From sequence record MZ443771.1: DNA of 64,000 nucleotides; one strand, written 5' to 3'. The notes beneath the pieces were generated by a model. The model was not told where the DNA came from. It was given only the letters and a program-made list of their open reading frames with translations, and did no database searches. The position numbers and the translations under genes are program-made. Shown piece after piece: positions 1 through 64,000 of this stretch. How positions within the stretch are numbered: position 1 is the first letter of the stretch; each line of letters starts with the position of its first letter.

Positions 1-2
1 GT

Positions 3-752
3 AGGAGCAGACACGCCGGGAGTACCACCAGTGATAGGATGATACAAGTTTTGTGTGCCCCAGTAGATAGAGAAGAAAGTGCCGCCTGAGTTGTTGAAGT
101 TGATATTCCTATATGTGACTGCGTACTGCAACCTGTTGGCTGGAATGCCGTTGGCACCCATAACAATGTTACCGTTGCTCGACCATGAATACGAAGGACC
201 AGCGACGTTAGTGAACGAGTCCAATGTCTCAGGGTACACGAATACGCCCATATTGGTTGTATACATGTTGTTGCCCTGTTGACCGTTAAGCTGACCGTTA
301 GCAAGAATATTCAGTGTTCGGTCTATACCATAAGCAGCTCTCGCTTGCGGCACACTCTCACCCGTTGGCACAGTAATCATACCTAGGGGATCACTCAGAT
401 TGAGAGCAAACTGACGTTCCATGTATCGGTAGCTGGGCACTGTCGGTTGATTCACAGGAGCGAGTGTTCCTGATACTGTACCGTTATTGCTGGCATACGT
501 GTGGCTAACCAAACGTGTATGTAACCAGCGACGTGTACCATCAGCACTGACACCGGCTGCTGGGTTAAGCGGGATCTCTCCGTTTGTCGGATAGTCTCTG
601 GCGCTCGTCACAGATTTTTCAGCACACAACTTAACGAAACTGTTCCATGTCAAAGTACCCATGTCTGGCTTAGGCGTGGACGCTTCGAACAGGAACAGGC
701 TTCGTTCTATCATATGCTTTTGAGCGGTACGTCTTGACGGCACAAAAAGCAT
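3..752 (-). CDS. Putative virion structural protein, truncated at the window edge (MLFVPSRRTAQKHMIERSLFLFEAS...)
   Basis: My own translation gives an open frame from ATG 752 (alternative ATG 713) to the window start. It is missing from the ORF track because its stop is outside the window. N/G/T-rich, with an AGGTAGG SD-like sequence upstream. Confidence 0.75.
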   Translation of the reverse strand, partial: MLFVPSRRTAQKHMIERSLFLFEASTPKPDMGTLTWNSFVKLCAEKSVTSARDYPTNGEIPLNPAAGVSADGTRRWLHTRLVSHTYASNNGTVSGTLAPVNQPTVPSYRYMERQFALNLSDPLGMITVPTGESVPQARAAYGIDRTLNILANGQLNGQQGNNMYTTNMGVFVYPETLDSFTNVAGPSYSWSSNGNIVMGANGIPANRLQYAVTYRNINFNNSGGTFFSIYWGTQNLYHPITGGTPGVSAP

Positions 753-764
753 ATGCCACCTACC

Positions 765-1361
765 TTAGTACAGGATGACAGTACCAGACTGCGCACTATC
801 GAACGTGATGGTGAGCTGGCTGTTGCTGTCATGTACGATTGACTTAGGTTGGACCTCTTCCGTACCCTGATAGATGCGCACCGCTGGGTGATAGCCGAGG
901 TTGTGAGTAACAACCCATACAGCTTCATCAGTGAATGATGTGGTGAACGCTACGGTAGGAGTAGGCAGACCGCTTTCGATACCAGACAGAAGCACAGCGG
1001 TACCGGCAACGGGTTCAGGGAACAGCACGATAGTCGTGTTTGCATCCTGAGCTTTGATGGAGGAAGGCTGAACCACTTCGCCGTTCTCGTCGTAGCACTG
1101 CACGATAGGCGTAGCAGTATTCATGTTGTGCGCGATTTCCCAGCGAGACGACGCAGATGCCTGAGCATAACGGTACATCGTCATTTGCTGCGTCAGTGGC
1201 ACCCAGATTGGCAGAGTTTCGAACTCAACACAGAACATAAGACGCTTGTCCATGAAGATTGCCATGCCGGGCTGCGGGTTCTCAGGCCAGTCAGTTACTT
1301 CTGCGAACTTAAAGTTCTTGATTGAGCCGAACGCTAAGTCTAAGCTCCCGATGACTTTCAT
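765..1361 (-). CDS. Fibre-associated structural protein with two H-N-(L/M)-G/N beta repeats
   Basis: Likely start is MKVIGS (AGGAG 7 nt upstream). N-terminus is paralogous to the 1430..3055 protein (LDL..G..IKNF). Confidence 0.8.
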   Translation of the reverse strand: MKVIGSLDLAFGSIKNFKFAEVTDWPENPQPGMAIFMDKRLMFCVEFETLPIWVPLTQQMTMYRYAQASASSRWEIAHNMNTATPIVQCYDENGEVVQPSSIKAQDANTTIVLFPEPVAGTAVLLSGIESGLPTPTVAFTTSFTDEAVWVVTHNLGYHPAVRIYQGTEEVQPKSIVHDSNSQLTITFDSAQSGTVILY

Positions 1362-1380
1362 AAATCTTCTCCTGAAAGGT

Positions 1381-1408
1381 AAAAAGGGCAGGCAGATGCC
1401 CACCCTTT
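1381..1408 (-). terminator. Rho-independent terminator
   Basis: On the minus strand, GGGTGGGCA/TGCCTGCCC stem followed by TTTTT, downstream of the 541-aa fibre gene. Confidence 0.75.
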
Positions 1409-1429
1409 ATTTTATGCTACTGAGTCGAA

Positions 1430-3055
1430 TTACTCTGCTGGCGCAACGTAGGCGTTAGCACCAGTCACGAATGCAATTGCGACTTTCTTAGCAGTGGTCA
1501 GCTCAACGCGCAGGCTGTTAGCGTCGATGAACACGATCTCATCAGGAATGATCTGATAACCGGTGTCGTCAACAACAGTAACGGTACCGTACTTCACGCC
1601 AGCGTTGTGGGTGAAGGTGTGCGCTGTAGCAGCAACATCACCGCTAGCGGTTTTGTCGTACTGGTACAGTTTAGCAGCGGAGCCGCCAGCAGAAGCTGCG
1701 ATTGTATCAACAACGAACTTCTTGCTTACCGCAGAGTTGTCTGTGTAGTCTGCGCTATCACCGGTCAGGGTGATTTCAGCAACAGAGCCACCGGTCGCGT
1801 CGATGAAGCCGCCAGCAGTTTTAACCGCTGCAACGTCAACAGCGATTTTGCTATTGGTAGTGTCCTGTTTCAGGCCATCACCCAGAGCGGCAGCAGCAAT
1901 CTGGTCGTAACCAACGCCACCAGCAGCAATTGCCAGACCATCAACAGAACGTGCCAGAGTAGCGCCGTCCAGTTTCACGCGGGTAGAACCTGCGTTATCT
2001 TCCAGGCCACCAGCAGAATCCAGCTTCGCAGTCACAGCGTTAGAGGTGATCTGAATACCAGCACCAACTTTAACGTTAACTACGTTGCCAGATTTTTCCA
2101 GACCGTCACCGGCGTTGAACTCAGAGGCACCACCGAAGGTAGTCCAAACAGTGCCGTCAAAGCGACGATACTCTTTGATATCTTTGATCCACGTTACAGC
2201 GCCACCAGCTTCGCTGTCAGTCGGGTCAAACACGATCTTGAACGCAGTACCATCGTAGCGCACGATCATGTTATCAACCAGACCGGTGATGCTACCGAAG
2301 TTCGGGTTGATCTGGTCAGCAGCCAGAATCAGGTACTGCTTGCCAGCTACCAGCTCTGGGTCAAGAGTGCCGTCCTGCTGGATAGCGTCAGAGTCGTGCA
2401 GCCAGTCGATGCCAGCAATCGCGTTTTCGATATCGATCTTACGAGCAGCATCGTTCGGGTTAGCTGGAGCAGCCAGGTTAGCAACGGTGTTACCGTTAGC
2501 ATCGAGGTCACCAGACAGTTGGCCGTTAGCCGCGTTCAGCTTGCCGCCCAGAGCAGTTTCGTTTGCGTTAGCTTTGTTGCTAACAGCAGTGATCTGCGAC
2601 TGGATGTTAGAGCTTGCACCGGACAGATAGCCCAGTTCAGCAGCAGTGACGTTTGAGGTTTGCAGTTCGCTGTCAGCGCCCGCGATAACAACGCCGTTCT
2701 CGGTCAGGCCTGTGATTTTGTCTTGCTTGGTAGAAACAACGGTTTCAACGTGTTTCTTAGAAACAGCAGCGTTGTCAGCAGAAGCAGACTGGTCAGGACC
2801 AGACAGTTCGAGGTCAGCGGTCATCGCCACTGTACCGTCTGCGAGGATAACACCCTCTACAGAACCGCCGCCAGTGCCGAACTCTTTGATTACAGTACCG
2901 TCGAAGAATTTGTACTTCTTATCGGTGCTGTTATACCAGATACGCGCTTCTTGTGATGCGACCAGATCGCCAACCAGTGGGTCAGTTGCCAGAACTTCTG
3001 GACGGAAGTTCTTGATCTGTGCGCCTAACATTAAGTCAAGATTACCAGTACGCAT
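1430..3055 (-). CDS. Putative abundant fibre/structural protein
   Basis: Likely start is MRTGNL (AGGAG 7 nt upstream). A/G/T-rich, with coiled-coil and AGDGL-type fibre repeats, a C-terminal HNAG domain and its own terminator. Confidence 0.8.
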   Translation of the reverse strand: MRTGNLDLMLGAQIKNFRPEVLATDPLVGDLVASQEARIWYNSTDKKYKFFDGTVIKEFGTGGGSVEGVILADGTVAMTADLELSGPDQSASADNAAVSKKHVETVVSTKQDKITGLTENGVVIAGADSELQTSNVTAAELGYLSGASSNIQSQITAVSNKANANETALGGKLNAANGQLSGDLDANGNTVANLAAPANPNDAARKIDIENAIAGIDWLHDSDAIQQDGTLDPELVAGKQYLILAADQINPNFGSITGLVDNMIVRYDGTAFKIVFDPTDSEAGGAVTWIKDIKEYRRFDGTVWTTFGGASEFNAGDGLEKSGNVVNVKVGAGIQITSNAVTAKLDSAGGLEDNAGSTRVKLDGATLARSVDGLAIAAGGVGYDQIAAAALGDGLKQDTTNSKIAVDVAAVKTAGGFIDATGGSVAEITLTGDSADYTDNSAVSKKFVVDTIAASAGGSAAKLYQYDKTASGDVAATAHTFTHNAGVKYGTVTVVDDTGYQIIPDEIVFIDANSLRVELTTAKKVAIAFVTGANAYVAPAE

Positions 3056-3079
3056 TGTCATTCTCCTGAGTGCGTGGGA

Positions 3080-3823
3080 TTAGAAGAAGTTACTCTCGCA
3101 GTCATCAAGGCTGCAACGCAGTGCTTGATACGCAGTGATTCGTTCTTCCGTTAGATTGATATACTTATCATCAATATTGTACTTCACTCTGACAGGCACA
3201 TCGTACCCGTCGAGTAGGCCGTGTCGTTGATACACTTCAAGGCGAAGTACCGGTGCGCTGACCTGTCCGTGTTCCATGATGTTCAGGTCAATTTTGTCGG
3301 CGTAGATGAACGGACGCTCTCGCTTACACATGATGTAATCTATCTCATGCAAATTAAAGAGTGTGAAATTCATATAGCCAATAATGAACTCCGCAATCAG
3401 CCTGAATGTCTCCGACATGTCAGACCGAAACTGTTGTGTGAGAATCAGGTCAACGTGCGGTCGTATCGCTACGCGCATGTCATACCAACTCTCACAGAAC
3501 AGCGCTGGGAAGTCTTCCGGGTGATGGGCCATAAGACCCAACACATCGTTTTCCGTATCTGCGAAAGAGCTTAGGATCTCAGTGGCATCCTCATCTGTCT
3601 GAATGCCACAACCAGTTGAAATAAAACGACGCTCAATGTCTCTCAACCAAGACTCTGATGCAGATAGGTATTGAAGCAGTGTTTCTCGTGCGGCAGCCGT
3701 GAACTCATGCCTGTTAGAGTCAAGGACTTCTCCAAGCATAAAGGCTTTCGCTTTGTAGAAATCACTATAGCGTTCGGCAGTAAATCGTCTGAACCCTATG
3801 TTATTCTTCAAATAGCCCATCAT
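3080..3823 (-). CDS. Hypothetical soluble helical protein (247 aa)
   Basis: Long ORF coupled to the upstream stop. No family recognised. Confidence 0.7.
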   Translation of the reverse strand: MMGYLKNNIGFRRFTAERYSDFYKAKAFMLGEVLDSNRHEFTAAARETLLQYLSASESWLRDIERRFISTGCGIQTDEDATEILSSFADTENDVLGLMAHHPEDFPALFCESWYDMRVAIRPHVDLILTQQFRSDMSETFRLIAEFIIGYMNFTLFNLHEIDYIMCKRERPFIYADKIDLNIMEHGQVSAPVLRLEVYQRHGLLDGYDVPVRVKYNIDDKYINLTEERITAYQALRCSLDDCESNFF

Positions 3824-4329
3824 CGCAATGCCCTCAAATCATTCAACTCCGTGTTGCCTTGAGCATTCGGGGTTGTATAAAGAGAACTGGATATGCTCTG
3901 CAATCGCAGACCGAGCTTCTCAAGTTCCTGCTGGTTCCCGCCCAACTTATCAAGCACTTCGCGCATAAGGTCGACTGAGCTTTGATGGTCACGGGACTGC
4001 TGAGAGATGATACGTTCAAAGCGCTGCATCGCACGAAGAACAGAGTTCAAGCCCTCTTTCATATCCAAATTATCGACTGGCGCGGAGTCGGAGATTGCTT
4101 GAATCATCCGCATCATTTGCGCCAAGTCGGCTTGCAGCAGACCATCATCTGGATTGATAGTGGCCGCTGCTGCTTCCAGCTCTGCGTTCCGCGACTTCAA
4201 CTGCTCCAGCTCCTCAAGCTGAGGAAGCAGTTTCAACCAAACGTAGGCACCGCCCGCGATTAGTAGAACAACAGAGAAGACAGTCGCGTAGTTGGACGCA
4301 AGCAACTTGTCTAAAATATCCGCCCACAT
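3820..4329 (-). CDS. Single-pass membrane protein with long helical/coiled-coil C-terminus (holin-, spanin- or receptor-like)
   Basis: TM segment VFSVVLLIAGGAYVWL followed by heptad-rich helices. Likely start is MWADIL. Confidence 0.7.
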   Translation of the reverse strand: MWADILDKLLASNYATVFSVVLLIAGGAYVWLKLLPQLEELEQLKSRNAELEAAAATINPDDGLLQADLAQMMRMIQAISDSAPVDNLDMKEGLNSVLRAMQRFERIISQQSRDHQSSVDLMREVLDKLGGNQQELEKLGLRLQSISSSLYTTPNAQGNTELNDLRALR

Positions 4330-4334
4330 TATAT

Positions 4335-4619
4335 TCAACCCTTACAGGTGTTATCGTTCAGGTCGACGATGACCCGTTCGGCACCTGGTTCGTTTACGTC
4401 AGTGGTTTTGTACGTGTGCGCCATCCGAGGCTTGAACTCTAAGCAGCTTTGCCCGTAACGACCATCGACAACGCAAATGGCCGACAAGCAACTGACATCT
4501 TCCTTGAGAATTAAGTTTTCAGGAGATTGGTTAACACTCCTAACAGCAGTGATCACGAAACCCACCACAGCGAGAGAAATGACAACCACAATGGCAATCC
4601 TAATTCGCTTGGCTTGCAT
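4335..4619 (-). CDS. Small membrane-anchored protein with a 4-Cys exported domain
   Basis: Basic N-terminus (KRIR), hydrophobic helix and four Cys. Preceded by a GCTAATTT motif and GAGG. Confidence 0.7.
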   Translation of the reverse strand: MQAKRIRIAIVVVISLAVVGFVITAVRSVNQSPENLILKEDVSCLSAICVVDGRYGQSCLEFKPRMAHTYKTTDVNEPGAERVIVDLNDNTCKG

Positions 4620-4654
4620 TTCGGTTTCTACCTCATGGTCCTTTTATATGACTG

Positions 4655-4662
4655 AAATTAGC
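4655..4662 (-). promoter_or_regulatory. GCTAATTT putative late promoter
   Basis: Intergenic, 36 nt upstream of ATG 4619. Confidence 0.55.
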
Positions 4663-4683
4663 GAACCACTTGAATAAAGGAGG

Positions 4684-5709
4684 TCATTCCTCCAATACTC
4701 CGCTAATCTCCGAGAACATATTTTTGTACACTAAGGAACCATCTAGCTTGTCCAGTCTATCAACGAGAACATACAGTCTGGGTGACGTGCGGATATTAGC
4801 CCACGTCTTCTCATTACGGTCAAGTCCACCAAGCATCGGGACAATGACTATGCTGAGATTTTTGTTTGCCCTGACAAAGCCTACGTCAATGTGCTTCCTG
4901 TTTATACTTCTGAACAGCCTGTTGATTGCGTCCAAACCCACAGGCCGATTAAATTCCGTATCACTGACTGTATTGACTAAGCTGATGAGTATCCCTTTGT
5001 CCTTACCCTCGATCTCAAACAACGCAGCTTTCAGGTCAGCAACCGTCGAAGCGGAGAAGTATGAAACATCGTGGTTATAGTCCTTGAGACAACTGCCAAG
5101 CGCACGGGCAGATTCGATATGCGCAGCATTGTCATCTCTAAGGATATACACAGGAGCGTCTGCTTGGTAAGTCCGAGCAGTCATGAGATTGATAAGATCA
5201 CAAGAGGGCTTGCCTACTGTGGCTAAGCCCTTATTTGCAATGAAAAACTTATCTTTATACACATCGTAAATGTTTGGTGGCATGTACTTCATGTAATCAT
5301 CGTCCAGACTAAGAATCATTCGAGGCTTAGTTAACTGGACGACGAGTTGCATACTACGAAGCGATGCCCTATATTCCGTATCAGACAGAACTCGACTAAT
5401 CGGAAGGTATTGTACGACAACGAATCGGTCATCAATCGAATCGACAACCGAACGTATGAGCGTACTGCCTAGCGAGGGACCGGCAGAGAATTGGGTAACG
5501 AGCATCAAGCTATCTTCAACTAAGCCTTTAGACTCTGACAGCGTGATACCGTTACCCGTTTGCTTTACCGAACGCTCCCACGTTATTGTGGGGTCGTCTC
5601 GCTGATCGGCATGTACATCAATTGCGCTACACCAGAGACAGGCTCCAAGAATGTAAGCAGCAATACGTTGTCTGGATCTGCTTCTGCCGGGTTGACGGTT
5701 TCCGGCCAT
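4684..5709 (-). CDS. Exported protein resembling periplasmic binding-protein-like sensor domains
   Basis: GGAG SD and a signal peptide (RSRSRQR-IAAYILGACLWCSAI-DVHA). Alternating beta/alpha pattern with a P-x-x-I-L-S-L-D-D motif. Confidence 0.6.
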   Translation of the reverse strand: MAGNRQPGRSRSRQRIAAYILGACLWCSAIDVHADQRDDPTITWERSVKQTGNGITLSESKGLVEDSLMLVTQFSAGPSLGSTLIRSVVDSIDDRFVVVQYLPISRVLSDTEYRASLRSMQLVVQLTKPRMILSLDDDYMKYMPPNIYDVYKDKFFIANKGLATVGKPSCDLINLMTARTYQADAPVYILRDDNAAHIESARALGSCLKDYNHDVSYFSASTVADLKAALFEIEGKDKGILISLVNTVSDTEFNRPVGLDAINRLFRSINRKHIDVGFVRANKNLSIVIVPMLGGLDRNEKTWANIRTSPRLYVLVDRLDKLDGSLVYKNMFSEISGVLEE

Positions 5710-6407
5710 AGGACTTCTCCTCTCTCGTCAGTGACGTAAGGAATGCCTGCCCCTTTGCCCAATCCATGACGCAAAGCCCATACTGTGTCGGCATTCTCTT
5801 GCACAAACACAAGCCCTTTAACCGTTGCCTCGCCAGTCGCGTTTTCCAGTGCAGTGACGCGCGAAGTAAGTAACTGTGCGTCAGACTGAATAGTTCGAAT
5901 CGCAGCGAGGTTCGAGTTAACGCGCTGGTTCATGTTGTTAAACATGGTGAAGAACGAGTTGTTCATCGCCGTGCGAACGCCGTCCGTATAGGACTTAGGA
6001 ATCAGCTCATCGTTGTCAAACGTTGTCACGCCTGTACGAACGAGAACTTTACCGGTAAGACGTCCACCACTTGCGCTGATAATCTGAGGCGCTGGCAAAT
6101 CAGCTTCGTCCCAGACTTGAACAGTGGTCATCACCGTGTTGTAGTCAGTCTCTTCCTGCCACGTATTTTTGTACGGAGCAGTAGCAGTCTTAGACTTACG
6201 GCGCAGAACTTTTTTATAGTTAGCGCTCGTGCCGTCTGCGATAATCCAGAGACCGTTCAGTGGAAAGACATGCGTAACAGGTTCGGCGAACGCTAAGATG
6301 ATCATAACGTCTGCGCTTACCTTGTACACGATATTGTTCGACGCTGACAGACCTTGCTGCTGGGCAAGACTAATCAACGTGTCCACGTAGTTAGTCAACT
6401 GGCTCAT
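5583..6407 (-). CDS. Structural protein with coiled coil and C-terminal HGLG beta domain
   Basis: 274-aa ORF with GGAG SD. C-terminal domain resembles the repeats in 765..1361. Confidence 0.75.
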   Translation of the reverse strand: MSQLTNYVDTLISLAQQQGLSASNNIVYKVSADVMIILAFAEPVTHVFPLNGLWIIADGTSANYKKVLRRKSKTATAPYKNTWQEETDYNTVMTTVQVWDEADLPAPQIISASGGRLTGKVLVRTGVTTFDNDELIPKSYTDGVRTAMNNSFFTMFNNMNQRVNSNLAAIRTIQSDAQLLTSRVTALENATGEATVKGLVFVQENADTVWALRHGLGKGAGIPYVTDERGEVLWPETVNPAEADPDNVLLLTFLEPVSGVAQLMYMPISETTPQ

Positions 6408-6867
6408 CCGAGACTCCTAACGTTTTAAGAAGGGTAGAACTTGAATCGGAGAAGGCCTTAGCAATAAGTTTGGCAGCAGCCTTATCGACGACGAGAGTGC
6501 TGATACGCCCTTTTGTATTGCACACGATAGTCTGTGGCGAATACTGCGCGAGAGCAAGGGCGAATAGCAGATGATTACCCAAGTCACCAGAGATACTCAC
6601 TTCAACGTCCAGTTCAGGCACGTAGACATTCTGGTTAATTGTGGCAACAAACTGCGCCAGCACTTCCGGGTCGTGCTCAGGAGGCGCTGTATCATATCCT
6701 GCTACAAGATCAATCTGACCAGTAGCAGGGTCGTATGCGAAAGCTGATGGGTCACCGAGGATGCGACTGAATAGCTCGTCACTTACCTCGATGCAGTCAT
6801 CGTCTGTCTTCTCACGCACACGGCCGACAATCGAGTTATCGGCACGGTTGATTCTGATAATCGGCAT
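6391..6867 (-). CDS. Hypothetical protein, possible fibre assembly chaperone
   Basis: Likely start is MPIIRI. Lies directly downstream of a collagen fibre gene. Confidence 0.65.
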   Translation of the reverse strand: MPIIRINRADNSIVGRVREKTDDDCIEVSDELFSRILGDPSAFAYDPATGQIDLVAGYDTAPPEHDPEVLAQFVATINQNVYVPELDVEVSISGDLGNHLLFALALAQYSPQTIVCNTKGRISTLVVDKAAAKLIAKAFSDSSSTLLKTLGVSDEPVD

Positions 6868-6868
6868 A

Positions 6869-7690
6869 TTAATCACCTACCGCTGTGTACCAGAAGTCCC
6901 AGCCAGCAGTGTTAGTGCCAGTAGACTTAATGGTGAAGCCACCTAACAAGGCGTTCTCATTCATCGCGCTAGTACCATCCAAGTTGTAGAGCGTGTATGT
7001 CTTCGCTTGGTTGAGTGCCGCATTCACAAACGTAATCTGAATGCTGATACAGCGGTTGATGAATGCCGTGTTAAACACAACGTGAATTGTGTCTGTGGTT
7101 GATGCGTTCACGACTCGACCCATGTTATGAGTAAAGCCAGTGTTCATATCACGGTTGCTGCCAACCCATGCGTTAGGGATAACAGCACCAGTCACAGGGT
7201 TCAGTGCTTGCGATACACGATACTCGTCGATAGCAGCATCACGACCTGGGCTACCGGTAGGACCAGTAGCGCCAGTAGGCCCAACAGCGCCTGTGTTGCC
7301 AGTAGCGCCTACAGGACCCGTGTTGCCAGTAGGACCGTTGCGGCCACGCGGACCACGAGGGCCCGGGCAACCGTCTTCACCGTCACGGCCATCGCGTCCG
7401 TCAGCTCCGGGAAGACCGCGTAAGCCTTCTTTACCCTGCTTACCTTCGCGGCCAGATTTAAGCTGGTCAGCAGTGGGCAGACCTAGAACGTTTGATTGAC
7501 TACCGTCAGGCCAGATGATCGTTAGCGTACCGGTAGTCGTATCGAACTGCGCACCCTGAGAGCCGGGAATCTTTGCAGCTTCTGCTGGGTCGATAAACGC
7601 AACAGCAGTGGCCGTCTTCTTACCTAACACTTTACCAATGGGGTCAGTGCCACCGTCGATGAGTGCAGGATTAATCTTCGTAAGAGACAT
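6869..7690 (-). CDS. Collagen-like fibre protein with C-terminal gp53/H-type-lectin-like tip domain
   Basis: G-X-Y run (GREGKQG...GPTGATGPTG). The tip motif IHVVFNTAFINRCISIQIT resembles F..AF..C fibre-tip domains. Confidence 0.8.
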   Translation of the reverse strand: MSLTKINPALIDGGTDPIGKVLGKKTATAVAFIDPAEAAKIPGSQGAQFDTTTGTLTIIWPDGSQSNVLGLPTADQLKSGREGKQGKEGLRGLPGADGRDGRDGEDGCPGPRGPRGRNGPTGNTGPVGATGNTGAVGPTGATGPTGSPGRDAAIDEYRVSQALNPVTGAVIPNAWVGSNRDMNTGFTHNMGRVVNASTTDTIHVVFNTAFINRCISIQITFVNAALNQAKTYTLYNLDGTSAMNENALLGGFTIKSTGTNTAGWDFWYTAVGD

Positions 7691-7701
7691 GGGCTAAACT
7701 C

Positions 7702-7905
7702 CTAACCAGTCAGTGTTGTCCAATCAGGTTGTCCCGATTGTCCGGCTTCTGGGTTTTTGACTTTCGTGTTATTGACAGTCATACGAATCCAACGCACACT
7801 GCCGTCAGAATCTTGCCACCGGACTTTCGTTCCACCGTATGCTAAATTAGCTACCCATCTGTCTCTGCTCGGGTCTTTGAATGCTAAACGTGCATAAGCT
7901 GGCAT
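7702..7905 (-). CDS. Small Trp-rich structural protein (67 aa)
   Basis: GGAG SD. Fills the gap between two fibre genes and loosely resembles the N-terminus of 10837..12861. Confidence 0.65.
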   Translation of the reverse strand: MPAYARLAFKDPSRDRWVANLAYGGTKVRWQDSDGSVRWIRMTVNNTKVKNPEAGQSGQPDWTTLTG

Positions 7906-7914
7906 AAGCTCTCC

Positions 7915-10794
7915 TTAACTATCCACTTCGTCAGGTTCCCAGCACAGGATAGGTCTGCGCCACACTTGGAATACACCGATAGGGTCTGCACGACCTCCAT
8001 CAATGAAGCAGTCCATAGTGCGTCCGCCTGAGTTCCCGCTCTGCATCAACGTCACAAGTCCTTCTGTCCATGACGCACGACCACCTGAGTCAGCTTCGAA
8101 CAACCCTTCCCACACCATATCGAAAGCGCCTTTCCACGCATTGAAGTGATGTGATGAATAAGCACCGTCACCAACTGTACACAACACCATGTACTGATAA
8201 TCTTTCACACACGGAATGTTGTAGTTGTTACCACGAGGAACAGAGGTACCGTTAGCGTTGAAGATACACTCCCAGCCAGTACGGTCAGCAGAACCTGTAG
8301 TCAAGAACAGAGGACGACGAATGATCATCATGATTCCGTTCTCGGTACCGTTGTTACTAGATTTCTCGCAGTACGCATTGCAGCGCAGTGAGCGGTCAAC
8401 AGTGAACGTGGTCGAGTTCGAGAAGTCACGGGTGTAGTAGTTCGATCCCCACTTAGGCAGATACTCTGCTGGTGGAACGAAGAAGTGACGTTCAGCGAGT
8501 TCAATCTCACCGTAACGGTCATAGGCAAACACGATGTACTCGTAGCCAGCATCAATTGGAATGTTATGGCCTTGAGTGCCTGGGCCGTTCCATTTCCAAA
8601 CTACCTGCCAATCGTTTGAGTCACGCGTTGCTTCTTCGGTAATCAGATTGTATTTGCGTTCGTAGACGTGCCACACTTTCCCTTCTTCTGTGGTGTTGAT
8701 ATACAACGAGTTCGGGTCATTGATATTCCCGTTCTCAGTGCCGCAATAAATCTTATGCGACGCACCAGCAGAGTTGTAGATAGTGCCTGACCCGATTGAA
8801 CCGAACATATCCCAGTTCATCATCAGGTGAGAGGTACACATTTCGTTCTGGCCGCTACCATCAGAGGTCGTTATGAGATATTCGCACAAGTCTTTGAACG
8901 GATATTTAACATAACGGTTGTTAGCACGGTTGACGACATGCACCCAGTCATGAGATTGAATCTTAGGCACAGGGAAGCATGGGTTAGTGACGGACACGAC
9001 GAAGGTCTTTGTCTCGTACATAGGCAGCTTCTTGAAACGATTATCTCTGATCGTTACAGTGTGCTCCATGCCCATTGTCGATGCACCGTCTTGACGACCA
9101 AGCACTTTGTAGTACGACAGATGCGCACTCTTGGTGTTTTCGAACAGGCTGTTAATGCCCATGCTCATGTTACTCTCACGGTCAGTGCCTGTCACATACG
9201 GATAACCGTTAGTGTCGAAGTCATAGCCGACAGAGAAGTAACTATCAGGGTCAGATGATTTAACGCCACGGTACATTTCGTTCCATGCGTTACCTTCGCC
9301 CACACCTGGCTCACCAAACAGTGAGTACGCAGCGCGGTACACATACTGCGAACCAGCGTACACACGACTCGATGCACCGATGCGATACATTGCAGCAGGC
9401 AGTCCGCCTTGCAAACGGTTAACGTCAGCAGTATCGTAAGACACGACATAGACGTAATGGTCAGTGCCGATAGCGTTCAGGTAAGCAGCACACGCAGCAG
9501 CATTCGCAACGCCTGGGTTAGTTCCCTCAGCAGAAGCATGAATGTCGAACGTTCGGCGTTCAACCAGCGCAAGGTCAGACTTACGAATCTTGTAGACGTT
9601 CCAGCCACGACTATCAGTGTATCGTGTGCCATTGAAGATCGTGTACCCTGTATCGCCTGTATCAAGATAGCGCTGATAGCCTACAACGTGCGAGAAGATT
9701 CGGCTACGTGCTTGCAGTGACTGCGCGTTCTCATTCGACCAAGTGACAGACACATCACCGGCAGCCATACGGGCAGCCCAATCGTCAGGCTTGTACGGGT
9801 ATGTCGTTACATCGAAGTTCACGCCATACGCATCACCGGGATTCACGCAGCAGTTATCACGATAGATGATTGCAGGGTCGAGCACAACATCGTCAGGGAT
9901 ATCAACCTGTCCGCAATAGAACTGTTTCCACGTACCGGGCTGACCGCCAATCGTTCCCGGGCCGTTCTGCACTGTGCCTGTGAACTGATATGCGGCAGAG
10001 AGTTCGTAGTTAATCTGGTTATGTAACTGAGCAACGTTAGTCCATGCGATGTGATTGCCAAACGCGTTGACGCTCTTAGCTTTCGCGTTCACGGTAGACG
10101 CAACGTAGGCTTGACCGTTACTGCGAATGCCTAACGGGTTGAAGATAGCATTGAAGTTTACGTTACCTTCGAACGCACCTTTCTGCAACACAATCAGGCT
10201 CACGCCGTTTCGATGCGCTTCACGCAAGGCATTGAGCATCGCTGTAGGCATACTCTGGTTAGTCGCAGACAGCAGCAGCATTACGCAACTGAACTGTTTG
10301 AAGTACCGGTAGTCGCCGTTGTAGCCGTAAGCACCAGCGTTAATCTCTTGCCAGCTATGCGCCAGCATGTCGAGAGGCATACGCTGCATGTAGCCTACAA
10401 GCTGTCCCCACGATTCCATCGCTGTGTCATCATTCACAGGCGCAAGGTCTGAGATGACGAGCATTGTGCTGCCCAGCGTGATGTTTGAGTTATAGCCGCG
10501 TTGCGTAAGCAGATGACGCAGCACACCCATGTTGTTAATGTTCTTATTGCGGTAGTTACCCAGCCAACCGTAGTTAGCATCTACCATAGGACTTCCATCA
10601 CGAATGAAGCGTCCATTCATGTAGACAGAGCCAAAGCCGCACACGTATGAGAGCGCATGACCGTCAACAACAAACGAAGTGAAGCGTGAGCTATCAACAG
10701 GCATTGCGTCTACTGCGGCAATAGATCCATCTCCAGGACTACCGCTGAATACGGGAGTAATGCCTCGCGCATATAAGCAACTTTGTTGCAGCAT
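7915..10794 (-). CDS. Large fibre/receptor-binding protein with GATase-like domain, ILEI/PANDER (GG-type) domain and two C-terminal repeats
   Basis: 959 aa. ILEI-like segment RGWNV...RTFD...AYLNAI...VVSYD...RAAYSLFG. Duplicated W..(V/I)....G..NIP....Y.Y.V....HF repeat. Confidence 0.7.
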   Translation of the reverse strand: MLQQSCLYARGITPVFSGSPGDGSIAAVDAMPVDSSRFTSFVVDGHALSYVCGFGSVYMNGRFIRDGSPMVDANYGWLGNYRNKNINNMGVLRHLLTQRGYNSNITLGSTMLVISDLAPVNDDTAMESWGQLVGYMQRMPLDMLAHSWQEINAGAYGYNGDYRYFKQFSCVMLLLSATNQSMPTAMLNALREAHRNGVSLIVLQKGAFEGNVNFNAIFNPLGIRSNGQAYVASTVNAKAKSVNAFGNHIAWTNVAQLHNQINYELSAAYQFTGTVQNGPGTIGGQPGTWKQFYCGQVDIPDDVVLDPAIIYRDNCCVNPGDAYGVNFDVTTYPYKPDDWAARMAAGDVSVTWSNENAQSLQARSRIFSHVVGYQRYLDTGDTGYTIFNGTRYTDSRGWNVYKIRKSDLALVERRTFDIHASAEGTNPGVANAAACAAYLNAIGTDHYVYVVSYDTADVNRLQGGLPAAMYRIGASSRVYAGSQYVYRAAYSLFGEPGVGEGNAWNEMYRGVKSSDPDSYFSVGYDFDTNGYPYVTGTDRESNMSMGINSLFENTKSAHLSYYKVLGRQDGASTMGMEHTVTIRDNRFKKLPMYETKTFVVSVTNPCFPVPKIQSHDWVHVVNRANNRYVKYPFKDLCEYLITTSDGSGQNEMCTSHLMMNWDMFGSIGSGTIYNSAGASHKIYCGTENGNINDPNSLYINTTEEGKVWHVYERKYNLITEEATRDSNDWQVVWKWNGPGTQGHNIPIDAGYEYIVFAYDRYGEIELAERHFFVPPAEYLPKWGSNYYTRDFSNSTTFTVDRSLRCNAYCEKSSNNGTENGIMMIIRRPLFLTTGSADRTGWECIFNANGTSVPRGNNYNIPCVKDYQYMVLCTVGDGAYSSHHFNAWKGAFDMVWEGLFEADSGGRASWTEGLVTLMQSGNSGGRTMDCFIDGGRADPIGVFQVWRRPILCWEPDEVDS

Positions 10795-10811
10795 GTTATG
10801 TCCTTAGATCG

Positions 10812-10834
10812 AGAATAGGGGCCGAAGCCCCTTT
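10812..10834 (-). terminator. Probable terminator with UUCG loop
   Basis: GGGGC-TTCG-GCCCC directly after the stop codon. The U-tract is weak. Confidence 0.6.
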
Positions 10835-10836
10835 CG

Positions 10837-12861
10837 TTAAGCAAATACTACGTTGGAAATGCTCAGGTAATCAAGATCGTTCGAGTCACCTCGGTCACCG
10901 CCACCTTGAACACGAAGCCAGATTTCTTGACCTGCAGGTATGTTCACATCAAACGTGAAATACTGATACACGCCACTACTGTTCCTCGGACTCTGGGCAG
11001 CACCTTCACCGGCAGTGCGCTCGTAGATATCAATTGTGTGCCAACCACCGTTCTTGCCGTCATATACCCACGCGAAAGTGATCTGCTTGATAGGTCGAGT
11101 GAAGAAGTTACCCCACTTGAACCAACCATTAACGCCACCCCAGATGTTCATGTAGTTTCCATCACGCGTCCATACTTGAGAAGCGTTAGGAGAACCTGTA
11201 CCACGACCACCAGTCTGCTCCCATGCGTTAGGCTGCCACGGAAGTTCGTCTGAATCAGGAGGCTGTGCGTTACCACCTTCAATCGTCACACAACGGTAAG
11301 GAACAGTGAAGTCACTCACGTTGATATGTGGCGGCTGAATAGGGCAGTACACGAAGTATGACCAATCACATCCGATAGGTGCAGTCGCACGAACTGTTAT
11401 GTTAGAGCGAAGCACATGCTCAGGGTATTTCCAAAATTCGAGTGTGCCAGTACGTCCCGCAGCAACGATAGAAGTATCGAGCACGTTCATGTCTTGGTCA
11501 AACACTTCGAACTTGGTATCAAACGAGTTCGCGGTACAAACAACAAGCTCGGCGCGAATGTCCGTCTGAGTTCCTAAAGCAAAATTATCTTCTGTGGTTG
11601 GATGACCGGCAGAGTAAACGCTGTAGCTCTGGCAAGGGTGCATGTATTCACGCGCACCACGTTCACCTGGGCAGTACAGGCTGTAGAAGCAACTCGCAAG
11701 TGAAGCAGCATTACCGAAGTCTTTGCTGACAACACGAACCATGATATCACACGCAACGTTTTGAGGGTCAAAGTAGAAGTACAAATAACCTTCGCCAGTA
11801 CGTGCATCGAGCGTTGTCGCTATGCGGCGTCCAGACTGATAGACCTCAATGAAATCGAATGTTTCCCACGAAGTGTAGTCGAGATACATCCAACCCGCTG
11901 TCCAACCGATGAAGTGGTAGTATTCGAAAGCGTTAGCATTCTGAATACGTTCAGCGATAGGCCAGACAGTTGCGTGACATGGTGCAGGGAAGATTGGGCT
12001 GCCGATGTAGTCTGGATGAATGACGTCAGGGAAATTGATAACGTCATACGCAGCCTGACTATCGAGCGCTAGCCCACCACGGTCAGACGGTGCTGCAAGA
12101 CGCGGCGGATAGACTTCTAAGCTCCATCCATAGCCCTGCGTTGTGCGCACACGAACCATGATACGCATATCAGCAGCGTCAGGGTCGAACTGGAATTTGA
12201 TACGCGAACGCCCAGCGAGCTTGCCGCACGTAGAAGCAACACGCACACCCATGTGATACACATCGACACTAGCACCAGCAGGCGCATACGATGCGATCAT
12301 GAGTTCAACGTAGCCCTCAATAGCAGGCATAGCGTAGTACGTTTCAGTGATGGTTGCACCACGTCCGTGTACAGACGCATAAGGCACGTTGGGGTTAGCA
12401 TACGTTCCTAGTCCTGCGCGAGAAGCAACACCAGTAGGGTCGTATGATTCGATGGCCTTGATACCGGGTCGATTGATAGATCTACCAGTAGGAGGAGCAA
12501 AAGAGTTGACGAGGCCGAAGCCAGTACGACCAGCATCAGGCAAGTCAAACCCTGCAGGATAGCCTTTAAGTATATCGTACTTCTCACGACCGCCACTCCC
12601 TATGCCATTGCCTGACCCTTTGGTTGTAGACGTCGGACCGCCACCACATGCACCAGTATCGAGATTAGAGCACGGGTCATCGTAAGTAGGGTCAAACGAG
12701 TCATCAATGTGATGCCAACGCTTGCCCCACTGATTACGCACACTGAATTTGTCTGGGCTTAATGGCGTCCAGTCTCCTTCATGTGTGCGTATGAACATGG
12801 GCGTGTCCACACAGTCATGCCAACCGTTATTCGCAGCGTTACGAACGCGAAAACGAGACAT
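10837..12861 (-). CDS. Structural protein with three tandem beta-sandwich repeats
   Basis: 674 aa. Three units of roughly 85-110 aa, each ending I(M/T)VR...W/F.Y.(P/C)P. Confidence 0.75.
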   Translation of the reverse strand: MSRFRVRNAANNGWHDCVDTPMFIRTHEGDWTPLSPDKFSVRNQWGKRWHHIDDSFDPTYDDPCSNLDTGACGGGPTSTTKGSGNGIGSGGREKYDILKGYPAGFDLPDAGRTGFGLVNSFAPPTGRSINRPGIKAIESYDPTGVASRAGLGTYANPNVPYASVHGRGATITETYYAMPAIEGYVELMIASYAPAGASVDVYHMGVRVASTCGKLAGRSRIKFQFDPDAADMRIMVRVRTTQGYGWSLEVYPPRLAAPSDRGGLALDSQAAYDVINFPDVIHPDYIGSPIFPAPCHATVWPIAERIQNANAFEYYHFIGWTAGWMYLDYTSWETFDFIEVYQSGRRIATTLDARTGEGYLYFYFDPQNVACDIMVRVVSKDFGNAASLASCFYSLYCPGERGAREYMHPCQSYSVYSAGHPTTEDNFALGTQTDIRAELVVCTANSFDTKFEVFDQDMNVLDTSIVAAGRTGTLEFWKYPEHVLRSNITVRATAPIGCDWSYFVYCPIQPPHINVSDFTVPYRCVTIEGGNAQPPDSDELPWQPNAWEQTGGRGTGSPNASQVWTRDGNYMNIWGGVNGWFKWGNFFTRPIKQITFAWVYDGKNGGWHTIDIYERTAGEGAAQSPRNSSGVYQYFTFDVNIPAGQEIWLRVQGGGDRGDSNDLDYLSISNVVFA

Positions 12862-12870
12862 GCTCTCTCC

Positions 12871-13362
12871 TTACGGTCTCACCCAGATTGCGCCGGGGCT
12901 AACCTCTTGGTCGATTGACGGGTCAGTGTCTTGCACGAACACCTGTACTGTACCGGGATTGCCTGGGGCGCCTGTAGGACCAGTAGGACCGGTCGGGCCA
13001 GCAGGACCACGATTGCCAACGTAACCCTGTTTACCGGGAGGACCGTCAGTGCCACGAGGGCCCGGACAACCGTCAGTGCCTCGACGACCATCAGTACCCA
13101 TAAGACCGTCGATACCATCACGACCAGAAGGACCAACGCCACCAGCAGGGCCGTAGCCGATACTATGAATCGTTGGCAGACCCGAGATTTGCAGCTTGCC
13201 GATGTTCGGGATATTGATAGCAAGCAGACCAGTCAGTGCGTCGAAAGAACCAGATAACTGGCTATCGTCTTCTGACGTGTCTACCGTAATGCCACCTTGA
13301 GTTGCTACTACAGGACCAGAGGCATTGGCCTTGACTAGCGATATATCAACTTTTTCTACCAC
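12871..13362 (-). CDS. Collagen-like protein (163 aa)
   Basis: G-X-Y run with GCPG. C-terminal IFVQ..DP....G.IWV motif. Confidence 0.85.
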
Positions 13363-13371
13363 GTTGCCTCC

Positions 13372-14004
13372 TTATGGCCATGTGATGTTTTGATCTTTCG
13401 TAGGGTCTACCCATATCGTTCCGGCAGCTACGTTCCCAGGGTTCGTAGCACTGACGATGATAGACAGACGACCAGCAGGACCGGCTGGGCCAGTAGGGCC
13501 TGTAGGACCTGTGCTGCCAGTTGCGCCTGTAGGACCTGTACCGCCACGAGGACCAGTAGGACCTGTAGGACCCATAGGACCTGTGCGACCATCTGGCCCC
13601 GTAGGACCAACAGGACCCGGTAGACCATCACGACCGTCAGGGCCCGGGAGACCTTGCTCACCATCAGGCCCTATGCCACCATCACACCCAGGTTCTCCGG
13701 GAGCACCGTCTCGGCCATCGCGACCGTCTTTACCGTCAGCACCTGTCTCACCTCTACCGCCTTGACGCCCTTCCGGGATATCAGAAGCAGTAGGGAAACC
13801 GCCAACTTTCACTGTCTGCCCGTTAGCAAACTTGAGCGTAAGAATACCCGAAGTAGCATCGAATGATGAATCAGCAGTGAGTTCTGACGGTACGTTTTCC
13901 TCAGATGGGTCTACTGTCAGAGTACCCAACGAAGCACGTACAGGAGTAGACGTAGACGAAGAACCTGCTTGAATGAGGCCAGTTTTTACTTTAATCAGAC
14001 CCAT
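13372..14004 (-). CDS. Collagen-like protein (210 aa)
   Basis: Long G-X-Y run with GPTG repeats. C-terminal IIVSATNPG...GTIWV motif. Confidence 0.85.
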
Positions 14005-15446
14005 TAGTTTTTCTCCGCTTTCGCAACGATATCCGTGTTGTGTACGAGCACATCACCCACGAAGTAACAGTCAAATGGATCGACGTCGATATCGACTGTC
14101 TGCACTTGCTCATCAACGCGGCGCATCTCGTAAACAGCTTGCGGTCCTTTGCGGCCTAAAACAGTTTGTCCAACAGTTACATCACGCGCAGGAACATAAC
14201 GCCATGCAATGCTATCGTAAATCAGAACAGGGTGTTCGTGTGTGAACTTCTGTCCATTGATAACATAGTAGTGGTCTTCTTGTCCGTGACGCAACGCAAC
14301 AACGTTCGCATTCACAGGCTTGCCTTTGAGACTAGGTGATGACCACTGACGGAAGTTCTTAGGCTGATTCGACATGCCCAGCAGACTCTCACCGACGCGA
14401 AGATCTTCGACTGCTTTAGGTCCTGTTAGCGTGTGAACTACAGAGCCATAAACGATACAGCCGGACGTCGATGTATTCAGCGGGTTGCGCACAACAACGG
14501 TCAAAGCAGAGCGCACTGTTACAGTAGGACGAGAGGTCTGCCCCATGTCAGTTACGACGCAGCTTATAGTGCCTTTGATTGTACGGTCAGCACCTAACCC
14601 TACACGCAGATAGAAGTTAACAATGCACGTCGAGGTTGTTGTAGCTTGAAGCGTCACACCCTCAGTAGTTGTAATAGACCATTGATACTTATACGGGCCT
14701 AAACCGCCACGAGCATTGACAGGCAGATACGCAAGCGATGTAAACACATCAGAGCCTTGCACTGTACGCTGACCTACCATGTACAGGCTTGACACTGACG
14801 CAGCAAGAGGTGTTATTGTTGGCAGAGGAGGTGCTGGCGTGACGTTGCTGGTGGGGTAGAGCCACACGAACACTCGACCGTCAGTAGGCTGAGTAGCAGA
14901 CTGAACAGCAGTAGTGATTGGCGCAGGACCCGTAGGACCTGTAGCACCCGCTATACAGCTTGGACCGTCATTGCCACGAGGACCGTCGATGCCAGTTGGC
15001 CCCGTTGGACCGTCTGGGCCTGTAGGACCAACAGGACCTTCACGTCCAGTATCGCCCGGAGGACCGTCTTCACCGTCACGTCCGGGATCACCGACAGGGC
15101 CTGTCTTGCCTCTGTTGCCGATCTTGCCTGGGCACCCATCAGGACCAGTAGGACCGTCTCGCCCATCACGACCATCTCTGCCTGGCGCACCGGGAGCGCC
15201 TCGACGCCCCGGCTTGCCAGTTCCAAACATAGAGATAGTCGGAAGTCCGGGAACGTTTATCACATCCCCGTTCTTCTTGATGAATACCAACACACCTGTC
15301 TTGCTGTTAAATCTTACGCTTGCGAGTTGCGTTAAAGTAGCAACGTCGGTCGACTCAAACTGCAAGCCCCCGTCAACGCCGACAACGGATTTACCTTCGT
15401 CGTTAGCAGTTGTTTCGATTTGCGAAAGTTTTAACTGTGTTGTCAT
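14004..15446 (-). CDS. Collagen-like fibre with Ig-like domain and C-terminal Hint (intein-like) domain
   Basis: G-X-Y run, then a beta domain, then C-IVYGS...THEHP...VLVHN-T. Confidence 0.85.
14037..14459 (-). other. Hint/mini-intein domain (141 aa) within the collagen fibre
   Basis: Cys1 (TGT at 14457-14459), block B TxxH (THEH), terminal His-Asn and +1 Thr. Confidence 0.8.
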
Positions 15447-17779
15447 TTCGGTTCAACCTTAATGCACAAGTTACCAGAGAGCGTTGACCCATAGCTTGTG
15501 ATCTGTGCGTTAGTCACACGAACCTTAGCGATGATATCAATGAAGCCCTGAGGTTGGTTCTCTTTCAGCACGGTGAACATCTGCGTAATGCTTGCGTTCG
15601 AATACGCAATAACTTCTGTCAGGCTAGTGTCAGAAGTAACAACGTTGAAGCCCGCGCTGCCAGTACCCTTCAGGCCACGACCGTATTCAGCTTCTGAGGT
15701 GCCGGGCACTTTGAACGACAGAACATATTCGATATGCTCTTTGCCGCTTGTCGGCGCGAACCCAGGGCCGAGTTGACACTGGAAGTCTGCGATACAGGTA
15801 AGCATCACACCTTTAGTGAACTCGATACGTTGAGTGATAATCAGTTCTTCCGAGTCATCAACGTTTTGCTGAATGTTGTACATGTTCTTCGGATCAGCTT
15901 CTTCGGCAAGCGCCTGAGTGTTACTGATCTTCAATTCAGGCCACGTACCTTCAATCTTAATGCCCTCACCCTGAATGATTTCAGGAGCAGCGATAGGCAC
16001 GTCGATAGGAGGCAGACCTTGACGTTTGAACATGTAGCCTGTAGGTGTAGGGATAGCGTCGATGATAACACCATCAACAGAACTATCTTTCGAACCTACT
16101 GCCATAACGTTCTCGAAGATTGTGATCTCAACGAGTGTGTTAGCAGGGATAGGCGAAGTCGTTTTCAACGCGCTGCCAGCAACCGTGAAGTCTTGCGTGT
16201 GCACCGTCAGACCACTCATGGACACAACGCAGTGCGCTTTGTTCAGAGGTGTAGTTGGCAGAGCAAATGTATCAGCATCATAAGGGAAGCGATACTGAGC
16301 AACACGAATACGAGTAGACCAGTTGGCGCGTTCTTCATAGCGAGCTACATAGAAAGTGTATTTCTGACCAGAAGGAATTGCTTCGGTCAATGTGACGCTG
16401 TTCCCGTTCGTGAGCTTGTACACGGTTGTAGGCTGCCACGTACTACCGACAACGCAGAACACCATGTCAACGCTTTCAATCGGCTTGTTACCGAGTTTGA
16501 ACTGAGCAGTCTGACCGTCACCAACACCTTCGTATGTTTCAAACAGGACAACGTGACCTTGCGACGGTTCAACACGGAACTGACGCATATCAAGCTGCAT
16601 ACGCTGTTCAGGGTAAGACGAAAGCAGAAGCTGATCGTCCACAACGCTATACGCAGTGCGCGGCTGGAGAATGCCTGACGTACCAAGCAGCAAGTCAGTT
16701 GAGCTATCGAGAATCTCGGACAGCGTGTAACGTAACTTGTCAGGAGTTGCTGTAGTCACAACAGAGCTAAACAGCATCTTGCCTGGTGGAACGAACAACG
16801 TTCCTGTAGTCTGACGAGTACCACCGGCAACAGGTCCCCAATACGGCTGCACGTCTTTACCGCGATAGAGCGCCCACGATTCAGGCACATCGTTATTCAG
16901 CGGCCACGGGATACCGGCACTTGGAGTTGTTGGGTTAGTGATTCTGCGCCACACAGCAATCGACGTCTGAGCAGACACAAACGGAATAGCATCGTCCATA
17001 TTGACGAGCTGACCATTCGTGTATTTGAAGTGACGACAAGCACCTGCGCCTGTTCCAGAGATTGTCTGGACGAGCACAACTTCATTCGCCTTCAACATCG
17101 AGAGGCTTGCGATCTTGAACGTGTTGGCATTGATGAATCCAGCAGAAGTAATCTGTCCGCTAAAGATTCGGTCATGCTCGCTGAATGCCCAGTAGTATGA
17201 GCCAGCACCGTAGCGATACGCAGTACCCGGAGAGCGTGTGCCGTCAGAGTTAACGTGCATATCAAGCACAGACACAGCGTTGAACACGTTGTCGCTCAAG
17301 CTAGGCAGATTCTGGAGAGTTGCCACGCTCGGAATCGAGGTGTAGTCTGCCATTTTCACAGCAAGAATCTTTTGGATGTCCTGCTGGATGTGTACAAGCA
17401 AGCTAACACGGCTGATAGAGTTCGGTACAGCGATGATAGGCTCTTCCAGAACAACGTGACCAAACGGTCTGTTGTCAGAGAGCATAATCAGTATCTCACC
17501 AACTCGTTTCAGCGCTTCACCCGCCAAATATTTGACTTTAATATCGAAGACAAATCGGGCACTGTTCTCGGTAAGAACCTGAACGTAAGACAATGCACCC
17601 GACGCAAGCTCGCTGCCAAGTAACTGCTCTGGAACCACAGACGGGTTAGAGCCAACAAAGTCACCTGCTTTGAATGCTACTGGAGCTATGGCAAGTCCAC
17701 CAGCATTCGCGTTCGCAACGGCCTGTTCTCCCTGAGGCGTTAATCGCAGCGCGTTAACGTAGATAGATTCAGTGGCCAT
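15443..17779 (-). CDS. Baseplate/tail-fibre attachment protein
   Basis: N-terminal T..G.......A.AGG...GD fibre-collar-like motif. Repeated G.GQT..F.L...P...V.V.G..Q....Y units. Confidence 0.65.
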   Translation of the reverse strand: MATESIYVNALRLTPQGEQAVANANAGGLAIAPVAFKAGDFVGSNPSVVPEQLLGSELASGALSYVQVLTENSARFVFDIKVKYLAGEALKRVGEILIMLSDNRPFGHVVLEEPIIAVPNSISRVSLLVHIQQDIQKILAVKMADYTSIPSVATLQNLPSLSDNVFNAVSVLDMHVNSDGTRSPGTAYRYGAGSYYWAFSEHDRIFSGQITSAGFINANTFKIASLSMLKANEVVLVQTISGTGAGACRHFKYTNGQLVNMDDAIPFVSAQTSIAVWRRITNPTTPSAGIPWPLNNDVPESWALYRGKDVQPYWGPVAGGTRQTTGTLFVPPGKMLFSSVVTTATPDKLRYTLSEILDSSTDLLLGTSGILQPRTAYSVVDDQLLLSSYPEQRMQLDMRQFRVEPSQGHVVLFETYEGVGDGQTAQFKLGNKPIESVDMVFCVVGSTWQPTTVYKLTNGNSVTLTEAIPSGQKYTFYVARYEERANWSTRIRVAQYRFPYDADTFALPTTPLNKAHCVVSMSGLTVHTQDFTVAGSALKTTSPIPANTLVEITIFENVMAVGSKDSSVDGVIIDAIPTPTGYMFKRQGLPPIDVPIAAPEIIQGEGIKIEGTWPELKISNTQALAEEADPKNMYNIQQNVDDSEELIITQRIEFTKGVMLTCIADFQCQLGPGFAPTSGKEHIEYVLSFKVPGTSEAEYGRGLKGTGSAGFNVVTSDTSLTEVIAYSNASITQMFTVLKENQPQGFIDIIAKVRVTNAQITSYGSTLSGNLCIKVEPK

Positions 17780-17820
17780 CAAAGAACTCCTTGGGTTTTA
17801 ACTCTCATAAATTACGATAA

Positions 17821-17862
17821 AACAAAAAGGGAGCCAGGAACATATAGCTCCGGACTCCCTTT
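17821..17862 (-). terminator. Rho-independent terminator
   Basis: GGGAGTC...GGCTCCC stem followed by TTTTTGTTTT after the 1511-aa gene. Confidence 0.75.
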
Positions 17863-17865
17863 ATT

Positions 17866-20800
17866 TTACTGATATCGCACGGTGATGACTGCGGAACCGA
17901 ATGCGCGAGCGTTGGTACGATAAATCAAGACGTTTTCTGTCAGGTTATCATACACCATCTTGCCAACAATCGGACCCTTCTTGCCGTTATCACCAGTTAC
18001 AGGCCACTGAGCACCGTCAAACCCTTGCCACCCTTTGTTCACATTACCTGAACCGTCTGCGGCTGCTGAGAAGACAGCTTGACCGTATGACTGTCTGACA
18101 ACAAAGTAGCCGTACTCGTCTGTCTTGGTAGAGAGAACGAATTGACCGCCTGTCGTTGAACGTAAACGTGTCGGTAACTGAGCGAGTGCAATACTCACAC
18201 CAGTAATACCGAAAGGTGCAATGCCGAATCGAGGATAGGATGAGTACGCTGTCATGAAGTGCGTTTGCGTCAGGCGCTGCTGCCCTTCAATGTAAAGCGC
18301 TTTGACACCGAACTGCGTGTCGTTCAGCAACGTACCAATAGTCAGGCGACCAGTCTGCGCATTGATAGAGATGCCTTGCACGTCCACCACATCGCCTTTA
18401 CTGTTCGTTATCTGCCACAGGCATTTTGCGCTCACATCCTCTTTCACGAACGTACCTGTACGACCGAGCAATGCGTTCATCTGCATTGAACTGTCATCAC
18501 GCACATTCGTATAGCCACCAACTGTCAGGTCTTGCGGGAAACCAATGCCTGGGCATGTGATCTCTTGGACGAGACTGATAGTGGTGCGCTGTTCGGTAAT
18601 GATACACTCGACTTTAACTTTCTGCGGGTCTTTCGAAGCAGGGAAACGGAACGTACCGTCTTGTGCTAACGTGAACCCACTAACCGAGTCAATGACGTTC
18701 CACTGGAACTTGACTGAGTTCGCATCAGGCAAACGGCTTGAGCCAGTAGCGCCTGAACGTCGCGTATAGAAAGCAGTGAAGCGATAGTCGGTGTTCGGAC
18801 TAATGTTGCCTGGAGGATTCTCGATGTAGCCGTTGAGAATCGTGTTCTGCGTCTGCAACTCGATTGTGCGCGTACCAATGATTGTCTCATCAGCAAGACT
18901 CAATGGGTTTTGCTTGGTAAAGACAGCTCTCAGGTTAATCACACCATCAGACAGTTGCGCCTGGCCGATAAACAGATGACCGTTCAGAGGATCAATCGAC
19001 ACACCGTCAACGTTTGTCTCATCACCGATAGACCAGATAGCGTCTGTAGTTATGAGTTCGTCATCAGGGTCAATGATAACACGCAGACCGTAAGGAACGT
19101 ACCAGCGCCCATTCTCGTAACCGATAGTTGGGTTTCTGTCAGACACATCCCACACAATGTCAGGACCAGTGATGCCAATCTGACGGAGATACGTGTTAGC
19201 CTGAACAAGGAACACAAGCAACGTTTTCTCAATCTGATACTGGTCACACGTATAACGAGCGCGAATCAGCACAGCACCATTGACGTTCTGACTAGGCGTG
19301 AGTGAACCCTCGGCATCAATCTCTGCCACGCTATCCGTAGTTGGGATAAGCACTGGCGTGTTATTCGGACCAGGCTGCGTGTAATAGTTCTGCACGACTG
19401 CCCACTCTGAATCCACTTCGAGATCAAACGTCTTAGGCGTTTCCTCTGCATACGACCCATCGAGTGTACGCATCACGCCACCAGTCTTGTACGTGTTGAC
19501 CAGAGTGTATGACTCAGACAGCACATCAGCACTGATTTGCGTTGCACCCTCGATACGACTGTTAACGATGTTATTGATGCTCTCTTTAGGTGCAGGCGAA
19601 ACGATCAGGTCAATCTTATTGCTCACTCGGAAGAATGAAGCAATGACCTGAGTATACGTGTCGTAATCGTACTTGCTCTTACCTGTTTGAAGAATAGCAC
19701 CATCGAAGTATGCTTTGTTCAAGTCAGCGATACTACCAATAGCGTTGAACATTGGCAGCTTACTGACTTTCATCGCACGGAAGTCTTTGTAGTCGATAGG
19801 CGTTCTGCCCTCAACTATTTCAACGACAGACATACCGCTGTATCGACCAGGCGAGAATTGCAGGAACTTATAATCGTCTGTATCTTTGTCTGGCCAGTTG
19901 CCTGTCCACTCAGCAGCAGTCACATACTCCTGACTTCCATCCGCATACGTTGCGAGCAGACGCACGAACGTTCGGGTCTTCTCGTACATCGTGTCTGGAC
20001 ATTCAATCGTAATGCTGTCCACCAGCGAGCGCGTAGGGATGAGTTGCAGATCACGATAGTTGGTGAGATGCGTTCCTTCGAACTCATACTCCATGCTGAT
20101 ACGCGCACTACCATGCAGGTCACCCTGATAGTAAAGCACATACTCTTTCACAGTACGCCCCATAACAGGGTCATGCACGTCAATCGTTGACAGACTAACG
20201 TTAAGCGTTACCCAGCGAGCGTAGTCAGGACGGTCAGGGTCAAACTGACTTGGGTCCTGTCCTTGCTCAACAGCTTGTTGTTGCAGTCGAATGGTACGTG
20301 CTCGCGCTTCTTCGATAGCACTTGCCGACGGGATGTATTCGACTTTTACTGCGGCAGCGGCAGCATAAGACAGACCGTTATTCCACAGGCACACAACAGG
20401 CAGCATCAGCGTAGAGCCGCTACTGATTGTTGGGCTTGAACGCAGATCCACAGACTTCGGAATCATGATCGTATCGTTGACGAGAACAATGCGGTTGAAC
20501 GTCACCGTACTGTTACCATCAATGAATGTGAAGTTCAGGGCGTATGCTACAGCGTCACCAGTGACAAGAGGTGCTTCGAACTCACCAGTCTGCTGATTGA
20601 CTACAGGCAGAGCGCTTACCTGCGTTGCAGTATCAGAGCTACTGAACCAGATGCCAAACACTTCGGTATAAGCAACCACGATCGAGGGGTCACGCGCATC
20701 AATCTGAGCCTGAGTAGCAGACGCAAGCACATACAGCGCCATTGCTTTTGGTCTAACGATATCGCGTTCAACCACAGTCTCAGGAACAACGAGGTCAATC

Positions 20801-22401
20801 GTTGCCAGCTTAATGTCAGGCGCTTTCAGCACAACCTGCTTCACTGTTTCGATTGGCGTTAACTCGCCGAACGAAGCATAGATAGAAGTCAGGTAATCAC
20901 CACGCATCACTTTCGATTTGAGGACGTTCTCGACAATCTCCGTGTGCTCGCTGGTGGTACGCGCCTGAGCGATACCCAGCTTCGAAGTACCGTCGTTGTA
21001 TGTCACTGCATACTTGAGCGCAATCTCCTCGCCTTGAGGGATTTCATCGTCAACGATAATGCGCAGTTCGGTCGGCACAAGGTCTTTGACGCTGCGGTTA
21101 ACATCGAACTCTTGCGTCTTGGACATATCGAACTGTCCTTGAAACGCAACGCTGATATCAATCGTTGTGTCAGCATCGACGCTAGGCAGAGTGAGTGTCG
21201 TACCGTTGAACGTACCGAGAGATGACGACAGACCAATCATACCGCTATCTGTAAGCTCTTTCATTGAACCAGTTGCGAGGTACTTGCCATAGACACGCAC
21301 CTTAGCGCTTGCATTGCCGTACAGAGTAGGGCATTCAATGAGAAGCTCATCCGGGTCAGGTTCAACGCCGATAGGATAGATACGCGACTCAAGCAATTGT
21401 TGCGTACCGTTGTACGACAGCGTGAGGTTGATAACAGAGATCGCAAGAGGCTCATTGAAGCGCACAGCGTTACCGTCACGCTCTGCAATCCACGAACTGT
21501 CTTCTACCCACACTTCGACAGTCTGCTCGGTGTTATCGCTGTAACTGACAACGGCACCGAACGTAGTCCATTCGCCACCACGCACAAACTCAGGCTGGAT
21601 GAATGCGATAGACTGCTGCAACGGAGCGCCTACAACAAATCGACGAACAGGCTCAACGACAACATGAGCACCGAGATAAATCTTAGAACTCAGGTTGATT
21701 GCCGCATACACGCCTTCTAACACTTCTTCGATAGGAGCCCACTGATAGAACAGGTCGGCAATGCGACGATAGAACATCGCAGAACGCGCAGTGTATTGCT
21801 GAATGTCATTGTTGACAGGCTCAAAGCCTATGTGGTTGAGGAACCAATCTTCTGCTTCCTGCTGCGTCATGCCTACTTCTTGCAGTGCGTTAACGATATC
21901 CTGCTCTGCGTCTTTTGTGATCGTCAGGTCAAGTCCACCGTCAATCAGTTGCGCATCGACTTCAAGGTTAACCTTGTTCGACTTGTACCACGTACCGCCG
22001 TCTTGAATGAGAGTACCAAGAGGCGTAGGCACGAACGTCTGATAGTCTGCTGTATACAGGCGAGAAGCATCGAACTGCCCGCCTAACAACATGCCGACGA
22101 ACTTAGGCCACTGAGTTGTACCAGATACTTGCTGCCAGTCAGGTAAGCAGTCGATGACACGTTTCAATGAGGGCAAACGATACTGCATCAGGTCACGCGT
22201 GATGTTGATGCCGAGCTGGCGAATACTTTCTTCGGCCAGCTCATTGTTTGTGTCTGCATTGATACGACGAATGTTAAGCAGTTGCTTGATTGTCTCAAGG
22301 TTCTGCTCGTCGTTGTGCCCATCGAGAATCTCGAACAACTCTGCCCATGCTGGGTTGGCTTCAACGAAGTCAATGTTAAAGGCTAGAGTGTTTGATTTCA
22401 C
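17866..22401 (-). CDS. Large baseplate wedge/tail protein with multiple Ig-like domains (1511 aa)
   Basis: Follows the gp6-like gene. Repeated L.I..P..(V/I).....L.A.Y.DG Ig-like units. Confidence 0.7.
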   Translation of the reverse strand: MKSNTLAFNIDFVEANPAWAELFEILDGHNDEQNLETIKQLLNIRRINADTNNELAEESIRQLGINITRDLMQYRLPSLKRVIDCLPDWQQVSGTTQWPKFVGMLLGGQFDASRLYTADYQTFVPTPLGTLIQDGGTWYKSNKVNLEVDAQLIDGGLDLTITKDAEQDIVNALQEVGMTQQEAEDWFLNHIGFEPVNNDIQQYTARSAMFYRRIADLFYQWAPIEEVLEGVYAAINLSSKIYLGAHVVVEPVRRFVVGAPLQQSIAFIQPEFVRGGEWTTFGAVVSYSDNTEQTVEVWVEDSSWIAERDGNAVRFNEPLAISVINLTLSYNGTQQLLESRIYPIGVEPDPDELLIECPTLYGNASAKVRVYGKYLATGSMKELTDSGMIGLSSSLGTFNGTTLTLPSVDADTTIDISVAFQGQFDMSKTQEFDVNRSVKDLVPTELRIIVDDEIPQGEEIALKYAVTYNDGTSKLGIAQARTTSEHTEIVENVLKSKVMRGDYLTSIYASFGELTPIETVKQVVLKAPDIKLATIDLVVPETVVERDIVRPKAMALYVLASATQAQIDARDPSIVVAYTEVFGIWFSSSDTATQVSALPVVNQQTGEFEAPLVTGDAVAYALNFTFIDGNSTVTFNRIVLVNDTIMIPKSVDLRSSPTISSGSTLMLPVVCLWNNGLSYAAAAAVKVEYIPSASAIEEARARTIRLQQQAVEQGQDPSQFDPDRPDYARWVTLNVSLSTIDVHDPVMGRTVKEYVLYYQGDLHGSARISMEYEFEGTHLTNYRDLQLIPTRSLVDSITIECPDTMYEKTRTFVRLLATYADGSQEYVTAAEWTGNWPDKDTDDYKFLQFSPGRYSGMSVVEIVEGRTPIDYKDFRAMKVSKLPMFNAIGSIADLNKAYFDGAILQTGKSKYDYDTYTQVIASFFRVSNKIDLIVSPAPKESINNIVNSRIEGATQISADVLSESYTLVNTYKTGGVMRTLDGSYAEETPKTFDLEVDSEWAVVQNYYTQPGPNNTPVLIPTTDSVAEIDAEGSLTPSQNVNGAVLIRARYTCDQYQIEKTLLVFLVQANTYLRQIGITGPDIVWDVSDRNPTIGYENGRWYVPYGLRVIIDPDDELITTDAIWSIGDETNVDGVSIDPLNGHLFIGQAQLSDGVINLRAVFTKQNPLSLADETIIGTRTIELQTQNTILNGYIENPPGNISPNTDYRFTAFYTRRSGATGSSRLPDANSVKFQWNVIDSVSGFTLAQDGTFRFPASKDPQKVKVECIITEQRTTISLVQEITCPGIGFPQDLTVGGYTNVRDDSSMQMNALLGRTGTFVKEDVSAKCLWQITNSKGDVVDVQGISINAQTGRLTIGTLLNDTQFGVKALYIEGQQRLTQTHFMTAYSSYPRFGIAPFGITGVSIALAQLPTRLRSTTGGQFVLSTKTDEYGYFVVRQSYGQAVFSAAADGSGNVNKGWQGFDGAQWPVTGDNGKKGPIVGKMVYDNLTENVLIYRTNARAFGSAVITVRYQ

Positions 22402-23861
22402 TGGTTCATTTTCCTTTCGCTATAGATGATGTTAATGCGAAGGTTACGCAGCGCAACGTACTCAAGCACCGTGTTAGGAATGATGTCCTGAACAGGGCTT
22501 TCGATATTGCAGTAGTCTACTTCTGGACGACGCACAGGACGATCTGGATCTGTCCAGTCGTACAGCACACGGTCTGTTAAGTCAGACAACGCAAGACGTT
22601 TACCGAGAAGACCAGGGCGGCGCTCAAACAGTTTAAGCACGGACGCTTCGAGTGTCGCTTGGTTTGACTCACGGTTACCGGGCGCATCTGCATACAGCGC
22701 TACGTTGAGTGTGCAATCGATCTGTAACTTGTCAGGGTTCCACGATTGAACATCGAGCGGGCTATTGAACTGAGCAAGCCAGTTAAGGAATTTATTCCAC
22801 TGCGCAGAAGTAGGGTTAGGGTTGATGCCTCCCCACGTGCTCGTATTGCGAGGAAGTACGCACACACGCACAACGCCTTGCCACTCACGATCATTCGGGG
22901 CAATCTCTGCTTGACCCTGAACGACAACATCAGCAACGTCTGGATAGAGCGCGATAGCAGCTTTCCACTCGTCACGTCGAATCAGCTTCTTACGGCTGCG
23001 GCCAACGATTGGTGCGTAGTTGCGATAGTAGTCAACAGGCGTTTCGTCAGAGCCACCGAGAATAGCGCTAACTGTTTTACCCTGCAGCTGTGGGTTAGAC
23101 AGACACTGCACTTTGAGGCCGATGCTGTCTGTGTTGCCACTAGCACCGAGAGACTTAATGCCCTGTACGCGCATCGTATAGCCTGCCGGTGGCTGTGCTC
23201 CCCACTGCTCTCCACCGAACTGAATCTCAACGTCACCTTCATCGGTTGTCACGTCAAGGAAGATCTGCTGGTCAGCATACGCTTCAAACAGGCACTTGGT
23301 GAAACGCTGATACTCAATGCGTGTGCCTGTAGGGTGCTCGAACCAGACGCGTAGATCGTCAGTCAGTTCGAAGTTATTCGTGCCCAGCTTGATAGACATG
23401 TAATCAATAGGTGTAGGCACAATCTGGCTGAACGTGAACACTTCACCGATGATGAAGTCAACGTTCTTCACTTCGCCCGGTTCCCACTGAGTAACCTCTG
23501 CAAGCAGCGCATTGAAGTTACCGATAGTGAAAGGCGTGTACTTGTCGTATGACTGTTTGGTCGAAGACAGGTTAGCAACAGAAGCTGTTACCGTAGATAC
23601 TGACTTGCGCCCAATGTCCACGCCTAAGTAACGGGCGTTAGCGAGGATTGAAGTGTTACGACGAGCGAGGCGACTGAACGCTTCACGCGCAGCAATCAAA
23701 GACGCATACGCATTCGTCACACCGATATCGCCGAGTGCATCAGCAAGCAATGCAGTCAACGAGCTTACCTGACTGTCTGTCCAGTAGCTGGACTTATTGA
23801 TACGACTCAGGAAGTCTTGTGCAAACTCCTCGTGAGTCATATACGTGTTAAGCATGGACAT
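22398..23861 (-). CDS. Baseplate wedge protein (T4 gp6/baseplate J-like)
   Basis: Motifs AREAF..A...S....A..LG, IQFGG...G..P, GG.D.E and D..A. Confidence 0.8.
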   Translation of the reverse strand: MSMLNTYMTHEEFAQDFLSRINKSSYWTDSQVSSLTALLADALGDIGVTNAYASLIAAREAFSRLARRNTSILANARYLGVDIGRKSVSTVTASVANLSSTKQSYDKYTPFTIGNFNALLAEVTQWEPGEVKNVDFIIGEVFTFSQIVPTPIDYMSIKLGTNNFELTDDLRVWFEHPTGTRIEYQRFTKCLFEAYADQQIFLDVTTDEGDVEIQFGGEQWGAQPPAGYTMRVQGIKSLGASGNTDSIGLKVQCLSNPQLQGKTVSAILGGSDETPVDYYRNYAPIVGRSRKKLIRRDEWKAAIALYPDVADVVVQGQAEIAPNDREWQGVVRVCVLPRNTSTWGGINPNPTSAQWNKFLNWLAQFNSPLDVQSWNPDKLQIDCTLNVALYADAPGNRESNQATLEASVLKLFERRPGLLGKRLALSDLTDRVLYDWTDPDRPVRRPEVDYCNIESPVQDIIPNTVLEYVALRNLRINIIYSERKMNQ

Positions 23862-24283
23862 TACTGTGACCTCATAGCAAACGTAATTGATTGTTTGTCT
23901 TCGAGCTTAGGACAACGCCATGTGACAACACACACGTAAGTCTGCTCGTATTGATCGCTCATGGTACAGGCTGTCTGCACGTTCGTCACGTCTTGCGTCA
24001 GACCGTTGTATGGGTCTTCGAGTGCGAGGCGCATGTACGTTGCAATCCAGTCTGCTGTAGTCTGGTCGAATGGGTCAAACAGGTATTGATATACGTCTGC
24101 ACCAAAGTTCTCTCGCCACTTGCGGGAACGCTTTCTCGTACCGATTACCATGAGAATCTTCTGGACAATACTGTCCATGTTCTGCACGTTATCACGCGGT
24201 TCAAGTTGAATCCACGCATTGATATCACAATAGATGCGCTCGCTTAGTGGCACGTCTATCAGTCGAATCCCGATTCCTGCCAT
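23861..24283 (-). CDS. Baseplate wedge protein (gp25-like)
   Basis: I...I..I.T..R.R..R..FG..(V)...LFDP.D motif, next to the PAAR gene. Confidence 0.8.
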   Translation of the reverse strand: MAGIGIRLIDVPLSERIYCDINAWIQLEPRDNVQNMDSIVQKILMVIGTRKRSRKWRENFGADVYQYLFDPFDQTTADWIATYMRLALEDPYNGLTQDVTNVQTACTMSDQYEQTYVCVVTWRCPKLEDKQSITFAMRSQ

Positions 24284-24573
24284 TAGCCAAATCTCACGTT
24301 AGAACTACCATTTGATGCCGTGTCGCCGCAACTGTTAGGGTCACCTGCACGTTGAGCAGGCTTGCCATTGACACGTACACTTGAGCTTGAAGTAGCACTA
24401 CCTGTATGTGGTGGTTTCTTCGGTTTCCAGTGCGGTCGATACTTGTCGCCTTGACGAACACTCCCTTTTCCATTAACAAGCACATTAGAAGATGCTTGCG
24501 CAGGAACGACAGGGAAATAGCCGCTATGTCCAGTAGACAAATCTGTGCCTAAACGAATAGCTTTCTGACCCAT
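24283..24573 (-). CDS. PAAR-domain spike tip protein (gp5.4-like)
   Basis: AIRLGTDLSTGH...SSNVLVNG...R.GD...H...SSSVRVNGKPAQRAGD..CG motifs. Confidence 0.9.
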   Translation of the reverse strand: MGQKAIRLGTDLSTGHSGYFPVVPAQASSNVLVNGKGSVRQGDKYRPHWKPKKPPHTGSATSSSSVRVNGKPAQRAGDPNSCGDTASNGSSNVRFG

Positions 24574-24574
24574 A

Positions 24575-24697
24575 TCAATTCCCTCTTTTCATTGCTGGAA
24601 TCTTAGGAGCTTTGGGCAGTTTGAATGGCGCTGGGCTTAACTTGCGCTTGCCTTTAAGCACGTCTAAGTACAAATTCCAATCAGTAGATCTGCACAT
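24575..24697 (-). CDS. Small basic 40-aa protein, not in the ORF track (MCRSTDWNLYLDVLKGKRKLSPAPFKLPKAPKIPAMKRGN)
   Basis: AGGAG SD, GCTAATTT motif 25 nt upstream, and a stop abutting the PAAR start. Confidence 0.6.
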   Translation of the reverse strand: MCRSTDWNLYLDVLKGKRKLSPAPFKLPKAPKIPAMKRGN

Positions 24698-24721
24698 CGC
24701 TTAATCTCCTCTGTTAGACAC

Positions 24722-24729
24722 AAATTAGC
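24722..24729 (-). promoter_or_regulatory. GCTAATTT putative late promoter
   Basis: Just after a terminator, 25 nt upstream of ATG 24697. Confidence 0.6.
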
Positions 24730-24742
24730 TTGATACGCCCCA

Positions 24743-24773
24743 GAAACAAAAACGGGCGACCCGAAGGCCACCC
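24743..24773 (-). terminator. Rho-independent terminator with UUCG loop closing the gene-free interval
   Basis: GGGTGGCC-TTCG-GGTCGCCC followed by GTTTTTGTTT. Confidence 0.85.
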
Positions 24774-25980
24774 AGTTCTTGTGCTTGGAATTTTGTCGCT
24801 TATCCCCTTACGCCCGATGCAAGTGCCACACGTCATTAGACGCGGAGCCGGGATGAATGACCGAGAGTAGTGGCGCACGCCACGCCTGTAAGTGACTCTC
24901 GGGACATGATAGCAAGCGACCAAGCATCGCAATTGCTATCAGCGACAACATGAGCAATATCATTATTGTCGTACTCTCTTTAAACGAACTGGGTACATCA
25001 TGGTTTTGATCAGACTACTCCGCTGCCCTTTGCCCAACATCACTAGGGTTTCAGTTTCTTCATCTCTTTACCGCCTACGTTGCGGCGAACCGCGCACAAG
25101 AGCAACACATCAAGAGCACACGGCGGAAAATGGGAAAAGTTCCGTATGCGCTAACAGCATCACTCAAGCGAAGGAGGTGGACGTATCGGTGATCTGCGGG
25201 AGTTGATACACGTTTTAACAATCGCTATCTTTTGTGCATTAAATCGAAACAGGAACGCGATTGCCCGCTAACATTTCCTGATCGATATTTCACACCCGAG
25301 TAAGCGGGTTTTCAGCTATGGCAGTACGTCAGCAGATGGCGGCAGACACACTCCATTGAACACTGTTAAGGGCAGTGCCCAACAGGCTGTGAACAGCTTT
25401 GACCAAACGTAGAGTCGCTCGTCGCCCAACATCACTTGAGTATCTCGTCTACATTCTTTTACTCCCTAACGCCGGTACAAGGAAGTCCGACGCCATGAGG
25501 GTCTGCGGATGTTTATCACTCTAAGACTCTTCCAACTTATCCCCATACGCAGTGAATCGAGTCGTCCGCTGGATAACTCACTGCGTACCCGTCAATGCGT
25601 CGTGCGACATTGAGGAATAGTCGGTGGAAACTTTTATCATGGAGAGTAGATATCTCCCCAATGCACACTGTTATTGCCAGCCAATGTGCATCAGGCAGCG
25701 TAACTGCAAACTGCTATCCCTATAAGAGAGGCCACAACGCTGGTGGTACGTTCCGCCTGTCTACGCACCTAGAGGCAAATTGCCGTGCCATGTCTGTGCA
25801 AGAATACCAGCTGGGCCTTGTAAGCGTCAGCAGCAGAGCAATAGTCTATCGCGTGGGTGCCGGGGTTATCCTCACGATTACAGAGCGCGAACTCAAACCG
25901 GCTGGAGGCTCGTCACTGATAAACGGCAGCGACAAGTTTAATACCAGACAGCACCCGCTAAGTATACTGTCTGGCTGAGA
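24745..25980 (-). ncRNA. Candidate large structured non-coding RNA (~1.2 kb); class unknown, ends approximate
   Basis: No credible CDS. At least seven stems, several with G-U pairs that form only on the minus strand, and a 3' terminator. Confidence 0.55.
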
Positions 25981-26019
25981 CATATTGATATTACTATCTG
26001 CAATTTTTATTTACAGATT

Positions 26020-27783
26020 TTAGAACGCCTTACGCTCAACATTTGAATAAAGTGTATCGTAAGGTTCAGAGTACAGTTCAGGTCCGCGTTGTGCGCGAAT
26101 CGTCACGTAACCTGTATGACGGTTAAACGCTGTGATTTCGACTGTAGGCTGTTTAGGCTTGATGGTCGCATAAATCGGAGCATTCAGTGTAGGCTCGTCT
26201 GTCTGAATCTTATTTACAGATTGCAGAGCAGCACCAGAAACAGTCGGCAAGTTGAAACGCAGTTCAGCACGTTTCTGACCGAACGCAGCGCGAATCATAC
26301 CACGCTCCATCTCTACGCCATTCTGTTTGAGGTATGCAGCAATGCGACGAGCAATACCGGTCAACTGGTCACGAGTACGAGGGTCGAATGTACCTTCGAA
26401 ACTGATTGCTTCCGGCGGCTGACGCACGGACAGATGCAGACCAGTGTTGAAGTAACCCTCAGTCAGAAGACGCAGCACTTCTTTTACGACTTCTTGCGTG
26501 TTTGGTTTGATTGCAGCGATGCGCAGCTCAGGCACATCTACTTTGACCGGGTCGCGCAGCTCAGTTTGGTTATCCATGTAACCGAGAGACACATGCTTTG
26601 CGTTTGCATACGTGTGCTGCAATACGCCAGTAGCACGAATCAGAACAGAGCCGCCTTTAGCAATGTCGTAGAGTTCGTCGCTGGTGGTTGTGCTGAACAG
26701 GTAGTAGTCTGTAGGCACTGCCATGCGATTAACCGCTTCGACTGCTTTGGTCTGTACTTCTTTTACAGTTTTACCGAAGACTATACGACTACGGTTAGGC
26801 TGAGAAGCAGACACAGGGAAGAATGCGCCGTAAACAACTTCGACGTTCTTCTTGATAGGACGCTCAGATGGAACCTTAGTGCCGCCAGACAGAGGTGGCA
26901 GCTTCACGCCCACCAGCTTGCCTTTGACGATAGCTTTGTTTTCTTTGACAGGCTTGAGGCCGTCAATCACTTTCGCCAGATCAGCACCGCTAAGAATCTT
27001 CTCCAGCGGAACAGCGAGGTTCTGCGGCAAATAGTGTTTCTTGCGATACGAGTAGATTACGGTGTCTTTCTTGATCTGAATAGGCGTTGCCATATTGCGA
27101 CCAATAACACCGACCGGCTGGAACGTGTTTGCTTTGTCGTCAGCGATTGTGCCATAAGCCTTCGTGAACTCAGTCTGGCCGATGATGTTCGCAGCACGTA
27201 AGTGACCACGAATGATAAACACAATCTTCGGTTCGTCTTTCAGGCGCAGCTCGTAGCGGTCACGGTTCAGGTAAACCATGCTGTACTTGTCGCCTTTCTC
27301 CAGTTCGAGATCGTACTCGTCGTTAGCGTCATCGACAACGACTTTCTTACCCTGATACGTAGAGTAGGTGCGAGCGCCCGCAGACTCAGAAGCAATCTCC
27401 AGTGCCTTGCCTGTATTAGACAGCGCAACTGCGAAGTCCATAACGGCGGGCATCAGGTCGAACGAAGATGCTACTGCATACGGTTTGCGTTTCGGACCGA
27501 GCTGAACGTGTACGGCACTGCTGCTGGACATGAACACGGTATTGCCTGTGTCTTCATGAGTACCAGCGAAGTGCATACCACTAATGCGCTCGATGATGTT
27601 CGCGTTGAGTGAAGGGAATGCAATATCGCTACCGGCAGTGAAGTCATAAATTTCACCGTTGCGCCATGCGTATGCGACATTGTTCGAACTAAGACCTACA
27701 AACGCATCACCCAGCTGGCGAATCGTCAGCGGCATAATGCTTAGGTCACGAATGACTCTGTGTTGCTTTTGAATGAGGTTCAT
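26020..27783 (-). CDS. Hypothetical protein (587 aa) containing one copy of the shared SH3-like paralogue domain
   Basis: TYSTYQGK...LEKGDKYS...RYELRLKDEPKIVF resembles segments of three other proteins in this window. Confidence 0.75.
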   Translation of the reverse strand: MNLIQKQHRVIRDLSIMPLTIRQLGDAFVGLSSNNVAYAWRNGEIYDFTAGSDIAFPSLNANIIERISGMHFAGTHEDTGNTVFMSSSSAVHVQLGPKRKPYAVASSFDLMPAVMDFAVALSNTGKALEIASESAGARTYSTYQGKKVVVDDANDEYDLELEKGDKYSMVYLNRDRYELRLKDEPKIVFIIRGHLRAANIIGQTEFTKAYGTIADDKANTFQPVGVIGRNMATPIQIKKDTVIYSYRKKHYLPQNLAVPLEKILSGADLAKVIDGLKPVKENKAIVKGKLVGVKLPPLSGGTKVPSERPIKKNVEVVYGAFFPVSASQPNRSRIVFGKTVKEVQTKAVEAVNRMAVPTDYYLFSTTTSDELYDIAKGGSVLIRATGVLQHTYANAKHVSLGYMDNQTELRDPVKVDVPELRIAAIKPNTQEVVKEVLRLLTEGYFNTGLHLSVRQPPEAISFEGTFDPRTRDQLTGIARRIAAYLKQNGVEMERGMIRAAFGQKRAELRFNLPTVSGAALQSVNKIQTDEPTLNAPIYATIKPKQPTVEITAFNRHTGYVTIRAQRGPELYSEPYDTLYSNVERKAF

Positions 27784-27791
27784 ATAAATCC

Positions 27792-28226
27792 CTAATACGA
27801 AACGAGGCGGAATGCGTTCTGTTTGAGCAGGTTGAGATTACCGAGCATCAGGCTATAAGCCATAGTGCCGTATTGCTCGATCAGACTATCAGGCACAATA
27901 GACCCAAAGTAAAGAGCTTTATCTGGTCGAGTGTTAATCTCTTCCCCTACGGACTTCGCCTCATTTGGTACGACGAAGCACCATGGTTCAGCAACGTATT
28001 TACCCTTTACGTACTGAATCCTATAACCAACAGCGATGTGCTGGCCTTTGGTAGGACGGTACGAGAAAACATCCGTGTTCTGGTTGCGTGACTTGCGCAC
28101 AGCAAACAATGCCATAGTGAGAAAGCGCTGTTCAAACTGCGGGATGAACGCGTTGTCTTCGCAAATCTTTTTCAGTACCGCCTCTTGTCGCGCTTTTGGT
28201 AGCGACGAGTAGAGGTTTAAGTTCAT
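27792..28226 (-). CDS. Hypothetical protein (144 aa)
   Basis: ORF coupled to its neighbours. No family recognised. Confidence 0.7.
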   Translation of the reverse strand: MNLNLYSSLPKARQEAVLKKICEDNAFIPQFEQRFLTMALFAVRKSRNQNTDVFSYRPTKGQHIAVGYRIQYVKGKYVAEPWCFVVPNEAKSVGEEINTRPDKALYFGSIVPDSLIEQYGTMAYSLMLGNLNLLKQNAFRLVSY

Positions 28227-28828
28227 GGCAGTCGCGCGAGAATTTGACGAACAACATCAGATACCGAATTAACCTCAGTATCAATAACCAAATCAAAGCC
28301 GCCAGGGACTTCGAGATAGCGTTGATTGTATTGCTCAAACACTTCTTTGGTCTGACGCTTTTCGATGCGGTCTTCACCGCCGATGCGCAGCTTGCGGCGT
28401 TCGACAGACGTTTCATACGTACAGGTCAACAGCACGGTCAAACGCTTCTCAGGAGCGAGTGCTTCCCAAGTGTGGCGATAGATGTGCGCGTTGATTTCAG
28501 ACTCACCGGCCTGATAAACGTAAGTCGATGGATAGCCGCGATCAGAAATGATGATAGTGTCTGGCTCATCTGCGAGAATGCGATCATAAGCATTCATCGT
28601 GGAAGAACGCGCTGCGAGGAACAGCATCAGCTCGGTGCGCGGGTCCATACCTTCGTTGAGACTGTTATCATTAGACAACAGAACATCACGGATATGCTCG
28701 GCAAGAGGTGTGCCGCCCGGCTCGCGCAATCGCAGAACTTTGTGCCCACGTTGAGACAGAATTTCTGACAGAGCATTACAGACGGTTGATTTACCGCCAC
28801 CTTCAGGGCCTTCGATTAAGAGGTTCAT
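28223..28828 (-). CDS. tmk: Thymidylate kinase
   Basis: IEGPEGGGKST P-loop, LREPGGT, LFLAAR and ISDR motifs. Confidence 0.92.
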   Translation of the reverse strand: MNLLIEGPEGGGKSTVCNALSEILSQRGHKVLRLREPGGTPLAEHIRDVLLSNDNSLNEGMDPRTELMLFLAARSSTMNAYDRILADEPDTIIISDRGYPSTYVYQAGESEINAHIYRHTWEALAPEKRLTVLLTCTYETSVERRKLRIGGEDRIEKRQTKEVFEQYNQRYLEVPGGFDLVIDTEVNSVSDVVRQILARLP

Positions 28829-28837
28829 AGTGATTCC

Positions 28838-29329
28838 TTAGGCGAATCGCCCACCTCGCCATGCGGCTTTGATGAGCAATTTTGCCACGATTTCGTTCTT
28901 CATTGTCTTTCGCTTGGCGTTGCTTTTGACAGATGCAGAGCCGAACTTATTCACGACAATCAGACCACAACCGAGTTCTTTAATTCGGGCTATGATGCGT
29001 TCGCCGTGCGATTCAAACAGGCGTTCGTCAATGATGAAGTACATGCGCATACAGAAAGGCAAATACTTATGCCACTTCTTATCGGTATTGAAGTCTGCCC
29101 AGCAACTCTTTACCTCAGTGATAATCATATCGCATTTGGTATTCAGGCAGAACACGTCAGCCCGTAAGTTACCGTGCTTAATCAGTCCGAGTTCGACGTG
29201 GCACGAATAGCGTTTGTCAATCCAGTAGCGTTGTGCAGCTTCGGTAAGAAAGGCCGTCTTATCAGGACGGCTCATTGACTTGAAAACGGCGGTTCGAACA
29301 GGTTCAGCTTTGCGCCTACTATAAGCCAT
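28838..29329 (-). CDS. MmcB-like PD-(D/E)XK nuclease/DNA repair protein
   Basis: E......RADV......I.I.EVKS..ADF..D.KW..Y..FC..MYF matches the MmcB family pattern. Confidence 0.75.
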   Translation of the reverse strand: MAYSRRKAEPVRTAVFKSMSRPDKTAFLTEAAQRYWIDKRYSCHVELGLIKHGNLRADVFCLNTKCDMIITEVKSCWADFNTDKKWHKYLPFCMRMYFIIDERLFESHGERIIARIKELGCGLIVVNKFGSASVKSNAKRKTMKNEIVAKLLIKAAWRGGRFA

Positions 29330-29777
29330 ACGAGTCGATAATGTCCAGGGCTTGCTCTACGATAGGTCGAAGTTTCTTATCGACTTTGCGCAGTGCTTTA
29401 TCCGCTTTGAACCACTTGCGTTCACGCGTCATGGCTTCGTCGTACTCGGTCAGCATAGTCTTGACCTTCATGACGTACCATTCAACGTGTTGCTCGCGGC
29501 CGGTCTTGCCTTTAACATACTTCATGATATCCACGAAGTCTTTCGGCTTACCGAGAACACCAGCTTCTTCCATAGCTTCTTTCAGCGCACTGTCAAGTGC
29601 AGTCATTCCCTTCTCAACGCCGCCTTTGGGTAGTCCCCAGTTTCCGGCGTGAGTTGTGCGAATCAGCAGAATCTCTACTGAACCGTCACGTTTCTTTCTG
29701 TATGGGATAACGCCTGACTGCTTGCGAGGTTTCTTCTCGCTAGGCAGCTTGGCGGACAATGACACTTTGATCATCAT
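29319..29777 (-). CDS. NUDIX hydrolase
   Basis: Nudix box WGLPKGGVE.G.T...A.KEA.EEAG, with SGVIPYR upstream and REREW-like ERKW downstream. Confidence 0.9.
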   Translation of the reverse strand: MMIKVSLSAKLPSEKKPRKQSGVIPYRKKRDGSVEILLIRTTHAGNWGLPKGGVEKGMTALDSALKEAMEEAGVLGKPKDFVDIMKYVKGKTGREQHVEWYVMKVKTMLTEYDEAMTRERKWFKADKALRKVDKKLRPIVEQALDIIDSYGL

Positions 29778-30277
29778 AATGGTTCGAGTCCCCGTGGCAG
29801 ATCAACATCCCATGAACCGGCATTGTCTTTCCACAGGCCTTCATTCTGCAACACTTGGTACGCTTCGTACAGTGTCGCGCGTGACAGCACGGAAAGTTCG
29901 TTAATGCCAGCAGCGCCCAGATCGTAGCAGTAGCTACAGCCGGGGAAGTATTGACGACGAGCAGCCTCATACGTGTCAAACACGATGCGACCTTCTTCGT
30001 CTGCTACAACCGCATGAGATGCCATGACGCCTTGACCCAGAACCACAATCTGATAGTTAGGGTGTTTGTTGTAGACACGTTGGATAAAGTAAGCAGCATC
30101 TGCAAACGGACGTGCCACCTGTGCGGCGCGATGACAGTTTTGCTCGACGGCGGATTCTGCGAGAGCGCGAGCGCCAGTCAAGTTCATAGCTGAGGCAAAG
30201 ATAAGTGTGGTGAGCGCATGTGGCTCTACAGCAGTGGGGAAGAACTTCGTGCCCCACGCTTGTGATAACGAAAGCAT
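29774..30277 (-). CDS. Hypothetical protein (167 aa)
   Basis: GGAG SD and upstream GCTAATTT motif. Confidence 0.75.
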   Translation of the reverse strand: MLSLSQAWGTKFFPTAVEPHALTTLIFASAMNLTGARALAESAVEQNCHRAAQVARPFADAAYFIQRVYNKHPNYQIVVLGQGVMASHAVVADEEGRIVFDTYEAARRQYFPGCSYCYDLGAAGINELSVLSRATLYEAYQVLQNEGLWKDNAGSWDVDLPRGLEPL

Positions 30278-30306
30278 GGACGTCTCCTTATACGATAGTC
30301 TCAGCT

Positions 30307-30314
30307 AAATTAGC
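30307..30314 (-). promoter_or_regulatory. GCTAATTT putative late promoter
   Basis: Intergenic, 30 nt upstream of ATG 30277. Confidence 0.55.
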
Positions 30315-30315
30315 G

Positions 30316-30606
30316 TCAGTCGCGCGGACAGTTAAGGACTTGCTTGCGATTCTGCATAAAGTCGCGTGGCGCTGGTCCAGAGATAACGACAGCATGTTTG
30401 ACACGATGCTTGGTCGGCTTCTTAGACACATTGCAGCCAGCATGTGACAGTGCATCGAACGCACGGTCAGTAGCAGGACCTGAAATAACAAGCGTATGAG
30501 CGAAGAAGGGTTTACCCACCTTCTTCATCGTTCTGCCCATCAGTTCGTAAATGCGTTGTGCTTCTTCCGTAGACGGTACAGTGCCACACCATATATCGAA
30601 CGTCAT
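30316..30606 (-). CDS. Hypothetical protein (96 aa)
   Basis: AGGAG SD with ATGA coupling to the upstream gene. Confidence 0.6.
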   Translation of the reverse strand: MTFDIWCGTVPSTEEAQRIYELMGRTMKKVGKPFFAHTLVISGPATDRAFDALSHAGCNVSKKPTKHRVKHAVVISGPAPRDFMQNRKQVLNCPRD

Positions 30607-31328
30607 TTCGTGTTCTCCTTGATCATAAGGAGACCATTGAAAATACCGAACTTATCAGTGAAATCGCCGAGGACGTTATGGAGAGAACCACTATCACCAG
30701 GAGCACCGTAAGGATTAAAACCTGTGATGTTGATTTGCAGATGCGATGAACTGACGGTATCGCGTCCCTTTTCCGATAAGAAAATGGTATTGCCAGAAAA
30801 ACGCTGCTTATCAGTAATGAGCACACCCATGTTAGACCACGTACGGGAAGAGGTTTCCAGCACAAAGACAGACGCTTCGAAAAACTCTCGCCCCAGCTCG
30901 GGCTTGATGTCCTCAATGTACTGAGCATCTTCATGGTCAGCAACAACAACGTCCAGCGTAATGAAATCAATCGCATCGCGACGGTTGCGCAACCAGACCT
31001 GCATACAGCGCTCAAAGTAGTCAGCCAGCGCACAGCAGATGCAGCTATAGTTCGACGGGTCTTTCTTGGCGCGTGGTATGGCTGTAACGCTACGGTCATT
31101 GAATTTCCAGCTAATGTGATCAGTTACAAGGGTACCGCTCTGCATCTCAACGTCTTCATCATTAATGAAGAACAGGTTGGTGCGTTGCATAGCGATGTTG
31201 GACATGACGTGGAGAGCACTGCCCTGTAAGCCCAGCGGATGCTGAATCATAACACGGGCAGTAACCACGCGCGGTACGCCACCATCAAGATATGCGAAGT
31301 TCATGGTGCGATGTAATACAGTGCGCAT
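30603..31328 (-). CDS. Hypothetical protein (241 aa)
   Basis: AGGA SD. No family recognised. Confidence 0.7.
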   Translation of the reverse strand: MRTVLHRTMNFAYLDGGVPRVVTARVMIQHPLGLQGSALHVMSNIAMQRTNLFFINDEDVEMQSGTLVTDHISWKFNDRSVTAIPRAKKDPSNYSCICCALADYFERCMQVWLRNRRDAIDFITLDVVVADHEDAQYIEDIKPELGREFFEASVFVLETSSRTWSNMGVLITDKQRFSGNTIFLSEKGRDTVSSSHLQINITGFNPYGAPGDSGSLHNVLGDFTDKFGIFNGLLMIKENTK

Positions 31329-31338
31329 GATGCGTCCT

Positions 31339-32127
31339 TTAGTTCAGGTTGATTGTCTGTCCATTTACAGTTACTTCCTGACCCGCTTCAATGCTCACAG
31401 CACCTTTGACGTCCAGCACGTCATCGCCCTTAATTCTGGTAACACGACTGCCACCAATCTCAACAGTCTGATTGCCTACGATCTTGGTATACTGATTGCC
31501 AGCATCGTTTTTAGGCGTACCCTTAAACTTGATACGCTTCTTAGGGTCAGGTTTGAGAGACTTGGGAGTCATCGTCGGGTCATTCAGAATGTAGTCAGGG
31601 ATATCATTCTTCGAACCTGTAATGATCAACTGCTGGTTGCCAACAATCGTCTGGTTAACATCACCCATGATTGTCATGTTGAAGTCACCGCTAGTCACGA
31701 GGAAGTGCTCGTTAGTCAGGCGGTCGATAATCAACTGCGTACCGGTAGACAGACGAACGCCCACACGATGTGGGTAGTTCACCTGAAACTCAGGCAGCAT
31801 ATCAGCTTGCGTCATGCGCACGTCAGTAGAGTAGATACCTTCATGCAACTGACCGGTAGGGAATTTGACACTGACTTTACCGCCACGCGTAGGCACGAAC
31901 TGCGCGCCAAACACTGTCCCCTGACTGCCTCCCTTGAGACCTTCGAGATGACCAACAGCAGGACGAATCCACGGAATAGATTCATCAGGGATATCGTCAG
32001 TTAGTCCCATGATACGCGCACGAATCTGACAGATTTTCTGAGGGTCGTTGTTGTCAATAACGATTGCCTCATACGTCATCTGAGGGTCAATGCCCTTCTT
32101 CGCGTTTACTTTGTTGAGTGGAATCAT
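31339..32127 (-). CDS. Baseplate spike protein (gp5/VgrG-like OB fold plus beta-helix)
   Basis: A.VIDN.DP.....IRARI......IPW...P..G..V.V.F..G motif, then C-terminal GN(Q)T..I.G repeats. No lysozyme domain is evident. Confidence 0.85.
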   Translation of the reverse strand: MIPLNKVNAKKGIDPQMTYEAIVIDNNDPQKICQIRARIMGLTDDIPDESIPWIRPAVGHLEGLKGGSQGTVFGAQFVPTRGGKVSVKFPTGQLHEGIYSTDVRMTQADMLPEFQVNYPHRVGVRLSTGTQLIIDRLTNEHFLVTSGDFNMTIMGDVNQTIVGNQQLIITGSKNDIPDYILNDPTMTPKSLKPDPKKRIKFKGTPKNDAGNQYTKIVGNQTVEIGGSRVTRIKGDDVLDVKGAVSIEAGQEVTVNGQTINLN

Positions 32128-34019
32128 TTATTCACCCGTGGTAAATACATTTCGAGTTTCTCGCCGTCCGGTGTACCGTGAGTGCCGGAGCCGTCAACAG
32201 TGCCGTCACCAAGAGAGCACAGGAAGTTACGCAAGTTCTCTTCCTGCTGGCGAATAAGCTGCGCAAGGTTCGTGCTTGGGCCGAGTAGCTTGCTGATAGA
32301 GAACGCATCGAGACACTTATCAGGAAGTGCGTCGTCGAGCATACGGTTCATATCTTCCAGTTTGTTACTGACGCAACGCTGGTTGATTTGAGGACCGTCG
32401 AGATACTCAGCAGGGATATCACCGTTAGCGATGAGACCGTTCACGTCATTCGTGAATCCACCGAGCATGTTCTCCATAGCGTCAATGCGCGATGCAAGAG
32501 AACCGAGTATGCTGCCCTTGTAGTTGATTGCCAGATTGACGCTCAACTTCTCCAGACTGTTCAACGCGTTACAGATACCTGTCAGGTACTTGGCCATGTT
32601 GAACTCTTGCATCAAGCTATTCAGGTAGTCAGCACCTTCACCGTACTTAGCAGCAAGCTCAGGGAACTTAAACATCTCACTGTCAGTCTGGAATTGGTCG
32701 AGCATAACGTCCAACTGCAATGAGTGTTGCTGCGAAATCCAGTCGATAGGGTTCGAGCCGTCAAGCGCCTGTTTGATGTTCGAGTTAATCTGGAACGGAC
32801 GCAGGACAGAAGCCACTGTAGCAAGAGGCGTCTGAATGATGTTCGAGCCACCACCAATGTTCGATGTACCTTCGACCGGCGTGAAGTTACGACTCAACAG
32901 GAACGCTTCGCTGTACATGCCACCGAAGAATACGCGAGTACGCCCGATAACAACCCACTTGCCTGAGACTTTGATATCAGTCTCTACTTGACGCTGACCG
33001 TTAATCACACCAGCAGCAACGTCAACAACGTCGAACAAGTCAACGTCTGGGCAGCCTCCTAAGATCAGAGCACGAGCAGTCTCGGTGTACGTCATCGACT
33101 GACGACGATTCGAGTAATACGCCTGCATGTACTTGTCGTGGATGTTGATATCGTTCGACGGGAACGCATAGGCTTTACGTGCACCAGCAATGTCGCCACG
33201 AACGTCACTGTTAATGTTCAGCGGGTCACGTCCCTTGACAGACACAGAGGCAAGCTCATTCGTCTTACCACTTGAGTCAGTCCACAACAGCTTCTCACCG
33301 TAGTTGGACATACCGTTGAAGATGCCACTCATCGACTTCGGCCTGAACTCATGCACGTTGTAGATTGGGCTATCGCCAGTCGGCTTATGGTTATACAGCC
33401 AGTACGCTTTCGGGTCTTCGTCAAAGAGTTTGTTGAGGTCACGCACTACCATGCGCTTATCAGCAGTGATGAACATCTTCGGCAAGGCTTCTTCGGAGAT
33501 CCACATGTGCTGTTCGATCTCATGCGCAAACTTCTTAGGAGAGCACGTTGCAGATACCCAGTTCATGATATCTGAGGTCTGTATGTCACCGAAGTCAGGC
33601 GTCAGACCACCGAACGATGCAACCTGTTTGAGAGCGTCGATAGAAGTACCGCGAATGCTAAAGCTACGCGTGTCGAAGATGAATGTAGGCGCGTCGAGAA
33701 TACACAGCACGTTAAGCATAGGCGTGTTGCCCTCTGTATATTCGCGCACAGCAAACACAGAGAACGTCAGAGTCGATGCAGACTCCGCATCAGGGCCCAT
33801 CACCATAGTTACTTTCGTGCCGTCTACAATCGCGTGTGATGATCGTAATACGTTCGTCTGGTCAGAGAGTATGAGCAGAGCGCAGGGTATAGCGAATGTG
33901 TTTTCGTACACATGGACGGAACGAATAAGGTTTGGCATAGACGGCGGTGCTTTGCCGTCTAACAGAAGACCAAAGTAACCTTGGTCCTTTACGCCACCAG
34001 CAGATGCTTGGTCAGACAT
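32124..34019 (-). CDS. Baseplate hub protein (gp27-like) with C-terminal helical extension
   Basis: Upstream of the gp5-like gene. I..V.VYE......C.L.L.D..N pattern and a G.W.(V/I) motif. Confidence 0.6.
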   Translation of the reverse strand: MSDQASAGGVKDQGYFGLLLDGKAPPSMPNLIRSVHVYENTFAIPCALLILSDQTNVLRSSHAIVDGTKVTMVMGPDAESASTLTFSVFAVREYTEGNTPMLNVLCILDAPTFIFDTRSFSIRGTSIDALKQVASFGGLTPDFGDIQTSDIMNWVSATCSPKKFAHEIEQHMWISEEALPKMFITADKRMVVRDLNKLFDEDPKAYWLYNHKPTGDSPIYNVHEFRPKSMSGIFNGMSNYGEKLLWTDSSGKTNELASVSVKGRDPLNINSDVRGDIAGARKAYAFPSNDINIHDKYMQAYYSNRRQSMTYTETARALILGGCPDVDLFDVVDVAAGVINGQRQVETDIKVSGKWVVIGRTRVFFGGMYSEAFLLSRNFTPVEGTSNIGGGSNIIQTPLATVASVLRPFQINSNIKQALDGSNPIDWISQQHSLQLDVMLDQFQTDSEMFKFPELAAKYGEGADYLNSLMQEFNMAKYLTGICNALNSLEKLSVNLAINYKGSILGSLASRIDAMENMLGGFTNDVNGLIANGDIPAEYLDGPQINQRCVSNKLEDMNRMLDDALPDKCLDAFSISKLLGPSTNLAQLIRQQEENLRNFLCSLGDGTVDGSGTHGTPDGEKLEMYLPRVNK

Positions 34020-34021
34020 GA

Positions 34022-34462
34022 TTAGCCCTCAGCATCAAGCTCAATCGCAATGGCTTTCAGTTTGGCAGCAAGGAGTTTGATATCAGCAGACTTCGCTTGC
34101 ATATTGAAGCCACCGCGACCAGGCTTGATTTCAGAATCTTTTTGAGTGTTGTACCACTTACGCACTTCAACGACACGGTTACCGGCATCATCGTTCGCCA
34201 GATCCACAGACAGGAAACTATGCGGACCTATTTGGATGCGAAAGGTTTCAGGCTCAGAGGTTTCTTTGCGTGTCTTCTTTTTCTTTTCAGAAGACTCAGC
34301 TTTCATCTCTGACTTGTCTTTCTTCTTTGCCTTCTTCTCTTTCGGGCGCTTGAGTTCAGCATCGCGTTCACTAAGAGGCTTATCGTGCTTCCTCTTTTTC
34401 TCAACGCTGTCTTTAATCTTCTTCGCTTTAGCGCCTACGATTTTGCCGTTAACCATTGCCAT
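34022..34462 (-). CDS. PC4/p15-like ssDNA-binding protein with Lys-rich N-terminal tail
   Basis: VEVRKWY......KPGRGGF.M matches the PC4 core (.DIR.WY...PG.KG..L). Confidence 0.7.
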   Translation of the reverse strand: MAMVNGKIVGAKAKKIKDSVEKKRKHDKPLSERDAELKRPKEKKAKKKDKSEMKAESSEKKKKTRKETSEPETFRIQIGPHSFLSVDLANDDAGNRVVEVRKWYNTQKDSEIKPGRGGFNMQAKSADIKLLAAKLKAIAIELDAEG

Positions 34463-34755
34463 TATATTTGCGTCCTCTTCACTTGTTTGATTGCTTGGCT
34501 AGGACGCTTTTCCGGGATTGCTACCTGCATACCAGCGACCATCTCAGATGGATGGACAAGCGAGTTAGCAATAAGCAGCATCACCCAGTTAGCGTTCGTG
34601 CCATAGTTGATGTGCGACAAGAGTTGAGGGTTCCCTTCCATAGAAGCGTCGATGCGTTTCGGAGGTCCGTACAGAGCCTCGTCAACATCGTTGAACACTT
34701 TCATGGTAAGCGGGTCAATCCCCCACTTGTCGATTACTGCGATTGTTTCAGCCAT
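34462..34755 (-). CDS. Baseplate wedge LysM-like protein (gp53-like)
   Basis: LS..NYG....W..L..AN.L..P......G..(V/L).IP pattern. Confidence 0.75.
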   Translation of the reverse strand: MAETIAVIDKWGIDPLTMKVFNDVDEALYGPPKRIDASMEGNPQLLSHINYGTNANWVMLLIANSLVHPSEMVAGMQVAIPEKRPSQAIKQVKRTQI

Positions 34756-35546
34756 TTCTTCAAGTCCTCACGCGTTACAGCAAAGTAGCTACTGACCTGC
34801 AGGATGAAGTCTACGCTGATAGGGTTACCAGTTCCATCTTCCCACACGTTGTCAAAGTTAGCACTCACGCTATCAATGACGCACGGACTCATTGAGAAGA
34901 AATTACCAATATCAACGAAGAACGCTTCACTGTCCTCAAGCACGTTACCGATAGCAGCGTTGGCGGCATCAGCACCTTGACCGGAAGCAGCGAGTGTTAG
35001 CGTTTCCATACTAACAGACTTCAATGGGCTTGGGCCCGGCGGTAACAGAAGGCCACCCTTCTCAGACGGCGCACACAGTGAAAGCAGGTTAATCGTTGTA
35101 TCAACGACTTCGCTTTTCGTATCAGAGTATGCGTCAACGAAGATAGGCAGATCGATAGAGAGATAACTAGGACCTCCCCATACGCGAGCACTTGCCAGCT
35201 TGTGCATCGAACTAGCGCCAGCGAATCGCAGCGCTTTGTCCATCATACCCGCGTTGTTACCAATGAACGAACCCACAGCACCAGCAGTACCACCAACACC
35301 CGCAAGAGCGTTACCGCCCTTTTCAGCGAAATCAGCGAGTGATGTATTGGCAAATGGTGCGTCCCATTGAGATGCGAGACTGAACGTGAAGTCAGGTGGA
35401 ATGAAACCTGTAAATTTGATTGTGCCACTCTTGTTGTATATCTTCACACGGTACATGTTATCAACAGAGATAATGTCGTCACGCGACCGTGCATTCGATA
35501 TAGAAGTGGCTTGCCCACCATCGGCGGGCATCAGGTAGTTAGCCAC
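34734..35546 (-). CDS. Baseplate tube-cap-like protein (gp48-like)
   Basis: Position, plus P......W.....SI and IG.......VI.SV...F......G.PI.V...L motifs. Confidence 0.55.
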   Translation of the reverse strand: MANYLMPADGGQATSISNARSRDDIISVDNMYRVKIYNKSGTIKFTGFIPPDFTFSLASQWDAPFANTSLADFAEKGGNALAGVGGTAGAVGSFIGNNAGMMDKALRFAGASSMHKLASARVWGGPSYLSIDLPIFVDAYSDTKSEVVDTTINLLSLCAPSEKGGLLLPPGPSPLKSVSMETLTLAASGQGADAANAAIGNVLEDSEAFFVDIGNFFSMSPCVIDSVSANFDNVWEDGTGNPISVDFILQVSSYFAVTREDLKKWLKQSQ

Positions 35547-35558
35547 ACAAACTCCTTA

Positions 35559-38258
35559 TCACATATAGCCCATAGTAATCATATTCAGCATCGGGTCGTC
35601 CATAAACACTGGAATCGAATCGAGAGAATGCGTATTACTCTGTCCACCAGATGGACCTTTAGCGCTAGGTCGTGACACAGCGCCACCTTTAGGTGTGTTA
35701 GCAGTCTGTGCTGGTGGTGCGGTAGGTACAGGCATAGCAGGAACTTCTGTTCGAGCAACATCCCCCTCAGTAACGAGAGGCTGTCTATCAACAGGAGCTT
35801 CAGGCTGAATTACCGGCGCAATGCGATTGGTATCTTGTGTCATCTCTTTAGGAAGAACATCCGTAGACGGTTTCTTCGTAAATGTCTCCGCCATAACTTC
35901 TTTGCGAACCTGACGATCAAGTTCATCGGAGAATGGCGTTCGACTATCAGCGACACCAGAACCACCCGAAGCAGCAACAACGTCCTTAGAGGACTGACGA
36001 GCAGGAGAAGGTGATTGGTCTGTATTTACAGCTTTCTTCCTATCAGCTTCTGCCACTTTGAGCAACACGTCCTTCTCGTTCTGCGCTCGCGTTGCAACTG
36101 ATTGCTGCGTTTGCGCTGAACTTGATTTGAAGTAACGGTCGGTCGTAGCGGCTTTATAGTCCTGAATGGTCTTAATCAGATCATCGTCGGACATGCCGTT
36201 AACGTCTTTGCCTTGCAGTGCATTCGAGATAACGCTTGTACCAGTACCGTACTGAACTGCCGTACTATACAGCAACTCTTTAACACCAGCACCACGCTTC
36301 GTCAGGTCAATGCCCACTTCATTCTGCATCTTCGCAGCAAGCGGCGCATAGTGCGTTCGCGTGATGTAGTCAGACTGCGCTTTGTCAAAGTCGGCACCCT
36401 GAGTAGCAGCAACGTCTTTATAGACGGAGTTGAACTGCGAGGTTCCCGGAGCAAGACCACCGAAGCGTTGCAAGAACGGTTTACCTTCAGGGCTGTTCAG
36501 GAAGTTCATCATGCTGCCGTTGTTCGTTGCAAGCTGGTGCTTACCGTAAGACACACCACCAGCATCACCCTGTCCACTAGACACAGTGCCAACACCACGG
36601 CCGCCTGACTCGAACTGCTCAGACACAGCACCAAGACCGCCCTCAGCAATTGCTTTGTTAGCGATATCGGTTACTTGCTTACTGTCATAACGTTTAGCAG
36701 GTTGCGCTCGCATAGGACCGGCGTAAGTGCCGCCACCGCTACCCATCATGCCGCCCATCATACCCATGAAGCTGAAAGGCGCTGTAGTAGGTGCAGGGAA
36801 CTTCGACTTGTCTGCGTTCTCAGCAGTCGTGTCGTTGTACTCGTCCATCTTCTCTTTGCGGTCTTTCTCGCCCTCAGCAAGCATCTTGTCTGATTCGTCG
36901 GTGATCTTGTCAGAGACATATTCACCGATAGAGCTACCGAAGTAATCTCCGAGAATGCCACCGATAGTTGCGCCTAACGCAGCACCAGCAGCAGTACCCG
37001 CTACAGGAACGACAGAACCAAGAACACCGCCAATCCAACCGCCAGCCACTGCACCGAGAGAGCCACCGGTAGCGCCACCAACGGCAGAGCCAGCAGCCTC
37101 TTTCTTAGCCTTAGCTTTCTCTGCATCAGTCATCTCCGTATCAGCGTCGATATGACTGATATTGTTTGCGTACTGCAAACCATTACCAAGCATTGAGCCT
37201 ACGACAGGAATCTTCTTCGATGCACCTGCAAGCAACACAGTCGCACCATCAACAGCGGCATCCTGCATGATAGAAGGTACACGCGGTGCTTCGCCTGTAA
37301 CTTTCTCTTTTGCTGCATCGTCTGCACGTTGTACGTCAGGCGTTTGAGTTACAGGCTGAGGTGCCGTGCTATCTGGAGACCCTGTAGAAGGAGTCTCAGG
37401 CATTCCAGCGCCAGCATTGTTAGCGTTGTCTTGCTCAAATTCCTCTTGTGATTTGTTCTTCAACCACAAGCCACCAGCAGTTGCAGCAGCTACTCCGGCA
37501 AGAGCTAACAGCGCACCAGCTTTACCTTTCAGTCGCGGGAATCGAGAGCGGGGAAGATTGCGCCCCGGGCCCCTGCGTTGTCCTGCACCCCTGCCGTATC
37601 TTCTGCCACGACGATTACGACCACCGGTACGGCGACGACGAGGATTGCGCTCATCAGGACCGAAATCAGGACCGCCATTATCATTCGAGTCATCTGGGCC
37701 TCCATCATCGTTAGCACCAGGAACTCCACCAGCTCCGGGTTGTTGTCCGTGTGGATCTGACTTAGCGCGGTTCTTCTCTTTGAACGCCTCTTTCTTTTCC
37801 CACTCAAGCCAGTCTTCGAGGGCTTTCTGCGTCTTCGTTGAGACTGCGTTACCATCTCGAATAGCTTTGACGATATCTTCACCCGACTTCTCACCTGCAA
37901 TGAACAGGTCTTCGAGTGCTGATTCGACTTCACGTGGGTTAGGCTGCTGCGCTATCGATCGAGGTGTTGCAGGCGCAGTACCTTCATTGACGTAGCGCAC
38001 ACGCTCACGCGCCGACTTCTCACGACGTTCTTTGGCTGCACGGTTCTTAGCACGAGAGCCAGGACCAACGTACACAACGTCGTCATCTTCCATCTGCGGA
38101 TCGTAATCATCGCCTGCAAAATCGAAGCTCGGAGCATCGTTTGCTGCTTTACGTTTACGCTTGCCTTTAGGCATACCGGCAACGGAAGACCCAACGTTAT
38201 CCGCATGTTCGATCATTAGTTCGAGTGCGGACAACTCTCTTTCTTTGGGCTTAGCCAT
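35559..38258 (-). CDS. Tape-measure/hub-like protein with VgrG3-type muramidase domain
   Basis: Arg/Gly-rich segment, TM helix and glycine zipper, then LG.VSEQFESG.RG.GTVS.G.GD.GG.SYG..Q. Confidence 0.75.
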   Translation of the reverse strand: MAKPKERELSALELMIEHADNVGSSVAGMPKGKRKRKAANDAPSFDFAGDDYDPQMEDDDVVYVGPGSRAKNRAAKERREKSARERVRYVNEGTAPATPRSIAQQPNPREVESALEDLFIAGEKSGEDIVKAIRDGNAVSTKTQKALEDWLEWEKKEAFKEKNRAKSDPHGQQPGAGGVPGANDDGGPDDSNDNGGPDFGPDERNPRRRRTGGRNRRGRRYGRGAGQRRGPGRNLPRSRFPRLKGKAGALLALAGVAAATAGGLWLKNKSQEEFEQDNANNAGAGMPETPSTGSPDSTAPQPVTQTPDVQRADDAAKEKVTGEAPRVPSIMQDAAVDGATVLLAGASKKIPVVGSMLGNGLQYANNISHIDADTEMTDAEKAKAKKEAAGSAVGGATGGSLGAVAGGWIGGVLGSVVPVAGTAAGAALGATIGGILGDYFGSSIGEYVSDKITDESDKMLAEGEKDRKEKMDEYNDTTAENADKSKFPAPTTAPFSFMGMMGGMMGSGGGTYAGPMRAQPAKRYDSKQVTDIANKAIAEGGLGAVSEQFESGGRGVGTVSSGQGDAGGVSYGKHQLATNNGSMMNFLNSPEGKPFLQRFGGLAPGTSQFNSVYKDVAATQGADFDKAQSDYITRTHYAPLAAKMQNEVGIDLTKRGAGVKELLYSTAVQYGTGTSVISNALQGKDVNGMSDDDLIKTIQDYKAATTDRYFKSSSAQTQQSVATRAQNEKDVLLKVAEADRKKAVNTDQSPSPARQSSKDVVAASGGSGVADSRTPFSDELDRQVRKEVMAETFTKKPSTDVLPKEMTQDTNRIAPVIQPEAPVDRQPLVTEGDVARTEVPAMPVPTAPPAQTANTPKGGAVSRPSAKGPSGGQSNTHSLDSIPVFMDDPMLNMITMGYM

Positions 38259-39103
38259 TATCCACCTCTACGGCCTCTCTGCGCTGCTAACGCAAGTGCG
38301 CGTTGTTCCTCTGCTTTGTTCTTATCGTGAACGTAGGCACTATGCCAGTAAAGCAGTTTATTGATCGTTATATCGTCCGGAACATAGATGCCTTTAGCTG
38401 ACGCAAGGTCGAGCGTCATATTCATCATGGACGTGTCAGAGAACACACGGAAGTAACCGAGAATATCAATCGGCGTTCTGTACGTGTACGTGCGGAAACA
38501 ACGGTTGCACTTATGCGTTGTCTCAAGCTCACAGCTAACGAACACGTAGTTACCTGCTTCGATTAACTCAACAGGGTCAGTGTATTCTAAGGTTTGTTCG
38601 AGAGGCACATCGCTATCAATGTACATCGCGTTCATAACCTGCGTTCTGTTATGAGTCTCTGCAAGGAGTTCCGCTTCAACCCAACGCTGAACAGTAGGAT
38701 GACGCAAGCCTTTAGGAAGCTCACGCCACTTATGAGTCAGAATCTTCTGGCGCATTACCTCTTCGGTGTTGAGCATGTTGCAATCAACTTCGAGGAACTT
38801 GCGACCATGAGGCCTGTCGTAATACCGTTCACCGCGCATATCAACGAAGAACGGTTGTGTGCATCGCCACTCATACAGACGATGCGACTGCGGCCAACTA
38901 TTCCTGTCGAACATTGCCAGCATGTAACGGAAGTCTTCGAGGTACATCTCTCTGATCTTCACGTTCGTAAAACGCTGCAACGTATCAACAAAGAGTTCAG
39001 GCAGTTTGTGCTTCTGGGCGTTGAACAGACTAGACATTGCGTTTGCAGTTATCTGGTCGATACGCACATCAGTCCTGCCTGACGGTACATAGATCTCTAA
39101 CAT
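38258..39103 (-). CDS. Baseplate hub assembly/tail chaperone-like protein (gp26/gp51-like)
   Basis: N-terminal (V/L)PS.R motif and CxxC. Paralogous to the next gene. Confidence 0.55.
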   Translation of the reverse strand: MLEIYVPSGRTDVRIDQITANAMSSLFNAQKHKLPELFVDTLQRFTNVKIREMYLEDFRYMLAMFDRNSWPQSHRLYEWRCTQPFFVDMRGERYYDRPHGRKFLEVDCNMLNTEEVMRQKILTHKWRELPKGLRHPTVQRWVEAELLAETHNRTQVMNAMYIDSDVPLEQTLEYTDPVELIEAGNYVFVSCELETTHKCNRCFRTYTYRTPIDILGYFRVFSDTSMMNMTLDLASAKGIYVPDDITINKLLYWHSAYVHDKNKAEEQRALALAAQRGRRGG

Positions 39104-39786
39104 CAGTTAACAAACACCGAAGGGTTCAGGTCCCATGTGCGTGTGCTCTTACGTCCACAGTGAGGGCACGGCAGTTCGATATCTGTCAGCAGACCGTGAC
39201 GAGAAGCTCTTACCCATTCAGAGAGTTCAAGCCACAGCGTCAGGTCTTGTTGTTCTTCAAGACGTGCGACACTGGCATCGAAGTTAGGTCCCATGTGCGC
39301 TACGTGCCACCCGAACATATCCTCAGAAGCGCGTTCATAGTGACGCATACGAGGCAGGTCGAAGTGCTCATGTTCTGCGTTAAGCATCGCTACGGTCATT
39401 GATGTTTCATCGACAACACCCACGTTGTTTGCAGCGCACGGGAACGTATTGATAGCAGCACCTTCAAGGCGCAACTCATTAACGATACCGTCGGAATATT
39501 CAAACAGCGGTTTATTGCAGCGCCAGTAAGTACGCAACGGCATCACTGAGTTCATCCACATACGCTGTTGGAAGACAAGCGCAAAAGCGTCAGGGATAGT
39601 CATCTCTTCCAGCTTAACGTTCAGGCAAGGTGCGAGAGCGTCTAACAGGATGTACTTCATATCCTTCGAGTCGATAGCCTTTGCAATAGCTCGGTTCTCT
39701 TTGCCACCGAAGCGGCGCATCTCGAATACTTCTGGCAGTTGCGCTTTATAACCACGCGACGGTAAACTCGCTGTTTGAATTTCCAT
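39103..39786 (-). CDS. Baseplate hub assembly/tail chaperone-like protein (gp26-like)
   Basis: LPSRGY...F.MR.F...E motif and C-terminal CPHCG. Confidence 0.6.
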   Translation of the reverse strand: MEIQTASLPSRGYKAQLPEVFEMRRFGGKENRAIAKAIDSKDMKYILLDALAPCLNVKLEEMTIPDAFALVFQQRMWMNSVMPLRTYWRCNKPLFEYSDGIVNELRLEGAAINTFPCAANNVGVVDETSMTVAMLNAEHEHFDLPRMRHYERASEDMFGWHVAHMGPNFDASVARLEEQQDLTLWLELSEWVRASRHGLLTDIELPCPHCGRKSTRTWDLNPSVFVN

Positions 39787-39796
39787 TGTTCTTATC

Positions 39797-40309
39797 TCAC
39801 ATCATAGGACGGGAAACATCGAGAGCCATTTGAACAGACCACATTGCTCGGCCACCGGTACCGTTAAGCGTAATGCTTTGACCGCCGATTGGCCAGCAGT
39901 TGCGGAGCTGTTGTTCGCCAACCATTTGCCCTTGGTTGTCGTATAGCTCAATGATAATGTTTTTCTTGTACGCAGACGGCAATCTAAAACCGCCAGTGTA
40001 CGGGTTCTGAATCAAGTTCTGCCACGCAGTCATATACTTCATGACTGCGAGCTTCTGGTCAAGACCAAACAGTAAGCTGAAACCATCAACGCTCGAACCA
40101 TGCGGCCAGTTGATTTGCACAGTGGCCACTTCTTTGGACTTTTGTTGATAGACAGAGAACGGCAGGTCTACCTCTTCACAGGCGAATGGGCTTAACGTGT
40201 AATTACCAATTACAGGAAACTCACGTACACGCCACTTGTCTTGCATGAAGGGATCGTCAAGGCCAGGTGCAGATGAATCATTCAGGTCGTCAAGCGTCGG
40301 CAGTGGCAT
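39797..40309 (-). CDS. Tail tube-like protein (tube initiator/gp54-like paralogue)
   Basis: Resembles 41038..41550 (TLD....DP...; WQ.L.....G....Y......YD..G........WP). Confidence 0.7.
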   Translation of the reverse strand: MPLPTLDDLNDSSAPGLDDPFMQDKWRVREFPVIGNYTLSPFACEEVDLPFSVYQQKSKEVATVQINWPHGSSVDGFSLLFGLDQKLAVMKYMTAWQNLIQNPYTGGFRLPSAYKKNIIIELYDNQGQMVGEQQLRNCWPIGGQSITLNGTGGRAMWSVQMALDVSRPMM

Positions 40310-40311
40310 GA

Positions 40312-40986
40312 TTAGTCCTCTACAATAATAAGCACAGGTCTAACTGCATCATCGAACTTGAGGAACGTAGCGCCAACCAAATAGCCGCCATTCTCTACCT
40401 GTTTGACAACAGCTTTCTCCAGCTCTGTCTCCCACTTGTCACGCTGGTTGGCTTTATAGCCTTCAAACGTTTCAGTCGCGTCATAGTAGTTATAGGTTCC
40501 ACCAGTCGGCATAGGGATACGTGCGAGGAACTGCAATCGACCAGCGTTCTTAAACTTAGTCTTGTGCAGTGCTTGAGTCAGCTTAGTGTCTTCGGCTTTA
40601 GAGCCAGGGACAGCTTTGAAGATCTTCTTCGGTTGTGGTTCTTTCGGTGCGGCAGGAAGTTTCTCACGCGCTGGCGTATTCTTATCAGTCGCTTTCTTCA
40701 CGCGTATGCCTGACACAGTGCCAGTAAACGGACGACTACGCCCGAGCAGCGAACGTGCAGTAGCAGCATCGACTTCAAACACTACTGACGGATCATCCTT
40801 ATGCAGCACATAGAACTTATTGCGCTTCGCAGCCTTGATACCGAACACATCTTTTTCTTCGATATCGGCTTCGTGCTCTTTGTTCTCAATGCTAACTCTG
40901 CGCTTACCTTCGAAGCGATACCAGTCGCAATCTTGAATCGCAATGTCTGGTAGTTTACGTGCGCTTTCGCTCAGTAGAATAAGCAT
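40312..40986 (-). CDS. Hypothetical protein with the shared SH3-like paralogue domain (224 aa)
   Basis: WYRFEGKR...IEEKDVFGI...FYVL..DDPSVVFEVD. Confidence 0.75.
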   Translation of the reverse strand: MLILLSESARKLPDIAIQDCDWYRFEGKRRVSIENKEHEADIEEKDVFGIKAAKRNKFYVLHKDDPSVVFEVDAATARSLLGRSRPFTGTVSGIRVKKATDKNTPAREKLPAAPKEPQPKKIFKAVPGSKAEDTKLTQALHKTKFKNAGRLQFLARIPMPTGGTYNYYDATETFEGYKANQRDKWETELEKAVVKQVENGGYLVGATFLKFDDAVRPVLIIVED

Positions 40987-41001
40987 AGTGTCTCCAAAAC
41001 G

Positions 41002-41030
41002 AAAAAGGGCCAGAACGAATCTTGGCCCTT
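41002..41030 (-). terminator. Rho-independent terminator after the tail tube gene
   Basis: GGGCCAAG...CTGGCCC stem followed by TTTTT. Confidence 0.75.
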
Positions 41031-41037
41031 GTGTTTC

Positions 41038-41550
41038 TTACGATGCGAGTTCGGCGTAGTCGAAGGACCATTCGATTGATACCGGAACAGCCTGCGCAGC
41101 ACCGGAGAACTGCAAGTCAGGAACCTGCTTAGGCCACACACCGTAGATGTTGTACTCTGCTACTACTGAACCGTCCATATCGAAGATACGGAAGATTGCT
41201 TTGGTCGCGTAGTCAGCTTTACGTGCGCCCAGCTGGGTTTGAGTAGCACGAACGAACTGGTGCCATTCTTCCAACTGTTTGTACACAGCCATTTCAGAGT
41301 TTTCGTTATACTCGGTTGAGAGCGCGTGAGAGAAGATCTTACGACCAGCGTAGTTGAGCTGGTGGCCGAACGCTTCTTTCAGCACTTCTTCCAGAGTAGA
41401 ACCTGGCTTAACACCAGTCTTACAGAACAGGCGCAGAGTACGCGCATAGTCTGTACCGCCAACAGGCGGGTTAGGGATCAGGAACTCGAAGTTGTCATCG
41501 AGTAACGGATCTTTCGTAGACGAAAATTCGTCAAGAGTTACCTTAGGCAT
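41038..41550 (-). CDS. Tail tube protein (gp19-like)
   Basis: Directly follows the sheath gene. YAGR....W.......Y......FD.DG......GVWP.....S.D motifs. Confidence 0.85.
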   Translation of the reverse strand: MPKVTLDEFSSTKDPLLDDNFEFLIPNPPVGGTDYARTLRLFCKTGVKPGSTLEEVLKEAFGHQLNYAGRKIFSHALSTEYNENSEMAVYKQLEEWHQFVRATQTQLGARKADYATKAIFRIFDMDGSVVAEYNIYGVWPKQVPDLQFSGAAQAVPVSIEWSFDYAELAS

Positions 41551-41560
41551 CTAAAGCTCC

Positions 41561-43246
41561 TTAGAGTGCGCCAGACTGAATGAGTTGCAGCGCGTACTGG
41601 ATATCGCCAACAGGCGGCACGATAGCAGTTACGTGAATGCGTTTGGTGTAGCGAGTAGGGTCAAGGAACACGTCGATGATCAGATCGCCACGCGCTTCAT
41701 CTTCTGCGGTGTTGTTTGAGTAGTTACAAACAACTTCATACCAGCGTAAACCACGACCGGTCTTAATCGGTTCGAGGATTGCTTCCATCGCAGACTTCTG
41801 GCGCTGTTTCAGAATGTCGTCGTTCGGTTCGAAGACAGCACTCAGGTTGTTAGCGCGAGCAGAAGCGTGAAGCATTGCCAGCAGACGACGAATGCCGATA
41901 TCCTGCAGCGGAGACTTCGTTGTGTAAGTGGTATCAGCACCCCACATGAAGATACCTTCGCCTTCGAAGATCGCAATCGGGTTAATCTGGTTGTCTACCA
42001 GAATGTCGCGGTCGCCTTGTTTGAAGCGATAGCGCACATCAGTAGCGAAGTCCAGCTTACCACGATTCATACCGCCAGGTGCCAACCACGATGCTACTTG
42101 GTCAGCAGTCAACATGCAGTACGCCATGCACACAGACGCAGGGACATAGAAGTCACGCGCGTTGTCGTTATCACGGGTCTTAACGTCAGCGTTCGAAAGC
42201 GCAGACCAAGAACCGATGATAGAGAACTCTGCTTGCTGGTACGGCTTGTTGCCACGACGATACGCCACAGCGCTATCACGCGCTTGCAGACTGACAGGCA
42301 CACCGTGAGTAGCGATACAGTCCATGCGGCTTTCGGCCAGCGTATCAATCTTGTTCGCAATCACAGGATGCTCAAGGCCACCGGAACACAGAATGCCAGC
42401 CTGAACATCTTCCCAGTCACGATAGTTATCCCACGCGCTAAGAACAGCAGACAGACTCTGGTTAGCGATAGTCGCATCAGAGTGGTCAACGTCAATCACA
42501 GCACCGTCGCTACCACCAGTGAACTGACCGTTCGGAGCAGTCGGGTTCGTTGGGTCAGCAGGGCCACCGCCGATGGAGTTAATGACCACATAGTTCGGGT
42601 CTTCCAGCAGCTTGTAGTGGTTCGCATTCAGCTTAACGCGAATGTACTTCGAGTTAACGTTGATAACGTCTTCAATGAAGAACTGATTGCCCGCTTCGTC
42701 TTTGTAGTAGCGCGTTGTAACAGTGTGCGTTTCCAGCGGCGTGAGATAGCCGACTTGGTACACTTTGATCAGGGACTTATAGCCCAGAGGATCTGTTACG
42801 TCAGGCTCGAACGTGATGTACAGGTTGTTCGCCGCTGCGTACTGAGACAGAGAGTAGATCAGGCAGATATCGCGATCAGAGAAAGCGACTTGCTCTGGGT
42901 CTGTCAAGCCCGCATTGCCAACAGGACGGCAGGTAGCGAAGTTGTTATAAGTTGTGATAAACACACCTGCGAATTTCACAGAGAGAGCGACACGCGTGAT
43001 GTTCAGCTTGGTTGCTTTCGTCATCAAAATCTTTGCGATCTGGACGTTGTTAGCATAAGGACCCGTTGCTGGACCAAAAAGCGCGTCAATCTCATCTTTA
43101 GAGGTAACAGTTGTGTTAACACCTACAGGTCCGCGAGGCATCGGCATAACCAGAGTACACATGCCAAACTGCACAAGTGACGCTTGGTTGCTGCGGTCAT
43201 TCTCCTGCGAATAGACCCCCGGAGAGGGGTGATTAGGTTGTAACAT
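41561..43246 (-). CDS. Tail sheath protein (gp18-like)
   Basis: SPGVYSQE.D start, GP..., W.APGG..RG, L....INPI..F...GI..WG and RRLL....FEPND motifs. Confidence 0.92.
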   Translation of the reverse strand: MLQPNHPSPGVYSQENDRSNQASLVQFGMCTLVMPMPRGPVGVNTTVTSKDEIDALFGPATGPYANNVQIAKILMTKATKLNITRVALSVKFAGVFITTYNNFATCRPVGNAGLTDPEQVAFSDRDICLIYSLSQYAAANNLYITFEPDVTDPLGYKSLIKVYQVGYLTPLETHTVTTRYYKDEAGNQFFIEDVINVNSKYIRVKLNANHYKLLEDPNYVVINSIGGGPADPTNPTAPNGQFTGGSDGAVIDVDHSDATIANQSLSAVLSAWDNYRDWEDVQAGILCSGGLEHPVIANKIDTLAESRMDCIATHGVPVSLQARDSAVAYRRGNKPYQQAEFSIIGSWSALSNADVKTRDNDNARDFYVPASVCMAYCMLTADQVASWLAPGGMNRGKLDFATDVRYRFKQGDRDILVDNQINPIAIFEGEGIFMWGADTTYTTKSPLQDIGIRRLLAMLHASARANNLSAVFEPNDDILKQRQKSAMEAILEPIKTGRGLRWYEVVCNYSNNTAEDEARGDLIIDVFLDPTRYTKRIHVTAIVPPVGDIQYALQLIQSGAL

Positions 43247-43288
43247 CGTGAATCTCCATAAGAATGGGCATCGTGTAACGACTGTATG

Positions 43289-43296
43289 AAATTAGC
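43289..43296 (-). promoter_or_regulatory. GCTAATTT putative late promoter of the sheath-tube operon
   Basis: Intergenic, 43 nt upstream of the sheath ATG. Confidence 0.6.
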
Positions 43297-43302
43297 GAGA
43301 AC

Positions 43303-43647
43303 TCAATAGCAAACCAGATTAACTCGCTGATCCACGTCACTTACCAGAACTGATTGTGCCATTTGTCCAGTAAAGACGAACTGCCCTTCAATGACCATCT
43401 GGCCACCAGCGAACTGGAGAATGATAGGCTCTGCGGTATCAATGTACAGCAGCCCTTTAATCTCAGGCACTTGATAGCCTTTAGGTCCTACGACGATAGA
43501 TTGCTGTTGAATCATACCATCCAGCGGAATACCAACGGCGGAGGATTGACGCGAGAGCACAGCATTCTGCCTGTCGCTTACTGAACGCACACGCGTATCA
43601 ATGACTAACGTGCGGTCAAGTTTGCGGTACTTCTGACGAGTGTACAT
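43303..43647 (-). CDS. Hypothetical structural protein (114 aa)
   Basis: TAATG-coupled ORF within the morphogenesis operon. Confidence 0.7.
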   Translation of the reverse strand: MYTRQKYRKLDRTLVIDTRVRSVSDRQNAVLSRQSSAVGIPLDGMIQQQSIVVGPKGYQVPEIKGLLYIDTAEPIILQFAGGQMVIEGQFVFTGQMAQSVLVSDVDQRVNLVCY

Positions 43648-44336
43648 TAATCTTCTTCCTCCTCATCGTCTGGCTCTACAGCAGCGGCTTTGGGCAAGTC
43701 CATGTCGATCTCAATGTCTTCGGTGATTTCACCGTAGTTGTTGATCTTAGCTTGCTCCAGATTGAAACCAATCTTGGTCTTAATCGTGATTGGAATCTCA
43801 AGCTCAAAGCTGCCGGGCGTACTACCGTCATCGAGGTCTTCGATATTAGGCAGCGGGATACTATCACCTTCAACCTGAACACGCACAGTCCATTCAGCAG
43901 TAGGCATGATGATTTTAAAACTAAGCAGCTCAGAGATTGAGGCAATCAGCAACTGTTGGGAGAACAGAAGCGCTTGGTCAACGTTCATGAACTTAACGAA
44001 CAACGTACCAGAAAGCGTTACAGGGAAGTAATAGTTCGTCACGACAATAGCGTTCGTGTCGTGCTCACCAATAGCCCAGCCGCTGCCGTGACGCGATACG
44101 TTCTTAGGGTTACCGAGAAGCTCACGGTCGAATGCCATTGTAGGCAGTTTGAACCAACCGTACGGATAGTCAGTGCTGTAGTTGTTCGTAGCACGAATAC
44201 CCTGCTTCGGGTTGTTATGCACAGACCAGACGAAACGCTTTAAGTTAAAGCCCTGTCTGAATTGTCGCTGGAAGCCAAAGATGGTTGCTTTCAACGACGT
44301 GCTATTCTTGAGCATACCAGCAAGGTTTGCACTCAT
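43647..44336 (-). CDS. Putative neck/tail-terminator-type protein
   Basis: Likely start is MSANL (GGAG SD, downstream of a terminator). Located between the capsid and sheath genes. Confidence 0.55.
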   Translation of the reverse strand: MSANLAGMLKNSTSLKATIFGFQRQFRQGFNLKRFVWSVHNNPKQGIRATNNYSTDYPYGWFKLPTMAFDRELLGNPKNVSRHGSGWAIGEHDTNAIVVTNYYFPVTLSGTLFVKFMNVDQALLFSQQLLIASISELLSFKIIMPTAEWTVRVQVEGDSIPLPNIEDLDDGSTPGSFELEIPITIKTKIGFNLEQAKINNYGEITEDIEIDMDLPKAAAVEPDDEEEED

Positions 44337-44355
44337 TTTAGGTGCTCCAGATACG

Positions 44356-44384
44356 AAAAAGGGCAGCCTATTGGCCACCCTTTT
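44356..44384 (-). terminator. Rho-independent terminator of the capsid operon
   Basis: GGGTGGCC/GGCTGCCC stem followed by TTTTT. Confidence 0.75.
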
Positions 44385-44403
44385 GGTTACCCGTAATCGG
44401 GTG

Positions 44404-44796
44404 TTAGTCGTCAAGTCGTAAGCGAATCAATGTTGAAGGGGCAGAGGATTCAGAATCAACTTCGTCCTCTTGCTCGTCTTCTAATTCGTCTTCAACTTCA
44501 TCATCAGAGTTCAGGCTGATAACTTCGTCGTCGTGTAACGGCTCGGCTACTTCTTCCTCGGCGTTAAGCTCTAAAGCAGCAGACAGCGCGGCAACGGATT
44601 CGCCCACCCCAGAAGCGTTACTCACCGAGTTAACAAGGCACGAAGCCTCGAAGTTATCAGCGAGTTCGCATTCGAGGAAGTCCTCAGTGTCTGGTGCTAC
44701 AGAAGCCTGCGCAAGCAAGCGAGCAGCATCAACCCACTGTCCTTCACGCGCTGCGATGATTGCCAGTGCAGCTAAGGAACCAGTCAAAGTCTTCAT
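44404..44796 (-). CDS. Small acidic head-assembly protein
   Basis: Follows the capsid gene. E/D-rich C-terminus containing VDSESS. Confidence 0.65.
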   Translation of the reverse strand: MKTLTGSLAALAIIAAREGQWVDAARLLAQASVAPDTEDFLECELADNFEASCLVNSVSNASGVGESVAALSAALELNAEEEVAEPLHDDEVISLNSDDEVEDELEDEQEDEVDSESSAPSTLIRLRLDD

Positions 44797-44848
44797 GTTT
44801 GGTCCTCAGTTAAGAGGGCAACATTACGCTGCCCTCAATGCACGACAA

Positions 44849-45946
44849 TTATCCGCGTACTGCTTTCGCAACGGAACGCACGTTCGCCAGAGTGAAGGAG
44901 AAGGTGCTTGACAGCAACCAGCCGCGGTCGGTGTTACCCATGTTCGCGCCGGAAGTCGGGGTAGACTGGGTACCGCCACGAGTGGTGTACACTGCGTGGT
45001 AGTCCTGGTCTGCCAGAACGTACAGCTCACCGTCGTGCAGCACACGGTGCTCTGGAGCGCGGAAGCCGTCAGTTACCAGCTCCATACCCAGCAGAGTACC
45101 CAGACGGCCGGTAGTGATCAGGTCATACTTAGACACAGGGTCCAGAGCAGAGGTGAACTGATCGTTACCAACGATATCGTTCCAGTAGTCCTGCGCCATC
45201 ACAGCGGTGCTAACAGGCAGCGGCCAGCTTGACACAGAATTTTTCAGAGTAGACAGCAGACGCGGAGTCAGGTCACCGTGAACCCAGGTGATTGGGTTAG
45301 CGATACCAACTGCCTGGTCACAAGCAGTTTTCCACAGACGGTCTTCTGCAACCATGATAGATTGCAGGCCATCTTGCTGCGCGCGGTCCAGCAGGTCGCC
45401 GTTGATCTGATCCAGATCCATTTTGCTAACACGGATGTTGGATTTCAGTTCGAACTCAGCAGGCGTGTAAACACGACCGCGGAATTGACGGTAACCGTAG
45501 TCGGTAGGACCGGTTGCGATGATAGCTTCTGCCTGGTGGATTTTCAGTTCGATACGAGCGATATCGCCTTGACGAACGGTAGCACCTTTACAGACCTTGC
45601 GCAGCAGGCCGGCACGTTCAGCACGGTCTTCGATAGATGCAACGATAGATGCACCCAGAGAAGCCCACTTCTGGCCGCTGCCGTCAGCGATAGCTTCCTG
45701 GAACAGTTCGATCTTCTCAGCTTCGGACAGGCCGTTGTCGCTAGAGACAGAGTGAACCAGTTCACCAGTTTGGAAGCTGTTCATCAGCTTGCTGATTTGT
45801 CCCAGCAGGTCTTTTTGGCTTGATGCGTTAATCTCACCAGTAGATGAGGACAACGCCAGCTCGCCTTTACCGCCGAAACGCAGGTCTTCGATAGGGGCGC
45901 CAGAACGCAGGGTTACTTTCGCGCCGCGCATTACAGAATTGTTCAT
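44849..45946 (-). CDS. Major capsid protein (HK97-fold, inferred)
   Basis: Follows protease and scaffold genes, with strongly biased codons. Q.I...EDRLW and G.LG...G...VT....R...L..GE.YV motifs. Confidence 0.8.
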   Translation of the reverse strand: MNNSVMRGAKVTLRSGAPIEDLRFGGKGELALSSSTGEINASSQKDLLGQISKLMNSFQTGELVHSVSSDNGLSEAEKIELFQEAIADGSGQKWASLGASIVASIEDRAERAGLLRKVCKGATVRQGDIARIELKIHQAEAIIATGPTDYGYRQFRGRVYTPAEFELKSNIRVSKMDLDQINGDLLDRAQQDGLQSIMVAEDRLWKTACDQAVGIANPITWVHGDLTPRLLSTLKNSVSSWPLPVSTAVMAQDYWNDIVGNDQFTSALDPVSKYDLITTGRLGTLLGMELVTDGFRAPEHRVLHDGELYVLADQDYHAVYTTRGGTQSTPTSGANMGNTDRGWLLSSTFSFTLANVRSVAKAVRG

Positions 45947-46005
45947 TAGTTGCTCCTGAGAATAATCTCGTAAGTTTCAGTTCAAACAGTTACGGTGCGC
46001 GACGA

Positions 46006-46713
46006 TTAAGCGCCGTAAGAGGAAGACATTTCGACGATCAGGTAACCACGTTCAGTGGTAGGCGCCTGCTTGATAACGCAGCCTTTCAGCACGGTACCGT
46101 TACCGCCGATGGTCAGCAGACCGTTCGGGCCGAGGGTTGGGTGGATAACGTTGTCAGCAGACCAGTCAGCAGTCGGGTCAAACATAGAGGTAGCGATGTT
46201 ACCCAGTTTGATGTAACCACAACGACCCTGAACGTTAGAAGCCAGGCCACCGATAGGAGCATCAGCAGTGTAAGAACGCGCTTCGGTCACAGACAGTTCG
46301 TAAGCATACTGGATGCGAACTTTCTTGCCTTCGTCGTCAGCGTGGAAGTACAGGTCAGCACCCTGAACACCGACTTTACCTTCTGCGGTAGGAGTCGCGC
46401 TGGCTTCCTGATCAGCTTTAGCGCCGTCAATTTTAACCAGCAGTGCACCAGCGTCTGGAACGCGAGTTGCAGTGAACTTACGAGTCGCGTCGATAGTGAA
46501 CTCTTCAACGCGGTTCATGTGCGAAGGCGGCATGGAGCGAGCCAGTGCGAAACCAGCAAACACTTCGTTAGCAGCGCCGGTAGACAGACGCAGGAAGGAG
46601 TGACCGCCTTCACGAGCCCATACCAGTGCAACACCTTCTTCGTGGATTACTTCGCCCGGCAGCAGGTCAGCTTCCTGGGTCTGTACGATATCGGTAGCAT
46701 TTTGAAACAACAT
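46006..46713 (-). CDS. Head decoration/cement-type structural protein
   Basis: Lies between scaffold and capsid genes with biased codons. Likely start is MLFQNA (GGAG SD). Confidence 0.6.
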   Translation of the reverse strand: MLFQNATDIVQTQEADLLPGEVIHEEGVALVWAREGGHSFLRLSTGAANEVFAGFALARSMPPSHMNRVEEFTIDATRKFTATRVPDAGALLVKIDGAKADQEASATPTAEGKVGVQGADLYFHADDEGKKVRIQYAYELSVTEARSYTADAPIGGLASNVQGRCGYIKLGNIATSMFDPTADWSADNVIHPTLGPNGLLTIGGNGTVLKGCVIKQAPTTERGYLIVEMSSSYGA

Positions 46714-46768
46714 AATCAGTTTCTCCAATGAGAGAGATATGTGAGAGACAAACCTTCACAGGCTGCAA

Positions 46769-48808
46769 TTACTTGCAGCGCAGGCGAGCGAGTTTATCTT
46801 CGAACGATGAGTCAGTGGAAGCTGAACTCTGGGATTCAACGGTTTCTTCTTCCTGAGACAGGAGCTGTGCAGCAGACGGCTGTGCTTTAGGAGCAACAGC
46901 AGGAGCTTGCTGAACAACGTTGGCACGAGCAGCGGTAACAGTACCGGCAGCCGCGTCGATAGACTCAGAAATTTCGTTCTGTGCCACTTCGGACTTGGAC
47001 ATCAAGTCGTTAGCTTTGGACAGAGCGACAGTAAGGAAGTCCTTACCGTGAGCGATGAACGCTTGCTCAATCAGAGCGCGTGGGTCTTTGATACCTGCCG
47101 CAGTGAGCGAGCGGGACAGAGAATCCACGATTGGGTTGCTTGCATCGCCCCAGAAGTTTTTGGTGATACCCAACTGAGCAGCAGACAGAGCAGCAACGAA
47201 ACGTTCGCTGTGTGCAGCAGTCGCTTCTTCGATAGTTGCTGTGACGTTCGCAGTAGCTTCGCTAATACGAGTGTCAGATTCTGCCACCAGCAGTTTATCT
47301 ACCGGCATTTCGATCTGATACGGCATAAAGCCGAATGCTTCACAAGTGCCGGTCACGCCTGTCTGATTCAGAGAGTGTGATACTGCACGGATGAAATTAT
47401 CAGATTCGAAACTTTTCGCTGCGTTTTCTTCGCCAACAGCACCAGATACAGAGGCGAACGTTGCGCGAGCGATTGGCTGGCCATCGTAGTACATGTGTAC
47501 TGCGGCGACTTTACCAGTTGAACGGCTCAGGCTGACCAGTGAAGGGTCGAGCGTACCGTGCTGCGCCTGTGCAGTAGACAGGCTATTGAAGACGCGATTA
47601 ACGACCTTGCTCTCAGAGTCAAACTCGTCTTCTTCGTCGTCGAGATCCAGGTCATCTTCTTCCAGATCGTCTTCGTCGTCGAGGTCTTCGTCGTCATCGG
47701 AGCTAGACTCGGAATCGAAGTCATCTTCTTCAAGATCATCTTCTTCCAAGTCTTCGTCGTCGAGGTCGTCTTCTTCAAGATCGTCCTCTTCGTCTTCCTC
47801 GTCGTCAGAGCTGGATTCAGAGTCAAACTCATCATCTTCCAGATCTTCCATGTCTTCGTCGTCGAGGTCGTCTTCGTCCAGATCTTCGTCGTCGAGGTCT
47901 TCCTCGTCGTCGATATCATCGTCTTCGTCATCGTTAGATGATTCAGAATCGAAGTCGTCATCTTCCTCGTCGTCGTCCATATCTTCGAGGTCGTCTTCTT
48001 CAACGATATCAATATCGCTATCGTCGCCAGACGTTGACGCTTCTACTGGTTCGTCAACCAGCGCAGCAGAGCAATGTGCGCAGAACACAGGCTCTTCGTC
48101 GGAGCTTACAGTGAACGGCTGGTCGCATTTAGCGGAGCAGCTATACATGTGAGCTTCAACTTCACCGTTAGTCGCGGCAGAAGACAGCGCGGTAACAGCT
48201 TCAGGAGATTCCTGAGGTTCGCAGCTATCAACAGCCTGGCCGGTGTACGGGTCGAAGTTTGCAGCAACAGCAGCATTAAAGCTACCAGTGCTAGACACGG
48301 CGGTAAACGCGTGTGCGTTGCTCAGTGCCTGTGCGAAGTTGCGTTGAGCTTCTTCGGCGGTAGCGCCTGTAGCAACCAGACCAGCGTGTTCAACTTGCTC
48401 GTCCGCAGCAGCGGATTCAGCCAGGAACTGAGTAACACGCTCGTCGGTGATTTCAGACAGGTCAGCAGAGCACGATGGGCAGCAGCCCTGTACCAGAGCA
48501 GAGCTATCAGAGATAACGTGGCTACCACAACCATCAAGACAGATGGTGTAATGAGCTTTCACATCACCAGCAGAAGACTGCGACTGGACTTCGGCGCGCT
48601 CAACCAAATCAGGATGCTCTTCCAGCAGCTCATTGCCGCCTTTCGGATTGTAGAGGTCAGCGCCACTCTGCGAAGCAAAGCCTACACCGTCAGAGGACCC
48701 GAAAATCATCAGGTTCTGTCCGAGTGCAGTACGGCGAAAGTTCTCTACTGCCTGATTATGGTTTTTACCGACACACAGGATACCCGCGAGTTGGGTAATC
48801 TTTGGCAT
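46769..48808 (-). CDS. Prohead scaffold/core protein with Cys clusters and a long D/E tract
   Basis: Likely start is MPKIT. CxxxC/CxxC clusters and ~140 residues that are nearly all acidic, punctuated by four FDSES motifs. Confidence 0.7.
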   Translation of the reverse strand: MPKITQLAGILCVGKNHNQAVENFRRTALGQNLMIFGSSDGVGFASQSGADLYNPKGGNELLEEHPDLVERAEVQSQSSAGDVKAHYTICLDGCGSHVISDSSALVQGCCPSCSADLSEITDERVTQFLAESAAADEQVEHAGLVATGATAEEAQRNFAQALSNAHAFTAVSSTGSFNAAVAANFDPYTGQAVDSCEPQESPEAVTALSSAATNGEVEAHMYSCSAKCDQPFTVSSDEEPVFCAHCSAALVDEPVEASTSGDDSDIDIVEEDDLEDMDDDEEDDDFDSESSNDDEDDDIDDEEDLDDEDLDEDDLDDEDMEDLEDDEFDSESSSDDEEDEEDDLEEDDLDDEDLEEDDLEEDDFDSESSSDDDEDLDDEDDLEEDDLDLDDEEDEFDSESKVVNRVFNSLSTAQAQHGTLDPSLVSLSRSTGKVAAVHMYYDGQPIARATFASVSGAVGEENAAKSFESDNFIRAVSHSLNQTGVTGTCEAFGFMPYQIEMPVDKLLVAESDTRISEATANVTATIEEATAAHSERFVAALSAAQLGITKNFWGDASNPIVDSLSRSLTAAGIKDPRALIEQAFIAHGKDFLTVALSKANDLMSKSEVAQNEISESIDAAAGTVTAARANVVQQAPAVAPKAQPSAAQLLSQEEETVESQSSASTDSSFEDKLARLRCK

Positions 48809-48886
48809 GGTTAAAACCCTCATAGAATTTATAGTCGTTGAATCGACAGGTTAAAATTAAGATATGCAGAAAAAATCAAGGAATTT

Positions 48887-50029
48887 TTAAATTTTTCTGC
48901 TATCAATGTCAGCTTGTGGAATATAGCGATTTTCGAAGTATTTCGAGACAACTTCTACGCCATTTAAGGTGTATACGTTGCGTAAACTATATCCCCAAAC
49001 CATCAGTTCTGCGAGCGTTGCGAAGTGCTCCGTAGGGACCGTTTTAATGGTACGTGCGGTCAGAGAATCTGGGTGGATTTTCTTGCCGCGAATGGCCTGA
49101 TCGAACTTCATACGGTCTACGTTACGCAGCATCGTATCGTCCACAAAGTGGGCTAATTCGTGCGTAATAACGTGTGCCATACTCAGGCTATTATACCCAC
49201 CAAGCAACTGTACTAACTGCGCTGGATGGATTGAAATCGCACCATACAGGAAGCCATGCACACGGTACGTAGCGATATGACTACCACCACTATCCGAGTT
49301 AGCTTTCAGAACGCCAACATACAGACGGTCGAAGGGCAGTGCAATGTTCAGGCCAACGCCGGGCATCACGTTTTCCTGAATGTCTTTGAGCACATAATCA
49401 GGAGGACTGACGCCATTCTTTTCGAACGATATCCCCGGCACACGCAGCTCATCCATACCTTTAACTTCAAGGTGGACTCTACCACATTTCTTAACAGGCT
49501 TGACAGCGTAGTTATTTGGTGTGCCGCCTGGGTAAACAGCAGAGGCATAACGCAGCGCTTTCATGTTGCCGAAATCGACTTCACCTAAACGCTGAACCTG
49601 ACGTGCTTTCATGCTGTCAGTTGTATCGTCATCACCTGCAACAGGCATTGGTGGGAGTTTATCGAGGGGTACGTTGACTTTCGAAGGAGGCAGAGGTTCT
49701 GGCGCAGGCTTCTTGACAACGGTAGGCTTAGCCTTTGGTTTAGACGCTTTCTTTTCTTCTTCGTAAGGCGTGAAGTTGAAGTCAGGCTTAAACAGCGCGT
49801 CAGGCTTCGCAGTGAATGGCCGGCTGGTGGTAGCAATCATGTCACCATCAACGCCACTGATCGCAGCAGCACGATCATATTTAGGGTGAGCTATGTAGTA
49901 CAGGTCGCTATTGACTTGAAGCAGACCCACGACCTCACGCGGCTGCATACGAATGCCGTTTGAGATCATGGTGTCGTTACCCAGATAGCGATAGTACGAA
50001 TAGTCTAAGATAGATAGACCTTCCGCCAT
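48887..50029 (-). CDS. SH3-like paralogue domain fused to an HExxH zinc-metallopeptidase-like domain
   Basis: ITHELAHFVD with downstream EHFA. Confidence 0.65.
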   Translation of the reverse strand: MAEGLSILDYSYYRYLGNDTMISNGIRMQPREVVGLLQVNSDLYYIAHPKYDRAAAISGVDGDMIATTSRPFTAKPDALFKPDFNFTPYEEEKKASKPKAKPTVVKKPAPEPLPPSKVNVPLDKLPPMPVAGDDDTTDSMKARQVQRLGEVDFGNMKALRYASAVYPGGTPNNYAVKPVKKCGRVHLEVKGMDELRVPGISFEKNGVSPPDYVLKDIQENVMPGVGLNIALPFDRLYVGVLKANSDSGGSHIATYRVHGFLYGAISIHPAQLVQLLGGYNSLSMAHVITHELAHFVDDTMLRNVDRMKFDQAIRGKKIHPDSLTARTIKTVPTEHFATLAELMVWGYSLRNVYTLNGVEVVSKYFENRYIPQADIDSRKI

Positions 50030-50030
50030 A

Positions 50031-50810
50031 TTACGCCATCCTTAACAGGTGCTCTTTGTAGGTTGCGGCACATGCGAATGCCGGGTCGTCTACGCTACTG
50101 CACTCAAAGCCTGTCAGGAGTTTGCAGTCACGATAGACCAGACGCCCTGTACGTGCATCGAGATACGTAGGCTTGTTGAACGCTGTATGCGAACAGAAGT
50201 TACGCGCACGAGGTGTTACCAACTGACCACAGATACTGCATTTATATGCACGGTAGGTTGTGCCTTTGCTGTACGTGTTCAGTTCACCGCTCATGATTCG
50301 GTCGCAGCGCTCTTTGCAGCGTGTACGGTCGAATGCAAGCAGCAACGTCAGACGTGCGTGGTCGCCACGGAAGTTCTTGAGCTTCGACAGGTTAGAGTCA
50401 AAGATCATGCCCATAGCTTGACGGTAGTCTTTGTTGTTGTGCTCGATGAACGTCGGCTTACCGATGAACGTCTGATACGCAAGGCGTCCTTGGTCAGGGT
50501 TGAACGTCAACCATTCTTGCAGACTAAACGCATCACCGTTCGTGTTCGGAAGTTCTGTGATGTTCACAGGAACAGGCACAATGATATAGTCGCGGATATC
50601 GCGTGACGTGTTGTACTGCTCGGCAGCTTTAGGCAACCACACGTTCACGTCGAGGTTAAAAGAGCCAGTCTGAATACCGAAACGCGAAGCATCCACACGA
50701 ATAGACTTAGCTGTTTTGCTAACGTCTTCCTTGTGAAGGTCAATCGCGTTCAGTCCGACTAAGCCCATGTCCGAGGTATCAAACGACTCGGAACGAATGG
50801 ACTGATCCAT
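50031..50810 (-). CDS. Prohead maturation protease with inserted zinc-finger-like segment
   Basis: Likely start is MDQSI (AGGAG). F.GKP..IEHN, G.IFD, YSKG, CSICG...CSH and FECSSVDDPA motifs. Confidence 0.75.
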   Translation of the reverse strand: MDQSIRSESFDTSDMGLVGLNAIDLHKEDVSKTAKSIRVDASRFGIQTGSFNLDVNVWLPKAAEQYNTSRDIRDYIIVPVPVNITELPNTNGDAFSLQEWLTFNPDQGRLAYQTFIGKPTFIEHNNKDYRQAMGMIFDSNLSKLKNFRGDHARLTLLLAFDRTRCKERCDRIMSGELNTYSKGTTYRAYKCSICGQLVTPRARNFCSHTAFNKPTYLDARTGRLVYRDCKLLTGFECSSVDDPAFACAATYKEHLLRMA

Positions 50811-50820
50811 CGTGTTCTCC

Positions 50821-51231
50821 CTATTGGAATTTGTCGATATTGTTGCGCGTATTAGCCAGACGCACGTTACCCTCATCTGCTTGGAAGCAGTCAAGGTTGT
50901 CAGAGCTATTCAGCCAATAACGCAAGCGGCCATTAGAAATTACTGCACTTTCAACAAATGCAGGTACTTCAAAGCCATCTTTTGTTTTGACATAGACCTC
51001 GACGCCGGGATAGAAAACGTCGAAGGACTTGGTGCTGAATATAGGCTGCACTATATCGCACTCACGAACAGGGTGCTGCGCATAGCGGCTTTGAATCATA
51101 TAGATCGCCTCATCCTTGTTAATCAGGATAGAGTTGATCGTGCCACGTAGCGTACAAGGCGAACAATACTCAGACGGTACGTTGAATGAAACAATGTCAG
51201 CGATGTTGTATGCAAAAGAGAACTGTGCCAT
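50821..51231 (-). CDS. Hypothetical protein, two similar small beta domains
   Basis: GAGG SD. Duplicated F...(D/E).V.....G.(I/V).S..I...Y. Confidence 0.7.
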   Translation of the reverse strand: MAQFSFAYNIADIVSFNVPSEYCSPCTLRGTINSILINKDEAIYMIQSRYAQHPVRECDIVQPIFSTKSFDVFYPGVEVYVKTKDGFEVPAFVESAVISNGRLRYWLNSSDNLDCFQADEGNVRLANTRNNIDKFQ

Positions 51232-51232
51232 G

Positions 51233-52114
51233 TTAACCTCTCAGTGCACCACGCGCCCATGACTTAGCCAACGCAAGAGTCATACGTGCAGGGTTATGCA
51301 GTTTGACTTCCCCTTTGTGGACAGCGGTGAAAGGCTCGTGTGCGTTCTGACCGCGACCAGAGCGATAGGCAGCTTCGTTGAAACCATCGAACAGGGTAAC
51401 TACCCAGCCCGTAGATTTCTCAGAGCACTCACCACATGCTTTATCCCACACAATCTTACCGCACACACGGCCACCAGCATTGACTGCATAGCTGATTTGC
51501 TCAGTGCCTTTGTAGACGTCTTGGGACTTGAGTGTCTTAAACGTCACACGGGAAGACGACTCGGAGCGTGGCACCATCTTCTCTTTCATCGACTCGATAT
51601 CAAGCGATGACCAGAAAGACTCAAACAGCGCGGCAAACTTCTGCTCAATAGGCAGGTCTACCGCGTTGATTTGTGCAATGGTGCTGGAGCTATCAGCGAG
51701 CACACGGTTGAGGAAGTAGCCACCGAGAATAACAGGCATCTGTGTGCCTTGCGTTCCGGTAGTTAAGCCAGACTTCTTGCAGTAGATTTCTGACAGGCCG
51801 ACAGCAAGACGCGCAAGAGTCATGAACGTTTGCTTCTCGGTGCTGCCAGCAACCTCTGTGTAGATACGCGCAGCAATAGCAGGTACGACAGTGCGCTTTG
51901 CCACGCTCAGGATATCTTCTGGCTTAATCTCTTGCCCCAGCTTCTTCTTCGCAGCCAGTTCGAATGCGTTAATCAGGCTGGCTTTGTTCGCTGGTGTCAG
52001 AGACTCGCTCAACTTCATAGTTGTCTGCTCTGAGCTGTTCACCAGACCTTGCTGGGGTTTCTTCTCCAGACGACGAACCCCCGACGTCGATCTCATTAGT
52101 CGCTTCACTGTCAT
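51233..52114 (-). CDS. Hypothetical (possibly head-associated) protein
   Basis: Start is either ATG 52114 (AGGA 8 nt upstream) or ATG 52018. Contains LSESL and RSESSS. Confidence 0.7.
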   Translation of the reverse strand: MTVKRLMRSTSGVRRLEKKPQQGLVNSSEQTTMKLSESLTPANKASLINAFELAAKKKLGQEIKPEDILSVAKRTVVPAIAARIYTEVAGSTEKQTFMTLARLAVGLSEIYCKKSGLTTGTQGTQMPVILGGYFLNRVLADSSSTIAQINAVDLPIEQKFAALFESFWSSLDIESMKEKMVPRSESSSRVTFKTLKSQDVYKGTEQISYAVNAGGRVCGKIVWDKACGECSEKSTGWVVTLFDGFNEAAYRSGRGQNAHEPFTAVHKGEVKLHNPARMTLALAKSWARGALRG

Positions 52115-53219
52115 TTGATTGTTCCTGAGTAGTAGGCTGCAAGTAGGCAAGCAGCCCGGAGTTCTGAATTGCCTCGTTCAGGTCTTCGCCACGGTGCGTG
52201 GTGAGCTGTGCGAGATAGTTAAGAGCCGGTTGGACCATACCGAGGTTGCGACAGCCCCAGTAGGCTAAGTCGTAGCACATGTCTAAATTAATAGAGGTTT
52301 GGTCGAACAAGAAACTTTTTGGATTCTGCTTAACAGCGTCGATGCCCTGAATAGCAAAGCCTACAGCATTCATCATATCGTCACGACGATAGAAGATATC
52401 AGCAAGCATCGCATAGCATTCAACGCGATCAGGTCTTGCAGCAATCGCACGGTAACAGGCAAAGATAGACTCCTGCGTGTAACCGCTTTTAAACTCTGCT
52501 TTCGCCAGTTCGAGGTTTGCAATCGCAACGTAGTCAGACCATTTAGCGATACCTGCGAGGCGTGCTACTTCGGCGCGAGCCATATCGAGCATATCGAAGT
52601 GGTTGCCGTAGTTAACAGCATAGCAGAGTTCACGCGCGTAATAGAAACTGCAACGGTCATCATGCGGGTAGCTACCTACATCCAGACCAAGCTCCAACAG
52701 ATAGTTGCGCTCTTTCTCCGTGTCAGGATAATGGTCAGTAGCAAACGTTGCTTCGACTGTACGCAGTCTCTGGTCAGGCTTACGCGACGACAGGACTTCG
52801 TGCGCACGGTACTTCCAGAAGTAAGAGCGACGACGATACGCTTTCATCTGCTGGTAGTGACTATCACCGTTGCGCATCAGAATCCAAACTGCTTCGGCGT
52901 GTTTAATGTGTTTCGTATTGCGTAGCGTTTCAACCCAATTAGGATCATCGAAACGTTCGTCAATGTCGAGCCACACAACGAGGTCATCCTCTGTGAATGG
53001 CGTAGCGGCCAGCTCCCTGCTTGCACCCAGATTGCGTTCATCTGACACATCAAACGAGTGATAGATGTTTGGGTGCTGGAATGCCGCGATGATGTTTGTG
53101 GTATTGTCCGTGCTGCCTGTATCAACGATACTGATCGCATCAGCAGCAGCAACGTGTTTCAACCACTCACCGATATTCTTTTCTTCATTACGGCAGATAG
53201 CCGCTACGCAAATTCTCAT
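51969..53219 (-). CDS. GT2 family glycosyltransferase with C-terminal TPR repeats
   Basis: I..ICRNEE.NI, VDTGSTDNT and LDIDE (DxD) motifs, then helical TPR-like repeats. Confidence 0.88.
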   Translation of the reverse strand: MRICVAAICRNEEKNIGEWLKHVAAADAISIVDTGSTDNTTNIIAAFQHPNIYHSFDVSDERNLGASRELAATPFTEDDLVVWLDIDERFDDPNWVETLRNTKHIKHAEAVWILMRNGDSHYQQMKAYRRRSYFWKYRAHEVLSSRKPDQRLRTVEATFATDHYPDTEKERNYLLELGLDVGSYPHDDRCSFYYARELCYAVNYGNHFDMLDMARAEVARLAGIAKWSDYVAIANLELAKAEFKSGYTQESIFACYRAIAARPDRVECYAMLADIFYRRDDMMNAVGFAIQGIDAVKQNPKSFLFDQTSINLDMCYDLAYWGCRNLGMVQPALNYLAQLTTHRGEDLNEAIQNSGLLAYLQPTTQEQSNDSEATNEIDVGGSSSGEETPARSGEQLRADNYEVERVSDTSEQSQPD

Positions 53220-53235
53220 ACATGCCTCATTTGGG

Positions 53236-54153
53236 TTATACTAAAATGTTGCCGCTATCCCACCAGCGCTTGCCGTAGATATCAGACAGGCGATAGTCAA
53301 GAATGAGTGGCTGGTCAAGATCGACTTGCGTTATGTAACGCTGTAAGTACGGACTCCAAACTGTTTTCTCCTCAGTGTAGAGTCGTATCTCCAATTCAAT
53401 GTCGCCTTGAGAGTTCTTCGGTACGAACGGATGAGAGTAGTCCCCATCAAAGCCTGCACCGAGTGAGTCGTCAAAGTATGTGTACGCACGAATTTCTTCT
53501 GCGCTGTTAATCAGCGTCGGTGAGTACACTTGACGGTTGTAATACGAGGTGTAATCAGCAACAGTCGCTTGCATGACAGTGCGGCGCTTATAGATACGCG
53601 TCACACCTTTGCTGTCTGTCTCAGCGCGGTACTGGTTGTAATACCAGCGAATCTCCGCAAACTTAACAGGCTTCAACTGTGGCTGACCTGCTGCATACTG
53701 CATGAACGGCTTCGCAGTGAAACGATGGTACGTCTTCTGCGTGTTCAATCTGTAGAGCAGAATCTGGTACGTGTACCACTGATAAACATCAAGGGTGATC
53801 GTACCGCTATCTGATTGCTGCGTACCGTTAGTGAGAATGTAAGAGAAACAGTCTGCACCAACGTAACCGCTGCGTGGGTTATAGAGGAACGCATCGTTGA
53901 AGTAGTTCAGTCGCACTGTGCCCACCATCGGGTCGTTAACCTTGATAGCAGCAAGACGCCAGCCCCTTTGAGCTGGCACCTTATCGAGCACACCCTCTGT
54001 CGGGCTATGCAGCGTCACTTCATCACGAGCGCCTTGTAAGATCTTTTCGAGTGTGATTTCAGTTTGACCTGAGTTACGCACTCGCACTGTCAGGTTCGGA
54101 GCTAATGGTTTGTAGTTACGCCAGTAGTCGAACGTACAAGGCAAAGAGAGCAT
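53236..54153 (-). CDS. Structural protein with Ig/cadherin-like (Big_9-type) domain
   Basis: G.V......F.Y.P..GY.G.D.FSY...NG motif. Likely start is MLSLPC. Confidence 0.7.
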   Translation of the reverse strand: MLSLPCTFDYWRNYKPLAPNLTVRVRNSGQTEITLEKILQGARDEVTLHSPTEGVLDKVPAQRGWRLAAIKVNDPMVGTVRLNYFNDAFLYNPRSGYVGADCFSYILTNGTQQSDSGTITLDVYQWYTYQILLYRLNTQKTYHRFTAKPFMQYAAGQPQLKPVKFAEIRWYYNQYRAETDSKGVTRIYKRRTVMQATVADYTSYYNRQVYSPTLINSAEEIRAYTYFDDSLGAGFDGDYSHPFVPKNSQGDIELEIRLYTEEKTVWSPYLQRYITQVDLDQPLILDYRLSDIYGKRWWDSGNILV

Positions 54154-54155
54154 AA

Positions 54156-56102
54156 TCACTCCAGTTTGTATTTGCTCTTGAACTCCGCGATACTCATAAC
54201 AGGGATGCCTTTGTCCATCGCTTTCTGGAGTTTCGCAGAACCAGATCCAGGGTCTTTAGCAATCAGGATTGTCGTGTCAGCTTTCATGCTGTCAGTCGCA
54301 ACGCCGCCGAGTTCAGTGATACGCTGCATCAGGTCGCGGTCACGCACACCAGTGAATGCCACGTTGACGCCTTTGAGCTTGCTGCTGGTGACTTTCACTT
54401 TCTTCGGTGCAACGAGCGTCACATCCATTTCGACTGCCATGAGATAGGACTTAACAGCAGCATCAGCAATCTGCGGAGCCAGCTTGTCTACCCCGTGCAT
54501 ACCGCTAATCTTGAGAGTCAGATCAGCAGTCTTACCTTTCTTGAGATATTGCTCAAGGTTAGGAATGGCATCAACAACCTTGTCGAATGTCGTGTTAGCG
54601 CCGCGCATGAAGAATGACGCAGTAGCTTTAAGCCACGTATTCATCGGCACGCCAGCTTTCAACGTCTTCAGGTCTTTCGCTAACTGACGACCGCGAGAGT
54701 CACCAACGATTTCACGCAGTGATGCCATAGGCGTCATGAACAATTGTTGAGGCGTTTTAATGCCAGAAGCAACGAGCAACTTACAGGTGCTTGGACCTGT
54801 GTTCGCAATATCAAGTCCGCGCAGGAACGAACCGAGAAGACGAGCATCAGCAACAGAGGACTTCGCTTTGACAACGAACTCTACACCGTTAATCTTGTAC
54901 GGTACGTCAGGCAGCTTAGGCTTCTTAGCAGGCTTGAGAATCTCCATGATGTATGGGATTACCTTGCCACTTCGAATCAACTTAACCTTAGCGCCAATGC
55001 CTAACGGTCGTTTAGGACCAAGCACTGCACCTTTCTTCTTCGGCTTGAGATAGCCGTGCTCAACGTAGAAACCGTTGTGCGCAGAAGCACGTTCAACAGT
55101 CACACCGCCGGGCATGATTGTTGGCGGGAAGATTGCAACAGGCGCGAGCACACCGTACTTCGACTCTTGGTAGATAACGTCTTTGACAGTCACAATAACC
55201 GTGTCAGACTCAACGTTCATTTTGAACTTGAACGCGTGACGTGGGTTACTGGCAGTTGCTTTAGGCGTAGGAATATCACGGGTCATTACGATCCCATCAA
55301 GTTCATACTTCGCCTTAGCAATACGTTTGTCCAACCACGGGATGAGTTGTTCTTCGTCATCAAAACGCAGAGGACCGAAGTGACGAACGACTTCGAATCC
55401 CCATTTGTCTAACAGCTTGAACTGACTGGACTGCTTGAGAGTAGCACCTTTACCAGCAAGTATGCCGAAGCACACCATGTGGACGTACTTGAACTCTTTC
55501 GCAGTCTCGAAGTTACGGACCAACCCTGACGCAGCGTTACGCGCAGCTTTGAAGCGACCACCAGCAGACTCATGCAGCTTTGCCATGAACGTCTTATACG
55601 GGATAAGCGCCTCACAGCGAAGCACCACTTCACCCTTCTCAGGAATCTTTTGGGGGATGCGCATCGAAGGTAAGTGCTGAGACACGTCTTTGCCGTGAGT
55701 AGCGTCACCACGAGTATACGCTTTGACAGGCACGCCTCTCTGGTACACGATCTCAATACTCAGACCGTCCAGCTTATCTGTCAGCATCCACTCAACGTCT
55801 TCTGCAAGAGCTTTGGACAATTGTTTGCCGCCGAGAGCATACTGGTCAAGACTTGCCATTGGTACAGGCAGCTTAACATCAGAATCATCACGCGCACCAA
55901 TCTTACGCGCCAGCTTTGACTTAGGCCAGCGTGTGTCGATGTAGTTACGAATGTGATCATACACTGCATCTGATACAAGACCTTCAGAATCAGTGTGGAA
56001 CGCATCATCAAGATGCGCCACAAGTTTCGTTGCCTGAGTCAGATTGAGCGTGTCGAGAACCTTGTTAGGATTCTTCTCTAATCGCTTCAAAGAGATTTGC
56101 AT
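54156..56102 (-). CDS. ligA: NAD-dependent DNA ligase
   Basis: SDAVYD (domain Ia), KLDG, TRGD, DGIV, A.K, OB-fold RSG.VIP and C-terminal BRCT (FTG...KA...GIP) motifs. Confidence 0.92.
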   Translation of the reverse strand: MQISLKRLEKNPNKVLDTLNLTQATKLVAHLDDAFHTDSEGLVSDAVYDHIRNYIDTRWPKSKLARKIGARDDSDVKLPVPMASLDQYALGGKQLSKALAEDVEWMLTDKLDGLSIEIVYQRGVPVKAYTRGDATHGKDVSQHLPSMRIPQKIPEKGEVVLRCEALIPYKTFMAKLHESAGGRFKAARNAASGLVRNFETAKEFKYVHMVCFGILAGKGATLKQSSQFKLLDKWGFEVVRHFGPLRFDDEEQLIPWLDKRIAKAKYELDGIVMTRDIPTPKATASNPRHAFKFKMNVESDTVIVTVKDVIYQESKYGVLAPVAIFPPTIMPGGVTVERASAHNGFYVEHGYLKPKKKGAVLGPKRPLGIGAKVKLIRSGKVIPYIMEILKPAKKPKLPDVPYKINGVEFVVKAKSSVADARLLGSFLRGLDIANTGPSTCKLLVASGIKTPQQLFMTPMASLREIVGDSRGRQLAKDLKTLKAGVPMNTWLKATASFFMRGANTTFDKVVDAIPNLEQYLKKGKTADLTLKISGMHGVDKLAPQIADAAVKSYLMAVEMDVTLVAPKKVKVTSSKLKGVNVAFTGVRDRDLMQRITELGGVATDSMKADTTILIAKDPGSGSAKLQKAMDKGIPVMSIAEFKSKYKLE

Positions 56103-56141
56103 GATTTTCTCCGATCGTCATTAACACTGGTATTTACAGCA

Positions 56142-57989
56142 TTAAGAGGCGATTGGGTCCTTGTTAACAGGGAAGTCTTCGGTCATGTCGAGCACACGAT
56201 TGAACAGCTTCGGTGCCATGTCCTTGACGTGTTCTGCGTAGTCAAACAGGTTCTGCTTACGCGCACGGTTCACACGCACCTGACGAACTTCATCTGGGCT
56301 GTTCGTGATATCGTACACTGTGTAGATAACGATGTTATCTGAGGCAGAGTGCGTACTGACCTTCAATACTACCCAGTCGCGTTTGAGTTTCGCATCTGCT
56401 CTGAATTGCAGCACGTCACCTTCTTCTGCTTCCTCGGCGCGATGCTGAGGAGTAGACTTGTTAGCGGCAGCAATCTTCTTCGCAGTCTCACGCGCTTCCT
56501 TCTCGGCAGCAGCAACGTCAGAGTCGGTATCTTCTTCGGCAGAGGTTTCATCTACCGCATCGGCGGCATCAGCATCCTCGTCCTCTGAGTCGCCATCTTC
56601 ACCTTCATCGTCAGTTGTTCCGTCGTCAGACTCGGCATCATCCACAGATCCATCGTCTTCGGAATCGTCTTCCCCATCTTCTGCATCATCAGCACCTGTA
56701 TCGCTATCGTCAGTGTCTTCTTCTGCATCTGGGTCTTCCTCTTCTTCGGGATCGACTTCTTCTTCGCCGTCAGTATCTTCCTCTTCAGGTTGAGGTGCAG
56801 GCTTCTTGCCTTTAGCGCGAACTTTAGGTGGCGGAGCGTCTTCTTCGTCGTCATCAGGCTCGTCAATGTCTGACAGGTCGAGTGCAGGTTCTTCATGGTC
56901 AGCAGAGTCATCGCCACCAAACAGAGAGCCTACAGAATCTTCGATGTTAAACACATCGCCTGAGAACGGACTACGTGCGAGAATGTCTTCCAGCTTCTGC
57001 TCGTCGAGGTCAAGATCGATTTCGACTTCTTCGATTGCGTCGTCCAGAATTTCTTCTTCAATGACACGCATACGCTTGCCACGTCTGTCCGTATTGTCCT
57101 CATAGACAGTACGCACTTCGGCTTTAGGAGCTTCAATTTCACCGCTACGCACTTTCGAGCGCAGGTCTTTCATCTCGGCAGCACGTTCCTGAGCTTTCTT
57201 ACGCGCTTCTTTCTGGAGTTCTTTGCGTTGTTGCTTCTGCTCCAGAACCTTAGCGTTGTTAGCGAGGCGTTGAGCTTCTTCCTCTTCTGCCTGACTGCGA
57301 CGACGAGCACGGCGTACTAACTTGCGATAGTTTTTGAGCGTGTCAACATCGACAGTACCTTTCGGCCAATCATTGAAAGGCAGGATGTTTGTATCATGCA
57401 CAATCAGATCGTACTGCGCGTCATCAACTTTCAGGAACAGACCGTCAGTGTTAATGACAACACCGCCTTTACCTGGGCGTAAGAAACGAACACCAATCAT
57501 GTCGTTCTTGTAGAGCTTCGTCATACCCTTTGAAGTCTTCACTGGGTATTCAGAGCTTGCCACCATGCGCCACTGGTAGTTATCGAAGTCAACACCGTAT
57601 ACGGCTTCTGACTTGACTTTACGCGGTGAGAATCTCGCAGCATCGAACTGCACACGGTTCAGTTGTCGCTGCATCGTTTGAGCACCGGCAACCTTTGTGC
57701 GCTTACCATCACGATTAACGACGTCAGGTACTTTACGCAGCTTCGACGCACGTTCCATCAAGAATAGGCCAGTGGCTTTATCAAGAGGGAAGTCAACGTG
57801 AGGCATATCTGGGAAAATAAGAGTGTAGCGACCGCCATTACGCAGCGGGAGAATACCGAAGATATCTCCGTCACGAATCATGCGCTTATGAGTTCGTTGG
57901 GATACTTCTTTTCCGCGTGAGCCTGTGTACTTCATCCACGCGTACTTCGATACGGCATCTTGATATGATGCGGATACGGAAAGTATCAT
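56142..57989 (-). CDS. Protein with two SH3-like paralogue domains, coiled coil and long acidic tract
   Basis: Likely start is MILSVS, 34 nt after GCTAATTT. AWMKYTG...GDIFGI domain plus a D/E-rich linker. Confidence 0.75.
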   Translation of the reverse strand: MILSVSASYQDAVSKYAWMKYTGSRGKEVSQRTHKRMIRDGDIFGILPLRNGGRYTLIFPDMPHVDFPLDKATGLFLMERASKLRKVPDVVNRDGKRTKVAGAQTMQRQLNRVQFDAARFSPRKVKSEAVYGVDFDNYQWRMVASSEYPVKTSKGMTKLYKNDMIGVRFLRPGKGGVVINTDGLFLKVDDAQYDLIVHDTNILPFNDWPKGTVDVDTLKNYRKLVRRARRRSQAEEEEAQRLANNAKVLEQKQQRKELQKEARKKAQERAAEMKDLRSKVRSGEIEAPKAEVRTVYEDNTDRRGKRMRVIEEEILDDAIEEVEIDLDLDEQKLEDILARSPFSGDVFNIEDSVGSLFGGDDSADHEEPALDLSDIDEPDDDEEDAPPPKVRAKGKKPAPQPEEEDTDGEEEVDPEEEEDPDAEEDTDDSDTGADDAEDGEDDSEDDGSVDDAESDDGTTDDEGEDGDSEDEDADAADAVDETSAEEDTDSDVAAAEKEARETAKKIAAANKSTPQHRAEEAEEGDVLQFRADAKLKRDWVVLKVSTHSASDNIVIYTVYDITNSPDEVRQVRVNRARKQNLFDYAEHVKDMAPKLFNRVLDMTEDFPVNKDPIAS

Positions 57990-58022
57990 GTTATTATCTC
58001 TATGTTGTACAAACACTCGTTG

Positions 58023-58030
58023 AAATTAGC
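58023..58030 (-). promoter_or_regulatory. GCTAATTT putative late promoter
   Basis: After a terminator, 34 nt upstream of ATG 57989. Confidence 0.6.
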
Positions 58031-58042
58031 TTGCGCAAGGGT

Positions 58043-58065
58043 AAAGCGGGGATTAACCCCCGCTT
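58043..58065 (-). terminator. Probable terminator
   Basis: AAGCGGGG/CCCCGCTT stem at the end of the 1377-aa gene, just before a GCTAATTT motif. Confidence 0.6.
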
Positions 58066-61000
58066 AAATATCCTCTAGCGGCACAGGACATAGAACCGCA
58101 AGATTCTTCACACACGGTGATCTGCGCCCACGTCCAGTAACCGTTAGGCTGCTGGATAGCATACACCACAGAAGGATCGAAGCCCCAGACTTGGGTAGCG
58201 TTCTGCAACGCTGCAAGTTCCGTAGCGAAATAGCCCTCTTCAAGAGGCTTATCAATCGAACCGTGGTTAGGCTCTACTGTCCACGCTTCAACTACAGGCG
58301 CTGTAACAGCATAGACCGTCGTGCTAGCTTTTCGTGTCTTCTGAATCTCAACACGAATAGGCTTAGGCGTAACAGGATTACCAACCTGACGAGCAACGCG
58401 AATCACTCTGTCAGTATTGACCTGCTGGCCTTCAAGCTGATCTGTTTTACCAGACTGACTTGACTGGATGAACTGCCCCTCAATCAGATGCCTGTAGACA
58501 GTAGACGTATCGACTGTTTGAGGGTCGAACGCTTCATGGTCTGCGGCAACTGCTTTGAGATGATAGAAGTCGCTCGGTGCCGGTGCTACTGGGTACTGAA
58601 CAGGCTCTTTCATCCACTGAGCATCTGCTGGTTCGTAGTGGTAGTATACCGGAGCTGGCATACGACGAACAAACGGAATCTCAGGAATAAACAACACAGC
58701 AGGGTGATAGATCGGGTCAACGTACTTAGCAGTGTGCGCATCTACTCGATACGTCACAGTTGCCGGTACCCACTGCGGTCTAGCCCAACCAATCTGATAC
58801 ACAGCACTTGGTGAAACGTACTTAGCATCAGTCATCTCCTGCCTGAACAGTCCACCAAGAGAGGCATTACGAGGCTCTGTTGGTCCAGCATAATACAGAC
58901 CGAGACCATCAACCTTATGCGGTGCAAGCGCATCAGCTTTATATGCAGCACTGTCCTTAGTGTAGCGTGGCAGAATCTGATCAGACTTCGCCTTGACTGA
59001 CGTGCGATACTCAGGGCTTCTCAAGTCGAAATACTGAGGCTCGTTGTCCAGATGTTCGATGAAGGTGTTGATGAACGTATCATTAACAACATACAGCGCT
59101 TCGGTGAAGTCTGGCCAGAACGTGTCGGCTACAACATCAGCACCTACCGTAGCTTCGAACAGTGGGAACTCGTCCTCGGTATCTTTCTGTCCTACAGTCA
59201 GTTCAAACAGTGGGAACGTGTCAGCAGTCAGCGCCTCAGTCTTATCGACAAACTCAGGCAAAGGCATTGTCGTAACAACGTCCTTCTGACCTTGAGTAAG
59301 TTCGAACAAGTCAAACTTGTCGAGCACGATATCAGACTGAGCAATCAGGTCGAACATGCGGAAGTTATCCACAAAGTCCTTGTTGCCTGTATCGAACTGA
59401 GGACCAGCAGCGTACTGAGCGTCTACAGCGCTACCTGTTTCGATAACGCGATTGATAGAGTCACCAATATGCGTCTGAGCATCAGAGAAGTCCAGCCACT
59501 GGAGTTGAGTGTCAAGCTCTGGGTCGTACACAGGTGTCAGGTTAACGCTGTGCGTACCTGCACTGATATACGTCGTATCAATAACGGTCACAGCCTCCGC
59601 AACAGCAGCAACATGCGTCACGTCAAAGATCTGCACAGAGTCAGTGGCATACGCAGTGTAGGACGGATCTACCGTCATGTCGTACAGCCAACCGAACGGT
59701 GCATTGCCGAACATCAGCGTATGAGGCTGATCGTGTGACGGCAACCCATAGATCTTGAGCATCGTGTCAGCACACTCAAACGGACCGATGACAAGGTCCT
59801 GCTCTTTGTATACACCACGCGAGTCAAGCTCTTGCACGACACGCACACCATCAACGTCCAGTAACATGCCAGCAGGAACTGTCATGTACGTCCAGAAGTT
59901 ATCTGGGATGTTGTCGATGAACAATGTGCCGCTATCACCCATGACATAACGCTCTGCGCGTTTAGTCGGTGCTGGTGTTCCTAACCATTGTGCGTCTGCC
60001 CACACGTACCATTCATAGCTGTACTGATCAGAGTGGAACTTGATCGTGTACTGCTTGTTTTCAGTAGGCGTGAACTTAATGCTGGTGGTTCCATCTACAG
60101 GCAGCGTGATGGTCTGACTGCCATTCGCAAACACAGCGTCAGTAGCAGTGATTGTCAGCGTCAGAGGAATCGTACCCGTGTTACGCAGCACATCAGACTG
60201 AACCAGTTTGCCGACAGGCATATACGCCCAATGGCGGCCAACGTCAATCTGTCCTTCAACTATCGTGAACAGACCGAAGCTGGAGCTGCCTTGACCTACG
60301 TGCACCTCGATGCGCGTTGTGTCGTTATTGTGCAGGACTTCAAAGCCGAGTTTCTGATTGTTGCGAATGAGCACAGGCATTGCTGTCTCTACACCATTCA
60401 CAAAGATCTTAACGCGGTCGTAATCTTCTACACCATCCACCAGCACACTGACAGGCACAGCAACGTTGATGCCACTGATAGTGACGTCTTCGGTGCGGTT
60501 CCATGTGTCGTTGTCGATGCCGAGAATGTTCTGCCACACGAATGGGTTTGGCGTATCATCAGCTTTCATCTCGAACTGATAGACAGATCGACCGATAGAA
60601 ATCGGGAACGATGTGCTGGTGATGTACGCGTGGCTTAACGTAATCGTGACTTCTTGCCCGTCATATACTTTCGTCACAGGCACGGTTGTCGTTGTTTCTA
60701 CAGGCACACCGTTAACGATATCAGTAGTGGTTTCTTCAATCGTTGCAGCGACAGTCACGCCGGCAGGAGCAGTGATAGGCAGACCAATATCAGGGTCTCC
60801 TGCATCTACTGTCACTTTGAACGTAACAGACGAACCCAAGTCGATAGCACTCAGGTCAGGCATGTTCACCGTGTAGTCACGAATAGCAAGATGTTTCAGA
60901 CCAGTAGTAGGACGCGCTGCGTAATAGAACAGGCGGTCATATGTGTCGTCTTGCTTGTATGGAGGTGTGATGAGTTCAACGTAAGGCCAACCAGAACGTG

Positions 61001-62186
61001 TCTGAGTAGGGCTGTCAGTCGAAGCGAAGTCAAACAGCGCATTGCTACCGTTCGTGTCCATACCAGCAACGAGTTTGCCGCCAGTATCTGTCCATGCAGC
61101 AGTCGTGTTAAACACAACAAGGTCGTTTGCAACAAGAGGACGCGCTGCAACGTTCTGCACGTTATCACGAAGGTTGAACTGGTAGATGTTCGTGCCGTCA
61201 TGCCCGAGAACAAGCACAGAGCTTGGAACAAATTGATACCAGAAAACGGACGCAGGCGCAGCAGAAGTATTGCCACCCACCAACTTACCGTCAAGTGTTG
61301 ACAGCACATCGTAACTGTCTGAGCCATTAACGTAAAACTGATCTGACTTAACAGACGTTTCAACGAAGCTGGCATTCAGGTAGTGCGCACGGCCATCAAG
61401 GTCAAACGCAACATAACTATCGACAGTGTTTGTGCCTACGCCAGCACGACGACACACAACGCGACTGACTTTGTAGCCGAGCTGTTTAGGTTCACCAAAC
61501 TGCGTCATCGCCTCATCCAGCACATCAACCTGACCAGACGTGTGGAAAACGACAGCGCTACGTTTACCTGTAGAGTCGTAACTGACTTTATAACCAGCGA
61601 TATCAACGTCATACATACCGCCGAACACTTTCGTATTCGATACATCACCATCAGTGTGAATGTAATACAGCATACGTGCTGCACGGTCGTGGACGATTGA
61701 AACAGGCTTGGTTAAATCGAAGAAGGTGGATTCGAAGTCCGAGAACTTCGCTACAGCCGATTGCTGCATGTCTTGAACAGTGGGGATGCGAACGCCACCG
61801 CCAAGCACAAGACCGCCATACGTAGGATTGATTGCAGCGCCCAAAGGCAACGCATCCATACCTTTTGTCACCAGACGATAGTCCAGCTCTTTCGTTTGCG
61901 GTCTAACAAAGATGCGCGACATAGAATGCACAAGCACCCACAAGTCACCGTCTTTGTAATACAACAAAACAGGCTGAGTAGCAGAGGCAGCAACCGTCAC
62001 GTTAGCCAGAAGACTAATCGGGTACACTGAACCTGAACTCGGTGCGATATCCTTTTCTGTGGTGGCATCAGCAAACGTACCGCCAACAACACGGAACGAT
62101 AGCGTGTCAGTATGACTAGCGATAGTGATATCGTTTTGCCACGACTGAGCACCAGTAGCTGATACAACAGGAATCATTTCAGCCAT
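58053..62186 (-). CDS. Large virion structural/fibre protein (1377 aa)
   Basis: Beta-propeller-like N-terminal half, a D.TP..F......V.ISGI..V.V..NG fibre domain, short internal repeats and a Cys-containing C-terminus. Confidence 0.7.
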   Translation of the reverse strand: MAEMIPVVSATGAQSWQNDITIASHTDTLSFRVVGGTFADATTEKDIAPSSGSVYPISLLANVTVAASATQPVLLYYKDGDLWVLVHSMSRIFVRPQTKELDYRLVTKGMDALPLGAAINPTYGGLVLGGGVRIPTVQDMQQSAVAKFSDFESTFFDLTKPVSIVHDRAARMLYYIHTDGDVSNTKVFGGMYDVDIAGYKVSYDSTGKRSAVVFHTSGQVDVLDEAMTQFGEPKQLGYKVSRVVCRRAGVGTNTVDSYVAFDLDGRAHYLNASFVETSVKSDQFYVNGSDSYDVLSTLDGKLVGGNTSAAPASVFWYQFVPSSVLVLGHDGTNIYQFNLRDNVQNVAARPLVANDLVVFNTTAAWTDTGGKLVAGMDTNGSNALFDFASTDSPTQTRSGWPYVELITPPYKQDDTYDRLFYYAARPTTGLKHLAIRDYTVNMPDLSAIDLGSSVTFKVTVDAGDPDIGLPITAPAGVTVAATIEETTTDIVNGVPVETTTTVPVTKVYDGQEVTITLSHAYITSTSFPISIGRSVYQFEMKADDTPNPFVWQNILGIDNDTWNRTEDVTISGINVAVPVSVLVDGVEDYDRVKIFVNGVETAMPVLIRNNQKLGFEVLHNNDTTRIEVHVGQGSSSFGLFTIVEGQIDVGRHWAYMPVGKLVQSDVLRNTGTIPLTLTITATDAVFANGSQTITLPVDGTTSIKFTPTENKQYTIKFHSDQYSYEWYVWADAQWLGTPAPTKRAERYVMGDSGTLFIDNIPDNFWTYMTVPAGMLLDVDGVRVVQELDSRGVYKEQDLVIGPFECADTMLKIYGLPSHDQPHTLMFGNAPFGWLYDMTVDPSYTAYATDSVQIFDVTHVAAVAEAVTVIDTTYISAGTHSVNLTPVYDPELDTQLQWLDFSDAQTHIGDSINRVIETGSAVDAQYAAGPQFDTGNKDFVDNFRMFDLIAQSDIVLDKFDLFELTQGQKDVVTTMPLPEFVDKTEALTADTFPLFELTVGQKDTEDEFPLFEATVGADVVADTFWPDFTEALYVVNDTFINTFIEHLDNEPQYFDLRSPEYRTSVKAKSDQILPRYTKDSAAYKADALAPHKVDGLGLYYAGPTEPRNASLGGLFRQEMTDAKYVSPSAVYQIGWARPQWVPATVTYRVDAHTAKYVDPIYHPAVLFIPEIPFVRRMPAPVYYHYEPADAQWMKEPVQYPVAPAPSDFYHLKAVAADHEAFDPQTVDTSTVYRHLIEGQFIQSSQSGKTDQLEGQQVNTDRVIRVARQVGNPVTPKPIRVEIQKTRKASTTVYAVTAPVVEAWTVEPNHGSIDKPLEEGYFATELAALQNATQVWGFDPSVVYAIQQPNGYWTWAQITVCEESCGSMSCAARGYLSGG

Positions 62187-62210
62187 TGTTCACCTCACGA
62201 TGCGGAAACT

Positions 62211-62233
62211 AAAAAGGGCGCCCGAAGGCACCC
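62211..62233 (-). terminator. Rho-independent terminator with UUCG loop
   Basis: GGGTGCC-TTCG-GGCGCCC followed by TTTTT. Confidence 0.85.
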
Positions 62234-62241
62234 TGTGAGGA

Positions 62242-63420
62242 TTAGGCTCCGGCGCCTTCTGGGGCTTTATAGCCTTTCAGGAAGAAGATACGCATACCAG
62301 TGTTGTTCGGACTGTTAGCAGTCAGAGCTTTATAGGTACGCTTCTTCGGCGTGCTGCCGTCATCTTCCATTTCGTTGTACACCTGCACGTCAATTTCGGT
62401 GCCGTTAGAAATAACGTCAGCAGACGCATAACCAACGATATCCATTTCGTACGGGTAGCTGTAACGCTGAGTGTTAAAGCCCGCAGGCAGACGGAAATCG
62501 AAGTGGTTATCTTCGGAGAACGGAACCATCTGATACGGGTTGATAACAGCAGAGCTATCAGCACTGTGTACGTGTGCTGGTGCTGGGATAGTTGGCGCGT
62601 TCACGTCAGATTCACGCACGGTGAAGCGCATGATCTGGAATGAACCAGGGCTGTACGTTACTGGGCGCACTTCGATATCGTTGTTGATTGAACCGCCACC
62701 GTTCACGCTGAACATACAGAACAGCGGAGCTTTGCCGTCAACGACAACAGTACCATCGGAGTTGATAGCACGTTGAACAACGAGCCACGCAGCACGGCAA
62801 CCATCAGAGTCACGACCTTCAACACCGATATGCAGAGCGAAGCCGTGGTCAGTGAAGGACAGGTGATACGTGAACGGAGTAGCTTCCGGGTCAGCCCAAA
62901 TCAGACTGTCTGGGTTAGTCTGACCTGCGGTAGCGGTAGTGGCGTTCGTTGGGTAAGCCATAGTACCACCGTAATAAACGGAGGTGTTTGGGCCCACGAC
63001 ACCACGATGATAGAAGCACACATCGTTATCGCCAGCAGCACCTTGGTTGCCAGTGAAACGCGCACCAATCTGACCAGCGTACTCAGGTACACCAGAAGCG
63101 TTGATAGCAGCAGAACCGGTCTTAGCAACAGTGCCTGTGTCAGAAATCTGCTCAGGTGCAGCACAGAACAGGTTAGTACGCTTCTCTGTACCCTTCATCG
63201 CTAAACGCCAGCGTTGTTTACCAACACCAGTACCAGCCAGTGGGTCGATAGTAGCGGTAGCTTCTACGACGAACGACGCAAGGTCAGTCGTTGGCAGAGA
63301 GGACGCGATAGTTCCGTTGTAGCTCACCAGCTGGAAGCCGTTAGCGATCATGTCCTCAAGGATTGAACGCCACATCTTCAAGTTGCTGGTGAAACCAGAT
63401 TTAACAATCAGTTTGTTCAT
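62242..63420 (-). CDS. Virion structural protein, paralogue family member
   Basis: 392 aa with biased codons. Shares TDHG.ALH, W.VVQR, PLF..FS and NTQRY with the next gene. Confidence 0.8.
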   Translation of the reverse strand: MNKLIVKSGFTSNLKMWRSILEDMIANGFQLVSYNGTIASSLPTTDLASFVVEATATIDPLAGTGVGKQRWRLAMKGTEKRTNLFCAAPEQISDTGTVAKTGSAAINASGVPEYAGQIGARFTGNQGAAGDNDVCFYHRGVVGPNTSVYYGGTMAYPTNATTATAGQTNPDSLIWADPEATPFTYHLSFTDHGFALHIGVEGRDSDGCRAAWLVVQRAINSDGTVVVDGKAPLFCMFSVNGGGSINNDIEVRPVTYSPGSFQIMRFTVRESDVNAPTIPAPAHVHSADSSAVINPYQMVPFSEDNHFDFRLPAGFNTQRYSYPYEMDIVGYASADVISNGTEIDVQVYNEMEDDGSTPKKRTYKALTANSPNNTGMRIFFLKGYKAPEGAGA

Positions 63421-63439
63421 GAGTTGTTGTCCCCTTTAA

Positions 63440-64000
63440 TTAAGCCGCGTCGCCAGTGCCGATAGGAAGCATCAGACGCATACCACGGTTGTCTTTACCG
63501 TTAGCGTTCATGCCCAGGTATTTGGTTTTGTTCGTCGCTTTCAGAGGGTTCAACTGAACTTCTGAGCCAGCAGAGAGAACATCAGCAGAGGTGTAACCCA
63601 GCATGTCCAGTGTAGCGAAGTACACATAGCGCTGAGTGTTGATCATCTGCGGGAACAGAACGATAGCACGGTTGCCCTCTGCGATCATAACCTGCTGGAG
63701 CGGGTTAATGATAGGTGCAGTGTCCGGAGTAGGCTGCACAGCAGACTTAGGCTCGGTAGCAGCGAAGATACCCTCTTCGATTACAGTGTAGCGCAGAGCA
63801 GCTTCTGGCTTGAGCGTATCAGGGTCGCCAGCAAGGCCGCCACCGCAAGAGAAGATAGCAAACAGCGGGCTATGATCGCCTGGGGTAGTATCGCCAGCTT
63901 GTACGCCACGCTGAACAACGAACCAGCTAAACGCTGTACCTTTGTTGTCGAAACCTTCTGCGTTGATATGCAGAGCGATGCCGTGGTCGGTTGTGATGAA
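63440..64000 (-). CDS. Virion structural protein paralogue, 5' end outside the window
   Basis: Frame is open to position 64000 (FITTDHGIALHINAEG...). Confidence 0.8.
   Translation of the reverse strand, partial: FITTDHGIALHINAEGFDNKGTAFSWFVVQRGVQAGDTTPGDHSPLFAIFSCGGGLAGDPDTLKPEAALRYTVIEEGIFAATEPKSAVQPTPDTAPIINPLQQVMIAEGNRAIVLFPQMINTQRYVYFATLDMLGYTSADVLSAGSEVQLNPLKATNKTKYLGMNANGKDNRGMRLMLPIGTGDAA

Follow-up and report, generated by a model that had tools for sequence, protein, structure and literature searches.

Four closely packed minus-strand genes of an Alexandravirus-type Erwinia jumbo phage, designated A to D here, form a conserved set that we tentatively read as a non-virion, envelope-spanning module helping to control host lysis with periplasmic input. 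As two of the four proteins are encoded beside lysis genes in other phage groups, lysis control is the likeliest role for the set. New here are the synteny of A-B-C-D, the older C-D pair, and the proximity of C-D to lysis genes. How jumbo phages time lysis is poorly understood, and most of their lysis genes lack annotation.

Gene order and conservation

The window analyzed is a stretch of 64,000 nucleotides from record MZ443771.1. The original prediction described four genes lying between fiber genes at positions 3080-5709, and four ORFs were confirmed there on the minus strand, with fiber-like genes on both flanks (Table 1). All of A-D lie inside one long co-directional late operon in the tail-fiber region; 64 nt separate A from B and 5 nt separate B from C, while the stop of C and the start of D overlap in ATGA. 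A promoter and terminator scan of the locus gave counts equal to chance, and a 5-bp hairpin at the A stop was not significant. The upstream flanking gene is labeled HNH endonuclease in RefSeq, a name that should be dropped; its matches are to tail-protein PHROGs. The gene for the downstream 543-aa protein comes after D in all 39 full-set loci inspected, and the PaBG homologue of this protein, PaBG_00257, was identified by mass spectrometry in purified virions (PMC7412058).

Table 1. Features of the A-D locus and its flanks (window positions)
Feature	Coordinates	Strand	Description
Upstream flank	5583..6407	-	274-aa fiber-like protein; matches tail-protein PHROGs
Overlap of A start with 3' end of upstream fiber-like gene	5583..5709	-	127 nt, two reading frames used
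Gene A	4684..5709	-	341 aa; predicted to be exported and modeled with a type I periplasmic-binding-protein fold; falls in PHROG 31505, which has no known function
Gene A signal peptide (predicted)	5608..5709	-	about residues 1-34; inside the overlap with the upstream gene
Gene B	4335..4619	-	94 aa; predicted bitopic, N-terminal membrane anchor at residues 8-25
Gene C	3820..4329	-	169 aa; predicted single-pass; PHROG 31730/28931; longer ORF reading 4338..3820
Gene D	3080..3823	-	247 aa; predicted soluble; PHROG 19088
Downstream flank	1430..3061	-	543-aa virion structural (fiber-like) protein

Proteins A-D are conserved in Alexandravirus, Yoloswagvirus, Salmondvirus, PaBG, Lu11, and metagenomic phages of about 310 kb, and this protein-level conservation across lineages marks them as real genes, not chance ORFs. 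The original prediction had also supposed that the four genes are conserved together, and a synteny check bore this out: among 40 IMG/VR loci, which are related viral contigs found through D, A-B-C-D was intact and syntenic in 39, spanning several genera and contigs of about 250-315 kb. The set is likewise intact in Lu11 and in two further loci (L054 and L058). Two records, Afa-NA1 and Sen-NF, were left out as probable partial or odd assemblies.

C and D also occur without A-B in other phages. In six such loci C precedes D, and the two frames overlap (by 1-11 nt) or adjoin in five, with a 5-nt gap in the sixth (L064). C-D is thus an ancient pair, older than A-B-C-D, and large phages carry it widely. 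In the ~350-kb RsoM2USA-like phages the order is D and then a C-like gene, the two closing a replication-type operon that also encodes an ATP-grasp ligase, a DnaB-type helicase, and a PD-(D/E)XK nuclease. C-D is also found beside a tRNA nucleotidyltransferase gene, and in one locus (L059) a fiber-like coiled-coil protein is encoded two genes after D. Searches of Pfam, PHROGs, NCBIfam, and PADLOC with all four proteins returned only PHROGs of unknown function.

Predicted folds and topologies of the four proteins

The 341-aa reading of A proved correct, and most database annotations, which start the protein at the internal Met69 (273 aa), are wrong. A strong Shine-Dalgarno sequence (GAGAGGAG) precedes the upstream ATG (5709) and none is present ahead of Met69; with the 341-aa query, tblastn alignments to relatives as distant as 39% identity start at residue 1. 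The match to PHROG 31505 spans residues 69-341 only. A signal peptide was judged from conserved sequence features, and comprises an Arg-rich n-region, a hydrophobic core (IAAYILGACLWCSAI), and a VHA|D site; the n-region, hydrophobic region, and small-x-Ala site are kept in 24 of 24 aligned lineages. PaBG-like phages, in which A does not overlap the upstream gene, still keep the signal peptide. The LGAC lipobox considered possible for A occurs only in the Alexandra, Yoloswag, and JA groups; the PaBG, Lu11, and 310-kb groups lack it. Because a signal-peptidase-I-type site occurs in all A lineages, A is more likely to be a soluble periplasmic protein than a lipoprotein. In Alexandraviruses, a low-confidence linker of ~30 residues follows the signal peptide.

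A binding-protein-like A with no output domain had been predicted as well, and an AF2 model, Foldseek, and VIA agree on a periplasmic-binding-protein (PBP) fold of this kind. The model (pLDDT 73) has two alpha/beta lobes. Foldseek returned 55 matches at E≤1e-3, and the best 50 of the 55 were nearly all PBP, LacI-family, or Venus-flytrap domains, along with two aspartate transcarbamoylases. VIA Z scores reached 15.6, 14.9, 14.7, and 14.0 for 3lft, 3lkv, 6hni, and 6hnj, the next match scoring 12.4; the alignment to 3lft_B covered 238 residues at an rmsd of 4.5. The ESM Atlas clusters nearest A carry PF04392. As modeled, A thus has a type I PBP fold, closest to PF04392 proteins. A Pfam scan of A and 24 homologues, at E up to 10, found neither PF04392 nor any other Pfam family, PBP families included, and a profile search of PDB sequences gave nothing meaningful. 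There are no ABC permease or ATPase genes near A, which is adjoined by B, C, D, and fiber genes in every locus inspected. Six invariant residues (G81, Y188, G239, D250, H273, and P291) and a conserved Gln near 73 lie mostly at strand ends in the model, and our guess is that the conserved polar residues line the inter-lobe cleft.

B had been described as a membrane-anchored protein with four cysteines, and across 12 lineages none of the four (C44, C49, C59, and C92) varies. K/R residues lie on the N-side of the anchor, and the tail of roughly 65 aa that follows is predicted to be periplasmic, where it probably forms a small disulfide-bonded domain. B has no family match in Pfam, PHROGs, NCBIfam, or PADLOC, and its gene is missing from the Lu11 annotation.

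For C, the ATG at 4329 (169 aa), as annotated in relatives, is a more likely start than the TTG at 4338. The protein begins with a short acidic stretch and a transmembrane segment (TM) at ~15-32; Pro36 is invariant, the tail is long and helical, and R-x-L is conserved at the C-terminus. In each of the 12 lineages compared, 0-1 K/R precede the TM and 2-5 K/R fall in the 20 residues after it, a bias consistent with the earlier proposal, made from charge, that the tail is cytoplasmic; an N-out/C-in topology is predicted accordingly from sequence. A profile-profile comparison of C with the C-like genes of pv27-type phages matched only the TM+Pro segment (probability 86%, E 5.5e-6), and homology between the subfamilies rests on a 32-column match. 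The C-like gene of the ~350-kb phages matched C weakly and, as the probability was only 31%, is taken as an architectural resemblance.

D, whose family numbers 253 clusters, is built of five long helices and a small C-terminal alpha/beta domain, and its N-terminal motif NNIxFR is invariant. Its ATGA overlap with C indicates translational coupling of the two genes. The AF2 model, a confident one (pLDDT 92, pTM 0.89), had no Foldseek fold match in the PDB (E>0.3), and the best Z in a wide VIA search, 8.2 for GldM/PorM and dynamin-stalk helices, is lower than what is quoted as noise for helical proteins; four viral relatives were found in BFVD at TM 0.71-0.85. With no counterpart among solved structures, the modeled fold appears to be new. 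A profile search of PDB sequences with D gave nothing meaningful, and the ESM Atlas nothing usable. The ABC transporter label of PHROG 19088 is unsupported by Pfam, NCBIfam, or fold searches, and a PspA/ESCRT-III-like identity was dropped, as the fold searches gave no such match.

We infer these topologies from the charge rule and from cysteines. They fit the layout across periplasm, membrane, and cytoplasm put forward in the original prediction.

Lysis-gene neighborhoods and possible roles

Several lineages have lysis genes within two genes of C-D, and the endolysins concerned are of three unrelated types. In one locus (L036), a GH108 endolysin and a holin are followed by C and D, which precede the portal gene; in another (L060), C and D are followed by one intervening gene and an M15 peptidase. 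Two loci (L063 and L064) have C, D, one intervening gene, an i-spanin, an o-spanin (PF26831), and a GH19 endolysin, and in pv27 a paralog array separates C-D from a GH19 endolysin. Where the full set is present, Lu11 and two contigs (L027 and L037) share the order A-B-C-D, fiber, TM protein, 2-TM protein, u-spanin-like lipoprotein, and M15 endolysin; parts of this arrangement occur in L044 (TM and 2-TM proteins) and in L042 and L054 (lipoprotein). No lysis gene was found near the PaBG module. The lysis-adjacent cases without A-B belong to a single D subfamily and are perhaps not fully independent of one another, and since lysis cassettes often lie by tail-fiber genes at operon ends, some of the adjacency could be positional. 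Context beyond the window was read from the SNUABM_3 record, which is 99.8% identical. Away from the module it encodes a GH108-type endolysin, a holin-like protein with 2 TMs, and a u-spanin-like lipoprotein that has a lipobox and a C-terminal TM. The distance from the module is about 17 kb for the spanin/holin-like genes and about 100 kb for the endolysin; the same lysis genes are therefore presumed for the window phage.

The original prediction had tied the module to lysis by way of T4 RI and T. The link itself is strengthened by the C-D pairs in or beside lysis cassettes of other phages. Searches of Pfam, PHROGs, NCBIfam, and PADLOC gave no match of A-D to T4 RI, RIII, T, or annotated lysis families.

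For the module as a whole we infer physical contacts, a direction of signaling, and a lysis role as follows. C-D would be the core. C would cross the inner membrane once, with a very short N-terminus in the periplasm and a long coiled coil in the cytoplasm, and D would be a helical-bundle protein of the cytoplasm whose synthesis keeps step with that of C by translational coupling. A and B would be periplasmic parts added upstream of C-D in the PaBG, Lu11, and Alexandra lineages. Sec-exported A, possibly held at the membrane by B, would report a periplasmic condition or ligand to C across the membrane, and C with D would set or delay membrane permeabilization. C-D could act either as a holin-like or antiholin-like element or as the regulator of a separate holin candidate.

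An unlikely alternative is that A-D are membrane-anchored factors for the assembly or maturation of fibers ("hairs") or the baseplate, with C-D as the tether and A-B as accessories, absent or in trace amounts in the virion. The modules of PaBG, Alexandra, and Lu11 do always lie between fiber-type genes and are followed by the same fiber-like virion protein, and a fiber-like coiled-coil protein is encoded near D in L059. Proteomics of PaBG virions covered 14 abundant proteins, PaBG_00257 among them and A-D not; this is uninformative for low-copy proteins, and A-D may yet be incorporated into virions. Virions assemble in the cytoplasm, however, which leaves no obvious role for a PBP-like protein exported by Sec or for a periplasmic domain of the disulfide type, and C-D is also found far from fiber genes, by endolysins, spanins, tRNA nucleotidyltransferase, and replication genes.

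It is quite unlikely that the module serves superinfection exclusion or envelope protection by blocking the entry apparatus of incoming phages or masking a receptor late in infection. T4 Imm and Sp and T5 Llp are known exclusion or receptor-masking proteins, and T5 llp adjoins the T5 receptor-binding gene, much as the A-D module sits beside receptor-binding fiber genes. The periplasmic and inner-membrane location of its parts would suit this role, and B is like T4 Sp in size and layout, although homology between them was not found. Exclusion genes are usually early and variable, whereas the module is deeply conserved in a late structural operon, and neither PADLOC nor PHROG gave matches to exclusion proteins. 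Such a role would also leave the conserved 247-aa cytoplasmic D and the adjacency of C-D to endolysins unexplained.

A-D are very unlikely to make up the canonical set of lysis effectors, with a holin, an antiholin, and a two-part spanin. C does have the outline of an i-spanin, an N-terminal TM plus a coiled coil, and in the L063 and L064 cassettes it is the only non-spanin membrane protein and hence the only candidate holin. Those two cassettes have their own i- and o-spanins, however, and no lipoprotein partner was found next to or within C or D; the one same-strand ORF of at least 50 aa within C (window 3843-4034) has no lipobox, and D contains none. The charge bias would place the C tail in the cytoplasm, opposite to an i-spanin. 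Because SNUABM_3 has a separate spanin-like lipoprotein, holin-like protein, and endolysin, the module is not taken to be the spanin/holin set itself. Of the holin/antiholin/spanin alternative that accompanied the original prediction, the spanin part is thus unlikely, given the missing lipoprotein partner, the reversed charge bias of C, and the separate SNUABM_3 lipoprotein, holin-like protein, and endolysin, and C may still act in a holin-like or antiholin-like way.

Anchoring of phage DNA replication or packaging at the membrane in the manner of phi29 p16.7, which has an N-terminal TM, a coiled coil, and a cytoplasmic effector (here D), is highly improbable: D with a C-like gene ends a replication-type operon in RsoM2USA-like phages and C-D precedes the portal gene in L036, but Pfam, PDB profile, and fold searches found no nucleic-acid-binding fold or motif in D, most C-D contexts are late, lysis, or fiber regions, and A-B would be left unexplained.

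Returning to lysis control, a stronger form is conceivable but doubtful, in which C-D represents an unrecognized, widespread lysis-control class, a single-pass N-out/C-in holin-like protein with its own cytoplasmic partner of new fold, that in the PaBG, Lu11, and Alexandra jumbo phages captured A as sensor and B as disulfide-rich adaptor to make a ligand-gated lysis clock, one that would set lysis timing by a small molecule or an envelope state perceived in the periplasm. Should C-D prove to be a lysis-control pair, a testable role would follow for over 250 protein clusters currently named "hypothetical," "membrane protein," or, wrongly, "ABC transporter." If A is wired to C-D, the phage would be one of few to sense the periplasm through a ligand-binding domain, and if sensing through A, C, and D is true, it would bear on lysis inhibition, burst size, and biocontrol with Erwinia and Dickeya jumbo phages. 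Whatever the function, the start of A should be moved in most records to take in the signal peptide, B should be added to Lu11, and the names ABC transporter and HNH endonuclease should be removed.

Comparison with known systems

In T4 lysis inhibition, the holin T and the antiholins RI (periplasmic) and RIII (cytoplasmic) turn a periplasmic cue into lysis timing, and the holin gene t directly follows the tail-fiber genes. As in T4, the single-pass membrane protein of the A-D module would have a partner on either side of the inner membrane; the module likewise lies among tail-fiber genes, and C-D is found in lysis cassettes of other phages. At the level of sequence families A-D show no similarity to the T4 proteins, as no Pfam or PHROG lysis family was matched. 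The large domain of T is periplasmic, whereas that of C is predicted to be cytoplasmic; RI is small with a releasable signal-anchor, whereas A would have a 300-aa binding-protein fold; and B has no counterpart.

A resembles the PF04392 (ABC_sub_bind) proteins, such as 3lft, 3lkv, and 6hni/6hnj (CD0873), in its predicted export and two alpha/beta lobes, and its Z of 14.0-15.6 over about 240 residues is above that to other PBPs. It differs in that identity to these structural matches is 7-10% with no HMM match, and in being partnered with B, C, and D with no transporter genes nearby.

Spanins are either two-part, as in lambda Rz/Rz1, or single-chain, as in T1 gp11. C is similar to them in its N-terminal TM and helical coiled coil, in its length (about 130-180 aa), and in its occurrence in lysis cassettes, but its predicted orientation is reversed, it has no lipoprotein partner, and genomes with C-D also encode their own spanins.

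Passages of a study of huge phages that deal with sortase B, PspA, and outer-membrane barrels describe such envelope-associated accessory proteins, and also ABC transporters near phage PspA that are complete, substrate-binding proteins included (bioRxiv 10.64898/2026.10.24.761521). These passages on sortase B, PspA, and OMP systems contain no module resembling A-D; unlike the PspA/ABC systems they describe, A is an orphan binding protein and D has no PspA-like match. As far as these passages go, the two cases are alike in adding exported or membrane proteins to a phage's canonical entry and lysis set.

Organization and conservation of the module

Positions 3000-6500 of the window, which contain genes A to D (together, the module), match Erwinia phage pEa_SNUABM_20 at 100% identity and pEa_SNUABM_3 at 99.8%, both Alexandraviruses of ~266 kb that infect Erwinia amylovora. 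Genome-wide context was taken from the SNUABM_3 record, which has 87% of the window's sampled words in common with it. All four predicted minus-strand reading frames were present, with corrections.

Features of the module, its flanks, and the lysis candidates of SNUABM_3 (L047 and L049 are SNUABM_3 loci)
Feature	Source	Position	Strand	Remark
A	window	5709..4684	minus	341 aa
B	window	4619..4335	minus	94 aa
C	window	4338..3820	minus	as open reading frame; relatives' annotated start, ATG 4329
D	window	3823..3080	minus	247 aa
Fibre-like gene	window	5583-6407		274 aa; upstream flank of A
Virion protein gene	window	1430-3061		543 aa; downstream flank of D
Probable lysis cassette	L047	47192-48273		ends the same leftward late operon at its far end, ~15 kb past the left edge of the window
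Lipoprotein	L047	47192-48273 region		lipobox and C-terminal membrane segment; single-chain spanin outline
Anchored protein	L047	47192-48273 region		98 aa
Holin-like protein	L047	47192-48273 region		102 aa; two transmembrane segments
GH108-type endolysin	L049	42273-42845		~100 kb away

The spacing is operon-like: the start of A overlaps the upstream fibre-like gene by 127 nt, A and B are separated by 64 nt, B and C by 5 nt (given the C start annotated in relatives), and C and D overlap at ATGA. A scan for promoters and terminators returned counts at chance level; a short hairpin (GGAGG/CCTCC) with TTTATT downstream, at the A stop codon (window 4679-4693, minus) may for that reason mean nothing. 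The name "HNH endonuclease" given to the upstream product in RefSeq and PHROG-derived annotation looks wrong, as the protein is fibre-like and matches tail-protein PHROGs. Several fibre-type proteins (window 1430-3061 and 765-1403; homologues in loci L020-L046) have in common an N-terminal motif, …GNL.L.G…KN(F/L)…P…DP, which is probably a shared attachment module.

The original prediction treated the four genes as a unit, and synteny bears this out. Of 40 viral loci found through D, 39 have all four genes in A-B-C-D order, the signal peptide of A included, with one and the same fibre-like gene next; these loci span Alexandra-, Yoloswag-, JA-, PaBG-, and ~310-kb-type phages. Pseudomonas phage Lu11 and loci L054 and L058 also carry the four genes; in Lu11, the four-cysteine B homologue (L056 ~5230-5480) is unannotated. 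The A-D genes are listed as hypothetical in papers on PaBG and Dickeya phages, and virion proteomics of PaBG, which detected the gene after D in particles, was too shallow to exclude A-D (PMC7412058). We conclude that the module is real, conserved, and unannotated.

A full HMM search placed D in a family of 253 clusters at 50% identity, with lengths mostly of ~220-300 aa and a few shorter among 150 listed. A C-type gene (123-184 aa) precedes D, with frames that overlap or nearly abut, in all loci looked at except RsoM2USA-like phages, where a C-like gene comes after D. Between the two main subfamilies, homology of C is supported by profile comparison across the membrane segment and a following proline (probability 86%, E 5.5e-6). 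On this evidence, C-D is the old core, and A-B was added in a single large lineage. Two "complete genomes" with this jumbo-phage fibre region, Salmonella phage Sen-NF (L050, 108 kb), whose coding sequences abut end to end without gaps, and Alcaligenes phage Afa-NA1 (L061, 78 kb), which has no A, B, or C, look like partial or chimeric assemblies.

Predicted export and folds of the four proteins

Protein A begins at Met69 (273 aa) in PHROG 31505 and most GenBank/RefSeq records, an annotation that loses the signal peptide. The 341-aa reading is right because the ribosome-binding site GAGAGGAG precedes the upstream ATG and none precedes Met69, tblastn with the 341-aa query aligns relatives, at identities as low as 39%, starting at residue 1, and a basic n-region, hydrophobic stretch, and small-x-Ala site occur in every lineage examined. 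PaBG-like phages, in which A does not overlap its neighbour, are among these lineages. The LGAC lipobox suggested earlier occurs only in the Alexandra, Yoloswag, and JA groups, whereas the signal-peptidase-I-type site is universal; a soluble periplasmic A is therefore favoured on sequence grounds.

Family searches with A at the sequence level (Pfam, PDB profile search, and 24 homologues against Pfam) were blank, PF04392 included. The AlphaFold2 model, for which 24 diverse homologues were used, has two alpha/beta lobes; its pLDDT is 73 and exceeds 85 over most of residues 170-290. Nearly all of the top Foldseek matches in the PDB were type I periplasmic binding proteins, LacI-family proteins, or Venus-flytrap domains. 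A second-look aligner ranked 3lft, 3lkv, and 6hni/6hnj highest (Z 15.6-14.0; next match, 12.4); these four are solved members of PF04392 (ABC_sub_bind). ESM Atlas independently gave PF04392 as the nearest neighbour clusters. The model thus agrees with the binding-protein-like fold first proposed. No transporter genes were found in the neighbourhood of A.

B carries an N-terminal anchor with K/R on its N-side and a tail with four invariant cysteines, which fits a disulfide-bonded periplasmic domain. In 12/12 lineages, C carries 0-1 K/R ahead of its membrane segment and 2-5 within the 20 residues beyond it. The positive-inside rule therefore predicts a cytoplasmic location for the long helical tail of C, as had been guessed from charge; the proline just past the membrane segment is invariant, and a C-terminal R-x-L is conserved. 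D is modelled as five long helices and a small alpha/beta domain (pLDDT 92, pTM 0.89). Neither Foldseek nor the second-look aligner matched this fold among solved structures; four uncharacterised viral look-alikes occur in BFVD. The database name "ABC transporter" for D was rejected, as D has no such domain or fold.

An October 2026 preprint on envelope-associated proteins of huge phages describes sortase B, PspA, outer-membrane barrels, and complete ABC transporters near PspA (bioRxiv 10.64898/2026.10.24.761521); a term search of it found no module-like system. New here are an exported orphan protein with a predicted binding-protein fold, a C-D pair that is widespread and has an unmatched modelled fold, and the recurrent placement of that pair in lysis cassettes.

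Placement relative to lysis genes

In Lu11, L027, and L037, A-B-C-D and one fibre gene are followed by homologues of the SNUABM_3 membrane proteins, the spanin-like lipoprotein, and an M15 endolysin, and parts of this set recur in L042, L044, and L054. The annotated start of the Lu11 lipoprotein gene (L056 ~8812-9075) appears internal, so that its lipoprotein signal is lost. In the Alexandravirus, an expanded fibre-gene array lies between module and lysis cassette.

Loci with C-D and no A-B place the pair after a GH108 endolysin and holin (L036), one gene ahead of an M15 peptidase (L060), one gene ahead of i-spanin, o-spanin, and GH19 endolysin (L063, L064, where C is the cassette's sole non-spanin membrane protein), or ahead of an array of small paralogs and a GH19 endolysin (Vibrio phage pv27). 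Because endolysin type varies while C-D adjacency persists, the arrangement argues for a functional tie to lysis genes. Small soluble proteins of one family, all ending in a PEEF(L/I)-like motif, follow D as one copy in several phages (L060 2204-2437, L063 6976-7290, L064 2027-2311, L065 1821-2201) and as ~10 tandem copies before the endolysin in pv27 (L057 6852-10205). In the spanin/GH19 lineage, a VWA-type DUF2201 gene precedes C on three contigs (L063 4469-5575, L064 1-660, L065 1-462), and its product may be a further C-D partner.

Candidate functions

Our leading, still tentative, reading is lysis control: C and D would form a holin-like or holin-regulating pair at the inner membrane, and A and B would supply periplasmic input in the jumbo lineage. 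The interpretation originally proposed is supported in part, by the recurrent C-D placement, the modelled A fold, and the predicted C topology; against control of lysis, the module lies far from lysis genes in SNUABM_3 and PaBG. Moreover, the examples next to lysis genes may not be phylogenetically independent of one another, and lysis cassettes and fibre genes commonly adjoin anyway. Fibre or baseplate assembly factors, encoded beside fibre genes, are an unlikely alternative, and superinfection exclusion or envelope protection is somewhat less probable still. That the module is itself the canonical holin/spanin set is improbable; SNUABM_3 has its own spanin-like lipoprotein, holin-like protein, and endolysin, which makes it unlikely that the module serves as the spanin set. 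Least probable of those named is that the module anchors replication or packaging to the membrane, although ~350-kb phages place a C-D-type pair in a replication-type context, which also counts against lysis control; the remainder falls to something not thought of. As lysis control, the module would resemble T4 T/RIII/RI in proposed function, but the two have no sequence relation and the predicted membrane orientation is opposite.

Follow-up and report, generated by a model that had tools for sequence, protein, structure and literature searches.

The collagen-like fibre protein of Erwinia phage pEa_SNUABM_20 (MZ443771.1), a 'hairy' jumbo myovirus of the Alexandravirus group, ends in 151 residues that we take to be a Hint module resembling the type A bacterial intein-like (BIL) domains, carried only transiently by the fibre precursor and removing itself from it; we put the probability of this reading at roughly 0.6. 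The gene lies on the minus strand of the window, the 64,000-nucleotide stretch of DNA that was analysed, with two shorter collagen paralogues downstream, and its parts and neighbours are as follows.

14004-15446, minus strand: precursor of a collagen-like tail-fibre or virion structural protein (480 aa, 50.4 kDa, stop included; from the ORF list)
15219-15446, minus strand: N-terminal domain, aa 1-76, common to the two downstream collagen paralogues
14922-15218, minus strand: collagen Gly-X-Y run, aa 77-175 (Pfam Collagen, E 1.4e-14, over threshold)
14481-14921, minus strand: middle region, aa 176-322, which holds a beta-sandwich at approximately aa 210-322
14460-14480, minus strand: flexible linker, aa 323-329, with Gly329 as its last residue and as the -1 residue of the proposed N-terminal scissile bond
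14037-14459, minus strand: Hint domain, aa 330-470 (141 aa, 15.9 kDa), from profiles, AF2 and residue checks
14007-14036, minus strand: 10-aa stub ('C-extein'), aa 471-480, containing Thr471 (+1), Asp472, Lys476 and Lys479
14013-14016, minus strand: GGAG Shine-Dalgarno site of the downstream collagen gene, inside the Ala477-Glu478 codons of the stub
13372-14004, minus strand: downstream paralogue, a 210-aa collagen-like tail-fibre protein without a Hint (ORF list, Pfam, PHROG)
12871-13362, minus strand: second downstream paralogue, a 163-aa collagen-like tail-fibre protein, also without a Hint (ORF list, Pfam, PHROG)

The 480-aa protein has 100% identity to the Erwinia phage pEa_SNUABM_20 entry, matches phrog_38766 'virion structural protein' (E 1e-255), and falls into five parts: the N-terminal domain, the collagen repeats, the beta-sandwich, a 7-aa linker, and the Hint with its stub. 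The N-terminal domain is the probable virion-attachment end; all three collagen proteins match the same part of phrog_8745 in the PHROG search, and the AF2 model places beta strands at aa 19-65 of this domain with moderate pLDDT. The collagen character of the protein, recognized in the initial annotation, is borne out by the Pfam match, and within the run every third Gly is invariant (alignments A1 and A4), as are Cys105 and Cys164. Residues 210-322 are all-beta in the full-length AF2 model (pLDDT 80-94) and would form the distal tip of the mature fibre, and the middle region has a weak SprB-repeat match in Pfam. When the full-length model is used in Foldseek the Hint dominates the matches and the tip yields only weak, low-TM matches to Ig domains and carbohydrate-binding modules, so we describe the beta-sandwich tip simply as a generic fold. 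In the linker that follows, aa 324-327 have pLDDT values below 50 in the AF2 model.

The Hint fold of the C-terminal domain is confirmed, far beyond chance, and it lies with all of its catalytic residues at the distal end of the collagen-like fibre, as had been proposed. The AF2 model of the domain has a pLDDT of 94.2 and a pTM of 0.88, and a Foldseek comparison of this model with the PDB gave 54 matches at E<=1e-3, all of them BILs, inteins or Hedgehog, with TM values of 0.6-0.8. The best structural match is the BIL domain 2LWY (E 1.8e-8, TM 0.73/0.80), followed by BIL2 of Tetrahymena (6Y75/6TMM). The same BIL domain heads the phmmer search of the PDB (E 1.5e-5) and the search with a profile of the relatives, in which 2LWY scores 5.5e-22, BIL2 1.6e-17, and inteins 1e-11 or weaker; 2LWY is the best match by phmmer, profile and Foldseek alike. 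True inteins and Hedgehog score below the BIL domains both with the AF2 model and with sequence profiles. In Pfam the window protein reaches 23.9-25.4 bits against PT-HINT (PF07591), just under the gathering threshold of 27.7, and 18.8-23 bits against Hint_2, for which the threshold is 28.4; several orthologues carry a precomputed PF07591 match, and 51 of 86 relatives match this family at E<=1e-3 (best 4.7e-47). On sequence and model we assign the domain to the BIL branch, and a member of that branch would most likely detach itself from the fibre instead of splicing classically.

The end of the protein proved to be as initially described, with Gly329/Cys330, T-H-E-H-P, His469-Asn470, Thr471 and the 10-aa tail all in place, and positions 14004-14459 hold exactly the Hint, the stub and the stop codon (14004-14006). 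Cys330 (block A; codon 14457-14459) directly follows Gly329, block B contributes Thr402 and His405, and His469-Asn470 of block G (14037-14042) immediately precede Thr471 at +1. All 10 Hint-bearing orthologues, at identities that go down to ~30%, retain Cys1, the block B Thr and the terminal His-Asn, and nearly all of them retain the His of block B. Conservation extends to the wider relatives, with Cys at position 1 in 88/88, the terminal His-Asn invariant in 86/86, Cys, Thr and His each at least 90% conserved among these 86, and Gly at -1 in 61/88, often inside a glycine run. Omega for the Hint is 0.08-0.16, similar to that for the remainder of the protein, which marks the domain as being under purifying selection (omega ~0.1). 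From this strong conservation of catalytic residues we infer that the fibre precursor is processed, and the earlier proposal that it processes itself is supported by the same argument.

With processing read from conserved residues in this way, the Hint could instead stay on the fibre as a distal knob, for example as a binding domain, its catalytic-looking residues being relics, and the RefSeq/PHROG label 'virion structural protein' does not specify the portion of the protein that virions contain. We regard a structural tip of this type as very improbable, however, given that precisely the catalytic residues are invariant across very divergent relatives, that a flexible linker ending in Gly precedes Cys1, and that a Hint-less orthologue exists.

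This orthologue, a 324-aa protein of Salmondvirus JA29 with identical synteny, answers the earlier question of whether any orthologues lack the domain. It ends two residues past the beta-sandwich and stops at the Hint insertion point with no counterpart of the 10-aa tail, which leaves no two exteins to be joined up again. Because JA29 nests within Hint-bearing lineages the loss of the Hint is secondary, and the domain is dispensable in the JA phages; the virions of JA phages and of the Hint-bearing AD1 are alike 'hairy' (PMC6143709).

The description of the domain as a splicing-competent-looking mini-intein is not borne out in that form. In classical class-1 splicing Thr471 would take the N-extein by transesterification, Asn470 would cyclise, and aa 1-329 would become peptide-bonded to the tail. 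This particular protein does contain the four canonical elements, Cys1, T-x-x-H, His-Asn and a +1 Thr, and the five closest of the genera sampled (Alexandravirus, Sasquatchvirus, Snuvirus, Rivsvirus and Yoloswagvirus) retain Thr at +1. Elsewhere, however, position +1 holds V or A in phages of the Yersinia lineage, M in Sen-NF and A in NCTB, and only 12/112 related stub tails begin with S, T or C; moreover, the nearest relatives are BILs rather than inteins, the JA29 protein has no tail to which it could be joined, and conservation of the tail is partly that of a ribosome-binding site. With the +1 Thr not conserved and the JA29 orthologue ending at the Hint start without a stub, classical splicing is, as far as these alignments indicate, not the conserved function of the domain, and we think it improbable.

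The A-E-K conservation of the tail in close relatives is at least partly attributable to the Shine-Dalgarno site of the next gene. The sequence GCG GAG AAR is kept in 8/8 close genera, so that even the synonymous third position of the Ala codon is unchanged, and dS is lowered in the stub tail. The stop codon of the Hint gene and the start codon of the 210-aa paralogue overlap as TAATG, and the paralogue gene is predicted to be translationally coupled to the Hint gene. Asp472 and Lys479 of the stub are at least 90% conserved (alignment A4).

By homology with the BILs and inteins that have been studied, we envisage that the Hint would fold once translation is done, and that Cys330 would then attack the Gly329 carbonyl in an N-S acyl shift, aided by Thr402 and His405 of block B, to generate a thioester. 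Cyclisation of Asn470 with the help of His469 would cut the bond to the stub, and the thioester would be resolved either hydrolytically or by the stub itself, through its alpha-amine or the side chain of a Lys. The 15.9-kDa Hint would depart, leaving a mature fibre of 33.5 kDa, or of 34.6 kDa with the stub transferred, and the mature product is thus probably of ~34 kDa and not 50 kDa. The fibre would then end at its beta-sandwich tip, which is the end point of the Hint-less Salmondvirus orthologue. Plain cleavage is probably not the whole of the chemistry, because simple hydrolytic N-cleavage needs neither an invariant His-Asn nor a Lys-bearing stub. Among the three outcomes put forward in the initial annotation, self-removal by cleavage is favoured, while the release of a folding chaperone is weakened, albeit not rejected outright, because the JA29 protein and the 210-aa and 163-aa paralogues manage without a Hint; the existence of these Hint-less proteins also leads us to argue that the domain is not needed for collagen trimerisation.

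The Hint belongs to a large clade, mostly phage or metagenomic and with 359 representatives at E<=1e-3, in which the domain forms the very end of fibre or adhesin-like proteins; in 112 of 147 representative relatives it is at the extreme C-terminus with a stub of 1-20 aa. Its partner domains in these relatives include collagen, Ig, PASTA, BACON, Calx-beta, PKD, FN3 and tail-fibre domains, and the genomic contexts examined are phage tail modules. Lys is present in 107 of the 112 stub tails, compared with ~27-32 expected (maximum 49 in 2000 resamplings), and neither Arg nor Gly is enriched. The place of the Lys within the stub varies; seven of the eight one-residue stubs consist of Lys, and internal Hints of the same clade have Lys at +1 in 40/66 cases. 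Ribosome-binding sites were rejected as the main cause of this enrichment, because Lys is present in only ~28% of the C-termini of the window's own tightly packed ORFs, because Arg and Gly show no enrichment, and because the stubs of a single residue are Lys.

Such a stub raises the prospect of a ligation resembling that of BUBL/BIL2 domains, in which the Gly329 thioester would be captured by a Lys epsilon-amine. If this Lys were that of the stub, an isopeptide-branched 'splice' product would result after Asn470 cyclisation; if it were that of another virion or host-surface molecule, the fibre tip would be tethered covalently. BIL2 of Tetrahymena thermophila BUBL1 forms a Lys(epsilon-NH2)-to-C-terminus isopeptide (PMC8616854), and the BIL2 of this locus is the second-best structural and profile match to the phage domain. 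Together with the Lys counts in stub tails, in one-residue stubs and at +1 of internal Hints, and with a -1 residue that is mostly Gly, this argues for amine ligation, which is also the sole model to explain the joint conservation of Cys1, His-Asn and a Lys-bearing stub. The argument is nonetheless purely inferential, the Lys position is variable, the Lys could have a different role, in Asn cyclisation, C-terminal docking or the termination of translation, and the Hint-less JA29 fibre needs no such adduct, so that ligation seems rather doubtful. We offer as a tentative suggestion that the stub Lys is a built-in resolving nucleophile across the phage-borne Hint clade, in a form of 'isopeptide splicing', or, in a variant, that this part is played by a Lys of another virion protein or by an amine on the host surface. 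Should the nucleophile be the stub Lys, these domains would constitute a compact natural Gly-to-Lys ligation module of interest to protein engineering, and Lys capture would represent a natural, widespread and ATP-independent protein ligation in virion construction or adsorption.

The same chemistry might also be of no benefit to the phage, with a harmless self-removing domain spreading among recombination-prone fibre genes and selection maintaining only its ability to leave. The secondary loss in Salmondvirus, where the fibre cluster and 'hairy' morphology are retained, is in keeping with such a passenger, as is a patchy occurrence on different proteins of one cluster: in NCTB and on a Tara Oceans metagenome scaffold a Hint is present not only on the collagen protein but also on a 1304-1376-aa protein, the window homologue of which (674 aa, 35% identity) is without one. 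However, Pfam and the neighbouring genes give no homing endonuclease in or next to the 141-aa Hint, the domain has been retained from ~30% to 100% identity with an omega of ~0.1, and the recurrent combination of Gly-rich linker, Hint and Lys stub on many unrelated adhesin-like partners resembles a recruited functional module; a passenger is thus possible, but not what we expect. A homing or mobile intein was ruled out, the Hint being of only 141 aa and without an endonuclease domain; HNH genes are present in the region, none of them adjoining the Hint gene. A search of the window's six-frame ORFs, all of them, with an HMM built from the Hints of the orthologues matched only this domain.

The self-removing module that we favour is closest to the type A BILs, which have a His-Asn end and no +1 nucleophile, and with which cleavage products dominate and ligation by a freed amine is occasional (PMC4031507). 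In common with the type A BIL/PT-HINT domain of Clostridium thermocellum (2LWY), the phage Hint has Cys1, a block B T-x-x-H and a terminal His-Asn, its clade has no conserved +1 nucleophile, and it is sited in variable extracellular or surface proteins and not in housekeeping enzymes. A known BIL/PT-HINT domain is usually preceded by a large delivery or filament region and followed by a C-terminal domain, often a toxin, that it sets free, whereas the phage Hint is carried by a virion fibre and followed by nothing but a Lys-containing stub of 1-20 aa. BIL2 (6Y75, 6TMM) likewise begins with Cys1 and ends with Asn, and its use of a Lys amine as nucleophile has a parallel in the Lys that is conserved shortly after the Hint in the phage clade; BIL2, however, lies between ubiquitin-like domains, one of which it conjugates to substrates, while the phage Hint is flanked by the fibre and a 10-aa stub, and sequence identity is only ~15%. 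Hedgehog (Hog, 1AT0) shares the Hint fold and the arrangement of a functional N-terminal product followed by a self-removing C-terminal Hint, with the Gly-Cys thioester that is proposed here, but it has a sterol-recognition region after the Hint, no terminal His-Asn, and cholesterol as the resolving nucleophile, whereas the phage Hint has an invariant His-Asn, only 10 residues after it, and no adduct-recognition region. Canonical mini-inteins (such as those of gp41-1, DnaB and RecA) share the fold and, in this particular protein, all four catalytic positions. Unlike them, the phage domain is not inside a conserved site of a conserved protein, its Hint-less allele is without a C-extein, its matches to mini-inteins are weaker than those to BILs, its +1 nucleophile is not conserved, and it has no homing endonuclease.

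Removal of a C-terminal part of a fibrous trimer after assembly is also seen with the Peptidase_S74 chaperones of tailspikes and fibres, and with the procollagen C-propeptide. The analogy is functional only, as these have no sequence or fold relation to the phage Hint and use a Ser-Lys dyad or an external protease in place of the Hint thioester and Asn cyclisation, and Pfam gives no Peptidase_S74 match in the 480-aa protein at E<=1. If the Hint does remove itself, it would parallel, without being homologous to them, the chaperone domains that cleave themselves from tailspikes.

Hint domains are known from the splicing of housekeeping enzymes (inteins), the lipidation of morphogens (Hedgehog) and the release of toxins (PT-HINT/BIL). 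The very end of phage fibres and adhesin-like proteins, with only a short Lys-bearing stub to release, provides a fourth setting, one that recurs across many uncultured phages. Self-removal there would constitute a post-translational maturation step of phage fibres, and one that covers candidate 'hairs' of the hairy jumbo myoviruses, the protein identity of which is still unknown (PMC6143709). A full-text literature search returned reviews of BIL and BUBL domains and papers on 'hairy Myoviridae', and no paper on the function of a Hint domain in phage fibres. Genes of this type are currently annotated 'hypothetical' or 'virion structural protein', and the GenBank records of phages Y3 and NCTB already mention an 'intein domain'.

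The C-terminal segment of the 480-aa collagen fibre protein encoded by the ORF at 14004..15446 (minus strand) is a Hint domain. The phage, pEa_SNUABM_20 (window identity 100%), is a 266-kb jumbo myovirus infecting Erwinia amylovora, placed in Alexandravirus from the taxonomy record of the near-identical SNUABM_3, and the gene lies in its tail/baseplate region, with a PAAR protein, a 1511-aa tail protein and a 779-aa protein on the 5' side and collagen paralogues of 210 and 163 aa, then a 674-aa protein, on the 3' side. The three consecutive collagen-like proteins (163, 210 and 480 aa) have in common an N-terminal domain of ~75 aa, with Gly-X-Y repeats after it; the beta-sandwich and the Hint are confined to the 480-aa member.

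aa 1-76 of the Hint protein: N-terminal domain
aa 77-175: collagen repeats, Gly-X-Y (Pfam Collagen, E 1.4e-14)
aa 176-322: region including a confidently modelled beta-sandwich (pLDDT 80-94 over aa 210-322)
aa 323-329: linker of low model confidence, last residue Gly329
aa 330-470: Hint domain, Cys330 to Asn470
aa 471-480: 10-aa stub, first residue Thr471
13372-14004, minus strand: collagen-like paralogue, 210 aa
12871-13362, minus strand: collagen-like paralogue, 163 aa

All of the sequence strings quoted in the initial annotation are present in this protein, and 14004-14459, where it placed the domain, is precisely Hint, stub and stop codon. Within the collagen run, Cys105 (15132-15134, minus strand) and Cys164 (14955-14957, minus strand), the latter occupying the expected Gly position of a repeat, do not vary across 30 relatives, the most distant at 30% identity, and may form interchain disulfide knots. 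Long Pro-Gly-rich antisense ORFs lie opposite the collagen repeats (14914-15462, 13457-13765 and 12749-13024, all plus strand); we rejected these as genes, as Gly-X-Y coding sequence is expected to give such ORFs on its opposite strand.

Taken alone, the window sequence matches Pfam PT-HINT (E about 2e-5 to 6e-5) and Hint_2 at a few bits under the gathering score in each case, and matches 2LWY, a solved bacterial intein-like (BIL) domain, over the full length (E 1.5e-5). A profile of 52 relatives finds 2LWY at 5.5e-22 and the Tetrahymena BUBL domain BIL2 at 1.6e-17, with true inteins at 1e-11 or weaker. The AF2 model of the Hint, built with the relatives' alignment (pLDDT 94.2, pTM 0.88), has 2LWY as its top PDB match (TM 0.73/0.80), followed by BIL2 and then by mini-inteins and the Hedgehog autoprocessing domain; in BFVD the top three matches are phage NCTB proteins, and after them come proteins of uncultured phages that carry Hint, PASTA or fibronectin-III annotations. 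The profile and structure comparison that the initial annotation had proposed thus supports a Hint fold, with BILs as the nearest solved relatives.

With the C-terminal 152 aa (Gly329, Hint and stub) as query, an exhaustive HMMER search across 1.84 billion cluster representatives returned 359 proteins at E<=1e-3, and the statistics on position, stub and the residue before Cys1 (-1) are drawn from the best 150 of these. A full Hint with His-Asn is present in 147 of the 150 and lies at the extreme C-terminus in 112 of the 147, with 1-20 residues after it, mostly 4-10. Cys1 was found in all 88 relatives scored, and -1 is Gly in 61 of them, frequently at the end of a glycine run. On their N-terminal side these Hints are joined to modules of extracellular or adhesin type: collagen (14/86), Ig, PASTA, BACON, Calx-beta, PKD and a phage tail-fibre N-terminal domain. 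The loci looked up, for a handful of metagenomic relatives, have phage-like contexts. On a 64-kb metagenomic phage contig (L017), a 1009-aa protein with a C-terminal Hint (10001-13030) closes a tail module in which tape-measure and tail proteins lie upstream, so the module is not confined to jumbo myoviruses. The 182-kb Tara Oceans metagenome scaffold (L012) has a fibre cluster like that of NCTB (loci L004 and L015), and in both of these Hint-related sequence occurs in three cluster genes.

First Hint-related gene, NCTB and Tara scaffold: collagen protein
L004 4789-5250 and L012 9534-9992: free-standing degenerate Hint, 152-153 aa, between collagen genes
L015 6420-10334 (minus strand) and L012 11142-15272: large protein, 1304-1376 aa, with a C-terminal Hint and Lys-containing stub

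In the free-standing copy the block B His is replaced, the Cys1 context is unclear and the end is His-Asn-Lys plus two residues. The 674-aa protein of the window (10837..12861, minus strand) aligns with the N-terminal part of the large protein at 35% identity across 479 aa but, unlike it, has no Hint; the module has therefore been gained and lost across fibre-cluster proteins. Tandem arrays of 2-6 Hints each occur in some metagenomic proteins (P0017, P0051, P0057, P0059, P0072 and P0075), in head-to-tail order and with His-Asn-Lys, a few Gly residues and then Cys at each junction; one array, at L016 4535-6430, lies among nucleic-acid-metabolism genes of a 108-kb phage-like contig.

The fibre protein has orthologues in about 50 jumbo phages sequenced from Erwinia, Dickeya and Yersinia hosts and also in the Salmonella phage Sen-NF, the Alcaligenes phage Afa-NA1 and NCTB. 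An alignment of ten Hint-bearing orthologues (30-85% identity) shows Cys1, Thr and His of block B, and His-Asn at the end in every member; among 86 relatives at greater distance none departs from His-Asn, and conservation of Cys, Thr and His is 90% or higher at each position. Omega of the Hint is 0.08-0.16 (Nei-Gojobori), and the rest of the protein falls in the same range. By residue conservation and low omega, the Hint is therefore held by selection in a catalytically complete state; that it is retained as a knob that does no processing is unlikely.

The initial annotation saw what looked like a splicing-competent mini-intein. Such chemistry is possible in this particular phage, whose residue after the Hint (+1) is Thr, but Thr at +1 is confined to the closer genera, with Val in its place in the Yersinia phage lineage (Ala in one metagenomic relative), Met in Sen-NF and Ala in NCTB. 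Ser, Thr or Cys opens only 12 of the 112 C-terminal stubs, and the commonest +1 residues are Ala (26) and Lys (21). A natural Hint-less allele, in line with the suggestion that orthologues without the domain be sought, exists in Salmondvirus (Dickeya phage JA29 and relatives), at identical synteny:

L002 4001-4975: Hint-less orthologue of JA29, 324 aa

It stops two residues past the beta-sandwich, directly before the Hint position, and has no equivalent of the stub; there is thus no extein pair needing to be rejoined, and the N-extein is evidently the mature functional fibre. In a neighbour-joining tree of the N-extein minus collagen, JA29 nests among Hint-bearing lineages, Sen-NF and NCTB branching outside, so that absence of the Hint is a secondary loss, which shows that the Hint is dispensable in the JA phages. 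The Hint may have been recruited to serve maturation, or it may ride along harmlessly, kept only in a self-removing state. With a varying +1, BILs as nearest relatives and a Hint-less allele, classical Thr-mediated splicing is not the conserved function, and we regard it as improbable. The family agrees with the published definition of type A BILs, which end in His-Asn, have no +1 nucleophile and give mostly cleavage products, with occasional ligation when the thioester is attacked by the amine that Asn cyclisation frees (PMC4031507).

From fold, catalytic residues, purifying selection, architecture and the Hint-less allele, we consider it probable (roughly 0.6) that the Hint is a type-A-BIL-like C-terminal module that removes itself, by a chemistry that would follow that of its homologues. 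An N-S acyl shift would occur at the Gly329-Cys330 junction, cyclisation of Asn470 would sever the stub, the thioester would be resolved by water or an amine, and the 15.9-kDa Hint would be released, leaving a mature fibre with a predicted mass of 33.5 kDa (34.6 kDa if the stub is joined to it).

Plain hydrolysis leaves the conserved His-Asn and the Lys-bearing stub unexplained. Part of the stub's conservation is a Shine-Dalgarno site of the downstream collagen gene, as shown by a fixed GGAG and low dS. The start of that gene overlaps or abuts the Hint-gene stop (TAATG in the window), and GGAG (14013-14016, minus strand) lies inside the Ala-Glu codons, 9-10 bases before its ATG. The Ala-Glu-Lys codons are GCG GAG AAR in 8/8 closest genera; the synonymous third base of this Ala codon is fixed while that of an Ala codon a few positions upstream varies freely, and dS is depressed in the stub.

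The lysine is conserved more widely. At least one Lys occurs in 107 of 112 stubs (14007-14036, minus strand, in the window; relatives within P0001-P0150), against expectations of 31.7 (maximum 49; 2000 resamplings) from same-length C-termini of window ORFs and 27.2 from random windows in the same proteins; the representatives are kin and so not fully independent, but their stubs are otherwise highly divergent and alike in nothing else. Lys makes up 13.7% of stub residues versus 3.5% in the protein bodies, and Arg is not enriched in stubs. One-residue stubs are Lys in seven of eight cases (one confirmed on DNA), +1 is Lys in 40/66 internal Hints of the clade, and Lys479 and Asp472 are at least 90% conserved within the orthologue family. 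The thioester might then be captured by a stub amine, the Lys side chain being the simplest candidate, after which Asn cyclisation would free the Hint. This would account for all three conserved features and has a direct precedent in BIL2, which joins a Lys epsilon-amine to a C-terminus as an isopeptide (PMC8616854), the Lys amine being the nucleophile as proposed for the phage stub; we hold this route, or capture by a Lys of another molecule, possible, though well short of probable.

The domain has been noticed earlier at annotation level. The Y3 record notes a 'putative phage tail protein, contains intein domain', NCTB products carry the same name, 'intein domain protein' or 'large intein domain protein', and UniProt names some uncultured-phage relatives Hint proteins; in the pEa_SNUABM_20 record the gene product is a 'hypothetical protein'. 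We found no discussion of the domain in the literature searched. Apparently new are its placement with BILs instead of inteins, the finding that the +1 nucleophile is not conserved, the existence of a natural allele without the Hint, the extent of the extreme-C-terminal clade and its association with phages, the conserved stub Lys and the ribosome-binding site within the stub. Y3, AD1 and the JA phages have been described as 'hairy Myoviridae', with the tail-fibre genes of this cluster named as candidates for the hairs (PMC6143709); the hairy morphology is found in Hint-bearing (AD1, Y3) as well as Hint-less (JA) phages.

Follow-up and report, generated by a model that had tools for sequence, protein, structure and literature searches.

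What occupies the only long interval without annotated genes in 64 kb of a jumbo phage genome? The window, by which we mean the whole stretch of 64,000 nucleotides taken from record MZ443771.1, belongs to Erwinia phage pEa_SNUABM_20 (Alexandravirus; a jumbo phage), and its minus strand carries every long ORF. Positions 24698-26019 are the sole long stretch without an annotated or long ORF. A first-pass annotation of the sequence had described this interval as the one long gene-free gap, and no other such gap was found in the window, but the interval is not free of short ORFs: a 51-codon ORF on the minus strand (24808-24963) is open in all relatives. The same annotation had placed the interval inside the baseplate cluster. 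It lies instead at the edge of that cluster, with a nucleotide-metabolism module on one side and PAAR, the first baseplate gene, on the other. The flanking genes are both complete. The neighbouring 587-aa protein has a KMPT-N domain only, and we found for it neither a solved relative nor a tie to RNA.

The interval had been proposed to encode a large non-coding RNA, with conservation in relatives as one check. Forty-six phage records match it, and in 34 the match (71-100% identity) spans the full length; in none of the 46 is a long ORF annotated there. The interval length is preserved (1.27-1.36 kb, at 57-93% identity) in Alexandravirus, Sasquatchvirus, the SNUABM_34 group and one metagenomic phage, and all domains of the RNA keep their order and length in every full-length relative. 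Identity to relatives is 60-78% for the RNA, which exceeds the 47-79% (mostly 55-67%) at third codon positions in the genes on either side. A divergent metagenomic copy is spread over two contigs with half on each, which we treated as separate pieces without joining them. A specific motif scan of viral and metagenome contigs returned the known clade only. A second, looser motif pattern gave chance matches, with nothing credible left after filtering with the model and nhmmer.

We then compared the sequences for compensatory changes. The minus-strand consensus predicted by RNAalifold has 298 pairs, and changes on both sides are found in 111 of them, against 13-31 compensated pairs with shifted partners. 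Twenty-two helices contain at least two compensated pairs each. The consensus fold energy is -278.5 kcal/mol for the sense strand versus -168.1 kcal/mol for the antisense strand. In a few stems, imperfect positions had been noticed to be G-U pairs on the minus strand and A-C mismatches on the plus strand; this asymmetry extends over the whole structure, where G-U cells on the minus strand number 606 and A-C cells 41. In the sequence Y3, which was left out of the prediction, 80.6% of the pairs are kept versus 38-45% in shifted controls, and the corresponding values for Y3 together with the metagenomic pieces are 67-81% versus 37-49%. Of the 18 pairs in the R1 alignment, 12 are changed on both sides by a formal count, and the observed values were reached in none of 500 shuffles. 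The evidence for structure is comparative; taken by itself, the folding energy of the single sequence does not stand out (z = -1.8). By the general test for a structured non-coding RNA, compensation here exceeds that in controls, is strand-specific and holds in unused sequences. We regard the structured minus-strand RNA as almost certainly real. The proposal of a large minus-strand RNA running in the direction of the virion genes is supported in the sequence comparisons: about 1.25 kb covaries strongly and in a strand-specific way, a promoter-like box is conserved, a terminator is present and no Rfam family matches.

The predicted features are listed here from 5' to 3' along the minus strand.

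24743-26003, minus strand: predicted large structured transcript of about 1.25 kb, with an approximate start and an end at the U-tract of the terminator.
25987-26020, minus strand: promoter-like box, 34 nt, invariant, directly 3' of the stop codon of the 587-aa gene; contains TGTAAATA and an 8-bp inverted repeat.
25944-25974, minus strand: first hairpin, with a conserved loop and a variable stem (per-sequence folds).
25909-25936, minus strand: second hairpin, 10 pairs, 9 of them with a compensatory change.
25718-25907, minus strand: 5' conserved domain, with an interrupted 20-bp long helix and a 12-bp hairpin.
25393-25717, minus strand: central multi-helix domain, holding the hairpins 25658-25694, 25546-25587 and 25407-25454.
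25291-25391, minus strand: two-hairpin domain (25357-25381, 4 compensated pairs; 25318-25356, 2 compensated pairs), with 98-99% canonical cells.
25243-25286, minus strand: hairpin, 10 pairs, 7 of them compensated.
25070-25190, minus strand: domain with an 8-bp closing helix and a 22-bp long hairpin; its helices have 2, 7 and 6 compensated pairs.
25022-25057, minus strand: hairpin with repeat copy 2, 12 pairs, 8 of them compensated.
24808-24963, minus strand: putative small ORF of 51 codons, hydrophobic in its N-terminal half, inside a covarying RNA domain.
24783-24925, minus strand: 3' junction domain of about 145 nt overlapping the small ORF, with a 6-bp closing helix (24925-24920 / 24788-24783).
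24743-24779, minus strand: intrinsic terminator, a G+C-rich stem capped by a UUCG loop, with a U-tract (terminator scan).
24706-24731, minus strand: element of 26 nt, invariant, which separates the terminator from the PAAR operon and includes a GAGGAG ribosome-binding site.

The untranslated part of about 1.06 kb is predicted from the alignment to have at least six domains and about 45 helices. The first hairpin is misaligned by MAFFT and becomes visible in per-sequence folds, which contain a hairpin of 9-13 bp with different stem letters at this place in every Alexandravirus lineage. The 5' conserved domain has many invariant unpaired bases, CCUCC among them, and compensated pairs are found in its helices 25854-25833/25788-25763 (nine) and 25762-25749/25739-25725 (four). 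In the central domain, hairpin 25658-25694 (model R1) has four compensated pairs, hairpin 25546-25587 has ten with a nearly invariant loop region (25559-25573), and hairpin 25407-25454, which carries repeat copy 1, has seven. The 13-nt direct repeat that had been read at 25032 and 25424 is real and in fact longer, comprising 28 nt at 79% identity (25025-25052 and 25417-25444); the inner 15 nt of both copies are conserved and the flanking stem covaries. In the domain 25070-25190, the closing helix 25190-25182 / 25079-25070 covaries, and an unpaired CCUCCUU (25171-25177) is invariant in Alexandravirus-type sequences and lies inside a stretch that is deleted in Y3. The inner hairpins of the 3' junction domain have five, three, two, four and three compensated pairs.

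Most of the stems picked out by eye in the first-pass annotation are recovered in the consensus. For those at 25661-25691, 25546-25587 and 24861-24902, 89-98% of cells keep the pairing and each stem has 5-10 compensated pairs, and those at 25243-25286 and 24907-24941 are kept with seven and three compensated pairs, respectively. On the other hand, the stem at 24943-24971 is paired in 56% of cells with no compensation and is unconserved, and the inverted repeat suggested to close the whole domain (25928-25935 with 24793-24800) is paired in 35% of cells, with its competitor at 45%. We found no support for an end-to-end closing helix or pseudoknot: when we scanned for additional long-range helices or pseudoknots that covary, the candidates had only 4-6 bp and did not rise above noise. 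The pairs of the long-range closing helices are mostly invariant, so these helices carry little covariation evidence.

The interval of 1.3 kb contains one terminator and one conserved upstream box. The box is identical in 14 of 14 Alexandravirus-type sequences and 97% identical in Y3, and it occurs in one copy in the window and about once per genome. A role as a general phage promoter was rejected on this copy number, and TRTAAATA is unenriched. A simple scan found no sigma-70 promoter on the minus strand. From its conservation and position, we infer that the box is a putative promoter for a phage-directed (late-type) RNA polymerase holoenzyme. If the box is a promoter, it follows that the RNA would be made as its own transcript ending at the terminator, and we consider it likely that the RNA is an independent transcription unit. 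The terminator, including the UUCG loop that had been noticed by eye, was recovered by a terminator scan at 24774-24743. Its 13 pairs are canonical in 100% of cells, two of them are compensated, and the loop differs between lineages.

Does this RNA belong to a known family? Rfam 15 gave no match at the gathering threshold for the window and 11 related loci, in agreement with the earlier failure to place the sequence among ROOL, GOLLD, tmRNA, RNase P RNA or introns. A search of positions 24500-26200 at E values up to 10 returned only noise far below the cut-offs (snoRNA, miRNA, fstAT), and even at this level there was no Rfam match to group I or group II introns, RNase P RNA, tmRNA, 6S RNA, OLE or HEARO. 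The covariance models of ROOL (RF03087) and GOLLD (RF01998) did not match the window or the 11 related loci, and ARAGORN found no tRNA or tmRNA in the 64 kb. No description of this RNA was found in a full-text literature search. Because no Rfam 15 family matches, we assign the RNA to a new family of large structured phage RNA. It is apparently an undescribed large structured phage RNA and a strong candidate for a new class.

Parts of the locus extend to other genera. With the model R2, the 3' junction domain is detected ahead of PAAR in SNUABM_5 (E 1.6e-6), in Yoloswag (5.6e-5) and in Yersinia phage fHe-Yen9-02 (1.6e-3). Other sequence takes the place of most of the 5' kilobase in Yoloswagvirus, Rivsvirus and Salmondvirus, where one hairpin of it is detected weakly and alone (E 3e-4 to 8e-3). 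In Yoloswag, the box core is found twice: the first copy lies behind the terminator of the upstream gene and precedes an ORF-poor 0.65 kb, and the second lies directly upstream of the small-ORF homolog and precedes the small-ORF module. The 3' module would be an older, separable unit, as its Yoloswag copy has its own box.

We favour, with fair confidence, a minus-strand unit consisting of the box, the structured RNA, a 3' domain with the small ORF and the terminator, in which a late, putatively trans-acting RNA is combined with an older 3' module. A phage-directed late-type holoenzyme would start at the box, and the RNA would be made as its own transcript that stops at the terminator. The 5' kilobase would be trans-acting, whether as a scaffold, a ribonucleoprotein or, like ROOL and GOLLD, an assembly of RNA only, and the twice-repeated conserved hairpin module may be a contact or binding site. 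The 3' module would either make a small membrane peptide under tight control of RNA structure or gate read-through into the PAAR/baseplate operon. Whether the 5' kilobase acts in trans is, in our judgement, a nearly balanced question that leans slightly to the negative.

Phages and prophages also encode GOLLD, an ornate RNA of more than 800 nt. Like GOLLD, the present RNA has a 3' module found in more genera than its 5' kilobase. GOLLD, however, usually adjoins tRNA genes, and here none is nearby and neither sequence nor structure matches; the present RNA is longer (about 1.25 kb), includes a conserved small ORF and belongs to Enterobacterales jumbo phages. ROOL is likewise a large, highly structured phage or prophage RNA recognised by covariation, and to our knowledge it has no known protein partner or function. 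In contrast to the present RNA, which has no supported pseudoknot and no tRNA nearby, ROOL is about 0.6 kb in length, has several pseudoknots and is often near tRNA islands. OLE (RF01071) is another large ornate RNA, and it acts as a ribonucleoprotein at the membrane, to which the small membrane peptide nearby is a loose parallel. OLE is chromosomal, occurs in extremophilic Firmicutes and has the partner genes oapA-C, whereas none of these is present here and the model does not match.

We know of very few bacterial or phage non-coding RNAs longer than 600 nt. Ribosomal RNA, RNase P, group II introns, OLE, ROOL and GOLLD are catalysts, ribonucleoproteins or self-assembling cages. An RNA of about 1.25 kb with 22 covariation-supported helices would add a class to this short list. 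Direct measurement of expression, partners and three-dimensional structure is rarely possible for classes whose members come mostly from metagenomes; here it would be possible, the source being cultured, sequenced phages of tractable hosts (Erwinia and Dickeya). A bolder idea, which we put forward tentatively and consider somewhat doubtful, is that this RNA would found a new class of giant ornate RNAs in phages, larger than GOLLD and ROOL and the first in Enterobacterales jumbo phages, in which a late RNA machine or RNA-only assembly would be physically joined to a small membrane peptide gene. The syntenic ORF-poor stretches in Yoloswagvirus, Rivsvirus, Salmondvirus and the Yersinia phage would then be fast-evolving relatives in a superfamily.

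The small ORF raises the possibility of a messenger. Three-base periodicity of variable sites is absent in the interval, and neither the periodicity test nor the ORF conservation map gave a coding signal in the first ~1.06 kb of the RNA; in that map, the small ORF is the only ORF conserved across relatives. By these comparisons, base pairing of the minus-strand transcript, not codons, is under selection. The transcript may nonetheless be dual-function or partly a leader, because its 3' 150 nt also carry the conserved small ORF. In a messenger RNA, the kilobase would form an unusually long, structured leader, with translation of a small hydrophobic peptide controlled by the 3' domain. The gene would then be dual-function, or a membrane-peptide gene under tight gating, following the logic of type I toxins or RNAIII. 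The ORF is open in 17 of 17 sequences, extending 47-53 codons from a conserved start with length differences in multiples of three. AGGAG is found 5-7 nt upstream in most lineages (the window's own site is weak), and five other genera or lineages have homologous small ORFs with a hydrophobic N-terminus in the corresponding position. A long-range helix closes the domain around the ORF and could hide or expose it. The many-hairpin RNA with a short peptide ORF on the same transcript resembles RNAIII of Staphylococcus, SgrS/SgrT and SR1. These dual-function RNAs are 0.2-0.5 kb in length, chromosomal and act via defined seed loops, and they have no homology to the present RNA. The hok/sok type I messengers are similar in having a hydrophobic ORF of about 50 codons inside a folded messenger with long-range pairing around the coding region, and here the 51-codon ORF, with its hydrophobic N-terminal half, is part of a domain that a long-range helix closes. 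However, no antisense RNA is evident and neither a promoter nor a terminator is found on the plus strand at the ORF, and Pfam, NCBIfam and PHROG gave no match to Hok/Gef, Fst or another toxin family. The Rfam match to the Fst antitoxin (fstAT) was rejected as noise, with 18 bits versus a cut-off of 72 and on the plus strand.

The changes in the ORF speak against a messenger. Its pN/pS of 0.62-1.24 gives no sign that the peptide is under purifying selection, and the three codon positions vary about equally, the mean numbers of distinct bases being 2.09, 1.89 and 2.16. In the shared hairpins, third positions are conserved across genera, and the changes found there are compensatory in the RNA and radical in the peptide. 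The peptide has no match in Pfam, PHROG or NCBIfam, and the window and Yoloswag peptides are not significantly similar although the RNA module is shared. As the Yoloswag ORF has a box directly upstream, the kilobase is not needed as a leader of the ORF. Pairing of CCUCCUU with the ribosome-binding site of the small ORF was rejected because the motif and the site do not co-occur across lineages: Y3 has the site without the motif, and the window has the motif with a weak site. We regard a messenger as an unlikely account of the whole RNA. The embedded small ORF is a test case for overlapping constraints of RNA structure and coding.

Less probable again is a cis-acting attenuator, in which the 3' part or the whole RNA would be a sensor that decides, with the strong terminator, on read-through into the PAAR/gp25/wedge baseplate operon, the small ORF being a leader peptide. 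The structured domain, the terminator, 26 nt with a ribosome-binding site and PAAR follow one another in the same order in all genera examined, and no clear promoter is found between the terminator and PAAR. The 26-nt element is invariant in all relatives including the metagenomic phage, and unique in the window. Attenuator and riboswitch leaders also consist of a structured RNA followed by an intrinsic terminator directly 5' of an operon. Here, no known aptamer matched and no conserved antiterminator was found, as the scan for further covarying helices gave candidates at noise level only. Furthermore, no Rfam riboswitch or leader family matches, and the RNA of 1.25 kb, about ten times longer than such leaders, far exceeds known attenuators. 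Three lineages have an additional 125 nt, including a 40-codon ORF, inserted between the terminator and PAAR. The conserved small ORF with its usual ribosome-binding site, and a place directly upstream of an operon behind a strong terminator, agree with cis roles (messenger leader or attenuator) as well as with a trans role.

Several separate small RNAs in place of one large RNA are slightly more improbable still. Such an arrangement would agree with the mostly local nature of the supported helices, with the mostly invariant long-range closing helices, which contribute little covariation evidence, and with the single modules that are kept alone in other genera. Against it, there is only a single terminator and a single conserved box in the 1.3 kb, domain order and length are fixed in every full-length relative, and some domain-closing helices covary (for example, 25190-25182 / 25079-25070). 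A DNA-level element such as an origin of replication or a site for packaging, a protein gene in decay, or protein genes missed in annotation would suit a locus at a gene-module boundary with short CDSs annotated in some relatives, but these are very improbable in view of the strand-specific pairing (G-U 606 versus A-C 41), a G+C content that is the same as in the flanks with a skew that shows no turn, the lack of iterons in the interval beyond one two-copy repeat, the absent codon periodicity, and the ORF pieces, which match no family when searched singly against Pfam and PHROGs. The short CDSs annotated in relatives differ between records and are unconserved, and the "hypothetical protein" calls at this gap in several GenBank records are probably spurious.

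The interval belongs to Erwinia phage pEa_SNUABM_20 (MZ443771.1, genus Alexandravirus, 265.9 kb), whose record is identical to the window across it. The minus strand holds every long ORF of the 64 kb, in tight packing, and no annotated gene lies in 24698-26019. The first-pass annotation had put this interval inside the baseplate cluster. By the flanking gene annotation it lies instead where a nucleotide-metabolism module meets the baseplate module, because the 587-aa gene and nucleotide genes lie on one side (dTMP kinase, MmcB-like nuclease and NUDIX hydrolase are annotated upstream of the 587-aa gene in relatives) and baseplate genes on the other.

Features of the interval and its flanks
26020-27783: hypothetical protein of 587 aa flanking the interval, with a Pfam KMPT-N domain only
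25987-26020: box, a 34-nt promoter-like element directly after the stop of the 587-aa gene
24808-24963, minus strand: small ORF of 51 codons, N-terminal half hydrophobic
24779-24743, minus strand: terminator
Other flank: first baseplate genes, namely a 40-codon ORF, the PAAR spike tip (24283-24573), a gp25-like protein and a wedge protein

Every genus examined has the 587-aa gene in synteny with the RNA locus (43-100% identity). Its KMPT-N domain covers residues 140-201, and neither a solved relative nor an NCBIfam name was found for the protein. The 40-codon ORF (24575-24697), annotated as a baseplate wedge subunit in AD1, is located on an insert of ~125 nt between the terminator and the PAAR gene that occurs only in the window's clade, AD1 and pEa_SNUABM_33. 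In the other relatives, an invariant 26-nt element is followed directly by the PAAR start. Located between the terminator and the PAAR operon, this element (24706-24731) does not vary in any relative, the most distant included. Such conservation exceeds the requirements of a ribosome-binding site and may reflect a promoter or a regulatory hairpin (5 bp, 24724-24710).

When the interval was compared by BLASTn, as the first-pass annotation had suggested, 46 phage records matched. Full-length matches, at 71-100% identity, numbered 34, and a long ORF is absent there from all 46. The non-redundant set comprised 14 copies of 1311-1361 nt (pairwise identity 57-93%), to which we added Sasquatchvirus Y3, pEp_SNUABM_52 (58% identical to the window) and a divergent phage from a metagenome, with its copy divided between two contigs and treated as two separate pieces. 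These IMG/VR contigs, the end of L028 and the start of L030, come from the same metagenome (3300013825) and overlap by ~105 nt; the assembly is broken inside the structured part of the RNA. The full RNA is present in Alexandravirus, Sasquatchvirus, the unclassified SNUABM_34 group and one metagenomic relative. In the RNA region, relatives share 60-78% identity with the window, compared with 47-79% (mostly 55-67%) at third codon positions of the flanking genes, which are less conserved, and with first and second codon positions, which are more conserved. Its conservation is a mosaic of invariant blocks and variable, indel-rich stretches. Scanning genomes and viral contigs with a loose pattern yielded chance matches only.

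The RNAalifold consensus for the minus strand has 298 pairs, 111 of which are still paired in at least one sequence with both sides changed. With the 3' partners shifted by 1-3 columns as a control, 13-31 pairs qualify and paired cells fall from 96.8% to 35-45%. The plus strand folds into 217 pairs at -168.1 kcal/mol, against -278.5 kcal/mol for the minus strand. The strand asymmetry of G-U pairs over A-C mismatches, which the first-pass annotation had seen in a few stems, extends to the whole minus-strand structure (606 G-U and 41 A-C cells). Since the prediction is itself partly selected for covariation, the structure was tested on sequences that had not been used in it. Y3 keeps 80.6% of the pairs (38-45% when shifted), and 35 of its 56 pairs changed on both sides still pair; the two metagenomic pieces keep 67% and 81%. 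In a covariance-model alignment of the domain at 25636-25717, which includes two antisense rows and hence slight noise, 12 of 18 pairs are changed on both sides, and none of 500 shuffles reaches any of five measures. At least two compensated pairs are found in 22 of ~45 helices; the single-sequence folding energy is unremarkable (z = -1.8). As judged by these comparisons, the predicted minus-strand RNA structure is under selection.

Among the stems of the first-pass annotation, those at 25661-25691, 25546-25587, 24861-24902, 25243-25286 and 24907-24941 are supported by the relatives, and the one at 25944-25974 occurs in every Alexandravirus lineage with a conserved loop and quite different stem letters. 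The stem at 24943-24971 is not conserved among relatives. The inverted repeat thought to close the whole domain is paired in 35% of cells and its competitor in 45%, and neither is supported. The direct repeat proved real and longer (28 nt, 79%): each copy forms the conserved inner part of a hairpin with a covarying outer stem, and Y3 has lost one copy and retains a degenerate other. Two invariant CCUCC motifs (25171-25177 and 25904-25908) are similar to the anti-Shine-Dalgarno core of 16S rRNA, and at the former the identity with the 16S 3' tail extends to ten bases. This number of occurrences is not above that expected by chance, and the motif at 25171-25177 falls in a stretch deleted in Y3.

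The UUCG terminator reported at the end of the interval, a G+C-rich hairpin with a U-tract, is present in every relative; G-C pairs are exchanged for G-U in places and the loop varies. At the other end, the box is the same in every Alexandravirus-type sequence and 97% identical in Y3, exceeding everything around it in conservation. It occurs once in the window and about once per genome. It includes TGTAAATA, which is one base off the T4-type late promoter element; this octamer is not enriched in the window. In Yoloswag, the box core occurs twice, just after the terminator closing the upstream gene and directly upstream of the small-ORF homolog. This phage clade carries its own sigma factors (PMC7412058). 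We infer that the box may be a dedicated promoter.

The three phases have nearly equal shares of variable sites (0.64, 0.63 and 0.65), and the only uneven 150-nt test window, starting at 24847 (p = 0.013), overlaps the small ORF. This is also the only conserved ORF among those of at least 20 codons on both strands of all sequences, and the longest ORF pieces, searched singly, matched no Pfam or PHROG family. The short CDSs annotated in the gap of some relatives vary between genomes; the differing ones in SNUABM_17, _32, _35 and _2 are probably spurious unless they match the small ORF in position. Antisense to the RNA (25595-25978, plus strand) runs a 127-codon ORF, and its counterpart is an annotated CDS in pEa_SNUABM_22. 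It is probably a spurious gene call, because the frame is not conserved in other relatives.

The small ORF is open in 17 of 17 sequences (47-53 codons from a conserved start), with all length changes in frame and AGGAG upstream in most lineages. Overlapping it, 145 nt form an RNA junction domain closed by a 6-bp helix (24925-24920 with 24788-24783), whose inner hairpins have 2-5 compensated pairs each. The pN/pS of the ORF is 0.6-1.2, with equal variation at the three codon positions; the last hairpin has changed in ways that compensate in the RNA and are radical in the peptide, which has no family match in Pfam, PHROG or NCBIfam. Similar ORFs immediately precede the PAAR gene in Yoloswag, pEa_SNUABM_5, JA13, JA29 and Yersinia phage fHe-Yen9-02. 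The covariance model of the junction domain matches SNUABM_5 (36.8 bits, E 1.6e-6), Yoloswag (29.6 bits, E 5.6e-5) and fHe-Yen9-02 (22.8 bits, E 1.6e-3), each time on the sense strand and in the syntenic place. By eye, both sides of the Yoloswag closing helix differ and pairing is kept; the SNUABM_34-group peptide is significantly similar to that of Yoloswag, whereas the window's is not. The 3' module is accordingly an RNA domain first of all, in which an ORF that may be translated stays open. A perfect 14-nt palindrome ~45 nt upstream of the small ORF (columns about 1153-1166 of the alignment of RNA copies) occurs in most Alexandravirus relatives and the metagenomic phage; the window's clade has another sequence there.

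Yoloswagvirus, Rivsvirus, Salmondvirus and the Yersinia phage have different ORF-poor stretches, 0.6-1.0 kb long, between their 587-aa and PAAR genes.

ORF-poor stretches in the comparison loci
L047 (Yoloswag): 4774-5484
L048: 4777-5400
L049: 4777-5512
L050: 4777-5779
L053: 1-663

They have in common a motif of ~30 nt, with two copies in Yoloswag (about 5101-5130 and 5363-5390). The covariance model of the 25636-25717 domain finds its hairpin weakly in these gaps (E 3e-4, 2e-3 and 8e-3), on the sense strand of the syntenic gap every time. This suggests, without establishing it, that the RNA and these stretches form a fast-evolving superfamily. The stretches may be an analogous or very diverged large RNA.

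What the comparisons show is selection on a predicted RNA structure of the minus strand, together with a terminator, a conserved box upstream of it and an open frame embedded in it. Our best guess is that the RNA would be an independent late transcript, with its 5' kilobase folded and acting in trans as a scaffold, in a ribonucleoprotein or by self-assembly, and that the hairpin module present in two copies would provide a contact site. The 3' module, presumably the older part, might express a membrane peptide under structural control, or gate read-through into the baseplate operon. Alternatively, the RNA might be the long leader of a peptide messenger or an attenuator, or the interval might hold several small RNAs. 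The strand-specific G-U pattern and the lack of a coding signal effectively rule out both a DNA element and a decayed gene.

The first-pass annotation could not match the interval to ROOL, GOLLD, tmRNA, RNase P RNA or an intron, and an Rfam 15 search of the window and related loci was empty. Searches of full-text literature, the supplement to a 2023 catalogue of candidate viral structured RNAs aside, turned up no description of the RNA. Its nearest counterparts are ROOL (about 0.66 kb) and GOLLD (over 0.8 kb), large ornate RNAs of phages and prophages whose functions are unknown and which form RNA-only cages. The present RNA differs from both in sequence, fold, host range and size, has no tRNA neighbours and contains an embedded ORF. 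GOLLD shares with it a 3' part that is widely conserved and a 5' part that varies.
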